Source: Mytilus trossulus
Taxonomy: Eukaryota
Reading direction: 5' to 3'
Assembly (NCBI RefSeq): GCF_036588685.1
Contig: NC_086373.1
Span: 7,006,001-7,070,000 of the forward strand
Length of the DNA: 64,000 nucleotides
Position 1 is the stretch's first letter. Each line of letters opens with the position of its first letter. Below are positions 1-64,000 of this stretch, piece by piece. Position numbers and translations under genes: made by a program. Below the pieces are notes generated by a model, which saw nothing but the letters and a program-made list of their open reading frames with translations, had not been told where the DNA came from and ran no database searches.

Positions 1-1732
1 ACCCTACTTCCCTGGCTTGATACTTTATTGAATTAAATTCTATGCCCCATCTCTACCTTACCGTACATAATGTAGTGAGGTGAAAACTTTTTGGTTTTGT
101 CAATTTAGTGCACATTGGGTATTTCAAACAGTTATCACCTATCATTGCATTATTGGGTAGCTGTTTCCCTGATGTTCACCAAATACTGGGACTGTTACAC
201 TAACTGAACAATTTCTATATTGAACTTTCAAATGTTCAAATTTGATTTCAATTACCGCTTTATATCAAAGCCGCAATTCAGTGCCAAAATGATGTTAAAA
301 TAATGTGAAAATAAAGATGTAATGTATACGTCAATAAGACAGTAATCTAGCGACACAAACATACGATTTATCTATTTTTCCTTATTGTCCACATTCTGTT
401 TGATTATGGGAGGGTTCGGGTTTCCATTGACTTACATACGGTTTATATACATATGTCAGATTGAATATGCAACTCTTGCTGAGTCTCCGTGATCATCTCG
501 TCATGAACATGCATGAAATATTTGCCACTGGACGACAGTGGACGTTAAGCAACCAACAATCAATCAAATCTCCGTGATCATTGCCACTATATAATATATA
601 ATTATTAAGCACCGAAAGAAATGATTTAAAATTTCAATTTAACCCAATTTAGCAGTGTTTAAATGTAACATGGCGTCATGATATCCAGTTATATTCATAA
701 GATTATCAATGTATATTTGTATATTATAAATTAAGCGGTCTTAATGTCTAGCATTCTATATCATAAATTCGTTGATTTTTAAATTAAACTCCAAACAGAC
801 CAGCGATTGTCCCTAAGTCAGCATATATATAATGTTCACTTGACCTTTACTTGACAAATGAAACTATTTTTATTGCAATATTTGACGGATTGCCTTATAT
901 GGTAATGAAATCATACACACTAGATAAGTACAGGCTGAACTAAATAGTACTTAAGATATGATATCTCGAGTACTACAAATTGATCGGGGATTATCTATAA
1001 ACTGTACTATCATACGCTGACACTTCCTCACCGTACGTATAATACAACCAGGATGAAATATTGGAAACTTCAACAAAATTGTCCGCTAGAAAAAAATAAC
1101 CCTTTTTTACTTTATACTTGGTTACGACTTCTTCTTTTTAACTTATAACGAAAGAAATTATTATAATAGTAATAGCTTCTTGCGTGAACATTATCCTGAA
1201 CATGCATGAAATATTTGCCACTGTACGTTAAGCAACCAACAATCTATCATGTGTAAACTTTTAGGTTCTAGCAACATTATTTCGTATAACTGAACATGTA
1301 AACAAATTTTAGAATTCTTAATGATAATTTAAAACTTTAACTTGGCAGATTTTGTTTACTCTTGAGTAATTTTTGTAAAATTAATAAGATGGACATTAAA
1401 AACAAAAAACAGCAAAATAATTCTTCTTTGCAGAGCTATGTTTTGCCATTAAGATTTGGATCAAATATTGTATGTTAAGTATGTGCTTTCTATGCAAAAT
1501 ATTACAAACAAACATAGGGAACTGTGTGGCCTCAGCACATACAAAAGAAGATGTGGTATGATTGCCAATGAGACAACTCTCCACAAGAGACCAAAATGAC
1601 ACAAAAACTAACAACTATAGGTCACCGTACGGCATTTAACAATGAGCAAAGCCCATACAGCATAGTCAGCTATAAAAAGTCCCGAAATGACAATGTAAAA
1701 GAATTCAAACGAGTAAACCTTTTAAATACAAA

Positions 1733-2544
1733 CAATCTAATTAAAATATTGATCTCTGATTATGTTGCTCCAGACCGTATGAGTATTTGGACCGTACGCG
1801 TACGGTCCGGACCGTATACGTATACTCGTATGGTCCGACCATACGCGTACGGTCGGACCGTATGAGGATACGCGTATGGTCCAGTACGAGCTGACTATAC
1901 ATGTTATTGGATCATATGGGTTAAATTTAAACAAACATTTATCACAATCTTTATTTTTATTTTTATAAATTGTTGTTATTTCAATTAGATGGATAAAATG
2001 AACAAATGAACAATTGAAATTAAATATTTGTTTTATTGTATATCTGAATCCTATTTTTGTACTCTCGCACTAGGTGACACTTGCTACCACAAGTAGTGTA
2101 ATATTGTTTTACATTTACATGTTTGCAGTTCATTCATATTCCTTTGCAATTGCAATTTTTGTAAAGTTTCTAATATTATAAACAATTGTCCCCCCACATT
2201 ATGTTTACTTCCGATTTCGTCAATTTCAATAATGTATTACTGACTGACATGCTAAACACAAGCTATTAACAGATTTAATTAGCGTGAATTTTTTAAATAC
2301 ATGTAGGTAAAAAATAATGTTTTTATTTTAATTACAATTGAGCTTTTCCATATTAATTTGAGAGTTAAGTTATGTTGATCTGTTACATGCATTTGTAACT
2401 TATAAACTTAAGCAACTTCTTAATGGTATTAATCGTACCGTACGCGTACGGTCCAAATACTCATACGGTCCGGAACAACGTTATACTGCATATGAGCTCA
2501 TATGCAGTATAACGTAATCAGAGATCAATATTTTAATTAGATTG
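1733..2544. mobile_element. MITE with 9-bp TSD (Mutator-like), palindrome-rich
   Basis: Perfect 30-bp TIR CAATCTAATTAAAATATTGATCTCTGATTA extending imperfectly to about 75 bp; TSD AAATACAAA at 1724-1732 and 2545-2553. Confidence 0.9.
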
Positions 2545-3099
2545 AAATACAAAATTCGTTGTACTTAATTTTTTCCATATGATTTGAAAACTGCATCTTT
2601 TAGGCATCAGAACACAGTTGTTTTGTAATGCTTTTTGTTAGAATAAAAACACATACTTAACTAAATTGCACTTGCGTTTCGAATTAATCAATCAGATTTT
2701 TACAGCGAAGTTATTCTTTTTGGGTTAAATTTTATCAAATTTTTAAAATAGTTGAATGATATCGGTCTATGTTTGCCTTGTGCATGATTTGCAATCTGTA
2801 ATATTCTGATATAAAATAAGATAACTGTTTTATTAAACATTTTCACAATTGAACTATAAAAAGTTTAGCGTGATGGTGCAATTATGGGGAATAAGTTTTG
2901 AATACTAAAGTAATTCATTTTAACTGGTTTCTTAGTATACTAATATCAATTTCTATTTTTTATATATATATAAATGGGAACAAAAGCACATTGAACATTC
3001 TCTTTAGATTACACATGAGTGACACCCCCCCTTTTTTTTTTTACAGTTTTTAATTTACCCTTGATAAGGTCGATCTCTGCTGATATACGGACTTAATAC

Positions 3100-3625
3100 A
3101 TCTAACCGACAATGTGTCAATCCATATACGTCTATCCGACAATGTGTCAATCCATATACGTATAACCAACAATGTGTCAATCCATATACGTGTAACTGAC
3201 AATGTGTCAATCCAAACGTCTAACCAACAATGTGGCAATCCATATACGTGTAACTGACAATGTGTCAATCCAAACGTCTAACCAACAATGTGTCAATCCA
3301 TATACGTGTAACCGATAATGTGTCAATCCATATACGTCTAACTGACGATGTGTCAATCCGGACGTCTTATCGAAGATATGTAAATCCATATACGTCTAAC
3401 TGATGGTGTGTCAATCCGGACGTCTAATCGACGATATGTCAATCCATATACGTCAAACTGACGATGTGTCAATCCATATACGTCTAACCGATAATGTGTC
3501 AATCCATATATGTCTAACTGACGATGTGTCCGACAATGTGTCAATCCATATACGTCTAACCGACGATGTGTCCGACGATGCGTCAATCTGAACGTCTAAC
3601 CGATAATGTGTCAATCAAAACGTCT
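3100..3625. repeat. Minisatellite, about 30-bp unit (CCGACAATGTGTCAATCCATATACGTCTAA), about 17 copies
   Basis: Direct inspection. Confidence 0.95.
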
Positions 3626-4520
3626 GGACAATGAGCAGCATCTGTCATTAGTAAATGCAGTATATCATTTAAAGTGAACACTGTTTAGACGAATGGACTG
3701 ATAGGACAAGACCAGGGTAGTAAAAAGAAATACTACCATATTCAGACTTACTGACTGAATGGACTGATAGGACAAGACCAAGGTAGTTTAAAGAAATACT
3801 ACCATATTCAGACTAACTGAATGATAATAAAAGCCAAATTTGACAAGAAACCCATTTACAACAAAAACAAACATAGCTGTGGTCAATAGAACCGTTAAAC
3901 AACATTTGACGTAGAATTTCTTGTTATATATACAATAATCTGAATCTGAAAAAAGTAGGTTCGATAAGGCCTCTTTTTGACCCCCAAATATTGCAGTTTT
4001 ACTTTGTTGAAATGTAATAACCATAGCTAGTTATTGGAAAGTAGAATACTTTCATTAGTTAAATAGGGACTTTAGGGGCCAGCTGAAGGACGCCTCCGGG
4101 TGCGGGAATTTCTCGTTACATTGAAGACCTGTTGGTGAACTTCTGCTGTTGTTTTTTCTATGGTCGGGTTGTTGTCTTTTTGATACATTCCCCATTTCCA
4201 TTCTCAATTTTACTGTTTTTGGCAATGCTATGCACAAGCATCGGGTACTAGCATTAATGATAATAGCAAAATTATTGAAATGTAGCATTTGTGCAAGTTT
4301 TAAGACGGTTTTTGCCTAAAATGAAAGTTGCCGCATATGTGTTCAGTCTAAATATCTAAATTAATTTTGTATTTGATAATAATACATACCCTATATACAG
4401 GAGCCTGTTATTCAGATGTTGTCGTTTATTGATATGTTCCATATTTATTTTTCGTTCATTTTTTGTAAATAAACTAGGCCGTTAGTTTTTTTCGTCTGAA
4501 TTCTTTTAGATTTGCCATTT

Positions 4521-4936
4521 CGGAACCTTTTATAACTGACTATGCGGTATCGGCTTTGTTCGATGTTGAAGACGGAACCTTTTATAACTGACTATGCAGT
4601 ATCGGCTTTGTTCGATGTTGAAGACGGAACCTTTTATAAATGACTATGCGGTATCGGCTTTGTTCGATGTTGAAGACGGAACCTTTTATAACTGACTATG
4701 CGGTATCGGCTTTGTTCGATGTTGAAGACGGAACCTTTTATAACTGACTATGCGGTATCGGCTTTGTTCGATGTTGAAGACGGAACCTTTTATAACTGAC
4801 TATGCGGTATCGGCTTTGTTCGATGTTGAAGACGGAACCTTTTATAACTGACTATGCGGTATCGGCTTTGTTCGATGTTGAAGACGGAACCTTTTATAAC
4901 TGACTATGCGGTATCGGCTTTGTTCGATGTTGAAGA
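4521..4936. repeat. Tandem array, 52-bp unit x8, inside a family-A repeat
   Basis: Unit CGGAACCTTTTATAACTGACTATGCGGTATCGGCTTTGTTCGATGTTGAAGA starting at 4521, 4573, ... 4885. Confidence 0.97.
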
Positions 4937-7900
4937 ATGTACGATGATCTAAAGCTGTTAATTATTGTGTCATTTGGTCCCTTGTGGAGATTTGTCTCAT
5001 TGGCAATTATACCACACTTCTTTTTATATATATAAAGTTTGAGACTGTACACGAATGCGGCCATTTATATTTTAGATAAAATCTGAAAAGTGTTGTTTTA
5101 TGCAAATTTGAAAGATTTTTCATACTAAAGGCTAATAAAGCTTGAATTTTAGCGTTTTTTAAATGGCCAAATCTGTTTATAATTTTTAAATAAAATATTT
5201 GAATCAACTTTAATACACATTTTTGTCTTTAAAAAAATGTCTTGCGTGGTTCGTTGAATTTTATGCCGAAATAAGCCTATACTGCATAAACTTAAAATTG
5301 TCCTTTGATACTTTTCTATTTTGAAGCCAACATCCTCACAATGGACAAGATTCGAATTCCCAGGACCTAGCCTTACCTCTAATCGGTTCACGATTATCTC
5401 AACCATCATAATACTAGGAGCTAGAAACTAGAAGTTAGATGTGTTTGGCCGGGATAGCTAACAGTATATTAAAAACAAAACCCTTTAGTGTTTTCTGCAA
5501 TAATAAGTAGAGGCATATATGATATAGGAATCAAGTTTACGTACAAGAAAGGTAACTCTTCTCTTAGTTTTTTTAATTGACAAGCAACTTGCACAAATAA
5601 AACACCTGCTTTCTGGATGTAGAACACTTCACTACAAACAATGCCTTTTTTTTTTTTAGAAATTCATCCATATATTTCTATTGGGGATACACCATGTTTT
5701 TTAACTGAGTAATATTCCAAATTCTTGACAGCTGTATTTGCATAGAATTGCTCATATTTATAGGTCAAACCATGCAACAAAAATAACTAAGATGGTTTTG
5801 ATCTCAATTATTTCATAACAAAAATACATGAACAATAGTGTAGATATATCACTATAAAATAGTTTGCTTTGAACTACATGTAACTAAACGAACAACGCAA
5901 GGTTCCACGTAGTAATACAATCCACTGAATTGGAGACAGGCAATTCTTGTCTTTCAATTAAAGGGGTTTTATGCATGTCTAAACTTTTGAAAACGGTTAT
6001 TTAATTTTTGAAATCATATGTGCTACTATAACAGTTTTTGACTGTTATCGGTTTTCTTAAAATTTAATCTATTGTTGTAAACTGTTTTTGTGTAAAAATG
6101 ACCCTTGTTAATTGTTTTATTTTTTTATTTTTTGAATTCACTGTATTTTGTTTTCTTATTTGAGATAATCCAAATTGCCTGATCGGTTATCAGTATTTTA
6201 AATTTACTATAATCTGTCTTGAGCGAAATAAAAAAAAAAAATAATGTTAAAGTGTTAATGACCTTCCCCACACACACACAAACACACACACACTCATGGT
6301 GGTATTAGTGCCAAATTGGCAATGAACCGTGGCCAACTCTCTATCTTAGTCACACTTAGTAAACCATTATAGGTCAAAGTGCAACCTTCAACACGGAGCC
6401 TTGTCTTACACCGAACAGAAAGATATATAAAAGGGTTCAAATAATGACTTTGTAAAACCATTAAAATGAGAAAACCGACTGTCTAATCTATATATAAAAA
6501 CGAGAAACACTTATAAACCACATAAAGAAACGACAAACCACTGAACATTTTACAAGTTGTGACTTGGATGGAGAGTTGTCTCATTGGCACTCATACCACG
6601 TTTTCTTATATCTATAAATAACGATTCACTCGAAGAAATGTCTCTTTCAATAACGGCAGTTAAACGATGTTAATTCTCATACATCAATTCTCGGTAAAGG
6701 TTAACTTCCTATAATAATAAGTAATAAAGGCACATTTGAGACATTGAACATTCAAATGGTTAATATAAAGTAACGTTGCACACACATTTTGAATCTTGTC
6801 TTAAAATATAGAACCTGACTGAAATAGTTTTACCTCATTTTAATTTTCTTTATGTTTAAAGGTTAAAATCAGAAAAAGCATCCGCATTCATTTAAAAGAC
6901 TGTTTGAGGCAAATGACCCTCTAATGAACTTGTTGACATTATATTTAATACTCGAGATATGTTAACCTTTAATATCAAATTCCACTTGTGTATAAGCACT
7001 TATATACTTGTAAATGAAACATTGTTAAACTACATTATTTACTATAGTAATCATATATACCACATCATACTCGGTGCATTATATTTGAGCTCATCGCCAT
7101 TTTATTTGCGCTTATGGATCTTATGAGTTATTATATTGTGTTCTGACTTCTATTCTCTCAATTGCTTTGTGGTTTTTGTCTTTGTAAATCTTAATCATGT
7201 TAATAATAAGGTCATATTGTTTTCGCCGATATAAACTACAAATATGGTCTCCAGTCTCCACATCGTAATAATATTAGTACGGATGTGTTTAATCGTCCCA
7301 TCTAATATACATGTTGGCTGGTTTTCTTTCTTATCATTTTTTTATTTTATATTTCCTCTATCGCCTATCTATGTTAAAAATAATTGAAAGTTTTTTTATT
7401 ATGTACGAAATTATCGATAGATCAAAATATATCCTTAAAGATACTTCTATATGACCCGTTTTCTAACCCCAATACAACAAGCCCCAGATCCATTCATGAT
7501 CTGTTTAAAAGTGAAGTAGTTTAACTTTATAGTCGCTTGCTATCCCAAAGGTAGAGATCCCAAGCAATTCGATTTCGGTTGTATTTTGAAAATTAATCTA
7601 TGCGCAAGTTTTTCCGATTTGCATCTTTCTACTTGAAAAGTTCAAAACAGTTATGTAACTTGCAATGTATGTAAAACAAAACAGATTTGTGTACACAATG
7701 ACATGGATTTGTTGTAAAGAAGGATACCATAAGTATCTTAAGACATTTGCTGACAAAATAAACAGGATACCAAAATGACGCACGGACAATCGGATGTGGA
7801 CACTGTCGAGTGCCGTATATGGTCATATGTTGTATTGTAAAACAATTTAATCCTTTTGTGGCTAAATAAAACTGTGTTTGCCGGTATTTCTCATCATTCA

Positions 7901-7937
7901 GATTGTTAACTCTTCTATCTGTTAGTAGTACCACTAG

Positions 7938-8108
<171 letters not shown>

Positions 8109-9130
8109 TGATCAGCTTTTTAAAAAGGATATGCTAACAATAATTATTTACACACATCTATGATTGATGGCTAAAACACTGAGAAAACACTTCAAAAAAT
8201 CATTTTCTTGAATGAGGAACTACAGAAATTATACATTTAGATATAGATTTATGTAGTTTGTGTATACTTCCGAGGTTGTCCCCGATATCTATGAAGAAGG
8301 AAATACATAAGTGTAATTAAAAAAACTGCAATTTCAGATAATCATGTTTTTTTTTAAATTTGAGCTTCCGTCATAGATGAAATTGCAGAATTAGTGTTAA
8401 CCTATAGTTTATGCGTGTCATTTAGCAAGATGAAAAAAAATAATCATACTATGTAAAAAAAAAAAGCATTTTTTTTGCCATACAAAAAAGAGACAATTAA
8501 TTTGATATATTTGTCATTTGTTCAGAATATCTATTATCCGCCGAATGCTCTTAAATGATCTATCCTTACTTAAACCAATTTAATCGTCCTTCAGTTAAAT
8601 ATTAGTTTAAGAATTATATCTACGACCGGAATAATAGCCTTGAACGACTTAATTACATTAACTTCGGATTAAAAGATCCTGTTTAAAATGTCTGCACCGT
8701 TTTGTAAATGATTTTGTTTAAGGAGTATTATTTATGTGCATTTGCTTTAAAACGCATCAATTCAATGACACTTTCATATTAATGTTAGATACTTTTGAGT
8801 CATAACAGTTTACCTACTCCGTGTTGGCCTTACGTCATGCCATGCATTTAACAAATATTTTGCATAGTTGATGTATATGCAGTTTGTATAAAAAAAGACG
8901 ATGTGGTATGACTGCTAATGAGACAACGCTCCACAAGAGACCAGAATGACACAGAAATAAACAACTATAGGTCACGGTACGGCCTTCAACAATGAACAAA
9001 GCCCATTCCACATAGTCAGCTATAAGAGGCCCCGAAATGACAATGTAAAACATTTCAAATGAGAAAACTAACGGCCTTATTTAAATTCCAAAACACATGA
9101 ACAAACAACCACTGAATTGCAGGCTCCTGA

Positions 9131-10204
<1,074 letters not shown>

Positions 10205-10814
10205 ACAAATAACTCAAGTTTAATAACATTATGAAAACATTTATCGTAAGACAGTTTGAGCCATGAACACAAGCAAGAGGCCATTGGTGACTGTTCTTTT
10301 ATTACATGTACCTATACAATATTGTATTTATGATTAGGACACAAATAAAAAAAGATAGTTGATTTAAAATGGTTTTTTTTAACTGTGAATTCTTATGCTC
10401 AGAATTATAAAATGATTTCCAAATCTGGTATTCATATCAAAAACACCAATATAGTAAATCTAGTATGCTACCAAAACATGAATTATTCATATCTCAAATC
10501 TAATAAGCAACTCAAAAGCATCTATGATGATTTCAAAGAGCACATGAACACCAGCAAATTGCAATAACATCGCACCAACATAAATATACCCTTAATACTT
10601 ACAAGATAACATTAAAAATACAAGAATAAAGGGGGAAAACCAAACAACGCTACACAACACACCTGTATAAAATGAAAATAGAATTGGTCTGATGAAAAAA
10701 TGAACTTTTTAAAGACATTATAAAAATAAATCAGCACCTCCACATAAAACAAAGCTTGTTTGCTCGTTTGCATGCTCAATCGCATGTGCAAGGTTCACAT
10801 TGTGACTCGCGACT

Positions 10815-11485
10815 GATACCGGTATTTACACAATAATATTTATAAATTATCGTTTATCATCTCAGCGAGAGAGATTCTCCCGCTTGAGCCGGACGGCGAA
10901 AGCGAAAAAAGCAATCGAGTTAAGATGATCAATTATAATCTGTTTATCGCTAGTTTACCTACTAAGTATGACGACGTTGTCAATTTCATATCAATTTCAT
11001 TAGTTAGGCCACGTGCCTCTTGAGTCTCTAGCAATAGTCTTCCATCTCAAGCGAGTTGCATGATATGAAAAATTATCACGAAAAAAGATCAAAGGAAAAA
11101 TGCACAAAATAGCGATAAATACAAATAAATAAATTTGGTGTATTTACTGTCTTCTGATTGGTTAAAATTATTAGTTTTATTTTCAATGTTGTCAATTTTT
11201 ATGGCGACACGCCCACTCTGACGTTGTGTATTCATACGCCAACAAGTGTGTATGTTGTTATTGTAAATATAAATAATATAAAAAAGTTCTTTGAGCCTTA
11301 TTTTTGATGAAAAATTATTTATAATGAATGGCAATTATTTATTTTGATTTTATTGAACCATAAAACTAATTTTTGACTCCTCACATTTTACATAATCCGC
11401 TTTGCGGATTATTCAATGTGAAGAGTCAAAAATTAGTTTTATGGTTCAATAAATTCAAAATAGATAATAGCCATTCATTAAATAT
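10815..11485. mobile_element. Hairpin-ended repeat of unknown class
   Basis: About 78-bp-arm hairpin 11322-11480 (centre ATAATCCGC-TTT-GCGGATTAT) and a weaker 5' hairpin near 10840-10940. Confidence 0.5.
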
Positions 11486-11889
11486 CCATCAGAGTTAAAA
11501 TGATGTGGATGTAAGCAATCATGTGCCAACGTACGGCCTACAACAATGATAAAACCCCATTCCATATCATTGGCAACAACCAAAACTAATTTCATTATTT
11601 ATAACATAATAATTTATAAAAAAACCAACACCCAGAAACGACAGACAATGGAAGACATAAAGAATGTTGCGGACTTAATGGTGCTCAACCCTCTCCATAC
11701 AATAGGACAGTGGTGTAACAGCACAACATTAAACAAATTAAAACTCAGTTGCAATTGGCTGAACTGAAAAGTTTGGTACGAGTTGGAAACATATAACAAA
11801 CATAAAGCACCGTTTACGAGTACTTGTAGTTTATAAAAACTATTTCAAAGCCAATTTCAATTAAAAAACAAATCGTTTTCTTCAAGTGC

Positions 11890-12666
11890 AATAAAGTTCA
11901 AAACGAACATATCACTTGCAGCTAGATTAAAACAACTTTAAGGAAGGTCTTTGTTAGTCCTGTATTATTTTAATTTTAATTTCTTGTGTACATACAATTT
12001 GGAAATTAGTATGGCGTTCATTATCAGTGAACTAGTATATATTTGTTTAGGGGCCAGCTGAAGGACGCCTCCGGGTGCGGGAATTTCTCGTTACATTGAA
12101 GACCTGTTGGTGACCTTCTGCTGTTGTTTTTTCTATGGTCGGGTTGTTGTCTCTTTGATATATTCCCCATTTCCATTCTCAATTTTATTTAAGGAAAATG
12201 ACATTAATATGGTTTATAGAAGGATGTCATAAGTATCTTAAAACTGTTATACAATTGGAAGCGGATAACTAAATGGTACAAGGTCAATGGGATTTGGATA
12301 CTGTCGAGCTCTATGTGTGGCCATTTGTTGTTAAGTTGACATATAATCCTGTTGTATCTAACATAAAACTGTGTCTCTCCATTTGGACTACTAGTATCCT
12401 AAGGAGTTTCGAAAAAAAAACTAGTTTAAGTATGACATCCATTATCACTGTACTAATATACATGTTTTAGGGGCCAGCTGAAGGACACCTACGGGTGCGG
12501 GAATTCTCGCTACATTGAAGACCCATTGCTGGCCTTCGGCTGTTGTCTGTTCTATGGTCGGGTTGTTGTCGCTTTTACACATTCACCATTTCCTTTCTCA
12601 ATTTTAGTAATGCTTTAGTGTTGGACAGTGGATCTGGACTGTTCAAAGCTGGATTAACAGGAGAAC
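11890..12666 (+). pseudogene. Decayed actin copy: duplicated gene-1 upstream region plus exon-1 remnant (ALVLDSGSGLFKAGLTGE), split by two retroposon insertions
   Basis: 12612-12665 translates to an actin exon-1-like peptide; 11890-11940 and 12197-12375 align by eye with gene-1 upstream 7635-7876. Confidence 0.8.
11946..12187 (+). mobile_element. 5'-truncated retroposon (family B) with 9-bp TSD
   Basis: TSD TTTAAGGAA (11937-45, 12188-96); same 3' end (CCCCATTTCCATTCTCAATTTTA) as copies at 4071-4212, 12421-12606 and 25214-25331 with variable 5' ends. Confidence 0.8.
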
Positions 12667-13522
12667 CTTTTAAACTGTACTAAAACGATTGAAGTAATAA
12701 TTGATCCCCCTTCATATGTACCATGTTGGAATTTGGAACTGCATATAAATCTTGTATAAATTTAATGTTGTCATTTAATATAAAATTTAGATTTATTTCC
12801 CTTTGCCAGGAAGATTAATTGTTCTTGTTTGCTCAATGCCAAAGTAAAAAACTCAAACAAAACAAAACAGAAAACCGTGTCGGTGGTCTTCCAGTTGCAT
12901 AATTGCCTCGACGTGTACCTTTTGTAACTAAATTCATATCACAGTATATCCTGGACTGATGCATGCCCAGAACGAATTAGGCGGGATTACAGCGCTTAAC
13001 CTTTCCTTAACCTGGGACAATGGTGTAACAAAAAAACATGAGAACAAATTGTCAAAACCAATTGGAAATGGCTCGACTCGTCAGATTGACACTTAACACA
13101 TACGCAATATAGGTAAATAAAAATATTTGGTTTTCAAGTTTGGCTTTACCTGAAGATTTCTCATAAAACCTTCTATATAACATCTTGGATTTGATCGTAA
13201 TGTTGTTAATAAAGCCCTCACATTTAAATACGATCCATTTCGACTTACTGATCAGTTGATTCAACTTGTTCATAAAGCAAACATTTTCTCACATCGTAGT
13301 AAGATCTTTTAAAATATATGTTTTTTGTTGGTATTATCATTGATTTCTTTAATTATTAAAAAACAAAACGTCGTTGGAACTTTGTTGCATGGTGTTTCAT
13401 TTGTAGTCACACCATATCTCCTCTATTTCAAACATGCATGGCCTACAGTGTTATTATGATAGGGTGTATACATCAAACGTTCGAGTAAATTATTTTAATT
13501 AATTTCCTTAATGTCGTATGAG

Positions 13523-13904
13523 ACAGGTTTCCATGTGTACGACATTTTTTAGTAGAAGGTTAAAATGTAAGATACAGATTTCCGTGCGTACGACATTTTT
13601 TAGTAGAAGGTTAAAACGTAAGATACAGATTTCCGTGCGTACGACATTTTTTAGTAGAAGGTTAAAACGTAAGATACAGATTTCCGTGCGTACGACATTT
13701 TTTAGTAGAAGGTTAAAACGTAAGATACAGATTTCCGTGCGTACGACATTTTTTAGTAGAAGGTTAAAACGTAAGATACAGATTTCCGTGCGTACGACAT
13801 TTTTTAGTAGAAGGTTAAAACGTAAGATACAGATTTCCGTGCGTATGACATTTTTTAGTAGAAGGTTAAAACGTAAGATACAGATTTCCGTGCGTACGAC
13901 ATTT
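13523..13904. repeat. Tandem array, 51-bp unit x about 7.5
   Basis: Unit ACAGATTTCCGTGCGTACGACATTTTTTAGTAGAAGGTTAAAACGTAAGAT. Confidence 0.97.
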
Positions 13905-14288
13905 GTTCTAGAATTGCCATCATTGATATGCTCGAATGGTCTAATACATATTTTGCATGCACAATTCTTATAAAAATAGTCCACTTTTAACTATTGGAAC
14001 TTTTCTCATACTAGGAGATTTTTTTCTGTTGATAGATAATTTGTTAAAAGAGCTATAATGCAAATCCAATGATGAAAGTGAGTCTGCATTTATTGTTTGC
14101 ACCATTAAAAATATGACCAGATTCGGTTATTTGTAAATGTGTTTTGAGTGTGTCAATAATGCAAATGTTTGACTTATTCCAATAATCCCCTCTTTTAAGA
14201 GTTTCACAAATCTACTATTACTAGACAAAAAACCATGCTTACAACTTTTTTTTAATATCATAACAAAAACAAGAAAATTTTTATCACT

Positions 14289-15293
14289 TTAGAAACATTT
14301 TCTGTGTACAATACAAGGACCAGACTCGTCGTATTCTTCTTTACTGATCCACATTTGTTGAAACGTGGACAGTGATGCTAAAATTGACCCTCCAATCCAG
14401 ACAGAGTACTTTCGTTCGGGTGGAGCGACTACTTTAATTCTCATAGTTTGTGGTGCCAATAAATTAATTTCCTTTTTCACACGATCAGAAATCCCTGGAA
14501 ACATTGATGATCCACCGGAGAGAACGACATTTGCATGAAGGTCTTTCCGGATATCGACATCGCATTTCATAATGCTGTTGTATGTTGTGTTATGGATACC
14601 TGCGCTTTCCATTCCAAGAAAAGAAGGTTGGAACAATACCTCTGGACACCGGAAGCGCTCATTACCGACAGTAACTATTTGTCCATCCGGAAGTTCATAG
14701 CATTTTTCCAAAGAGGAGGTAGTCGCAGCTGTTTGCATTTCCTGTTCAAAATCATAAGTAACAAAGCAAAGTTTTTCTTTAATATCTCTGACGATTTCTC
14801 TCTCGGCTGTGGTTGTGAATGAATATCCTCGTTCTGTGAGAATTTTCATAAGATAGTCTGTGAGATCCCGTCCGGCGAGATCCAATCTCATGATAGCATG
14901 AGGAAGGGCATAACCTTCATAGATGGGTACGGTATGGGTAACACCATCACCAGAGTCCAACACAATACCAGTTGTACGACCAGAAGCATATAAAGATAAT
15001 ACGGCCTGAATAGCAACGTACATAGCTGGAGAATCAAAGGTTTCGAACATAATCTGTGTCATCTTTTCTCTGTTTGCTTTAGGATTAAGTGGCGCTTCCG
15101 TCAGTAAAATTGGATGTTCTTCTGGTGCTATCCGGAGTTCATTGAAGAAAGTGTGGTGCCAGATTTTCTCCATATCGTCCCAGTTTGTGACAATTCCATG
15201 ATCGATTGGATACTTTAAAGTAAGGATTCCTCTTTTGCTTTGTGCTTCATCACCAACGTAGCTGTCTTTCTGTCCCATTCCAACCATCACACC
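14289..15293 (-). CDS. act: Actin gene 2 (divergent paralogue), coding exon 2
   Basis: ORF 14289..15290 is actin; acceptor TTACAG|GGT at 15294/15293; AATAAA on the minus strand near 14089-14094. Confidence 0.96.
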
Positions 15294-15610
15294 CTGTAAT
15301 ATAAATAGGTGTGTGTTATTATTGAAGAGCTACTTTAAAATTCATCCTCTTTTTGATGGCATGGTTTTCAATATGGTTGTTGATAAACTGAAAAAAAATC
15401 AAAACTTCATTCCGATATCCCTACAAACATAGTTCAAACCGTTTTGTGATTATGAGCACAAGCTTCATAACTTTTGGTAAAGGAAAACTAATTTTGGAGA
15501 AACGGAAACAGATTTGTCAATTTTCCATTTTTAAAGGAACATTTCTCAAGAACTGGTTAATAAAGTGTCGTCACCCAATTTCGAACTTGAAATGTGTTTA
15601 GCGGTATTAA

Positions 15611-16826
15611 TTATAAGGTCTTTCCACTTTTCGTGGAAAGACCTTTTGTTTTTCTTCTCATTATTATTTTTTTTTCTTTTTTTTTCTGCCGTCTGAGATG
15701 CTTTTTTGTTTTACAACATATCGAATGGATGTTTGGCAAATGATGTTGTACAGTAATGGGGGTTTCAAAACTCACCCTGTGTGACAGAACACGTATTCGT
15801 ATATGAGTTATCTCCCTGCGTCCCTTTTTTCTTGTTATCGCTATATCTCTAAAACCGTAAAAGATTTTTACAAACTGTTTGCACCAAATTGTTTGTCTAC
15901 TCCTAAGAATGATTTGTTTTATTTGACTGGAGTGTTTGGAAGACATCTTATGGGAGTTGCTTCCCTTTGAAAATTTAAGATAGACGATAAGTTGGATAAA
16001 TTCATACGGTATAAGTCGTAGAGGCCTACAGTCTTTTGATATGAAGTCCTTGGTCCATTTGAAGGAAACTGAGGTCAAGGTCAGAGGCCAAGGTCATGTT
16101 ATAAATTTTGAATATTGCTTGTTATCGTTATTCAAAAGAAACTGTTACAGTTAATGGTATGATGTGTTTGCCAAATTACTATTTACAATAAGTCGAAATG
16201 TTTTGGTTTACCCTTATAGGAGTTTTCTCTTCTTATGTATTTGAAATCATTATTTCTCCACAACCATACAAGTGATTGACCTCGGGCCTTCCGATTTGAG
16301 TTCACTGACCTATGACCTTGAATTTGAGGTCAAGGTTGAAGGTCAAGGTCATATTCTTAATTTTTGATTTTGCTTGTAATCTATATTCAAAAGAAACTGT
16401 AACAGTTAATGCTATGATGTGTTTGCCAAATTACTGTTTTCAATAAGGGACAACTTCAACCCTTTTAAGTCTAAGTGTTTTGGTCAACCCTTATAGGAGT
16501 TTTCTTTTGTATTTGAAATCGGTATTTCTCCACAACCATACAAGTGATTGACCTGGAGTCTTTTGATTTGAGATCACTGACCTATGACCTTGAAATTGAG
16601 GTCAAGGCCAACTTGACGTTTCAGATTTTGACCTTTGCTTTAAATTCTTTCTTGTTCATTATAAAACAATTAAGTCTTCTACATATACCTATTAATCTTA
16701 TTTTTTTATATTAGTTTGAGGTACCAAATTACATCAACAAGGAGTGACCTTTTCTAACATCTTTTTTAAAATTTAATTCTTATTATCGAGGTGGGAACTT
16801 CAATTGTTCTCTGAAGAATTGATTTT
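15611..16826 (+). mobile_element. Helentron-associated (HINE/DINE-like) non-autonomous element
   Basis: 5' hairpin AAGGTCTTTCCAC/GTGGAAAGACCTT, low-complexity tract, internal about 250-bp tandem units (TGACCTTGA...GAGGTCAAGG), 3' short hairpin ending in a T-run. Confidence 0.65.
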
Positions 16827-16848
16827 TAATTGTGAATAAGTTTCATTT

Positions 16849-17827
16849 AGCCTCGGTCACACTTTACCGGATAGCTCGAACGGATAAAACGTCCGTTAGG
16901 CGTCCGTTTTGTACGGTACTCGTCCGTTTCGTTTCCGTTTTGTATCCGTTATGTGTACGTTATACATCCGTTGGAGGTCTGGCAGATAATTTCACCAACA
17001 GACTACTAACGAACGTCTAACGGATAAAACGGATGTTAAATGAATGTGAAACGGACTTCTACCGGACGTATAACGGACAAAACGGACGATGAACGGATCT
17101 GAAACGGATAAATGCCAATTGAAAATTTCTCGTCAGAAATGCCAATAAGATTTCTCAAGGTTCATGAATTCTTATTATTTTTAATCGATCTTAGAGTAAG
17201 TGCATATCTTCACAATCAAACAGCTGTTAAACTTATTCAGGTCAGACACTGCCCTTTGGCGGCATTTTGAAGAACAAACCAAAACCAGTTAAACAGAACT
17301 TTGACTCATGAGGCTCTCAAATCAAATCGATTTGCTTTCATTATATTGCATGTTTTTTTCAGTTTTTTTTGGTAGTATTTGCATGAATTTTTATGTGATA
17401 CTGGGTTAAAAAGCTCTCCAGAGCTCATGTTTTGCCTGTTATTACATGCCGAATCGAAATAAAATTTACTTACTTACTTACTTAGAACATTTTCAATATT
17501 AATGCGATTTACATGTTTTATTATTGTCGCCTTTAATTTTTTCGTATATCTTGTTTATCCGTTTTATCCGGTACGCTTCTGTTAGGTGTCCGTTTTATGC
17601 GGTATTCGTCCGTTGGATGTACGTTCGACATCCGTTCTGTCCGTTACGTCTCCGTTTCACGTCCGTTGTATATTCGTTGCAAGTCCGTTATGCATTCGTT
17701 AGGCGTCCGTTTTAGTTGGTCAATACTTCAACAAACGCCCAACGGACAACAATTTTGTCAACGGACAACTTTTATTTTCGTCCGTTAGTCGTCCGTTCGT
17801 CTTATCCGATAAGGTGTGACCGAGGCT
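16849..17827. mobile_element. PIF/Harbinger-like MITE in the actin 2 intron
   Basis: TIR AGCCTCGGTCACAC/GTGTGACCGAGGCT; flanks TTT/TTA; subterminal arrays of TCCGTT/AACGGA. Confidence 0.8.
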
Positions 17828-18289
17828 TTACATTTGGTTGAGGCAAACTAAACTTAGAGAACGAAAACGAAAAATTTAGATTTTTTTTTTATAAAGCATC
17901 ATAACTCATGACGATAAAAGTGATGCCACCTAATTTCTTACTTGAGCTATATTTTGTGGTAATAAAGATAAAGCACCGTGTATAAGTTTTATAACATTTG
18001 GTTTAGGCAAACTTGAGTTAGAGAACGGAAACCAATTTTGGGGACGTAGGGGATGGGCACGGGTAGGACAAGGGTAATAATAAAAGCCCCCTACAATATG
18101 GCCGAGGTATTAAAAGCTTCTTTAGAAATATATTATCATTCGAACAGATGCTGAAATTCTTCATGAATTTAATATTCTACAAAAGTTATAAAAGAGATTA
18201 TCTTTTCCAAATCAAGTTTGCTGTGTTGTTGGTTAACGGTCTACATAATATGAGTTACAAAAAAGATTTTCACGATAAAAAAAAAAGCA

Positions 18290-19573
18290 ATAATAAATGA
18301 CAGAATTGTTAACGATGGCATAATTTGATGTGGAGCAATAATGAATGAACTGTTGAGGATGGCATAATTAGGTGGAGAGCAATTATGACTGAAGTTTTGA
18401 CGATGGCATAATTTGATGTGGAGCAATAATGACTTAATTGTTGACAATGGCATAAGTTGATTTGGAGTAATAATGACAAAATTGTTGACGATGGCATAAT
18501 TTGATACGGAGCAAAAATGACAGAATTGCTGACGATGGCAGAATCTAATGTGTAGCAATAATTACAGAAATGTCGACGATGGCATAACTTGATGTGGCGC
18601 AATAATGAATGAATTGTTGGCGATGGCATAATTATGTGTAGAGCAATAATGACAGAGATTTTGACGATGGCATAATCATTATGCTAATGTGTAGCAATAA
18701 TGACAGCATTTTCGACAATGGCATAATTTGATGTGGAGCAATAACGACAGAATTGTTGACGATGGCATGATTTGATGTGAAGCAATAATGACAGAACTGT
18801 TGACGATGGTATAATTTGATGTGAAGCAATAATGACAGAACTGTTGACGATGGTATAATTTGATGTGAAGCAATAATGACAGAGTTGTTGACGATGGCAT
18901 ACTTGAATGTGTAGTAATAATGACATAATTGTTGGCGATGGAATAATTTGATGTGAAGTAATAATGACAGAATTGTTGAGGCTGGCATAATTGATTGTGT
19001 AGCCACAATGACAGAATTGTTGACGATGGCATAATCTGATGTGGAGCAATAATGACCGAATTGTTGACGATGGCATAATTGAATGTGTTGCCACAACGAC
19101 AGAATTGTTGACGATGGCATAATTGAATGTGTTGCCACAACGACAGAATTGTTGACGATGGCATAATCTGATGTGGAGCAATAATGACCGAATTGTTGAC
19201 GATGGCATAATTGAATGTGTTGCCACAACGACAGAATTGTTGACGATGGCATAATTGAATGTGTTGCCACAACGACAGAATTGTTGACGATGGCATAATC
19301 TGATGTGGAGCAATAATGACCGAATTGTTGACGATGGCATAATCTGATTTGGAGCAATTATGACAGAATTGTTGACGATGGCATAATTTGGATTGTAGCA
19401 ACATTGACAGAATTAATAATGATGGCATAATTTGGATTGTAGCAACATTGACAGAATTAATAATGATGGCATAATTTGGATTGTAGCAACATTGACAGAA
19501 TTAATAATGATGGTAATAATTTGATGTGTACTTGGCAATAATGACATAAATTGTTGACGATTGCATAATTTGA
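18290..19573. repeat. Minisatellite, 44-bp unit, about 29 copies, in the actin 2 intron
   Basis: Consensus GACAGAATTGTTGACGATGGCATAATTTGATGTGGAGCAATAAT. Confidence 0.96.
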
Positions 19574-19979
19574 ATAAAATGGAGTGTAACGATTGTATAT
19601 ACGTTCGATACTTTCTACTTGACTAAGGGAAAACATATTTGGAAAGGAATGAGGTTAGGAATTTATCTTTCATTGGAGTATATTTGAAATGTTAAGAAAT
19701 ATATATTTTTAGTACCGCTAAACCGATTGAATGGTTTCGTGAATTATGACCGCTAATTGTGAGGCTTTTATTATTCTCGTACGAAAAATATATAGAAATA
19801 TATTTATAAAAACTACTGAATAAGTTGAAACCAAATACGAAAAATATGTTTCCTGTCAATTTCTTTTTCTCTTTAGATACACATTGAGTAAACGTGACTG
19901 CTGGTAACTAACTAACTGTTTATCAAATATTAACAGAAAACAAAATTGTAGATGATTAAAGGGAGACGTAAATGCCTTA

Positions 19980-20165
<186 letters not shown>

Positions 20166-20419
20166 TTATATTTACTCTATCTAAAAAAAATGTCAAGCAG
20201 CTTTCTAGAAAAAGAAGGACTTTGGTATAACTAAATTTACATTTTTTCACGTAGTTTCCGCTCAAAACTTGATAAATATCCGTTGTCGGAAATAAAAATA
20301 GATAAACTTACGCACTTATTTAGAAATACACATATAAGATATATTTGAAAGTTTGGATTACCAGATAACGGTGTGTTAACAAACAATGAATAGACCAATA
20401 TAAGTATCAAAATCAAACC

Positions 20420-21360
20420 CTACACAAACATTGAAGACAAAAGGGAGGATTTTTCTTTCACTATTGTTAATTTTCCTCTTTAAAAAAACGAGGATGTTCC
20501 TCTCATCTGGCACCATCTTAACGGGTGTTTATATATTCCAACGTGTTCGGTATGCTCGTGTATGTATCGGCTTTTTAAAAAAAATTAGAACTATACTAAA
20601 TATTATACATATCTACTTTCACGGTACACCAATCAGTCGACACCTATATCTTGATCTTGCACAAGGTCATCTTTTTCTCAGACTGTAAATGGCATCTTTA
20701 CACTAAACCCATTGGATGTTGGATATGTACTGAATGCTATTCTAGTCTTAGAAACACTTAGATACATGATTTTTATTAGCTGTTATTGGCTTTGAACTAG
20801 CTTTTAGTAACTGTGAGTACATGTACTTTCAGATCAGTACTTCGTGTGTTTTTTGTTGTGATGGATTAGGGATGGATATATACGCAGCCACGTCCATGCA
20901 TGTTTTTGTTTTGTTTTTGTTTGTGTCGAACTTATGTGACGAGTTAAGCCTTTTTCAACTGATTTCTATATGTTGTTCTTATGTCGTGCTATTACACCAC
21001 TGTCACAGGTTTTGGGAGGGTTGAGCGCTCACAAACATGTTTCACCCCGCCACAACATTAAGGTGCATGTCCCAAGTTAGGAGCCTGTAATTCAGTGGTT
21101 GTCGTTGGTTCACGTCTGTCATATATTTGTTTTTCGTAAATTATTTTGTTATCAATTAGGCCGTTAGTTTTCTCAATTGAATTATTTCAAATTTTTCATG
21201 TCGGGCCCTTTCATAGTCGACTATACGGTATGAGATTTTTTAATTGTTGAAGGCCGCACGGTTGCCTATAATTGTTTGCATCCACTTTATTTTTAACTTT
21301 GGTGGATAGTTGTCTCATTGGCAATCAAAAAATTATCATACCAAATCTCCTTATTTGTAT
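20420..21360 (+). mobile_element. Penelope-like RT C-terminal relic continuing into the abundant family-A repeat
   Basis: Broken translation DKREDFSFTIVNFP...APS.GVYI.Q.VRYARVC, followed by the family-A body (CCCAAGTTAGGAGCCTGTAATTCAGTGG...TTGTCTCATTGGCAATC). Confidence 0.6.
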
Positions 21361-22628
21361 AACTTATAACATTACAATTTACGAAAAACAAACAGGAGAG
21401 TCATGAACCCGACGACAACCATTGAATTACAGGCTCCTTTCTTGGAATAGGCATATTAAGTTAAACATGTTGGTAGGTCGTTAAATGTAAGCACCTAAAA
21501 AAAGTTGCAATATTTTTTTAATTTAATAAATATAAAGATACAACTTCTCTTTACGTCTGTACACTTTGGTTTCTGTTGTTGCATCAATGTTAGTTAAAGT
21601 GATATTAAATGTGGTAACAAAAATACAAAACATTTAAAACTATAAAAATGTATTAACCACTGAGTTATAACAGTGTTGGTTTATCTTGCAAACTCTTGTT
21701 ACTGTCTTAAGTCTTTGCAAAGAATATTTCTCGTTCTATCAAGTTTCCATATCCATTTTTTATATTGGTAACGGAGACGTTTTCAGTCGGAAAAATTATG
21801 TGAAACCCCTTGTTTTCCGAAGTTAGCATACTTTTATTCGGTTGTTTTTGGCTAACTGTTAAGTATACTCTTAATTGTTTATTACTTGTTAGTTTTCTTT
21901 CAATATTTATGCTTTAGAACTACTGAAATATTTTTCTCCAATTGGCATTAAAATTGCGTCATTTATCATCGAATTGATTGTGAAAGATAAAAAATCAACT
22001 TATTGATAAGGCCACACGAAATTATTATTTTTAAAACAATTGCACCGTGAATTTAAGTCGTTTAAAAACATAAATTTATACGTTCTTCCAGCATTAGGAA
22101 ACCTCCCCACCCAATCCGCCGTTCAAGATTTTCTTTAAAGAATAAAGAAAAATATGTCGTTTGTTTGTATTGATATATAGAAAATAACAATGTCATACTA
22201 CACATATATGTCTCCTTTCGTTTGAGGACAGTCTATTTGAAACGTAAATATTTTCATTTCATTTAAACTCATTTCTATTTTTATTTTTTTTTCTGTAGGA
22301 AATAAATTGTACCATTCGTCATTAAAAAATCGAACTTTAGTTGATTGATTATTATTTTGGAAAATATAATTATAAGGAGATGCGGGTATGGTCGCAAATG
22401 GGACGAGTGTGTAAACCGGTTTTAAGATAAATTATTGTTTTATCATAAAATTTTATCGCAAAATAAATCACAATTGAATGTACCCTAATGGCATACAATT
22501 GAAATGTAAAATTTGGTTTTAGGGCAAACTTTAATTGTGTCATAAACATGAGTATTATTATATGTACCCCAGTAAATATGAACGACGTATAGTCGATACA
22601 CCTGATTAAATAATCACTATAGGGTTGA

Positions 22629-22687
22629 CCATATATGGATTTTTTACCTTACAATTCCGAGAAATCTCCGCCCATTTTACATATAAA
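22629..22687 (+). promoter_or_regulatory. Actin 3 proximal promoter: CArG, STAT-type site, GC box, TATA
   Basis: CCATATATGG 22629, TTCCGAGAA 22655, CCGCCC 22668, TATAAA 22682. Confidence 0.7.
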
Positions 22688-22732
22688 GTAGATACCCACT
22701 TAGGAATACTTCACAATACTCTAACAAGTTGA

Positions 22733-22909
<177 letters not shown>

Positions 22910-22967
22910 TAATTTCTTTAGTTTACTAATTACAAAAAAGGGGTCCAAACCGATCAAAATATGTTTC

Positions 22968-23388
22968 ATGTACCAAGAAAAATATCACAATTTAAAAGGG
23001 CCACCCCTTTTTCCACTTACACTTGAGATTTTTTACCAATCAGTTTGATAACTGATAAAAAAAAAAATCCCCAAAAATGTTAGTTGTTTTACTCTTACCA
23101 GTCGAGTCTGATGCGTTGTTCACTTCCTAAACGTAGCGAAGGCTGTCCTAATGAAAAAGTATAAAGTGTCACAAATGTACCAAGAAAAATACCACAATTT
23201 TAAAGGGCCACCCCTTTTCCCACTTACACCTAAGATTTTTTACCAATCAGTTTGATAACTGATAATTTTTGTTTTCCCCAAAAATGTTAGGAGTTGTTTT
23301 ACTCTCATCCGTCGAGTATGATGCGTTGTTTACTTCATAAACGTAGCGACGGCTGTCCTAATGAAAAAGTATAAAAGTTTTACAAATG
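22968..23388. repeat. About 208-bp tandem duplication at the start of the actin 3 intron
   Basis: ATGTACCAAGAAAA...AAAAAGTATAAA repeated with scattered differences. Confidence 0.85.
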
Positions 23389-24273
23389 CAATATTTTTTT
23401 CTAAATTAAAAAATGTTACCAAAAAACAATTCTTCCATAATAACAGTTCTCCGTAAACATTAAACTATTTGATTTTTGTAAAACAATTGGGTTATATTTA
23501 TGGGGTGATAATCATCTCAGAACATGATGTCTGCTAGAACGTTCCTCCTTCCGCAATGTCGGCGAAAACGTCCGAAATTATTTACAGTATTCAAATTTTA
23601 GATCGTTTAGATTGTCTGGTTTGATTTTACCTATCACAGTAGTATGCTGACCACTTTCATTAAGAATATTAGTTGATATAAAGATATGTCTAAACTATTT
23701 AAAGGATTCTTATTATTTTTGTGTCGGATTGCAGCAATCTTGTAATTCGATGATTTTTTTTCTGTTAGATGGTTTAGAAAAAATATTTGGTTAGTTCGTC
23801 ACCGCTTTAATAATTTTTGACAATTACTTTAAAAAATGTCCGGCCAAGTTAGACGTGGAAAAGATTAATATATGCTGACATACGATATCATGCCCTCCTA
23901 TTGCGGGAAGTAGATAAAGTGGTGTACATTGGCCTTCTCGTGTGGAGCCTTTATCAGCGAACGATAACCGACAATTGCGACATGCTCCAATGGCAATATT
24001 GTATTGACATCATGTCCTAGATTGTGCAAAATGAACACAAAACAATGTTGGTCATGGACATATACACAAAACAAATATGAAAAACTCCGTTATGATTATT
24101 AATTACTGAATTGTTCTATGAGATGCATACTTTTATTATAATATTTATTGTACTTGATTCATCTAAGCTGTATTGCTTTTTGAAGCGACACTGGATAATA
24201 TATATTACCTTGAACAAACTGCAAACACAACTTCTGACGATATAGCTAAACAAACTCTAATTTTACCTCTTAA

Positions 24274-24865
24274 GGTGGTATGGGAGTCTAAAATAAAAAT
24301 GATAGAATTTGTTCATACTTTGCCAAAATGTAGTATCTATTGATACATGTTAAAAAATATTATAAAAATGATAGGTCACCGTGCATTTTTTCAAGCTACG
24401 GGTCGTGACAAAATGACACATTTTGTATGGATTATACAGGAAAAAACACCATTTTGTGAATAGAAACTAAACGAAATGATAGAATTGTAAAATAAATTAG
24501 GAAAATATAGCTTTCAAACAATGCTTTGATCATATCAAAAGAAAAGATAGGGTCACCGTACGTTTTGTTCGGCTAAAATACAAAGTAGGAAAATTCCATG
24601 AACAATCCAACAGAAAATGCACTGTTTTAGAGTTACCTCCCCTTAAAATGACAATTTCAAAATATTTAAAAACAACCAAAAATAATCTTCACTTGTACAT
24701 ATATTTATATTTATAAGTTATATTCTTATAAATTGGATCTTTTAAATGTAAAAACACATGAAATATCTGCATTCTTGCATCAAATTTTGCTAATTTGATA
24801 GAAAATATGGACCTTAGATTCTCTGTTTTTTACAATCCAAGATGGCGAAAGACACCCATACCACC
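24274..24865. mobile_element. Kolobok-like MITE in the actin 3 intron
   Basis: TTAA on both sides; TIR GGTGGTATGGG(A/T)GTCT with GG...CC termini. Confidence 0.85.
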
Positions 24866-25716
24866 TTAAAGTTTATTTTTTCTTAATCTGCAACAATCAA
24901 TTCTATATGATCCTATATCTAAAAGTACAAATTTCAGACCGATACACTATTAGCAAACTTTTATGGAAGGGATCAAAATTAAAAGTCGCAATTAATTAAC
25001 GATTAACAATATTTTGCTTTAAAGTTTGGTTTGAAAATGCATACGAAACACAAAATTGGATAAGAAGTTAATCTGATGACATAAGTGATTATATATGAGT
25101 TAAACCTCATTAATCTGAAGGAACTGTTGCCAAACTTAGTCTTCGATAAGTGTATACTAGTGATCTACCAAGTTCCATGCAAACATGACCACTCAATCAA
25201 CCATTGTTCTCCAGGTGCGGGAATTTCTCGCTACATTGAAGACCTGTTGGTGACCTTCTGCTGTTGTGTTTTTTTATTTTGGTCGGGTTGTTGTCTCTTT
25301 GACACATTCCCCATTTCCATTCTCAATTTTATTGCCTAATCGATTCGGTGTATAGTATTCCTTGCAATTTTATTAAGTAACGCATTACATACCACACATA
25401 TATCTCGTTAGGTATACTTATGTAAGTATTATTGATTGATTAATAACATTAATTGATTGATTAATAAAATTAATTGATTGATTAATATCTAAATACAAAA
25501 GTATGTACTTCTAGTAGGTATGTTTCATGTGTATACATGTAAATGGTATAATATGAAATCCATTTGGATTCAAATAAATATTTCTGAAAACAAACAAACA
25601 AACACAAAATAAACGTACAAAGTTTAGTTTTTGATTAAGAATTTTATAGATATTTAAAACAATAATGCCAAATAGTTGGAGCCGATTTTTCATATTGAAT
25701 ATCCTTTATCATTTAG

Positions 25717-26721
<1,005 letters not shown>

Positions 26722-28861
26722 ACAGATACATTACCTGATTTGGATTGTGCAATGTCGTCCCATATCATCTAACATATCATCAAACGTACAAGGCAGTATT
26801 TCATGTTATCCGTCACTCGTTATATCTAACAGTCAAGTGTTCAAATTTTCTCTTGTTATACATTTTTTATATTTGTAATAAAAACATAAAGGTACCATAT
26901 ATTTAAAACCTTACATACAATAAACATTATGGCGCTCTTTTTCTAGACTCGATTCTTTTTTTCCAAAAAGTATTGCCCTGAAAATATTATAGACGTTTAC
27001 TGTTTGTCTTTCCTTCAAGGAAGTTCCTTAGAAAATTGTTGACACATTTATGTCTCTTTCCTGGTTTTTATAGTTTAAGAATGTTATCTTGTATGCATAT
27101 CACATTTTTGTTACACGTTTATCTTGATTTGTTGTTGTTCTGAATTGCGTAATCCTGATGTTTCGTATTTTTCAATTGGTATTTGGTGTTAGATTTGTAT
27201 GTGGGATTACCAGTTTCCAAGGTCCGTCTGTTGCGGATCAAAAAGTTGGGAGATTGCATTAGAGGGGTTCAAGCCGTACTTCAGTGATTCACTTATTAAT
27301 CAACAAAAAGTTCCCCTTAAAAAGAGCTAAATCGTAACCCTTGCGAGTTGAACGCTCTCTATAACCTTGTTGAAAAACGTCACATTCGTTTTGTCAGTAG
27401 CATGTAATTCTTATTGGCGTTAGTCGCTGTCTCATATTTGTTTTTCGTCGTATATATATTACTAATGTGATCATTTTCGTAGGGTTAAATATTTCGCAGT
27501 GGTGTCTTGCCATGGCTTTGTTTGGACTTGTTTGTTTGCTTTTTTTTTGGCCTTGAATGTTTATCCCTAATATTTTATTAACTGTGCATTTACATTCAGA
27601 TATCGCCGATCAAATTTATTCGTTCATAGTGTATTAATTTACGTTTTTTGATTGAGTTGAGCCTGCCAATATTTTATCGTATGTTTTTCTATGTTGTGAT
27701 TTTATGCTATTGGTTTAGAAAAAGGGAGAAGGTTTGGTACCATTAAAACGTTTAATCACGCTGCAAATGTTTGCACCTGTCCTAAGTCAGGAATCTGATG
27801 TACAGTAGTTGTAGTTTGTTTTCTGTAATTTATACGTATTTCTCGTTTCTCGTTTTTTTATATAGATTAGACCGTTGTTTTTCCCGTTTGAATGGTTTTA
27901 CACGAGTAATTTTGGGGCACTTTATACTTTCTGGTTCGGTGTGAGCCAAGGCTCCGTGTTGAAGGCCGTATATTGACATATAATGGTTTACTTTTTTAAA
28001 TTGTTATTTGGATGGAGAGTTGTATCATTGGCACTCGCACCACATCTTCCTATATCTATGTGATAGTTATACAATTTTAACTCGCATAATGATCATTTAA
28101 TTTTGTCAGATTCGGGATTAAAGAAGCTCGGTTTTTGGAACTAGTGAATCATGTCAGTTTTTTTTTAAAATATGTTTGTCTCGTAGGTTTTTATTTTCTA
28201 GATCAATTGTACAAAAGGGGATAAATCATAACCGTTTAATCAGCGTTTTCGAGGTCTTTTAAACTATAAGGATATGTGATGTTTGGTAAGAAGACAACTC
28301 TAAATCAAATTGAGTTCCCCTCTAGCCGGTTTTTGCAACCATAGGTCACCACACTGCCTTCAACAATGAACAAAACCCGACATGCCAAAAAGTGAATCGG
28401 TTCAAATGTGATGTATTTGAAGAAAATTCCAACTCCCTGGTTTATGAATTAAAAAAAATGGACGTTAATTAAGCAACCAACAATCAATCAATATGAATAA
28501 AAAGATAAACAAAAAACAAATATCACTGACCGAAACCGTCCCTCTAGACTTGGACCGCGGTGTATTGAACTGCACTAAAAAGACCGAACTATAAATCCGA
28601 TGATATTTAATTTTTATGGGCATATATTTTTATCAGAAGAATGTCATTTTGCAGTATATAATCCTTAATGCAGATCTAATGATTCGAATCGGTTCACCCC
28701 AGTTATAGAAAGAAAACGCACTATATATATATATAGAGTTGAGCAAAGTTTACAAAGAGGATTATTCAGTTTATGTTTAAATTGACGAGATTAGTTCAAA
28801 CAGAAGAACCGTCTTTATAAACAAGTTTTAGACGATATCGACTGATGGCTAATATTTCCTA

Positions 28862-30907
28862 TTTTTTAGCCCGTTCATCACTTGGCGTCAATCGTCTGTC
28901 GCCTTCGACGTAAACTATATTTCAAGAATCTTCTCTGAAACTACTGGGGCAAATACCTTCCAACTGAATGTCCTTTATGGTATATTTTTAATACAATGTA
29001 TCAGAAGTTTTGATTCCTCAACAAACATGGCCACCATAGCTAAGAATGGAACATAAATACACGGACGACACTCGGCTAACCGAGAGATTGGTCGGTTACT
29101 CTATATTGAGTATGCGGCTATATCGGCGGTCGGTCTGTTAGTCGGGTTGGTTAAGTCTGTTAATCAGGTGTTATCGAGACAATAATTGCAAGTTCAGTAT
29201 GTTTCATTGTATAACTTTTTAAATATATTTTTGTCATAAAAATCATTAATGTCTGACAAAACAATTCAATATACCGAATACAGTGGTGTAATTACTTTTA
29301 TTCTAGCTTCGATAAACGATCTATAAAATGAAAAGGCGGGTTACCCATCAATTAATTTATACACATTTTAAACACACAAATTGTACACAAAACTACTTGT
29401 GGTTGAATTTACTTGCATGCACTATTTTAAATATAAAAAAGACCGGCATTATGTTTGTTAACCATATTAATATCATTGTGTGAAAAATCTACACGAAAAT
29501 CTGTATTTTGGTGACATTAATCAATTTTCATTAACAACCTGGTCTGTTAATGGGTCGGATGTATAAAACCCGGTCTGTGAATTGGTCTGTCAAGAGTTAT
29601 GAATGGCATTAGTATAATATCATTGCTTTACGGGGAGTTATCGGATCAAATGGTTAGGCTCCAGACGAATGGCTAAAATATACGAAAACAACACATGAAC
29701 AATGAAACATAAATTTAGACAGTGGAAATTACAGGTGTAATATTTAAGTATTATTAATTTCCTCCAAGAATAGTCGCATACATCATGTGGATTCTTTCGT
29801 TGTTATGAATAACACCAATTTGTCACCTGCATTGGTATCAAATATATACATCAGAGATAAATGTCAATTTTATTTTTTTAGAACCCGCGGCAAAGTACAA
29901 TTTGTGTCCTTTAAATGATATCTAAAATTGTTTGTTTTGCCTTTTATTAAACAAATTGCTATGCGTATAAGCATATATACCACATACTTGCGCAACGCCT
30001 TTTAGTTTTACTGAAATTTGCGTAGACTTTGAAATGTTTTTTTACAGATGGAAAATGTTCTTTGATAGATATCATTTTGTCAGACACTTATCTTTTTTTT
30101 TAAAGATAGAGAAACTGTTGACAGCAATAAAGGAGTGATTGCCCTTGAATGACAATTTTTACACAATTTGTCCATGTTTGCTTACATTGAAAAATATTCT
30201 CTGAGACTACTGGGCCTAGTACTTATAATCTTTAACTGGATATTTGTTAAGGAATCTAGTTAATAAATTATATCCAGAGCTTTGATCCATCATCGAACCT
30301 GGCTGCCATGGCGAAAAATAGATTAAAGTGCCAAATGCAGTTTTTTTTTTAGCTTACATCTAAAAAAAAAATAAAAAAAAATAGAGCATTTAGAGCAAAT
30401 CTGACATGATGTTAAAATGTTATATAGGTCAAAATATATCGGCTCGTAAATTTTCAGCCGAATCGAACAACCCATTATTAGGTTATGTCATTACATTGTT
30501 GATTGTAAGGACATTTTTCATTTTTGGATAATCATCTTGAATATTATCGACGATGAAATAAACTGTTTAGAGCAAAAATATTTAGCGAAGTAAGATAAAA
30601 AAAAAAGTTTATATGACCAAACTTGTCAATTGACCAGTCATTGCTCTTTGAAGTCATCTAGTTAGCGTGCCTTACTTTAAAAATCTTTTGCTTTGAAACT
30701 ACTAAATCATTTTGAGCCAATCCTGGGCTGAATGAGTTTCAGAGTATTGCTAGATTTTGTATTTTATTTCCTTGCACGCCAAGAAACATAGCCACTATGA
30801 AATGCTTTTTTTTGTTGCTTTGAAGAAAATTTAAAAGATACAAAGAATATTAGATTTTCAGCAAAAAGTTACAGATGAGCGATTCAGGCTCTTTAGCGAC
30901 TCTTGTT
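28862..30907 (+). mobile_element. Degenerate HINE-like element with nested insertion(s)
   Basis: Starts TTTTTAGC..., repeated CTCTGA(A/G)ACTACTGGG units, ends CAGATGAGCGATTCAGGCTC...CTCTTGTT. Confidence 0.5.
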
Positions 30908-31042
30908 GAGGTGCGAGGCTTAAGAATTGGTCACCTTCTTCCATCTTCAGTTTTTCAATTTCATTTGAATAGACAATACTATTGACCTAGATTTTACAAG
31001 CATCATAGAGGGGGGGATATACACTAAGTTTCTTTTTCTTCG

Positions 31043-31370
31043 TCTAGAAATATTCCAGTAGCGCCTGCATATGAATTCCAAGTTGATACGATATTCAAAA
31101 GCTTACGTTTCCTATCATGGTAAAAGTCATTCATTCGAATGTTTCACAGACGCCGTCACGAGTTAATTAACTGTTTTATTTAATATGGAATATCTATGTC
31201 ACAGATGACCAAACACAATATGTTCCAAACTATTTTAACCACCAAGTCATTGATTGCGGTATCGTCAAATGTGTACTTACCAAAGTAATGCAGCAGATTC
31301 TGCTAGTAAAGCAGGATCTGCTTATACCCTTCTGGAGAACTTGACATCGTCCCCAGTTTTAGATTGGTTA
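31043..31370 (+). mobile_element. Second Penelope-like RT C-terminal relic
   Basis: Broken translation SRNIPVAPAY...LIRYSKA...RRHELIN...YGISMSQM. Confidence 0.55.
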
Positions 31371-31429
31371 GGATTACCCAGTATATGTAGGATTGGGGGA
31401 AATTGTTTATTTTCGACGTCTTTGTTTGT

Positions 31430-33605
31430 TTTTGTCATAACATTGCCATTTTCTCCGTGCGTGTGTATTTTATTTTGCCATTACATTATCAGTTTCTCCC
31501 TACGTGTAAGATTTTGTCATATATATATAAAAAAGAAGATGTGGTATGATTTGCCAATGAGACAACTGTCCGCAAGAGACCAAAATGAAACAGCCATTAA
31601 CATCTATAGCTCACCGTACGGCCTTCAACAATGAGCAAAGCCTATACCGCATATATATATATATATATATATATAGTCATCTATAATAGGCCTCGATATG
31701 ATAATGTAAAACAATTCAATTGGAGAAAACTAACGGCCTCATTTATATATAAAAATGAACGAAAAACAAATATCTAACACATAAACAAACAACAACCACT
31801 GAATTACAGGCTCCTGACTTGGGACAGACACACACTTAAATAATGTGACGGGGTTAAACATGTAAGGCGGGATCCCAACTCTCCCCCTAACCTGGGATAG
31901 TGGTATGACAGTACAACATAAGAACGAACTACTAGTATACAATTCAGTTCGAAAACGCTTAACTCATCAGACGGACAAACATAACGTTGCTAGTTTCTCT
32001 TGCGTGTGAGTTTTTGCCACAACTTTGCAAGTATCTCCCTATGTGTAAGTTTTTGCCATAACGTTATCAGCTTTTTTCTACGTAAATATTTGTTTTACCG
32101 TACCGGTGCCAGGTTGTGAGTTTTTGTCATAAAATAGTCATTTTTCCCTACGTGTGAGTGTTTTCTTGATATTATAACTCCCAACGTAGAAGTTTTGCCA
32201 TTGCATTTCCGGTTGATCCCTACATGCGAGTTTTGCCATATCGTTGCCAGTTTCTACCTACGTGTATTTTTTTGACATAATGTTACCAGTTTCTCCCTAC
32301 ATGCGAGTTTTTCACATAATGTTGCCAGTTTCTCCCTACGTGTGAGTTTTTGCCATAGTTTTGTCAGTTTCTTATGTTAAGACTTTACATACATAAATTA
32401 AGTCGTATAAGAAAAACAAAATTAGTATGTTAAAATTGATGTATGCCTTTTTGTGCTTCGTTGTTACATTTGTTGTTTTTACAGTGATATTAAGATGATA
32501 ACACATTATTGACTGCTGTACCCTTATTTTTTACATTTTTACTCTTTGAGTATGTTTGTTTTGTTCATTCATCGTTGACAATGTAAAGGAATTTGATGCG
32601 ACTGTCATAAAAGTGAGAGGTTTAGCTAGCTATAAAACCAGGTTCAATCCACCATTTTCTACATTAGAAAATGCCTGTACCATGTCAGGAATATGACAGT
32701 TGTTATCCATTCGTTTGATGTGTTTTGACTTTTGATTTTGCCTTTTGATTTTTGATTTTCCTTTTTGAATTTTCCTCGGTGTTTAGTATTTTTGTGTTTT
32801 TATTTTTCCTACGCGTAATTTTTACCATTATAGTGTTATCAGTTCCTCACTAGGTGTGACTTTTTACAAAGAGATGCAAGTTTCTCCCTACGTGTGCGTT
32901 TTGCAATAGTGTTATAAGTTTCTTTCTACTAGGCTTGTGAATTTTGACAAAACGTTATCAGTTTCTTCCTACTTGCAAGGTTGCAATACCGTTGTCAGTT
33001 TCTCTCTACGTTTGAGGGTTGCCATAGCGTTGCCAGTTTCTCCCTACTTATGAGTTTTGCCATAACGTTATCATTTTTTTTCCTACATGTCAGTTTTTCC
33101 ATAGCGTTGCCATCTTTTCCCTACGTGTAAGTTTTGCTATAGCATTATCAGTTTTCCCCTGCATGTGAGTTTTTGCTCTATCGTTGTCGGTTTCTCCCTA
33201 CATGTCAGATTTTGCTTTATCCTTGTCAGTTTCTCCCTACATGTGATTTTTTGCTATATCGTTCTCGGTTTCTCCCTACATGTGAGTTATTGCTATAGCG
33301 TTGTCGGTTTCTCCCTACCTGCCTACATGTGAGTTTTTGCTATACTAGTATATCGTTGTCGGTTTCTCCCTAAATGTGACTTTTGCTATAGTTTCTCCCT
33401 ACGCATGAGTTTTTGTGATGTCGTTATCAGTGTTTCCTATATATTTACGTGTGATTTTTTGCCAAAGCGTTATCAAACCCCCCTACATGTGAGTTTTTGC
33501 TATAGCGTTATCAAACCCCCCTACATGTGAGTTTTTTGCTATAGCGTTATCAAACCCCCCTACATGTGAGTTTTTGCTATAGCGTTATCAATTTTTTCCT
33601 GCGTT
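31430..33605. repeat. Degenerate about 40-bp minisatellite interrupted by two dispersed repeats
   Basis: Recurrent GTTTCTCCCTAC(A/G)TGTGAGTTTTTGC(C/T)ATAGCGTT; interrupted at about 31520-31980 and 32430-32805. Confidence 0.85.
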
Positions 33606-33816
33606 TGAATTAGTATTGAATGTCCTATTGGTATGATCTGCTGCTTCTTGGAATACAGTATTTCAAAACTTTTCAATGTGAATTTCTTGTGATTTCTCCT
33701 TCCCAATCCTGTCAAACTATAATTCAAGAAGTAGTCATTTGTACTTTACATCATGACACTTGAGTCGCACATTGAATTCATTATATGGTTTCTATTTAAG
33801 ATTTTGTAATGTTTGG

Positions 33817-34052
33817 TTTAAGTTACACATTTGTTTTTCGTTCATTTTTTTTATGCAAATAAGGCCGTTAGTTTTCTCGTTTGAATTGTTTTACATTGTC
33901 ATATCGGGGCCTTTTATATCTGACTATGCGGTATGGGCTTTGTTCATTGTTGAAGGCCGTACGGTGACCTATAGTTGTTAAGGTCTGTGTCATTTTGGTC
34001 TCTTGTGGATAGTTGTCTCATTGGCAATCATACCACATCTTTTTTTTTATAT
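33817..34052 (+). repeat. Family-A dispersed SINE-like repeat (representative copy)
   Basis: Related copies in either orientation at about 1543-1720, 4398-5030, 6360-6545, 8889-9134, 27630-28058, 31528-31980, 40960-41310, 45652-45940; shared end TTGTCTCATTGGCAATCATACCACATCTT. Confidence 0.85.
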
Positions 34053-34287
34053 CTACTCTATTTGTTTGTTGGTGAAAAGTTGTCTCATTAACTATCATAC
34101 CAATCTTCTTATTTCTATATTGTGTAAATACTGGTCATAAAAATCTTAAGGGTCGAGTTGTCTTTTAGAATGTTTGGCCATGGTTTATAATTAAAAAAAA
34201 TACAGTTTGTAATCCAACGTTTTGGTAACAGACCAAAATGGCTGGTGATAAAAAGTTGGGCAAATTTATTAGAATAATTACTCCTAG

Positions 34288-34331
34288 CATAGATGTAATA
34301 CCCATATCTATCTATGGGTATTACATCTATG
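34288..34331. mobile_element. 44-bp micro-MITE (P-element-like termini)
   Basis: 19-bp perfect TIR CATAGATGTAATACCCATA, 6-nt spacer, 7-bp TSD CTCCTAG. Confidence 0.8.
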
Positions 34332-34870
34332 CTCCTAGCTAACCGCTTTATGTCTGTATACCTTGAATTTGCATCAACATGTTTTAATGTGCATGTTAAT
34401 TTATTTGTACATGTATCTTTTCTAGTGTACTTTGGTTTAAGAATACATGTATATGAATATAAACATTTATTTATATATGCGTGTGTTTAGATAGACCAAT
34501 AATATAAAATAAAAATATTTGACGCTTTTATATTGAACAAAACTAAGCTTTCTTAGTTTTGAAAATAAAAGATTTGTTACTTTTAAAATTACAAAATCTG
34601 CACTTTTAGAAGTGTAAAGGACATATGTAAACATTTTTGAGAACAAAATAACAAAATAAATAGCAACGTATGGGAAAAAACTTGTACGTTAATGAGACAA
34701 CATTTATGTACGTGTAAACATGGTCTATTAATCATTATGTATGGTACGAATTTGAACTAAAGGTGTTTGTTTACTAGATTATTTCATAAATCCATAATTA
34801 GATATACCTGTATAGTATGTAAAGTATGTCAACACCTATACCTACCACATGATAGATATTATTGGGCAAT

Positions 34871-34973
34871 CCATATAAGGGAACATAGGTATTCCCAAAT
34901 TTGGTATTGATTTCTTACGATATGAGTTTATTTCTTGGAAAACTCCGCCCCTTCGCTTTTCACTGCATAAATA
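34871..34973 (+). promoter_or_regulatory. Actin 4 proximal promoter: two CArG boxes, STAT-type site, GC box, TATA-like
   Basis: CCATATAAGG 34871, CCAAATTTGG 34895, TTCTTGGAA 34932, CCGCCC 34945, CATAAATA 34966. Confidence 0.7.
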
Positions 34974-35023
34974 CGACTGAAATTTCTCACCTATCTTATT
35001 AACCCATTAACTGAAGGTTTTAA

Positions 35024-35200
<177 letters not shown>

Positions 35201-35324
35201 TAATAAAAGTCGAAATTACGAACTACAGAAAAGAAAATCATATGGAAATATCAAGTTGTCTTGTGCAGTACTTAAATTGATTACAGTTCGTAAAAGTTTT
35301 ATCGAGACAACAAATTATGAATAA

Positions 35325-35554
35325 GGGACGACATCAAAAGATCGATGTAGGATAAAAAAACTTAAATCAAATAGTTTGGGGGTAAAGATTCTGCAAGTTT
35401 TGTATATTTAAAATTGATTTTTACATTTAACCCTATCATATGTATAGGTAAATCAATTTTTCCCATATTAAGTTAAGATGAAGGATTGGGGGGTCAGTGA
35501 AAAAACTATGTGAATTAAGTTTTTTATCCTACATTGAACTGTTGATGTCGTCCC
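35325..35554. mobile_element. Tourist/Harbinger-like MITE in the actin 4 intron
   Basis: About 40-bp imperfect TIR GGGACGACATCAA...GTAGGATAAAAAA; flanks TAA/CAA. Confidence 0.75.
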
Positions 35555-36808
35555 CAACATATATAAATTCGATTTATTTTATCAATCTGTTATGATATCC
35601 AGTACAACACCAGGTGTTAATTGTTGAAACTATTATATATGGAAATATTAATGTAATCAAAATACTTTCACGACAATAAGCAAATCATAACGTGAAAAAA
35701 AATACTACATATAAATTTTTCTCACAAAACTAGGCTACAATTTTCGTTTTTCGTCTTATTTCTTCAATTCCTCAGTTTTATTTTCCATCTGAAAGAATAA
35801 AATATGAACAAGAATAACAATTTATAAAGAAGAACAGTTTATTAAATATATAAAGCTGATCGTATGTGTCAAGTTTTAAAAATATACATAAGTTAACTAA
35901 AATAATAAGTGCATGTGGCATATAATTGGGGGCGTATGTCCGTACATCTAGTTATCTTGGGTCATGATCTGTGTACATTGTTCATTAATATCATGTCATG
36001 GTAGATTGCAATAGATTATAACATTATATAATTCATGATTAGTAACATTAATCTAATAAGTATTGATATCGTATTTACATATGATTCAACGGGTTTAATC
36101 AGCACATACCGAATATAGCCTGGGATCCTGGCCAAGTCTGCTCTACGTACCAAACAGTTAGTCATAGACCAACCCTTACGTAGGAAATTAGAACATTTAC
36201 TGATATAAGTCTGAAATCAGTTTCGGACGCCCCAAAATTACAACATTTACTGATATAAGTCTAAAATTAGTTTCGGACGCCCCAAAATTACAACATTTAC
36301 TGATTTAAGTTTCGGACGCCGAAATTTTTAAAGTGTTATTTTTTATAAAATAATCCAGACTTCATTTCTGAAATATTTTTTCTTTGAAATTTAGAATTGA
36401 ACTATTCAAAAAAATATATGTTCCTATACGCAATGTCAATAGTCAGTGTATTGGGATCCTTACTTCTGGTAGAGGTATTCACAGAGAACTCAAAACTGTG
36501 TGAAAAAACACAGAATATAGGTTAGGTAGCAAGTTTCCATTCCTATACACACAGAGTAGGAATGTATTATAGTTTTCAATGGAAAATTCATATAAATCTC
36601 TATTAAGAACTCGTGTGCAGTGGCGGATCCAGGGGGAGGGTTCCGGGAGTTTTGGCCTAAGATAACACATATGAACAACCACACCACATCTTCCTATATC
36701 TAATCTACAAATCAACTCAAATATTTTAAATTAATATGTCTTATTACAAGTACATCATTTCAGTCCGTTAATTTGCAAGATTTTTTATTCCCAAATTATT
36801 TATTTTAG

Positions 36809-37813
<1,005 letters not shown>

Positions 37814-39046
37814 GAAGTTAAGAACTCGGGCTACGTTGCCTCCTAGATCTGTGATATTTGTATGTCGACAGGGATTGTGCAATTTTGTCATACTGTTTTG
37901 TTGAAATAAATATGAAATAAAACCATATGAATAATATATTTTGTGAAATTTTCTCTAATAGGGTTTTAACGTACGAGTACATATTGTAAATAATATACCA
38001 ATGCCTGTCCTTCTTTTTGATCATGTTTCTCAAAAGTACTATTGTTTGAATTTTATTAGGGAGAGTCAATCAAGCTTAAAGTTTCGAAGTTTCGATGACA
38101 TTTTAGGTTTTCGTCAGTTATCCCAAACGGATCGTTGTAAAATTTATGCAATCTATTATCCTTTTAAAATATATTCTTCCCATTGTTTTTGTTGATTTAC
38201 AGATATCTCGTCGTCTAATTTTCGTGTGACACATTCGTTTTAAACACTAGCATATTATATATACATAGCAATATCTGAAGTAAATCAGATCTCGTGTATG
38301 AAACATTGCAAAATTAAGGTTCAATAATACGAACTTTGTATGTATTGTTGTGATTATCCAAAACGTCATTCTCATTTGTATGTGCTGGTCTCAAGTCCGA
38401 AGCCTAAAACAATGCCGTTGTCGGTGATTACTGTCTGCAATACGTTTTCTTGTTTTATTGTTTAATATAAAGGTTGTTTTTCTCATTTGAATTGTTTCAC
38501 TGGCATGCACGTTGTCATGCTGGGCCATTCATGGGTACTGTTGAGGTTAAATAAATTCATTTAAGTGTTGTAATATTTCAACCTAGCATAATATTGTGAA
38601 GGTATTGTATCTATTTACAAGATATTTACTAGACTATACTTCAGCGATTGTATAGTAGATAACCCCCAAGACAAGATAACGATTGTTCAACTCCATGATA
38701 GAGAGGCAACTATTTTTTTCTCTAAATAACTCTGATGTAAATATTTCTCTAAATAACTCTGATGTAAATATTTCTCTAAATAACTCTGATGTAAATATTT
38801 CTAATATGGAGATTTGAACCCTCTAAAGAAGAAGGGGAGACAACCATATAATGTAGTAATAAATATCCAATATATTTAATTTCTGGTTTGTACAGACATG
38901 ATTATTCCAATGACTACAATTGGAATGCTATCATTTTCTTTTAGATAGATAAGATAAGATAAATAATAGTTTATTAAAGCGTCACATATTGATCTACATT
39001 GAAATACATAAAAAAACGTTAACATCATAAAAAAAAGGATCAATAC

Positions 39047-39761
39047 CACAGGCACTTGTTTCTGTCAATGTGGGGTTTACTATCCATACCAGTACCAAAA
39101 AAACACAAGGTAGCTAACGGAAATTTTCAATCTGTTCACTTCAACCAATATTTTTGTAATTTCCTTTGACTTGTTCACGAATAAAAGTACACCAGTCGTT
39201 CGGTAATTGACTTATCTTTACAATGAAACAAATTTCACGTACCTTGAGAATACCCCTCAAACAGAATAACACACTTGAGATGAGAATTATTGACCTTTTT
39301 CCAGACCATTGAATTTGTAAGTACTAAACTTCCGGTTAACTTAGGAAGTGAATATAACTGTGCAATCCCATTGGTCACATTTTTCTGGTTACTGGTAACT
39401 AGTATAAATAAACAGGTAACCAGATGAATTAAACCAATGACATTGCACAGTTATATTCATTTCCTAAGTTAACCGGAAGTTTAGTCCTTACAAATTCAAT
39501 GGTCTGGAAAAAGGTCAATAATTCTCATCTCAAGTGTGTTATTCTGTTTGAGGGGTGTTCTCAAGGTACGTGAAAGTTGTTTCATTGTAAAGATAAGTCA
39601 ATTACCGAACGACTGGTGTACTTTTATTCGTGAACAAGTCAAAGGAAATTACAAAAATATTGGTTGAAGTGAACAGATTGAAAATTTCCGTTAGCTACCT
39701 TGTGTTTTTTTTGTACTGGTATGGATAGTAAACCCCACATTGACAGAAACAAGTGCCTGTG
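39047..39761. mobile_element. Foldback element (arms about 330 bp), 8-bp TSD
   Basis: CACAGGCACTTG...CAAGTGCCTGTG; near-perfect inverted arms; TSD ATCAATAC at 39039-39046 and 39762-39769. Confidence 0.93.
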
Positions 39762-40800
39762 ATCAATACCCAGCCTATAAAGACTTACGAGACACTGTAT
39801 ATACAAATAAAAGCTATAACAGTTATACTGAAGGAAAATGTTTTTTTTTATAAAAAGGCATATTCATGCATTACATGATTTAAATTTTAACTGTCGATAC
39901 AATTGATAATGGCGTCTGCATGTAATATGCGAGGCAACTGAGTGAAAAGAGCAAAAGGCCCATACAAGTCTTAATTGGCCCGCTGTTGTTTTCATGTGGA
40001 CATCGAATCAATGACTATGCTGTAGTTGACTAATGTTTTATTAGGTATCTTTCATAGAAAATTTGAATTTATTAGGAATAAGTTGACAATTTCGGTCATT
40101 TAACCTATGTATAGGCTCTTGCTTTGGTGAACATTAATGTATAAAATTTAGCATGCATTGCAATTACACGAATAAAATTAAGCATTCACTGCATAACAAT
40201 CAATTATACTTTAAAAGTACAATCTCAATCCATAAAAAAATATTTTCTAATAATTAAAATTGACAAATATTTGAAAAGTTTGAAAAGTCAAATAACTAGA
40301 GTTATCTCTCCTTGACTAGACAATGGATAGTAATAGTAATGGGAACAGATACCGCAAATGCCATGTTTTTAAATATACACAAATCAAACCTCTACATATT
40401 TATGGTAAACGAAATTTTTAGAAGGGAGATGTTGAGGCAGAGGGGCTTTTTTTGTGTAAAAAATTTAATGTGACCAATTTTCTAAATGTTGTTCAACAGG
40501 ATAAGTCAAATTCGACTATCACAGAAGAGCTATCAGATGCTTTATAATCAAGTTTGACATACGTATAAACCTTTATTGCTAAGATTTGAAAGTCCTGTGG
40601 TTCTCCCTTCATCAGTTTTTTCCAAAAGAGGCTGAATATTGAAACATATACTAAGTACTCGAAGCAGCGCAATTGGGAATCAGCTTAAAGTTGTCCATGC
40701 GCGTGATTGAGAAGTTATAATGTCATATGTTTTACTTATTATTATATACTGGCTGTACTACTTTTCTTTAGGTCTGTTTGTCTATCGATCGAAATTGTTA

Positions 40801-40844
40801 ATGTCACTGATGAGACTTTTTTAGACGAAACTCGCGTCTGGCGT
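40801..40844 (+). ncRNA. Degenerate second hammerhead ribozyme copy
   Basis: AUGUCA-CUGAUGA-GACU(uuuuu)AGAC-GAAA-CUCGCG-UC-UGGCGU; mismatch in stem II; same downstream flank (AATCCTGGTA) as the 44.1 kb copy. Confidence 0.7.
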
Positions 40845-41312
40845 AAAAATAAAATTTCAATCCTGGTATCTATGATGAGTTTATTTGTTATGTGGATGTA
40901 TGCAAGGGTAATCGCCCACGTTCACTCTTTGTTTGTGTTAGATGTACACATCTGGTTGTATCCATCTGGTGAGTTAAGCCATTTTCAACTGAGCTTTGTA
41001 GTGAGCATTATGTTTTGCTTGAACCGGCACCACTGACTGTCCCAGGTTATAGGAAGAGTTGTTGTATTCAAACGAGTTCAACCCCGTCACAAATTTATGA
41101 GTGTGCCTGTCCCAATGCAAGAGCCCGTAATTCAGTAGTTGTCGTTAGCTGCTGTGTAACATATTTATTTTTGGTTCATTATTTTGTACAAACATTAGGC
41201 CATTAGTTTTCTCGTTTGAATTGTTTCATACATTTGTCATTTTGGGGCATTTGTTTTTTTTAGCTTACTTTGCGGTATTGGCTATGCTCATGGTTGAAGG
41301 CGTACCGTCACG

Positions 41313-42691
41313 CAGGGGCGTAGCTACCCAGAGGCACGACAGCACGTGCATCCACGTCGTTTTCACGACAACAAAAAAAAATAAACAGAAGAGAGAGAGA
41401 GATGAAGTGTTCAATCGGAATCGGACATATAGTGATGCATGTATTATCTAAGACTACTATGGTTATACTATTTGTTTAACTTTCGGAGACTTTTTGTGTC
41501 TTTTACGTCTATCCCGGATATTAGTTTGACAACCTATAGTTACACAAGTGTTGATGAATCTGTTCGAGTCATGCAGAAAAAGAGCATATCTCCCTATAAG
41601 CTAACACACTGTTGCGTGCACATCGATTAGGCATGCAAAAAAGAAATGGCAAAATAAAAATTTATAAATTGAATGTTAAAGGAAACACCTATGTTGTCAC
41701 TTTTTTAATTGATGATATATCATTAAATAACGACATTTGGTTTCAAAATAAAAAAAATAAATATATTGGAGATTGTGACAAAATCGGAAGGTAACTTGTA
41801 TCTTTTACAAGATTTGAATTTGTAATACTCAGTATAAGACATGTAGTTTTGGAGCACGTTTTACAGTGTACATTCAATCAGTTTAGAATGAGATGTACCA
41901 TGCAATCAGCATTATAATTATCAGATCCCTTCGATATCGTTGAAAATATGCCGAGGCGATGTCGTCGAGAGACTACCAGAGCCAATCACACTGCAACCAC
42001 GCCAAAACAGTATTGGAAAGTCTCATTATTCTTTGCGTTCATATATCATATGATAAGGGAACTGGAGAGTGGAGTCGCGTCAATTAAGTATTACCAGAAA
42101 ATCGCTTCTTTGCGCTGTATCTGCTTCTTCATTCGTGTTCAACGGTAGGAAATATCACAAACGAACAAATCTCAACATTTTCTGAGACATACGAAACTGA
42201 CCTGGCATGTAATTTTGACGAATTCAATTGGGAGGTCATTCGATGCCGAACCGTACGCTGGTTTATAACATATCGCGAGTGCTACCATGCCATGATGGAG
42301 ATCTATCAGTGTACTACGTATGTTGAAAACAAATGTACGATCACAATGAACAACGACAGTTACTAGCATTACTGCATATTCATCGGGATTTTAGTGTGAA
42401 TATTGACAAAGTAATAGAGAAGTTTGTTTCTGCCTAGAGCAGATTGTGGACAATTTTAAGTAAATTCTGTATCACAAATATGTGTTGTTTATGTATTACT
42501 CTATTCAGAAGATCACATAGTTTTACATTTTTAAATTTTGTATAAGTCCTATCTACATATAGCTCCATCTTTAAACCGTCCTATGACCGAAAACCGAAAA
42601 AAAACCAACATTTTTCTGCATAATAGGGTCCCAAAAATGTTTCGCATCGGCGGTAGTTGATTCTACATGTTTCATTCTGGGTACGCCCCTG
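41313..42691. mobile_element. Non-autonomous TIR element inserted into a SINE-like repeat
   Basis: Ends CAGGGGCGTA...CCCAG / CTGGGTACGCCCCTG; no clear TSD. Confidence 0.55.
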
Positions 42692-43678
42692 GACTACGGC
42701 CTATGGTTGACCTATATAGTGGATAATTTTTATAAAATATTGAAAATTAGGGGCAATAATTCTTGGTATTCGACTTTGTTGCAGTGAGTTACTGAATTGA
42801 GTATCTATCCGACTTAAAAGATGTATTTGATTCTTTACCATTACTTATTAATGCACAGGTAGTATACATTTGATATTATCATCTTCAATAGTGGACTTGC
42901 AATTGTTATTTATATATGCTTGCACAATAAAATATTTAAACAAGCCTCCCTGACTCACTGCGACAATGAACGATCTACGATTCATCAGATTATTTAATAC
43001 ATCTTGTATGGGATATAATTTGTATAGGCGTGGCGATATTCCTTTGTTTAAATGTGTGTGGGTGATAGGAAGACCATTGTAGTATCATGATTAAGCACAA
43101 GTATTAAAACAGTTTTGCAAAAGTTTGCTTTTCCAGTAAGTGTAAAAGCGAAAAGTAGCTCCATAACCTATCAATATTTTAGCTTATGTTGTTCCTGAAT
43201 TCCTTCAACTTTAAGTATCAATTTTAAGTTATTGGTTACTTAAATTTAAGATATCCTATCGTAGTACTTAATAAGCGAAGGAGGGTAAAAAATCCTTCTG
43301 TTCGGAAAACAATCTTAATTCATATCAGCCAATTTTAAAATACTAATACCTTCAAAATTACAGAGTTGTTTCCCTTATAACAGTAAAACTGATCATGCAC
43401 GATCATGCACTTGGCTTTTACCAAACTCCGTGATACATGTATTTATACTTTAAATAAATTCCTTATTCTTCAATTAAACCGCCTGAGTGGTGTAAATATG
43501 CATGCTCGCAGTCCTAGGTTCGGTGATAGCAAGAACTTCAAATGTGTTGCTTTCCCCCTAAGCAGAGTGTAATTAGGAGTGAGATCACAAAAATATGACA
43601 TTTAATCCTGCAGACTTTGCTACCTTTTAATCTAGCAAATCCGGCTCAGTGTATCGGGATACAATACAAAACGAATTC

Positions 43679-44327
43679 AAAGGAGTAGGTCCGCTAAGAC
43701 CCCTTTTTGGCCCCAAAATATAGCAGTTTTACGAAATTGTTAAAATGTAAACTTTTAGTTATTTATTGGACAGTAAAATGCTTCTGCTACATAAATATGT
43801 GCTGTTTTTGACCATACAATGCACATGTATCAGGTATTAGCATCACTGAGTCATGCTAAATTACTGAAAACTTCACAATTTTAGCATTTAAGGTAAATTT
43901 TAGACGGTTTTCGTGTAGAACAAAAGTGGCCGCATTCGTGTTCATCCATAATATTAAAATGTAAGTTGTGTTTGATGATAATACTTAACATGTATAAAGG
44001 TTGAGGATGAACACGGATGCGGCCATTTTCATTTTTGAATAGTTTTAATTGTTTAAATAGTTATCAAAGGTACCAGGATTATAATTTAGTACGCCAGACG
44101 CGCGTTTCGTCTACATAAGACTCATCAGTGACGCTCATATCAAAATATTTATTTTATAAAGCCAAACAAGTACAAAGTTGAAGAGCATTGAGGATCCAAA
44201 ATTCCAAAAGGTGGTGCCAAATACGGCTAAGGTAATCTATTTCTGGGATTAAAAAGTGGTCAAAATCTTTCATAAGATGGACCTGACATTTGAGGCCAAA
44301 ATCGGTCCTTACCGGACCTACTCCTTT
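43679..44327. mobile_element. MITE with about 40-bp TIRs, carrying the ribozyme-bearing insert (about 44040-44250)
   Basis: AAAGGAGTAGGTCCG.TAAG / CTTACCGGACCTACTCCTTT; related older copy at about 3951-5270. Confidence 0.8.
44091..44134 (-). ncRNA. Minimal type I hammerhead ribozyme (Penelope-like-element type)
   Basis: Minus strand: GCGUCA-CUGAUGA-GUCU(uaugu)AGAC-GAAA-CGCGCG-UC-UGGCGU; complete core, stems I and II, palindromic stem III. Confidence 0.85.
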
Positions 44328-46620
44328 CTGTATATCACTTGAATATATTTCGTCCTGAATATGCATGTCATATTGTTCAACTGGGGGTTGAACATCTTAC
44401 GTCATCATCTCCCCTTATATTTAGTCACATCAAAACCCTTTTAAATTGAAAAAGTTGATAAAAAGAAAAAGATGAGCTGACATCTACTCTTGATTTCCAT
44501 ATTACTGGAAATATCGAAATTGTATAAATTGTACCTCTGAAAGGGTTAATATATTTTAAAGATATAACTTAGTAATGGCTTTCAATTCTTCCGTCAATGC
44601 TGAATTATACAAACAAATAGTCCAATTAGCAAACGTGACTTTGAAGATATATTGCGACTCCATATATCTTGACTTGCAAAAGATTGGAATAATGCAATCA
44701 TAGCATTTTACCGAGATAAGACTTCTACCCTAAAATAAAACCAGTGACATTTTACATACTGTGCAACCATTCGGACATTCCAAGTATGAAAATGTGACCT
44801 AAGGTTTAGAGGTTGTATAGATTAAATTAGAAAATTAAAAGGTTCTTGTAATAGAATAAATGCTATATAATTGCTATATAAACACATACAAGACGTTATA
44901 TCTACAGTAAATAGTCAATGTGAAAATGATTAAAAAGTACATTTTAGGCCAAGCTGCCGAATGACAACAACTATTTATGGAATGCAAGTATACATGTACG
45001 TAATATAAAGGTAAGGAGATGTGGTATGATTGTCAATGAGGCAACTATCCACGTTCGAATGACGTAGATTTAAGCAACTATATGTCAGGTATGTGTATTA
45101 AATATACAAAGCATCGATCGTATTCACGGGATAGCAAAAACTAACGAAACCAAATACTTACAAAAAATTCGACTGAATTATGTTGAATGCAATAGTACTT
45201 GATTTCGTTCGCATTAAATGTTGACATCTAATATATTTTTGTTTAAACTTATTGTTTTGTACCCTTACTTCAAATTAAGAGTTAAATTTCTAGTAAATAC
45301 ATAAATAACTATTAGTTTTAAAATGATGGAAAAGAGAAAGAATTAAAATAAGTTGAACCATCATGTAAAATTTAACAAAACAATAATCCTCCACCCCCTC
45401 ATAAAAAGGGAACAGGTGGCCCAATAAGTATTTGTTTATATTCAGTGTATGATATGCTATAGTGACTATAGTATATTGCTTGTTAATGCACGACTTCCTG
45501 ATACTGAAAATGTATTACAAAATACGAATATGCTGGTTAAGCTCACGCCATCTCTAAACTAATGTCGACTATTAAGTTGTATTGACTTCTTATTGGCAAC
45601 CCTCTTGGAGCGACATTCATAGATATGCTGCTGACACAAGTATAATGAACTATATGTGCCTGTCCCAAGTCAGGAGTCTGCAATTCATTGGTTGCCGTTT
45701 GTTTATGTATTACATATTTGTTTTTCGTTATTTTTTTTTTTATTTAAATAAGACCGTTAGTTTTCTCCTTTGAAATGTTTTACATTGTCATATCGGGGAC
45801 TTTTATAGCCGACTATGCGGTATAAGCTTTGCTCATTGATGAAGGCCGTACGGTGACCTATAGTTGTTTATGAATGCGTCATTTTGGTCTCTTGTGGACA
45901 GTTGTCTCATTGACAATCATACCACATCTTCTTTTTTATATATACATATAGGAACAGTTAGTCGGGGATTAATGGGCAACTGAAAAACAGATCGACATCA
46001 AAAGTACTATTGGTGTACATCAACTCTTAATTTTATAGTTTCAAATATGCTATCTTGTATACTCTTTTCCAAAAACAGAATCTATAAAACAAGACATGCA
46101 TACCAACATTCTTTCCATGACCTACTGGATTTGACCCTGGACATACGTTGACCACTGAATGACACGACGGGAACAATTCCTTCTGCATATTGCTTTCAAT
46201 GTATTGTTGTATTGGATTAAAGATAAAACCTTTACAACACCATGCATAATTTAAGTCTTCAAATTATTTAATTAAAATTCATATGAGCCGATTAGAGGTA
46301 AGAGGAGTTGGTTCGTTTCTAGTTTTTTTTTATTTAATCCGTCAACCTATGGCAGAAAAAGGTAGAAGCGTCTTGCACAAGATGAAAAATTGGGAAATTT
46401 GTTCTCAAATTTTAATTTTATGATAGAATAATACTTACGTAATTGGAAATTACATTAGGATTATCTCCCCCTAATTAGTATTCACACCGCCGATCGCGCT
46501 TTAAAATATCAATAAAGCGCTCAGGTATATCGACTCCCACCACGCATGCGTGATTCCCCAGTCTCTCTCGGCGAAAAGTGTTCACCAAAAAAGATTCAAA
46601 AGGGGAGGTGGGTGGGAGCC

Positions 46621-46722
46621 AATTACGTAAGTATTATTCTATCATAAAATTAAAATTTGAGAACAAATTTCCCAATTTTATATTAATTCATAATACTTAC
46701 GTAATTGGAAATTACATTAGGA
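46621..46722 (-). repeat. DIRS internal complementary region (ICR)
   Basis: 46621-46679 is the reverse complement of terminus 46386-46444; 46674-46722 is the reverse complement of terminus 51624-51672; joined through TTTT. Confidence 0.93.
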
Positions 46723-46917
46723 GATTTCTAAGCTATCCACAGCTGAAGAATCTTTCTGTACTTTGTATACTGTATTTTCTTCACATCAGTTCAGATATAA
46801 ATAACACAACACTATACAGTTAAAATTTTTTTCTTCCATTTTCTATAAATTTTTCTCCTTTTTTTTTTTTTTTTTCTTTTTTCAGAATTTTCTTCCATAT
46901 ATATACAAAATTCTTAT

Positions 46918-49782
46918 TTACACAGAATTTAAAACTTCAACATCTATGTGACGTAAATAAAAACGAGTAAAGGTTGATTCCTTTGTCCAGTCTGCTGTGT
47001 CCATAATAGACTTCACAGATGCGCCGTTAAAAAGTGCCCAAGATGGGCCCAAGGCTCTTGTAGAATGAGCACGAAATTTTTTGTCTTTTTCATTGTAAGC
47101 ACATTTAATTGCATTAACAATCCAAGACGAAATAGTCTGTGATGTAACCGGTTTATGCGGTTCAATAAAAGATAAAAACAACTTGATCTCAAACTCACTG
47201 TCAGAGTTTCTAAAAGGTGCAGTTTTCTTCAAATAATAATAAATAGACCGCTTCGGATCTAATAATTTATCTGATTGATAAGACGGAATAAAAATCTTGC
47301 TGCCAAAATGTTTTGGTCTATCCTGTTTTGATAGTCCATGACGAACAAAAGTTACCCCTTTCTTCTGCACAACAATCGACTCTTCTCCAATACACAAAGA
47401 TTGTAAGTCACTGCATCTCCTGAAAGAAGTAATTGCAATTAAGAATGCAGTTTTCCAAGAAATAAACTTCAAATGAGCATGTTTCATTGGTTCAAAAGGT
47501 GCTTGTTTTAATTTTTTTAAAACTAAGGGTAAGTCCCATTCAGGTAAAAGCACTACTTTTGGAGGTCTCGAGTTAAAAACACCCTTTATAAGACGAGTTA
47601 TATAAGGATGTTGTCCTACTGGAATTTTCCCAATTGGAGCTAGGAATGAGGATAACATAGATCTATAACCAGCTATGGTTCTATACTGAAGACCTTCTGA
47701 GAATAAAAATGTCAAAAACTCAGCCGCCTCCGTCAAAGAGGCACTATAGGGATCAATTTCCCGTCTACTACACCAGCTATTGAATTTTCGAAATTTGACA
47801 GAGTAATCTTTTTGAGTCCCAGAGCGCCATGAGGCTCTGAGTAATTTTCTAGTTTCTTTAGAAAAACCTTTCTCTTTAAACTGTTTGTCGATAAAAACCA
47901 TGCAGTCAGATTGAATACTGCTGGATTTGGATGAAATATGTTTGTTTTTGGCTGGTGTAATAGATCCTCCCTGACTGGCAGGCTCCTTGGATAATCTATT
48001 ATGTACTTCAGAAGATTTGTGTACCAATGTCTGCGCGGCCAATGTGGGGCTATTAGAATTAACTGACAATTGTACTTTGTCATGTGTTGTAGTATTTTTG
48101 GTATTAGACAAATTGGAGGGTAAGCATATGCATACATGTTGTTCCAAGGAATTGTTAGAGCATCTATTGCATAAGCCTGAGAGTCTGGGTTCCAGGAGCA
48201 ATAGATCTGTGTTTGTCGATTTTTCGCAGAGGCGAAAAGATCTATGTGAGGTGTCTCCCAAATCTGAAACATTGCATGAGTTATCTCTTTGTTTAATGAC
48301 CATTCCGTTGGTTGAATTTTTACCCTGCTTAAATGGTCTGCTAGAATGTTCTTTTTTCCTGCAATGTGTGCAGCTTTCAGAAAAATTTGATTTTCTAGCG
48401 CTAATTGCCAAAGTTTCCAAGTTCTCATACATAGCTGGGGAGAACGAGTGCCTCCTTGTTTGTTTATGTAACGAACAACGGTTGAATTGTCTGACCGAAT
48501 AAGAACATTTTTGTTTATCAATTTTGGGAGAAAATGTTTTACAGTTAGAAAAACTGCCTCCATTTCTAAAGAATTTATGTGGAGAAGTTTTTCTTCTACT
48601 GACCATGTACCCTGAACTATGAGACTGTTGTTGATGTGACCTCCGTACCCTGAATTTGATGCGTCTGTTGTTACTGTTATTGACGTTTCCCAAGGTGTTA
48701 TTGATCTGCCTATGACCAAATTTTCTATTTTTAACCACCATCTGAGGTGACCTTTTAGATGTTTCGAAAAAGGAATTTTTATTCCTAGATTTTGACAAAC
48801 TGGTTTCCAATGATAAAGGAGGTGTAACTGAATTGGTCTCATAAAGAGTCTTGCATTTGGAATTAATTCTATGCATGAAGCCATAATACCTAATAATTGT
48901 AGAAAATCTCTTGCTGTTGCTTGATTTTGCTTGTTTAAGATAAGTTCTACTGCAGAAAGGAGTTTTGACACCCTTTCTGATGTAGGACGAACCATTCCCT
49001 CTTTTAGAGAAAACAGTGCTCCTATGTATGTTATTGATTGTGTTGGAATTAGGCTCGACTTTTCTAGATTTACTACAAATCCTAAATTTGTTAGGAGTTT
49101 TAGCGTTTTCTCTCGATCTGAAATCAGCATTTTTTTGGTCTGATTTAGCAAAAACCAATCGTCTAGATAAGTTGCTAGACGAATATTTTGGGCTCGTAAA
49201 TGAGCTGCCACTACAGAACACACTTTTGTGAAAATTCGTGGTGCTGATGTTGGACCGAAGCACAGCACCAGAAATTGGTAACACTGATTGTTGACACAAA
49301 ATCTTAGATACTTTTTGTGTGTTTCGTGAATTGGTATGTGGAAATAAGCATCTTTCAGATCGAGAGAAATTGCCCAATCTCCTTTTTGTACTAAGTTTAA
49401 GACACTGTTTAGAGAATCCATTTTGAAGTGTTTTTTCTGAAGACACTTGTTCAGAGGTTTTAAATTTATGACAGGTCTCAAATCGCCTGTCTTTTTTGGT
49501 ACTAGAAAAAACGTACTGTAAAAACCGTAGTTTTTTTCTTTTACAGGTACATTTTCTATAGCGTTTTTTCCAAAAAGTTGATCTATTTCTGATAACAGAA
49601 TAGGTAAATCTTTCGCAGGAACATTTGTTTTCTTTATTCCTGTTTGTGGGATTTTCCCCGAAAATTCCAATTTGTAACCCTCTTTTATTATTTTTAAAAC
49701 CCAACTGTCGTTTGTTATTTTTGCCCAATTTTGCCAAAAAAGTTTTAAACGACCTCCTACAGGTATCTCTGGATTCTGACAT
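46918..49782 (-). CDS. DIRS tyrosine recombinase ORF (954 aa; YR/integrase domains in the C-terminal about 330 aa)
   Basis: Catalytic set visible: RRCSDL (R), LSKQ (K), HSTR (HxxR), ADW (W), TFTRFY (Y); preceded by a SAM-like binding region (ASWRSGTQKDY...). Confidence 0.93.
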   Translation of the reverse strand: MSESRDTCRRSFKTFLAKLGKNNKRQLGFKNNKRGLQIGIFGENPTNRNKENKCSCERFTYSVIRNRSTFWKKRYRKCTCKRKKLRFLQYVFSSTKKDRRFETCHKFKTSEQVSSEKTLQNGFSKQCLKLSTKRRLGNFSRSERCLFPHTNSRNTQKVSKILCQQSVLPISGAVLRSNISTTNFHKSVFCSGSSFTSPKYSSSNLSRRLVFAKSDQKNADFRSRENAKTPNKFRICSKSRKVEPNSNTINNIHRSTVFSKRGNGSSYIRKGVKTPFCSRTYLKQAKSSNSKRFSTIIRYYGFMHRINSKCKTLYETNSVTPPLSLETSLSKSRNKNSFFETSKRSPQMVVKNRKFGHRQINNTLGNVNNSNNRRIKFRVRRSHQQQSHSSGYMVSRRKTSPHKFFRNGGSFSNCKTFSPKIDKQKCSYSVRQFNRCSLHKQTRRHSFSPAMYENLETLAISARKSNFSESCTHCRKKEHSSRPFKQGKNSTNGMVIKQRDNSCNVSDLGDTSHRSFRLCEKSTNTDLLLLEPRLSGLCNRCSNNSLEQHVCICLPSNLSNTKNTTTHDKVQLSVNSNSPTLAAQTLVHKSSEVHNRLSKEPASQGGSITPAKNKHISSKSSSIQSDCMVFIDKQFKEKGFSKETRKLLRASWRSGTQKDYSVKFRKFNSWCSRREIDPYSASLTEAAEFLTFLFSEGLQYRTIAGYRSMLSSFLAPIGKIPVGQHPYITRLIKGVFNSRPPKVVLLPEWDLPLVLKKLKQAPFEPMKHAHLKFISWKTAFLIAITSFRRCSDLQSLCIGEESIVVQKKGVTFVRHGLSKQDRPKHFGSKIFIPSYQSDKLLDPKRSIYYYLKKTAPFRNSDSEFEIKLFLSFIEPHKPVTSQTISSWIVNAIKCAYNEKDKKFRAHSTRALGPSWALFNGASVKSIMDTADWTKESTFTRFYLRHIDVEVLNSV

Positions 49783-49916
49783 AAAATATTTACCTGCTTT
49801 TTGTAGTCATTTAGATCTACCATTGCCACGAAAAGAACCTTTCTTTTCACCATCAGCCTCTTTTCTACCAGAACCAAAGCGTCTGAAATTAGGTTTAAAT
49901 CCACCTTTGTTTTCAC
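47733..49916 (-). CDS. DIRS pol: reverse transcriptase, RNase H and DAM-like methyltransferase domain (true start uncertain)
   Basis: PVGGRL, RPVINLK, SLDLKDAYFHIPI, LCFG...APRIFTK, YLDDW (RT); TTDAS, HINSLE, SDNSTVV, NILADHLSR (RNase H); IDLFAS and YAYPP (MT-like). Confidence 0.95.
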   Translation of the reverse strand: MKTKVDLNLISDALVLVEKRLMVKRKVLFVAMVDLNDYKKQVNILCQNPEIPVGGRLKLFWQNWAKITNDSWVLKIIKEGYKLEFSGKIPQTGIKKTNVPAKDLPILLSEIDQLFGKNAIENVPVKEKNYGFYSTFFLVPKKTGDLRPVINLKPLNKCLQKKHFKMDSLNSVLNLVQKGDWAISLDLKDAYFHIPIHETHKKYLRFCVNNQCYQFLVLCFGPTSAPRIFTKVCSVVAAHLRAQNIRLATYLDDWFLLNQTKKMLISDREKTLKLLTNLGFVVNLEKSSLIPTQSITYIGALFSLKEGMVRPTSERVSKLLSAVELILNKQNQATARDFLQLLGIMASCIELIPNARLFMRPIQLHLLYHWKPVCQNLGIKIPFSKHLKGHLRWWLKIENLVIGRSITPWETSITVTTDASNSGYGGHINNSLIVQGTWSVEEKLLHINSLEMEAVFLTVKHFLPKLINKNVLIRSDNSTVVRYINKQGGTRSPQLCMRTWKLWQLALENQIFLKAAHIAGKKNILADHLSRVKIQPTEWSLNKEITHAMFQIWETPHIDLFASAKNRQTQIYCSWNPDSQAYAIDALTIPWNNMYAYAYPPICLIPKILQHMTKYNCQLILIAPHWPRRHWYTNLLKYIIDYPRSLPVREDLLHQPKTNIFHPNPAVFNLTAWFLSTNSLKRKVFLKKLENYSEPHGALGLKKITLSNFENSIAGVVDGKLIPIVPL

Positions 49917-51390
49917 TAGGTTTAGCTGCTACCTTAGGAATGCGAAAATTGGAAAAGTCATTTTTAGCTACTTTAGGACCATTAGTGTCTTGGCTAGTAT
50001 GAATGATAGCACTCTTCCTCTTAAAACTTGAAGTTGAGGTAGCTGATTTACGAGTTAACTCTGGTAGTAAATCTTTGATTTGTTTGTTTGTCTCAGAACG
50101 ATTTTTCAGTTTCTCTTCAAAATCTTTCCCAAGAACACCATCACTTGACAATTTAAGAGATAAAAACTTATCATTAAGCTCTGTTATGTCCTCTAGACCT
50201 GTATCTAACAAAGTGGCTTTCCTACGGATCAGATGATGAAATGCACCTGTTCTAGCCGTTTGATCCATAGATTTCACTGACATGGCAAAAATATCCTTGA
50301 CCATTTGTACAAGTAAATCAATATTTGGTTCAGAATCATTGAGTTTTTCCATTAATGAACCTAAGGCTTGTTGCATGTATGCCGTAATAATCAAACCCAT
50401 TCTAGCTGCTGACTGACCTTTGAAAGCCATATTTTCAAAAATTTTCTCAGGTTTAGAAAAAAGTTTATTATGAGCTTTACCAGCATTAGGACCATGTCGT
50501 TTACACAGTAAAGTTTGAGTAATGTCATCTAGTTTTGGTAAGTTAAGAATATCAGCTGATTTATCACTCACTGGAAAACTAGCCCTATATTCCTCTTTAT
50601 AAGTTGACAATAATAAAGGATTATCACAGTGCCATGATTGATTCAAAATATTAATCTGACTTTGATCCAGAACAATACCAGCTTCAGATTTGTCTGGTTT
50701 AGTTTTGGCATCTTCACCAAAAATGTCACCAAGGATATCTCTACTGACATTTTCAGTATCAAGAGAGTCCTTATCAACTACCGAATATCTCTGAAAACGG
50801 TTGTGTGAACTGTTTTTCACAGAAGAATGTTGGGATTCATTATCAGAATCTAAATCTAAATCAAGACCCCTTCTTTCGTCTCTATCCGGTTGAAGGGAAA
50901 TTGCATCATCAATGTCATTATCATGATTTGCAACACTAGCATGTCTGAGAGAATTTTGCCCACCTGACGTGGCAATGTCCCTCGAGTCCTGAGAAATGTT
51001 CTGCCCACCTGAAGTGGCAATTTCTCTGTCCGTTTCTATTTGTCCACCTGAAGTGACAGTTTGTGAAACGAACTTCTCGAAAAGAGGTAGAAAAATGTCC
51101 ATTCGAGAATTCACCGAATTAACGGTCTCTTTGACACTAGAAATTTCTGCCCTCAATTCATTTTCTATGTTTACAGACAAACCTGTTGTTGACAATGTCT
51201 CCGGTTCCTCTGATACTTCTTTAGCACACGTGCTGCTAGCTTTACGAGACTTACTTGTCGTCTTTTTACGACTTCCGGTCTGTTTACCTGACGATTTCTC
51301 GTTTTTATTATCAGAGCGAGACGGAGTAGCTTTAGGAGAATTTGCTTCTTCACTTGCCGAATTAATGGCCGTAATGAAAGCTTCTGCCAT
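49807..51390 (-). CDS. DIRS gag-like ORF1 (527 aa)
   Basis: First long ORF after the 5' ITR; low-complexity S/K-rich N-terminus, helical core and basic C-terminus; position typical of DIRS gag. Confidence 0.85.
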   Translation of the reverse strand: MAEAFITAINSASEEANSPKATPSRSDNKNEKSSGKQTGSRKKTTSKSRKASSTCAKEVSEEPETLSTTGLSVNIENELRAEISSVKETVNSVNSRMDIFLPLFEKFVSQTVTSGGQIETDREIATSGGQNISQDSRDIATSGGQNSLRHASVANHDNDIDDAISLQPDRDERRGLDLDLDSDNESQHSSVKNSSHNRFQRYSVVDKDSLDTENVSRDILGDIFGEDAKTKPDKSEAGIVLDQSQINILNQSWHCDNPLLLSTYKEEYRASFPVSDKSADILNLPKLDDITQTLLCKRHGPNAGKAHNKLFSKPEKIFENMAFKGQSAARMGLIITAYMQQALGSLMEKLNDSEPNIDLLVQMVKDIFAMSVKSMDQTARTGAFHHLIRRKATLLDTGLEDITELNDKFLSLKLSSDGVLGKDFEEKLKNRSETNKQIKDLLPELTRKSATSTSSFKRKSAIIHTSQDTNGPKVAKNDFSNFRIPKVAAKPSENKGGFKPNFRRFGSGRKEADGEKKGSFRGNGRSK

Positions 51391-51936
51391 GTTGACAATG
51401 AAAAGCGTCTATCTCAAAAACTTACAATTAAACTATGAAAATACACGATATATAAATCAAAAAAGTTACATTTCCGAGAGGAAAAAATAAAGCGTGTGAA
51501 CACTTTTCGCCGAAGAAGAAGACTGGGGAATCACGCATGCGTGGTGGGAGTCGATATACCTGAGCGCTTTATTGATATTTTAAAGCGCGATCGGCGGTGT
51601 GAATACTAATTAGGGGGAGATAATCCTAATGTAATTTCCAATTACGTAAGTATTATGAATTAATATAAAATTTATAAATTGTCATATACGAAATTGAATT
51701 GGAATGTTTACATTACATTGAATGGTTTTTAAGACGGTATACAGTAATTTGGGAAACATTTCATCGAAAGAGTTCAAAGTTTGCTGTGCCGCAATTAGTT
51801 GCATCAAAAGTGAAATATTTGTCACTGAACATCAAAATACATTCGAACGACTGTAGTTCTTTTCTTTACAGTTATTCAAATATTATATACCTTTTTAGTA
51901 TGGTGTACTGTATAGTCGTCTCATTGATATTACCAC

Positions 51937-52454
51937 TTTGGAAGATATGGGCTCCAAATTCCTTAGTCAGTATTTTATAAATTCAGAGCCGCGAGATAGG
52001 ATATGCCATTGACGCGCCGGCATATCTTCTTGTGACATTTCTCATCATTTTAGCTTTGTTTACGTTCCCAGGATTAACCAGGGCAACTTGTTCCAGTATA
52101 ATATAGTTTAAAATATGCCATTTTCTTGTTTTCAAATAGAATATTAATAACTGTGTGAAGTGTACTTTGTCGATCATGCAAAACGTTGTTTTTAATTTGG
52201 AAGATATGGGCTCCAAATTCCTTAGTCAGTATTTTATAAATTCAGAGCCGCGAGATAGGATATGCCATTGACGCGCCGGCATATCTTCTTGTGACATTTC
52301 TCATCATTTTAGCTTTGTTTACGTTCCCAGGATTAACCAGGGCAACTTGTTCCAGTATAATAGTTTAAAATATGCCATTTTCTTGTTTTCAAATAGAATA
52401 TTAATAACTGTGTGAAGTGTACTTTGTCGATCATGCAAAACGTTGTTTTTAATT
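51937..52454. repeat. About 259-bp near-perfect tandem duplication
   Basis: TTTGGAAGATATGGGCTCC...GTTGTTTTTAATT twice; second copy lacks 3 nt. Confidence 0.93.
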
Positions 52455-53249
52455 ACTCTCTGTATTGTACTTTTTATTCGTTTATTATTAAAATGTCAGG
52501 TTACCCCTTGATGGTCTATTTTTCTGGCATGAAGTATATATACTATGCTATAATGTGTTACGGTCTATAGTGTCACATCGCAGGCTAGCCAAGAATAAAA
52601 TGCTAACTATAAACAACACATAGAGACAAAAAGTATTATACCGACACATTGCAACTGAGTCTTTCTCGAGACAAAATAAGACAGAATATGCTTATCGTAT
52701 ATATCCAGACCACAAAATATAAGGAAAGGGACCAGATAAGACATGAAGCAGTGTATACTACTGGCAAATCGAGACCACAAACAAAGAAAACGGAATGTAT
52801 TGGAACGCTAATAACGAACAAAATAGGCATGGGAACTTTTCGTTCAGACATGCCAGTCTGAACGCGGAGACTACATACAAACATACAGCTTTAATACAGG
52901 AAACACTTCGTACTGGCAAACTGAGATCAGACAATTTGAAGCACGATTAGACCTTAAACCAAAACAACAATACATATTTTAAAAGGCACATCAAATAGGG
53001 TTTTACAGCTTTATTTGTGTACAACGAAGAACTCTATAAAAGTAATACAAAATAGTTCGAATTAAGCGTCTTGCTTGGAGTTCTCCCCGACACGGACCGT
53101 AACGAACGGTGCAGATCATTACTTGTTGTTCAGATCTATATTTCACTTCAGATCTGGAGATAAAGTTTTAACAATGATACAAAAGTATGCTATCTGCACC
53201 AGTATATAACATAACAATAATTGCAGTTTTGAACATGATAGTTTGTAGT

Positions 53250-54314
<1,065 letters not shown>

Positions 54315-54611
54315 TTACACTGAGGATTTTTTAAAAACTAAATGTTATTGCAATCACTAATTGATCCTAATTGTTTTCAGAAAACATTAGAAATATCTTC
54401 GCATGTTTATTTCTGTTTTAAATAACTCTAAAAATTCATTTCTTAAAAGAAAAAGGAATCAAGTTTTTCTTCTTCAAACTGTGACAAAGTCCAATGCGAG
54501 ACATAATTTGTCGATCCAGGATCAATCGCTTGATTTTTATTTCAAATATCCAATTTTTCAAAGTTTGAATATTCAAATCCGTTGTCGTTAGTAACACGTC
54601 TCAAGTGGTTA

Positions 54612-54828
54612 CCATATAAGGCGTTGTTCCACATTGAAAGCCACGATAAAGCACTTAAAGGTCACACCAATGCCATTTCTGATCATTAAAACAAAGTTTT
54701 AAATAAAAATGGAAATGTTAACGTAGACATATTATATTTCATGCGGATAAATCATTTCTCTATTTCTTTCATAAAAATACACACGGGGGCGTGGCTAACT
54801 ACCGACCATGACTCATCTCCAAATATGG
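54612..54828 (-). promoter_or_regulatory. Putative intronic enhancer of actin 5
   Basis: CArG CCATATAAGG 54612, GC/KLF box GGGGGCGTGG 54785, AP-1 TGACTCA 54809, CArG CCAAATATGG 54819. Confidence 0.6.
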
Positions 54829-55157
54829 GCACCGGCAACGTGTACCGGCATATTTCATCATATTCATACAATCTTATCAAGTTATATGTTTCGATTCAAT
54901 CTACGATTCACTAGATTTTTCACACGAAATAAGCATATAAATGAGTCTCTAAATATATTGCTTTCATAATTTGGCATTTTTTAGCTACCCGATGCGGGAT
55001 ATCAAATCAGATCAAAGCACATCGAATGAAATATAATTATCCCTAATCAAATGTAATTGATATGAATCTTGATTGCAAGATTCTCAAATAAATAAATAGT
55101 ATCACTGTTAAGCATGTTTGATAATTATATGCAAAGATTTTAATAATTTAAATTTTA

Positions 55158-55319
<162 letters not shown>

Positions 55320-55435
55320 TTACAACCTTACTGTTCTGTTCTCAACGATCTACTGTGAAAAAATTAAAATCCACACTAGTTTTATTCTCCAGTATTTCTC
55401 ACCTTTGCACCCTGGGAAAAGAAAGCCAAATGTTA

Positions 55436-55482
55436 CCATATATGGTTATTCGGAATGAATCATTTGCATACGATTCTCGGAA
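55436..55482 (-). promoter_or_regulatory. Actin 5 proximal promoter: STAT-type site and CArG
   Basis: CCATATATGG 55436-45; TTCTCGGAA 55474-82 (TTCCGAGAA on the gene strand). Confidence 0.65.
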
Positions 55483-58400
55483 AAGCTCTCAGTTTAACAG
55501 GCCGTATGTCTGTTTATGGTAAACGTCCTGTTTATTGATTGGTTAAGCTACTGAATATTCATAATGACCTCACCTAAAAGGTAATGGACACACAGGTATT
55601 TTTACAACTCGTTAGTGTGGCATTTACTGTTAATCATCAGGTGAGATAAATCCTGATTGTTTTCATTAAAATTTGACAAATAGAAAAGATAAGAGTATGT
55701 CATAACAGTGATTTATTCTGTATGATTACGTCGACTTTGAATAACATGTAACATTCTTGTAACGGGAGTGCAGACGTACATGAATAATTAGTTATAATAA
55801 AAATAACAAAATAAACGTAATATATATATGTTAATTAGGAGTGTCTCTATAATTAAAGTACGTAAGAAAAATTTTGCAGTAAGAAATTAAAGATACTATA
55901 TAATATACAAGAACGTGTTTCTCATAACGGAATAACGGGTATAGAATATTCGTTTCGACAGGGACTGACATTACCACACGTTTTTGATAGGAGGAACAAA
56001 TACACGTGAATAAGCCTATGATACAAATCAAGTTATATGTTAGACAACACAATTCAGGGTGTGTGTAAAGTCATTTAAAGGAGGTTTCATTTATACGTCC
56101 CCATTCAAATGCATCGATCTTCAAAAAAAAAAAAGGGGGGGGGGTTCAAACTCCCTAGATCCCCCACTGCAATTAATACTGAGACTACTGTCTTATAGTA
56201 TCTAATAATTTATTGGTCAACAATACAAATAAGGCTCGTTAATAAGACGAAGCAAGAAATTTCAAAATCCAGACAATTTTAAAATCTAATAAATTTCTAT
56301 CAAATTTGAAAATTCTTTGATTTGTCAGCCACATGTGCAAATTGTGTATGTGTACATGTGAGACATTCACGCCTTTAAGCCATAATCACCCGTCATATAT
56401 AATGCATGTATATGTCAATATCGACTGTCAATATAACTGTTTTCTTTAAGTTTTCTTTGGGTGGTTATATAAATGTATGTAACAAAATGATCAATGATCA
56501 CACATATTGATAGATGCATTTCATATATAAAAAAGTGTTTGTTTTCTGTTTTCAGCAATAAAAAAGTTATGAATTGAAAGACTGTCTGTGTTCTTCAAAT
56601 ATGAGTATTGACTCAAATTTATTATCATTATTATGCTACTCTGGTGTTAGCAGTAATTCTACGAACACAAATTAGTGTGAAATATTGAAAATTCTTGCAA
56701 AAAGCCTTGAACTATTGCTGAAACCTTTAAAACAGGTTAATCGCAACGTAGCCTTAATTCTCTGCTGATGAGACGTTTAGCAATCAATGATATATTATCT
56801 GGTCACTGGTTTTGATATATATTAAAAGATGTATGATTTTATTAATTTAAACTCTCAGACAAATTATTTAACGCGACAAGACGAAGACAACAGAGCAGAT
56901 AGAAAATGAGTCAAGACATTGATTTTAGCAGATGGTTTGTGTTGAGGACAAATGGTATTGAGATCGAGTCATCGATGAATCAGTAATTACTAGGGTTAGA
57001 ATCTTACCAATGTTCTTTAATACTCGGGGAATGACATATAATATTAATAGGAACGGTGCAGCAAACAAACAGTACATAACAAGGGACAAATTTGAAGGAC
57101 TGTGACGGTCTTTTCAATTTTACAATCATGGCAGACAGGCGAATTGATCTTGGAAAAGCATCACTTTTGCTAGCTTTTTTAAATATTCTAGCTGTCGCCA
57201 TTCTAAGAATATTTGAACAAAGCCTCCAATCACTGAACAATGTCATAAAGGAAACACACTATTATATAATAATTAATTTTCATCGCAAATCTGACTACTT
57301 GGTATACTTTATTAACTTTGTATTCTTAAGAAAATGTTAACTACATTTTAAAAAATATATTGACCTCTGTAAAGGAGAGAATATTCTCTGAAAACACCCA
57401 AGTCTCTATGAGGTTGTTTTACATGAATACAGTTTTTACAAGTTTTAGGCATTTCAACCTAATGACAAAAGCATTAAAGGAAAAGATTACGTCGAAAGTA
57501 TTTTTAAATTTTTGAGAAGGAAGCTTAAAATTATCCATTTGCATGTATCTTTTGGGGAAATTTGGTCTTAACCCATGCAGGACGTACCGAATTTCAAAAT
57601 ATTTATATAATCAAATAGAAATTTAACAAGGATACGAATTGAATTTCAGTGGTCAAATTTCAGATTTCATTGACACGAATACTCCAAAACGAACATAATA
57701 TCACTTTGTACAAAAACGCTGACCAAGCATACTTTTACAGTGTTCAATTAATGTATCTATATATGGAATTTGTTTATAACACTATAGGACACTTTACAAT
57801 TTTTTTACTTCGTGGTAGAACGCAGGGAATTTTAAGCTTTCGACTTCTGTTTCCTTTGAGCGGTTTCATTTTTCCTGTTTCAGATATAGGTTTTCGCACG
57901 ATAAAAACTTACGACGTAAACTCTAAAGATATTTCCATATTTGGATATTTAAACAGAGGTCGTTCTATTCGACTGTGATATATACACCCTTTGGCTTAGA
58001 TATATAAAAGATTTCATTGTGACATTCTTTAACTACGCATATTTTAAGTGTTGTATTTGAACTATATACATGTATAAGATATTAAGGCATTTAAACATTC
58101 ACGTATATCAAATACAGATATTCACATTCATGATTTTGAAAAGACAAGATATTTCATTGAGAAAAAATAATTATACAAACAAACAAACAAATATTATATT
58201 TGCCAATCACGGCGCCCAGAATGAGCAGAATAATTATAATATAATTTTCAAACATAATGTAAAGTAAATTCAAAATAGGTTAAACAAAGTACATAATATG
58301 ATTGATTTTGATTTAGTTGATTGATATAATATTAAAGAAAATGAAGTAGGCAATTTGTAAATAATAAACATATATAATACAATATGACCAATAGTCTGTT

Positions 58401-61400
58401 ATTCTGGTCCCTTTATTGGACAGCACACCTCGTGGTATATACTAATAATTTATCAAATGTAAAAGAAATAACTTATGTAAATGCATATTTGATCATACAT
58501 AATTTTATATAGAGAAATCTAATTTAATATTGTATTTCTGTTTATATTTAAAACCTCTAATAACTGACAAATTATTATCAAAATGTTTTTATCTTCATTT
58601 CCCATTAGCCAAATAAAAAGAGATTTGTTATCAAGTTTTGAAATATTTTTATTTTTACTATATATTTTGCTTAGAAAGGGATTTCTAACATTATCCAGAG
58701 TTTTACATGTTAAAAGAAAATGCATCTCATCTTCTATTTCCTCATTACAGAGTTTGCATATTCTATTTTCTAGTTTAATATTAAAATAACGACCTTTTTC
58801 TATTTCAAGTTTGTGAGCTAAAATTTAAATATTTTTTTCTGAATAGGTTCGCTCCGAAACAACTTAAATAAGGAACTGGTGTAGAATTTAATATGGTCAC
58901 CGAATTCATTCATTCCTTTTGAACTGGAAATTCAAAAATTTAGTGCATGGGATTATGTTAAGTTAACCAATATAAGAAGCAAACGTGCTATACTGTGGTT
59001 GGAAGGGTCGATAGTCAAGGGTGGATCCATCCAATTAAAAAAGGGGGAGTTCCAACCTTATTTCCCCATTCAAATGTATAAATCGGCCAAAACAGAAATT
59101 CTAAGGCAACTTGATCCGCCACTGGTAGTCATAAAATTTGAACTGCACGACAGTTGGGTAAATTTTCATAAACAAGGGAACATACATGTACTTCCGATTA
59201 CGATTATTTAATTGATAAATTCTTTGCTACCCTTTCAAAACTGCTTCAACCTCCCCTATATAACAGTGCCTCTCCAAATTCAGGATAAATGTTCGTCTCA
59301 TATTATAATTCGTTGAAACGAGGGATACACAACTCTAACTAGAATCTGTCAAAATTGTCTGAACATCAAGGTTGATATATACAAATCATATTTTTATGGA
59401 CGCTTCTTGATACCAATTTGGTCAGATGGAACCCATTGACGTTATATGACTTGCTTCGTCCGTCTGTATAAATAGGCAATAATAAATCCGAGCTTTTCCC
59501 CCGTTTCGATCCGAATCCTTATATTGTTGATGTTTCAAGTCAATGCACTATAATTGTCTTTATACTGCAATCTATAAAAAAAACATCTTTTATTGTTGTT
59601 TAATTTGTTAATGTTATAATTTGATTTAAATATTCCCTTTTTACAAAAAGTCCTTATATTATGCAGGCGGAGAAATATACAACATAATGAAATGTGCATT
59701 ACCTTTTGAAACCCGCAATCGATGGTGAACAAATTTGTTTGAGAATGGACTAAAATATCAACAATAAGCATAAAACATAATGATTTATAGTTTGCAAACC
59801 AAAAATATTAACAAGTGAATTATTTTTTTCTTCTAAAAATTGCAAAAGAAACAAGTTTGAGTCGTTGTATACATTGGAAACAAGAACAGGTTGAAGAGGT
59901 CGTATGAATAATTAATTATAATTTCGGCAATTTCTATTTAATTAAAAATATTCACGAGAAAACGTGATATCGGGTCATTGACTGTAGACTATATGACACA
60001 GACAATGAGAAATATACGGTCAACGCATTTTGACTACTTAAATAGAACGAGCGCAGTATAAATAAAAAGATATAAAGGATAAGATGCCACAACTGACTTA
60101 CCCCCACACAAACTTACAATAAAACCATTTAATCTGAACTAAATATGATCTGCAATATGAAACGTGGTTTCCCGCTATTTTTCCTCCATCCGTGGACCAA
60201 CAAAACTTACAACAATAACATGAAGCCTAAAATCAGCTTGGAAAATGTGCTGTGTTTAATGTTAACACCAATATCATAGACGAAAAACCCTGATACGTGG
60301 GAAACATTGTTAAAATGATACTGTATCAAATAATACTCATTTACTGTCAAGACACTCACGACGGGTGACGCTGTTGCAATATGATAATAATCCCAATAAT
60401 CCCGACATCACTTTCGGCGGATAATCTTTAGATTAGTTTTCATAATGCAGTACAGGAGAGCACGATCTTGTTAATTCAAAAAATAAAAAATAAATCAATA
60501 CACGAAAAAGAAACATTTTAGCCTTGATCAAATCCATGCTTTTGATCGTTCTTCTGAAATTTCTTTCTTTCGGAATATGACAGGCTTGTTTCTTTTTTAG
60601 GAATTGTTCATAGTAGCATGTCAGATAAGCAAAGCAGATTCATTTGACAACGGCGAGAACATTCTATTTATTCTTTAAGATTATATGAATATTTTTTGGT
60701 TCTACTAGCTTCCCTGTAACTTGTAAGCAATTGTCATGTATTCCAGTAACCCTCTCTAGTGTCAAAACAACTGAAAGATACAATTAACAAATAAAAGTAT
60801 ATACCACAAATACTGCAAAGAAAAAAACCCCAAACATCATGGCTCTTATCGACTAGCATTAACTCGCTTTATTAAAGACGAACTATAAAGCATATGCCGT
60901 ATTATCAAAACCGAAAAACTATACTCCTTTCCCCTTAAAGAATAGGAATGAAATAATACAACATTAATACTATTGGTTTCACAGACATTTTGTTAAATAA
61001 GGAAATGTATTGGATTCACAAGACGTCCTCTTTTGTTAAACATAACTTTTTTCATATATACATATAATCATGAGTTACGTGTAGTGTTATCCTCCAATAG
61101 GTATCAGCTATGTTTATTTATAATTCTATTGTTTTAAGTCGGTCAATTCTCTCGACTATATATCATCAATCAATGTTTTCATTGATTCCTCATTCACAGT
61201 CGCTGACAAAAATTTGTTATATATATATTAACAGGACTGTTTTAAAAGACTTGTTTGTGTGAAATTCGTTGTTTTAATATCAACATTTGATCAGTTCAAT
61301 AGTTTTACACTATTTTCCATATTTGGCATATATTTCATTTCATATTTCATTATTCTGGACTTTGTCGTACACATATAAATAAGTGTTTTAGACGGATTTA

Positions 61401-61989
61401 TTGCCATAATCTTGGCCGAACTTGAAAGGACTGGATTTCAATAATTATATTTATTTGATTACTTATAATCTGCAACAGTTTGGACAATAAATTAATAATA
61501 CTTGCAGCGAACACTTATTGTTATATTTTAATGAATGGTTATTTCGTTTTGGCATCTTTTAAACCTTCTTAATCCTTTAATTGGCTTTTTATAAATTGAC
61601 AATTTCTTCAGGCATTATTGTCATTATTTAATAGCATGACATGTTTACATAAAACTGATCCGTTGAAAGTATTGAACTACAGAGCTGTTTTATATGTGAT
61701 AATTTCTTAATTCTAACACTTGCACTTTAAGAACTTTACAAAATTATTCAAAATTCCCATCCGCGCTGACTGATCTCGACTTTTATTTGATATTTCAACT
61801 CATGGTTTTTGCATCGAAAATAAACACATTTTTTCTAAAACTAGTTCTTGGCAAGATACGGGTTACGTACCTCTCATATATTTTATGAAGGTATGATACT
61901 AAACCGTAACGGGAGGGATTGTGTCTGATTTTTATATGATAGTGACAAATGTTGTATTATTTCTGAATGTATTACTCATTTTGTTTTTT

Positions 61990-64000
61990 ATGTCTAGTAT
62001 TAAGTTAGTAGCATGGAACGTCAGGGGTATCATGTCCTCTACTATTTGTCTTAGTAAACTTGTAAAAGACACTGATTGTGATATATGTGTAATATCTGAA
62101 CATAAATTGAAAGAAAGGTCTTTACATTATTTATCTACTATAGAAAGAGGGTACAACTGTATAAGTAAAGCTGATGCATTACCCATAGGGTATAATGCAT
62201 ATCATGGTAAGGGTGGTATTGCCATATTATACAAAACTTCACTTCAGTTTTCTGTAAATGAAATAAGTGACATTAACTCCAGTAGAATAGCTGGTATTGA
62301 ACTTAAAAACAAGTCTTATGGTTCACTTTTTATCTTTGGTGCGTACTTACCATCTGATGACTCTATTGAAAATTATAAGAGTGAATTAAATATACTAGAT
62401 AATTTATATACATACTATAGTGTTTATGGTAATTGTATAATTGCAGGTGATTTAAATGCTAGCTGCTTAGGTAAAGACAGATCTATGTCAAATAATTATA
62501 AATCAAAAGAGTTATTAAAATTTGTATCTAGGCATCATTTGTTGTATGCCGGGGGTGAAATACAAATAAAAGGGCCAAATTATTCGTATATAACCAAACA
62601 AACAATGTTAGATTATATCTTATGCAATGAAAGTATGTATAGAAAACTAAGGTACTATGAAATCCTTGATGAAGGGGAGATAAGTAGCACGTCCGATCAT
62701 TTGCCAGTTGTAGCTGAGTTTGTGATAGACTCAAACCCGCATCGTGTAATGAACTCTTGCGACAAGTTACCTGCTTGGCATAAAGTTTCAGATGCGCAGA
62801 TAAATGAATACAAAAAACTGCTGAATGATCCCGTTGATATGTTGATATGTTGATTGATAAAATGAGGTCTTTTTCTAATGTCGATGTTGACGCCATCAAT
62901 GACGAATTCGTTAACATTTTACACACTGCTGCTGACATTGCAATCCCGAAATGCGGTTTTAATCCACATACAAAGCCTTACTGGAACGCAGATGTAAAAC
63001 GAGCACATGACAATGAAAGATCAAAGCGTAGATGTTGGGTACTAGAAGGTCGGCCTCGAGGCATGCATTTTGACTCTTATCGAATGTACAAAAGGGCCAA
63101 GTCCGAGTTTAGACGTGTACAACAATTGGCCAATGAACAGTATATACAGAGTTGTTATGATGATCTCAATGAAACTGCCGAATGTGATGTGCGTCTGTTT
63201 TAGAAACAAATAAAGCGTTTTAAAGGTCGTTCGTCTAAAGTGTATCCAGAGATTGTGTATGAAAACAAAGTGTATAATACTCCTGAGTCTGTAGCAAACT
63301 GTTTCGCCGAATATTTCCATGATATATACCAACCAAAGGATGAGAATAATTTTGACAATGACTTTAAATGTTCTATCGAGAGTACATACAATGACATTAT
63401 TAAAACATGTGGTGTTGAAGGTGAATACTTACCTGGTGGGTTGATAACTGAAAAAGAAGTTACTGAATTAATAGGACAGTTAAAGTATAGGAAAGCCGCC
63501 GGACATGACAGAGTCCAAAACGAACATTTGCGTCACGGAGGTATCTCTGTTGTGAAGTGTGTAACTGCTATATTCAATATCATCGTCAAAAAAGGGCGAA
63601 TACCGCAGGACTGGAAGCTAGGTCTCCTTGTTCCTATCTTCAAAGGTGGAACCAAGTGCAAGACTTCACCGGATAACTACAGACCAGTTAGTTTACTGTC
63701 CTGTATTTTGAAACTATTTGAAAGCGTTATTAAAGCTCGTTTAATAAATTTTGTGCTATTTGATAAAAACATTCCGAATCTCCAACAGCAAGGATTTCAA
63801 AAGTACCTTAGTTGCTTAACAGCATCATTTAACCTACATGAAACTATTTATCATAACCTTGAATTATTCAGTAAAATATTTGTTGCATTTTTAGATAGTA
63901 AAAAAGCTTTCGATACTGTATGGAGAATTGGGTTATTGTATAAATTGTATGATATAGGGGTAACAGGTAAAATGTGGTCAGTTATAAATGACTGTCATAT
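61990..64000 (+). mobile_element. Non-LTR retrotransposon (LINE, APE endonuclease + RT, RTE-X/CR1-like), disabled, runs off the window end
   Basis: WNVRG, ISEH, AGDLNA, LDYI, SDHLPV (APE); KAAGHD, WKLGLLVPIFKG, NYRPVSLL, QQGF, FLDSKKAFDTVW (RT); frameshift at 62833-62848 and TAG at 63201. Confidence 0.93.

Follow-up and report, generated by a model that had tools for sequence, protein, structure and literature searches.

Background

The locus examined here raises the question of how one retrotransposon can supply a structural protein together with two enzymes whose reading frames overlap each other for some 645 codons. DIRS-1 of Dictyostelium and the DIRS1-like elements carry three ORFs, namely gag, a pol with reverse transcriptase (RT), RNase H and methyltransferase, and a tyrosine recombinase (YR), a set to which the three ORFs of the element described here are likened, and their hallmarks include an internal complementary region that matches the termini [PMC3266345]. 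The passages of the overview that we consulted give neither an expression mechanism for pol and YR nor a splice, and the overview describes its mollusc elements as lacking the long pol/YR overlap, whereas this mussel family has one. In the DIRS literature that we searched, which left two key reviews outside, we found no statement of how the two overlapping enzyme ORFs are translated, long known as their overlap is, and no splice, shift or readthrough of the kind reported below. A first-pass annotation of this DNA had proposed that the stop codon of gag is itself a three-way switch, at which ribosomes terminate, read through into YR or shift +1 into RT.

The element and its reading frames

The window is the whole 64,000-nt stretch of Mytilus trossulus DNA that was analysed (assembly GCF_036588685.1, contig NC_086373.1, positions 7,006,001-7,070,000 of the forward strand), and coordinates are window positions. 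It holds an intact DIRS1-like element that belongs to a young family, related copies of which number at least 12 in the same genome. The element has inverted terminal repeats, an internal complementary region, NTT ends and a pol with RT and RNase H. The repeats and the internal complementary region are shared with the DIRS1-like elements of the overview, as are termini in ATT, a size of about 5.2 kb and a long overlap between pol and YR [PMC3266345]. Its main features are as follows.

46388..51671, minus strand: full-length DIRS1-like retrotransposon, about 5.28 kb, with ATT...ATT at its ends, which were located through their complementarity to the internal complementary region
51520..51656, minus strand: left inverted terminal repeat, 137-nt core, 100% complementary to the right repeat
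46428..46564, minus strand: right inverted terminal repeat, core, with 137-nt arms that are 100% complementary
46619..46722, minus strand: internal complementary region, complementary to both termini
49807..51390, minus strand: ORF of 527 aa assigned to gag, from ATG 51390 to TGA 49809-49807
47733..49928, minus strand: pol frame, +1 to gag, 731 codons, with RT (PF00078, E 2e-22)
46918..49806, minus strand: frame in line with gag, 962 codons, opening right after the gag stop (TGA then CTA)

The 527-aa ORF gave no match in Pfam and is assigned to gag by its position and its likeness to ORF1 of sister families. In the pol frame, which has ATGs at 49853 and 49823, an RNase H-like match (PF17917) reached E 0.01, under the family cut-off; the C-terminal part, which we take from its position and motifs to be a methyltransferase, had no Pfam match at E 0.01 after the RNase H. 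The frame in line with gag overlaps pol for about 645 codons that belong to no recognised family and continues into a tyrosine-recombinase-like domain from about 47868. This domain had no Pfam match and a PDB sequence search returned nothing below E 0.24, but it is conserved at 28-68% across families, and we presume it to be a recombinase from its position and from its R, HxxR and Y motifs. Matches of the 645-aa overlap product in the Protein Atlas (0.92-0.94) were all to unnamed or RT clusters and are uninformative, since an alternative frame over RT can give them.

The frame relations on which the first-pass annotation was built held throughout: gag runs for 527 aa to a single UGA, the first ATG of the recombinase frame (49782) opens a 954-aa ORF after 8 sense codons, gag plus stop plus YR frame amount to 1490 aa, and the RT frame is at +1 and open across the stop, with PVGGRL at 49763, 16 codons past the AAT that overlaps the stop.

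We compared this junction among 80 RT families, of which 21 were dropped before counting for a broken representative copy or an unclear layout. Thirty-nine families, chosen for an open recombinase frame, have the layout seen here, with the recombinase frame in line with gag; 15 form the clade of this element and 24 are more distant. The set contains no junction from a named DIRS element of a vertebrate, an echinoderm or Dictyostelium, and the clades come from a quick tree, from which a class 2 family (L103) was left out as too short. The gag-in-line frame of 13 families without the long overlap holds 716 stops in 6338 codons, and both the frame layout and the UGA-C context described below are far from chance expectation; as the families share ancestry, Fisher and binomial values overstate their independence.

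A splice that begins behind the gag stop

Contigs from three of four sequencing runs of different studies (X5, X7 and X9) skip 2374 nt, from 49793 to 47420, with the qualifications that all four runs are classed as RNA by guess and may hold DNA, and that the shorter side of the joint measures 26 nt. The joint is listed as 47418/49793, where CT..AC at cut +1 is GT..AG on the element strand.

47420..49793, minus strand: intron, 2374 nt, GT..AG, from the contig joint in three of four runs
49788..49796, minus strand: 5' splice donor CAG/GTAAAT, cut between 49794 and 49793, 13 nt past the stop
47420..47442, minus strand: 3' splice acceptor, a pyrimidine-rich tract ending in TTTCAG, cut between 47420 and 47419

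The remaining run (X8) has no joint, unspliced contigs also run across the same junction, and the raw RNA reads of four 2026 runs (1, 16, 5 and 19 reads) contain no joints and are too thin to judge; a search of run records listed no RNA run that carries the sequence. The GT..AG joint, the donor consensus and the pyrimidine tract fit a spliceosomal intron, and the donor had been spotted in the sequence before the joint was observed. A candidate acceptor at 47881, which would have given an in-frame Gag-YR fusion, was tried and rejected, the acceptor observed being that at 47420.

The intron spans all of RT, RNase H and methyltransferase and the first half of the recombinase domain, and its acceptor falls in the Arg codon just before what we presume to be the first catalytic Arg of the recombinase. 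As the splice removes RT and half of the recombinase, its product is likely to be a Gag-only mRNA. On this RNA a ribosome shifted to +1 would stop 3 codons into exon 2 and one that had read through the gag stop would stop after 21 codons, so that neither enzyme could be made from it. Nonsense-mediated decay that depends on an exon junction spares stops within 50 nt of the junction; with its donor less than 50 nt from the stop, the spliced RNA would therefore escape it. The first-pass annotation had named spliced RNAs among its checks and missed this one, which does not refute the recoding that it proposed, since the splice removes RT and half of YR and does not build them.

Donor-like sites (at least 5 of 7 matches) lie within 50 nt past the stop in 11 of the 15 clade families, against 71 of 1263 background windows, and all of these are at +4 to +13 and in a single phase. 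Three further families have GTAAGT 36-42 nt before the end of the stop. Most distant families lack a donor, which only 4 of the 24 possess. The acceptor AG occupies the same codon in 8 of 11 testable clade families, a proportion close to that expected from Arg codon usage, and by eye falls in the next codon in the other three; 4 of the 15 families were untestable for the acceptor.

The context of the gag stop

Readthrough signals are divided into classes that include type II, UGA-CUA, as in alphaviruses, and type III, UAG-G, as in gammaretroviruses [PMC13517186]. This element shares the alphavirus-type UGA-CUA, with an open frame beyond, and its whole clade shares UGA-C.

49804..49809, minus strand: gag stop in type II context UGA-CUA, with predicted readthrough
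49759..49797, minus strand: 7-bp stem (arms 49797-49791 and 49765-49759), not above chance and not conserved

The gag stop is UGA-C in all 15 clade families and UGA-CU in 8 of them, compared with GAC for only 118 of 296 Asp codons of the RT frame. Among the gag stops of the 39 same-layout families are 24 TGA, 15 TAG and no TAA; elsewhere TAA accounts for 9 of 20 gag stops in other layouts and 17 of 53 RT/YR stops in the same elements. TGA-C or TAG-G is found at 28 of the 39 gag stops, versus 1 of 20 and 3 of 53 in these two sets. The gammaretrovirus-type UAG-G is found in 11 more distant families, a group that folds better past the stop (mean z -1.33). This pattern of stops and contexts suggests that UGA-CUA is likely to be read through to make a Gag-linker-recombinase protein. 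Viral readthrough leads to a polymerase; here it would reach a recombinase behind a 645-codon overlapping linker.

The structural part of the earlier proposal fared less well. A 7-bp stem does start 9 nt past the UGA and is present in the minimum free energy fold, but at -7.3 kcal/mol (z -0.29) 77 of 200 shuffled sequences fold as well, which does not favour a role as stimulator, and its 5' arm is instead the splice donor in use. Values of z at this junction range from -0.29 to -1.09, the 100 nt past the stop average -0.04 over the 15 related families, and no extended stem-loop was found in the clade within 150 nt of the stop. Across the clade, the junction retains UGA-C and the frame layout but no stem.

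A candidate +1 site upstream of the stop

Influenza A PA-X is produced by a +1 shift at UCC_UUU_CGU, which has been measured by mass spectrometry and reporters at about 1.3% in lysate [PMC3498833], and amalgaviruses have UUU_CGN [PMC5052127]. In both, as here, the motif lies in the zero frame with a long +1 ORF.

49828..49836, minus strand: candidate +1 site UCU_UUU_CGU, read in the gag frame, inside the RT-open stretch and 8 codons upstream of the stop
49942..49950, minus strand: second UUU_CGC, gag codon -46, matching a site that other families keep at -43 to -50

The second copy is unproductive in this element because an RT-frame TAG follows at 49931-49929. Of the 15 clade families, 13 have an in-frame TTT_CGN in the part of gag that overlaps the open RT frame, where codon shuffles gave a mean of 1.5 and a maximum of 7 in 5000. 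All 13 occurrences of TTTCG are in gag phase, and the motif is the top codon-plus-2-nt word. Its position ranges from -7 to -50 codons among clade families, and in two families with overlaps of just 9-10 codons it falls inside them. It is absent in 2 of the 15 and present in only 2 of the 24 more distant families. Within the last 60 gag codons it occurs in 0 of 14 families without a long +1 ORF and in 4 of 6 that have the recombinase frame at +1. Phe-Arg dipeptides outside the overlap are also encoded by TTT_CGN in 5 of 6 cases in this clade, so that codon choice alone is a weak argument; avoidance of TTTAG as a cryptic acceptor could explain it. Where RT lies at -1, an X_XXY_YYZ slippery site is present in the overlap in 13 of 14 families, against 5 of the 39, a contrast suggesting that DIRS elements normally reach RT by frameshifting. 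On these comparisons, a +1 shift at UCU_UUU_CGU, and not at the stop, likely makes Gag-RT. The PA-X shift has been measured, whereas that at the DIRS site is predicted from comparison, and the product here would be an essential retrotransposon RT.

Alternative explanations

The original proposal, in which the UGA itself terminates, reads through and shifts at AAA_UGA with the help of the stem, stands in part: the comparison supports readthrough at UGA-C and a +1 route to RT, but not the stop as the +1 site in this clade. In its favour, the stop does not interrupt the RT frame, and every clade family has TGA-C. Against it, the codon before the stop takes seven forms there (AAA, AGA, AGC, AAG, CAG, CAA and TCC), AAA being found in just 5 of 15 families, while 13 of 15 offer a better +1 motif further upstream, and the stem is not conserved and has a donor in use as its 5' arm. 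We consider this proposal unlikely for the present element. Shifty stops are known as antizyme UCC-UGA, prfB CUU-UGA-C and the Euplotes AAA-stop, and +1 shifting of this kind may operate in other families: one clade family without TTT_CGN has an RT frame open for just 5 codons before UCC-UGA-C, and the codon before the stop is CCC or TCC in 7 of the 24 families that lack the motif versus 0 of 15 with it (p 0.03, a value subject to the shared ancestry of the families). Marginally more probable, though still improbable, is that nothing is recoded, the splice only makes Gag mRNA, and RT and recombinase start at AUGs of their own, reached on subgenomic RNAs or through reinitiation past the gag stop. 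Such AUGs exist here (49853 and 49823 for RT, 8 codons past the stop for recombinase), all but one of the 15 clade families offer an AUG in the RT frame ahead of the RT start, in most of them the recombinase frame has one 7-37 codons past the stop, and contigs cannot reveal RNA starts. Against this, the stretch from the left repeat to 49853 contains 28 ATGs, and AUG positions are not kept among families; ahead of the conserved RT start, 11 of 39 have no AUG in the RT frame, and in 14 of 39 the first recombinase-frame AUG lies more than 60 codons past the stop or is absent in the DNA available. Nor would this account for the lack of TAA, for TGA-C and TAG-G as stop contexts, for TTT_CGN or for the -1 slippery sites of sister families.

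Further splices might supply the enzymes, by joining the same donor to an in-frame acceptor before the recombinase or, for RT, to one within the overlap. Its phase is fixed, the donor is a real one and contigs drop rare forms, but the four runs gave a single GT-AG joint and the guessed acceptor at 47881 is not conserved. A skipped overlap of 645 codons need not stay open either, yet it is open in 39 families, and the donor phase is the only one that spares both frames the TAA or TGA of the donor; we give this route a low probability. Lower still is the standing of two other readings of the joint, as a DNA deletion derivative or as an RNA that makes a 173-aa C-terminal recombinase fragment from AUG 49810. 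The runs may indeed hold DNA, but the ends are exactly GT..AG at a conserved donor in three studies, and no genomic copy with an intron-sized gap occurs among the 33 and 40 scored matches in the own genome. AUG 49810 does overlap the stop and on the spliced form is in phase with the last 166 recombinase codons; however, just 6 of the 12 families that have a donor downstream possess an overlapping AUG with an open path to it, and the product would lack the N-terminal half of the recombinase domain.

Proposed expression strategy and implications

Three separate signals thus lie within about 45 nt of the junction. The reading that we prefer, at a probability of about 0.6, is that the 2374-nt intron gives a Gag-only mRNA while the unspliced RNA gives Gag-RT by a +1 shift at UCU_UUU_CGU and Gag-linker-recombinase by readthrough of UGA-CUA. 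Splicing from 13 nt past the gag stop would likely leave an RNA for Gag alone. On unspliced RNA most ribosomes would end at the UGA and release Gag of 527 aa, some would shift 8 codons earlier and make Gag-RT of about 1218 aa, and others would read through to Gag-YR of 1490 aa, with recoding rates of perhaps a few percent at most, judging from PA-X and alphaviruses. The excess of Gag would then depend on splicing, and each recoding site would control the level of its own enzyme, RT or recombinase, independently of the other. Plant Ty1/Copia EVD offers a parallel in its spliced subgenomic shGAG mRNA, where a splice near the end of gag provides an RNA for Gag alone and an excess of structural protein; Copia, however, has one ORF and a short splice coupled to early termination, whereas here gag has its own stop, a 2.4-kb intron removes pol and two candidate recoding signals lie alongside [PMC5580714].

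Whether this arrangement generalizes is, in our estimate, an even question. The end of gag in DIRS elements may be a modular switch, with a PA-X-type +1 site for RT, a leaky stop for recombinase and a donor that disables both. Modules would be exchanged with the frame layout across lineages: an RT at -1 would go with -1 slippery heptamers, any long +1 ORF with UUU_CGN, and an in-frame recombinase with UGA-C or a structured UAG-G.

The named shift site, the named stop context and the mapped intron make these proposals testable, and the comparison provides a candidate set of recoding sites in animal-type genomes comprising 39 leaky stops, 13 +1 sites in one clade and 13 -1 sites. DIRS RT and recombinase ORFs that are annotated from their first AUG are probably parts of Gag fusions. 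If the reading as a modular switch is true, +1 frameshifting and readthrough are used on one mRNA of an element, and the 645-codon frame kept open over RT would be explained as the path from the leaky stop to the recombinase.

Structure of the element and its reading frames

The region under study contains a full-length DIRS1-like retrotransposon, the features of which agree with the consulted portion of an overview of such elements (PMC3266345). Re-reading of the sequence found the coordinates and frames of the first-pass annotation to be correct throughout. The features discussed here are as follows, in positions of the window.

about 46388-51671, minus strand: full-length element, recognized by its 137-nt inverted repeats, ATT ends and internal complementary region
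51390 (ATG) to 49809-49807 (TGA, then CTA), minus strand: gag, 527 aa
49928 to 47733, minus strand: open RT frame at +1 to gag, carrying RT (PF00078)
gag stop to 46918, minus strand: recombinase frame in line with gag, open for 962 codons
49794/49793, minus strand: splice donor, from a contig joint
47420/47419, minus strand: splice acceptor, from the same joint
49797-49791 and 49765-49759, minus strand: stem arms, -7.3 kcal/mol, z -0.29

A match search of the own genome recovered 12 copies (89-100% identity) that span most of the junction query; TGA-CTA is kept in 11 of the 12 copies covering the junction and the TTTTCGT stretch in 12 of 12. The RT is 98% identical, over 47% of its length, to a database protein labelled Mytilus galloprovincialis, which makes a mussel the likely host. 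Three degenerate 29-nt repeats within gag (50954-51066) give repeated TSGGQ peptides. Beside the element, at 51937-52454, a unit of about 259 nt is perfectly duplicated in tandem, and an actin coding exon (53250-54314, minus strand), recognized by eye in translation, lies about 1.6 kb off its left end.

Comparison of DIRS families

We gathered 206 loci from the own genome, metagenome contigs (80/205 confirmed) and genome contigs (6), and the 199 with a junction were grouped into 80 families at an RT identity cut of 82%. Broken or unclear families (21/80) were left out and 59 were classed. In class 1 (n=39) RT lies at +1 and the recombinase frame, past a single stop, continues the frame of gag; class 2 (n=14) has RT at -1 without a long overlap; class 3 (n=6) combines RT at -1 with a long +1 recombinase frame, gag being perhaps mis-assigned in two of these. 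In a quick tree of 58 RT starts the element falls among 15 class 1 families that group together (SH-aLRT 99), hereafter the clade; the other 24 are termed distant class 1. A second DIRS family (L074; in G000, e.g. C2:66901451) numbers about 40 near-identical copies, of which many retain an intact RT frame of 803 codons, and represents a very recent burst. DIRS elements also occur in loci L201-L205 and database proteins P0012, P0027 and P0058, labelled as bacterial MAGs (Sedimenticola, Propionibacteriaceae, Ca. Thiodiazotropha), and are probably host eukaryote DNA in the bins.

An internal splice downstream of gag

A comparison of five families showed an AG/GTAA-like word 7-13 nt past the gag stop, which was taken as a donor before contig joints were considered. 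Contigs presumed to derive from RNA, in three of four runs from four studies (X5, X7 and X9), carry a joint at this donor; the 2374 nt left out are bounded by GT..AG on the element strand, the acceptor being a pyrimidine tract leading to TTTCAG within the recombinase domain. Unspliced contigs span the junction in X7, X8 and X9. No own-genome match is broken at the splice points (33 donor-side and 40 acceptor-side matches), and the joint very likely reflects real RNA processing. Two other joints have no GT-AG ends: 46698/46899 (X7 only), which leaves out 200 nt of the 3' untranslated region, and 46434/51598 (X5 only), which joins the two element ends through 40 intervening letters.

The RT frame runs only 3 codons into exon 2 and the readthrough frame 21, so the spliced RNA likely codes for Gag alone; only the third frame stays open, into the last 166 recombinase codons. 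In that third frame an AUG at 49810 shares bases with the gag stop (A-UGA) and, on the spliced form, is in phase with these codons; it is not conserved over the clade. Splicing shortens the 3' region from 3.4 kb to about 1.0 kb, and a donor so close to a stop (within 50 nt) would be expected to escape junction-dependent decay.

A donor-like site lies within 50 nt past the stop in 11/15 clade families, 4/24 other class 1, 9/14 class 2 and 1/6 class 3 families, against backgrounds of 71/1263 windows in class 1 and 37/437 in class 2; in three clade families the donor instead precedes the stop, by 36-42 nt. The class 2 word, found shortly past the gag stop in those 9/14 families, is GTAAGT. The acceptor is not demonstrably conserved (8/11 families). 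The donor phase is fixed, apparently in the sole phase in which its TAA/TGA leaves both the RT and the recombinase frame open, which suggests that both frames are read through this spot.

Probable readthrough at the gag stop

Stop identity at the junction departs from chance. Class 1 gag stops comprise 24 TGA, 15 TAG and no TAA (n=39), whereas TAA ends gag in 9/20 class 2 and 3 families (p 1e-5) and the RT or recombinase frame in 17/53 cases in class 1 (p 2e-5), p values that overstate the independence of families sharing ancestry. TGA-C or TAG-G forms 28/39 class 1 gag stops, compared with 1/20 in classes 2 and 3 and 3/53 RT/recombinase stops. The proposed readthrough at UGA-C thus gains support from comparison, with UGA-C in 15/15 clade families and no TAA among the 39. 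UGA-CUA and UAG-G are type II and type III readthrough contexts, and the former requires structure only conditionally, according to the sections consulted of PMC13517186.

Class 1 was chosen for an open recombinase frame; since the equivalent frame in 13 class 2 families has 716 stops in 6338 codons, its openness in class 1 is selected. Initiation at a separate AUG would be the alternative route, and in 14/39 families the first recombinase-frame AUG is missing from the DNA examined or comes more than 60 codons beyond the stop, which favours putative entry at the stop. UGA readthrough into the recombinase frame is, on these comparative grounds, quite likely.

Folding against shuffles gave no structure signal past the stop in the 15 clade families (mean z -0.04). 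Among the 24 distant class 1 families the z over 100 nt averages -1.33 (lowest -5.9). Several of them (L074, L148, L169, L189, L203, L160, L201 and relatives) end gag in UAG-G or UAG-C followed by C-rich stretches; these ends, folding better than shuffles, resemble gammaretroviral readthrough.

Access to the RT frame

Eight codons ahead of its stop, gag carries UCU_UUU_CGU (49836-49828, minus strand), one base different from the UCC_UUU_CGU of PA-X, for which the part consulted of PMC3498833 shows a +1 shift of about 1.3% in lysate. TTT_CGN occurs in the gag frame within the RT-open overlap in 13/15 clade families, at -7 to -50 codons; 5000 codon shuffles average 1.5 such families and never exceed 7. 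Every TTTCG word lies in gag phase (13/13), and the motif falls inside the overlap even in two families whose overlaps are 9 and 10 codons. A second UUU_CGN site of the element, at -46, is cut off by an RT-frame stop, leaving the site at -8. Against this reading, F-R pairs of the clade are mostly TTT_CGN beyond the overlap as well (5/6), the motif is absent in two clade families and present in only 2/24 distant class 1 families, and an RT-frame AUG lies upstream in 14/15 clade families. On balance, we regard a +1 shift at UUU_CGU as a likely, if slightly less secure, step than readthrough.

The first-pass annotation had proposed the stop itself as a candidate site of the +1 shift. This is unsupported in the clade, as the preceding codon is not kept and takes seven values over 15 families. 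A shift at the stop is possible in distant class 1 families, 7/24 of which have CCC or TCC ahead of the stop, versus 0/15 in the clade. Such a shift is also possible within the clade, where the best candidate is the L062 family (G000 C10:45241425-45248225): its RT frame opens just 5 codons ahead of the gag stop, an antizyme-like UCC-UGA-C; it is without UUU_CGN and has a donor 42 nt upstream. The 7-bp stem proposed to assist recoding is present, and its z of -0.29 (only -1.09 in longer folding windows) gives it little distinction. It pairs the donor with Ile-Pro codons of RT and possibly damps splicing, a role with no support across families.

Strict X_XXY_YYZ heptamers occur in the overlap of 13/14 class 2 families versus 5/39 in class 1, despite longer class 1 overlaps; in class 2 (L080-L088, L101-L110, L168, L197) these are the canonical -1 slippery sequences U_UUU_UUA, A_AAA_AAC and U_UUA_AAC, often directly past the RT-frame opening. 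TTT_CGN in the last 60 gag codons is found in 0/14 class 2 and 4/6 class 3 families (L073, at G000 C8:46141045-46147845, L152, L162 and L187); in these class 3 families it would give access to the recombinase frame. L073 and L162 also have a -1 slippery heptamer, and one gag end may feed both shifts.

Proposed expression of the element

The element belongs to a known family and its junction is a real feature; we did not find its expression scheme described for DIRS. As far as we found, readthrough, programmed frameshifting and an internal splice are undescribed there, and older accounts may propose frameshifting or readthrough generally. The consulted portions of PMC3266345, PMC3783388, PMC7192593, the Xenopus DIRS preprint 10.1101/2021.08.05.455354, PMC6681497, PMC9341512, PMC4157794 and PMC5633606 describe the overlap with no expression route, and that of PMC5009743 does not contain 'DIRS'. 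Plant Copia elements, in the part consulted of PMC5580714, use a spliced RNA for Gag alone.

The splice step is seen in the data, and we infer readthrough and the shift from strong comparative signals; we give the whole model a probability of about 0.6. The element most likely makes two RNAs. The spliced RNA would yield Gag, and the nearness of its donor to the stop (within 50 nt) would spare it junction-dependent decay. From the unspliced RNA, Gag would be made along with small amounts of two fusions: Gag-RT (about 1218 aa) through +1 shifting at UUU_CGU, and Gag-linker-recombinase (1490 aa) through readthrough of the UGA. One codon had been proposed to set all product ratios; because the shift site comes first on the RNA, the comparison suggests instead that the two enzymes would be set by separate sites.
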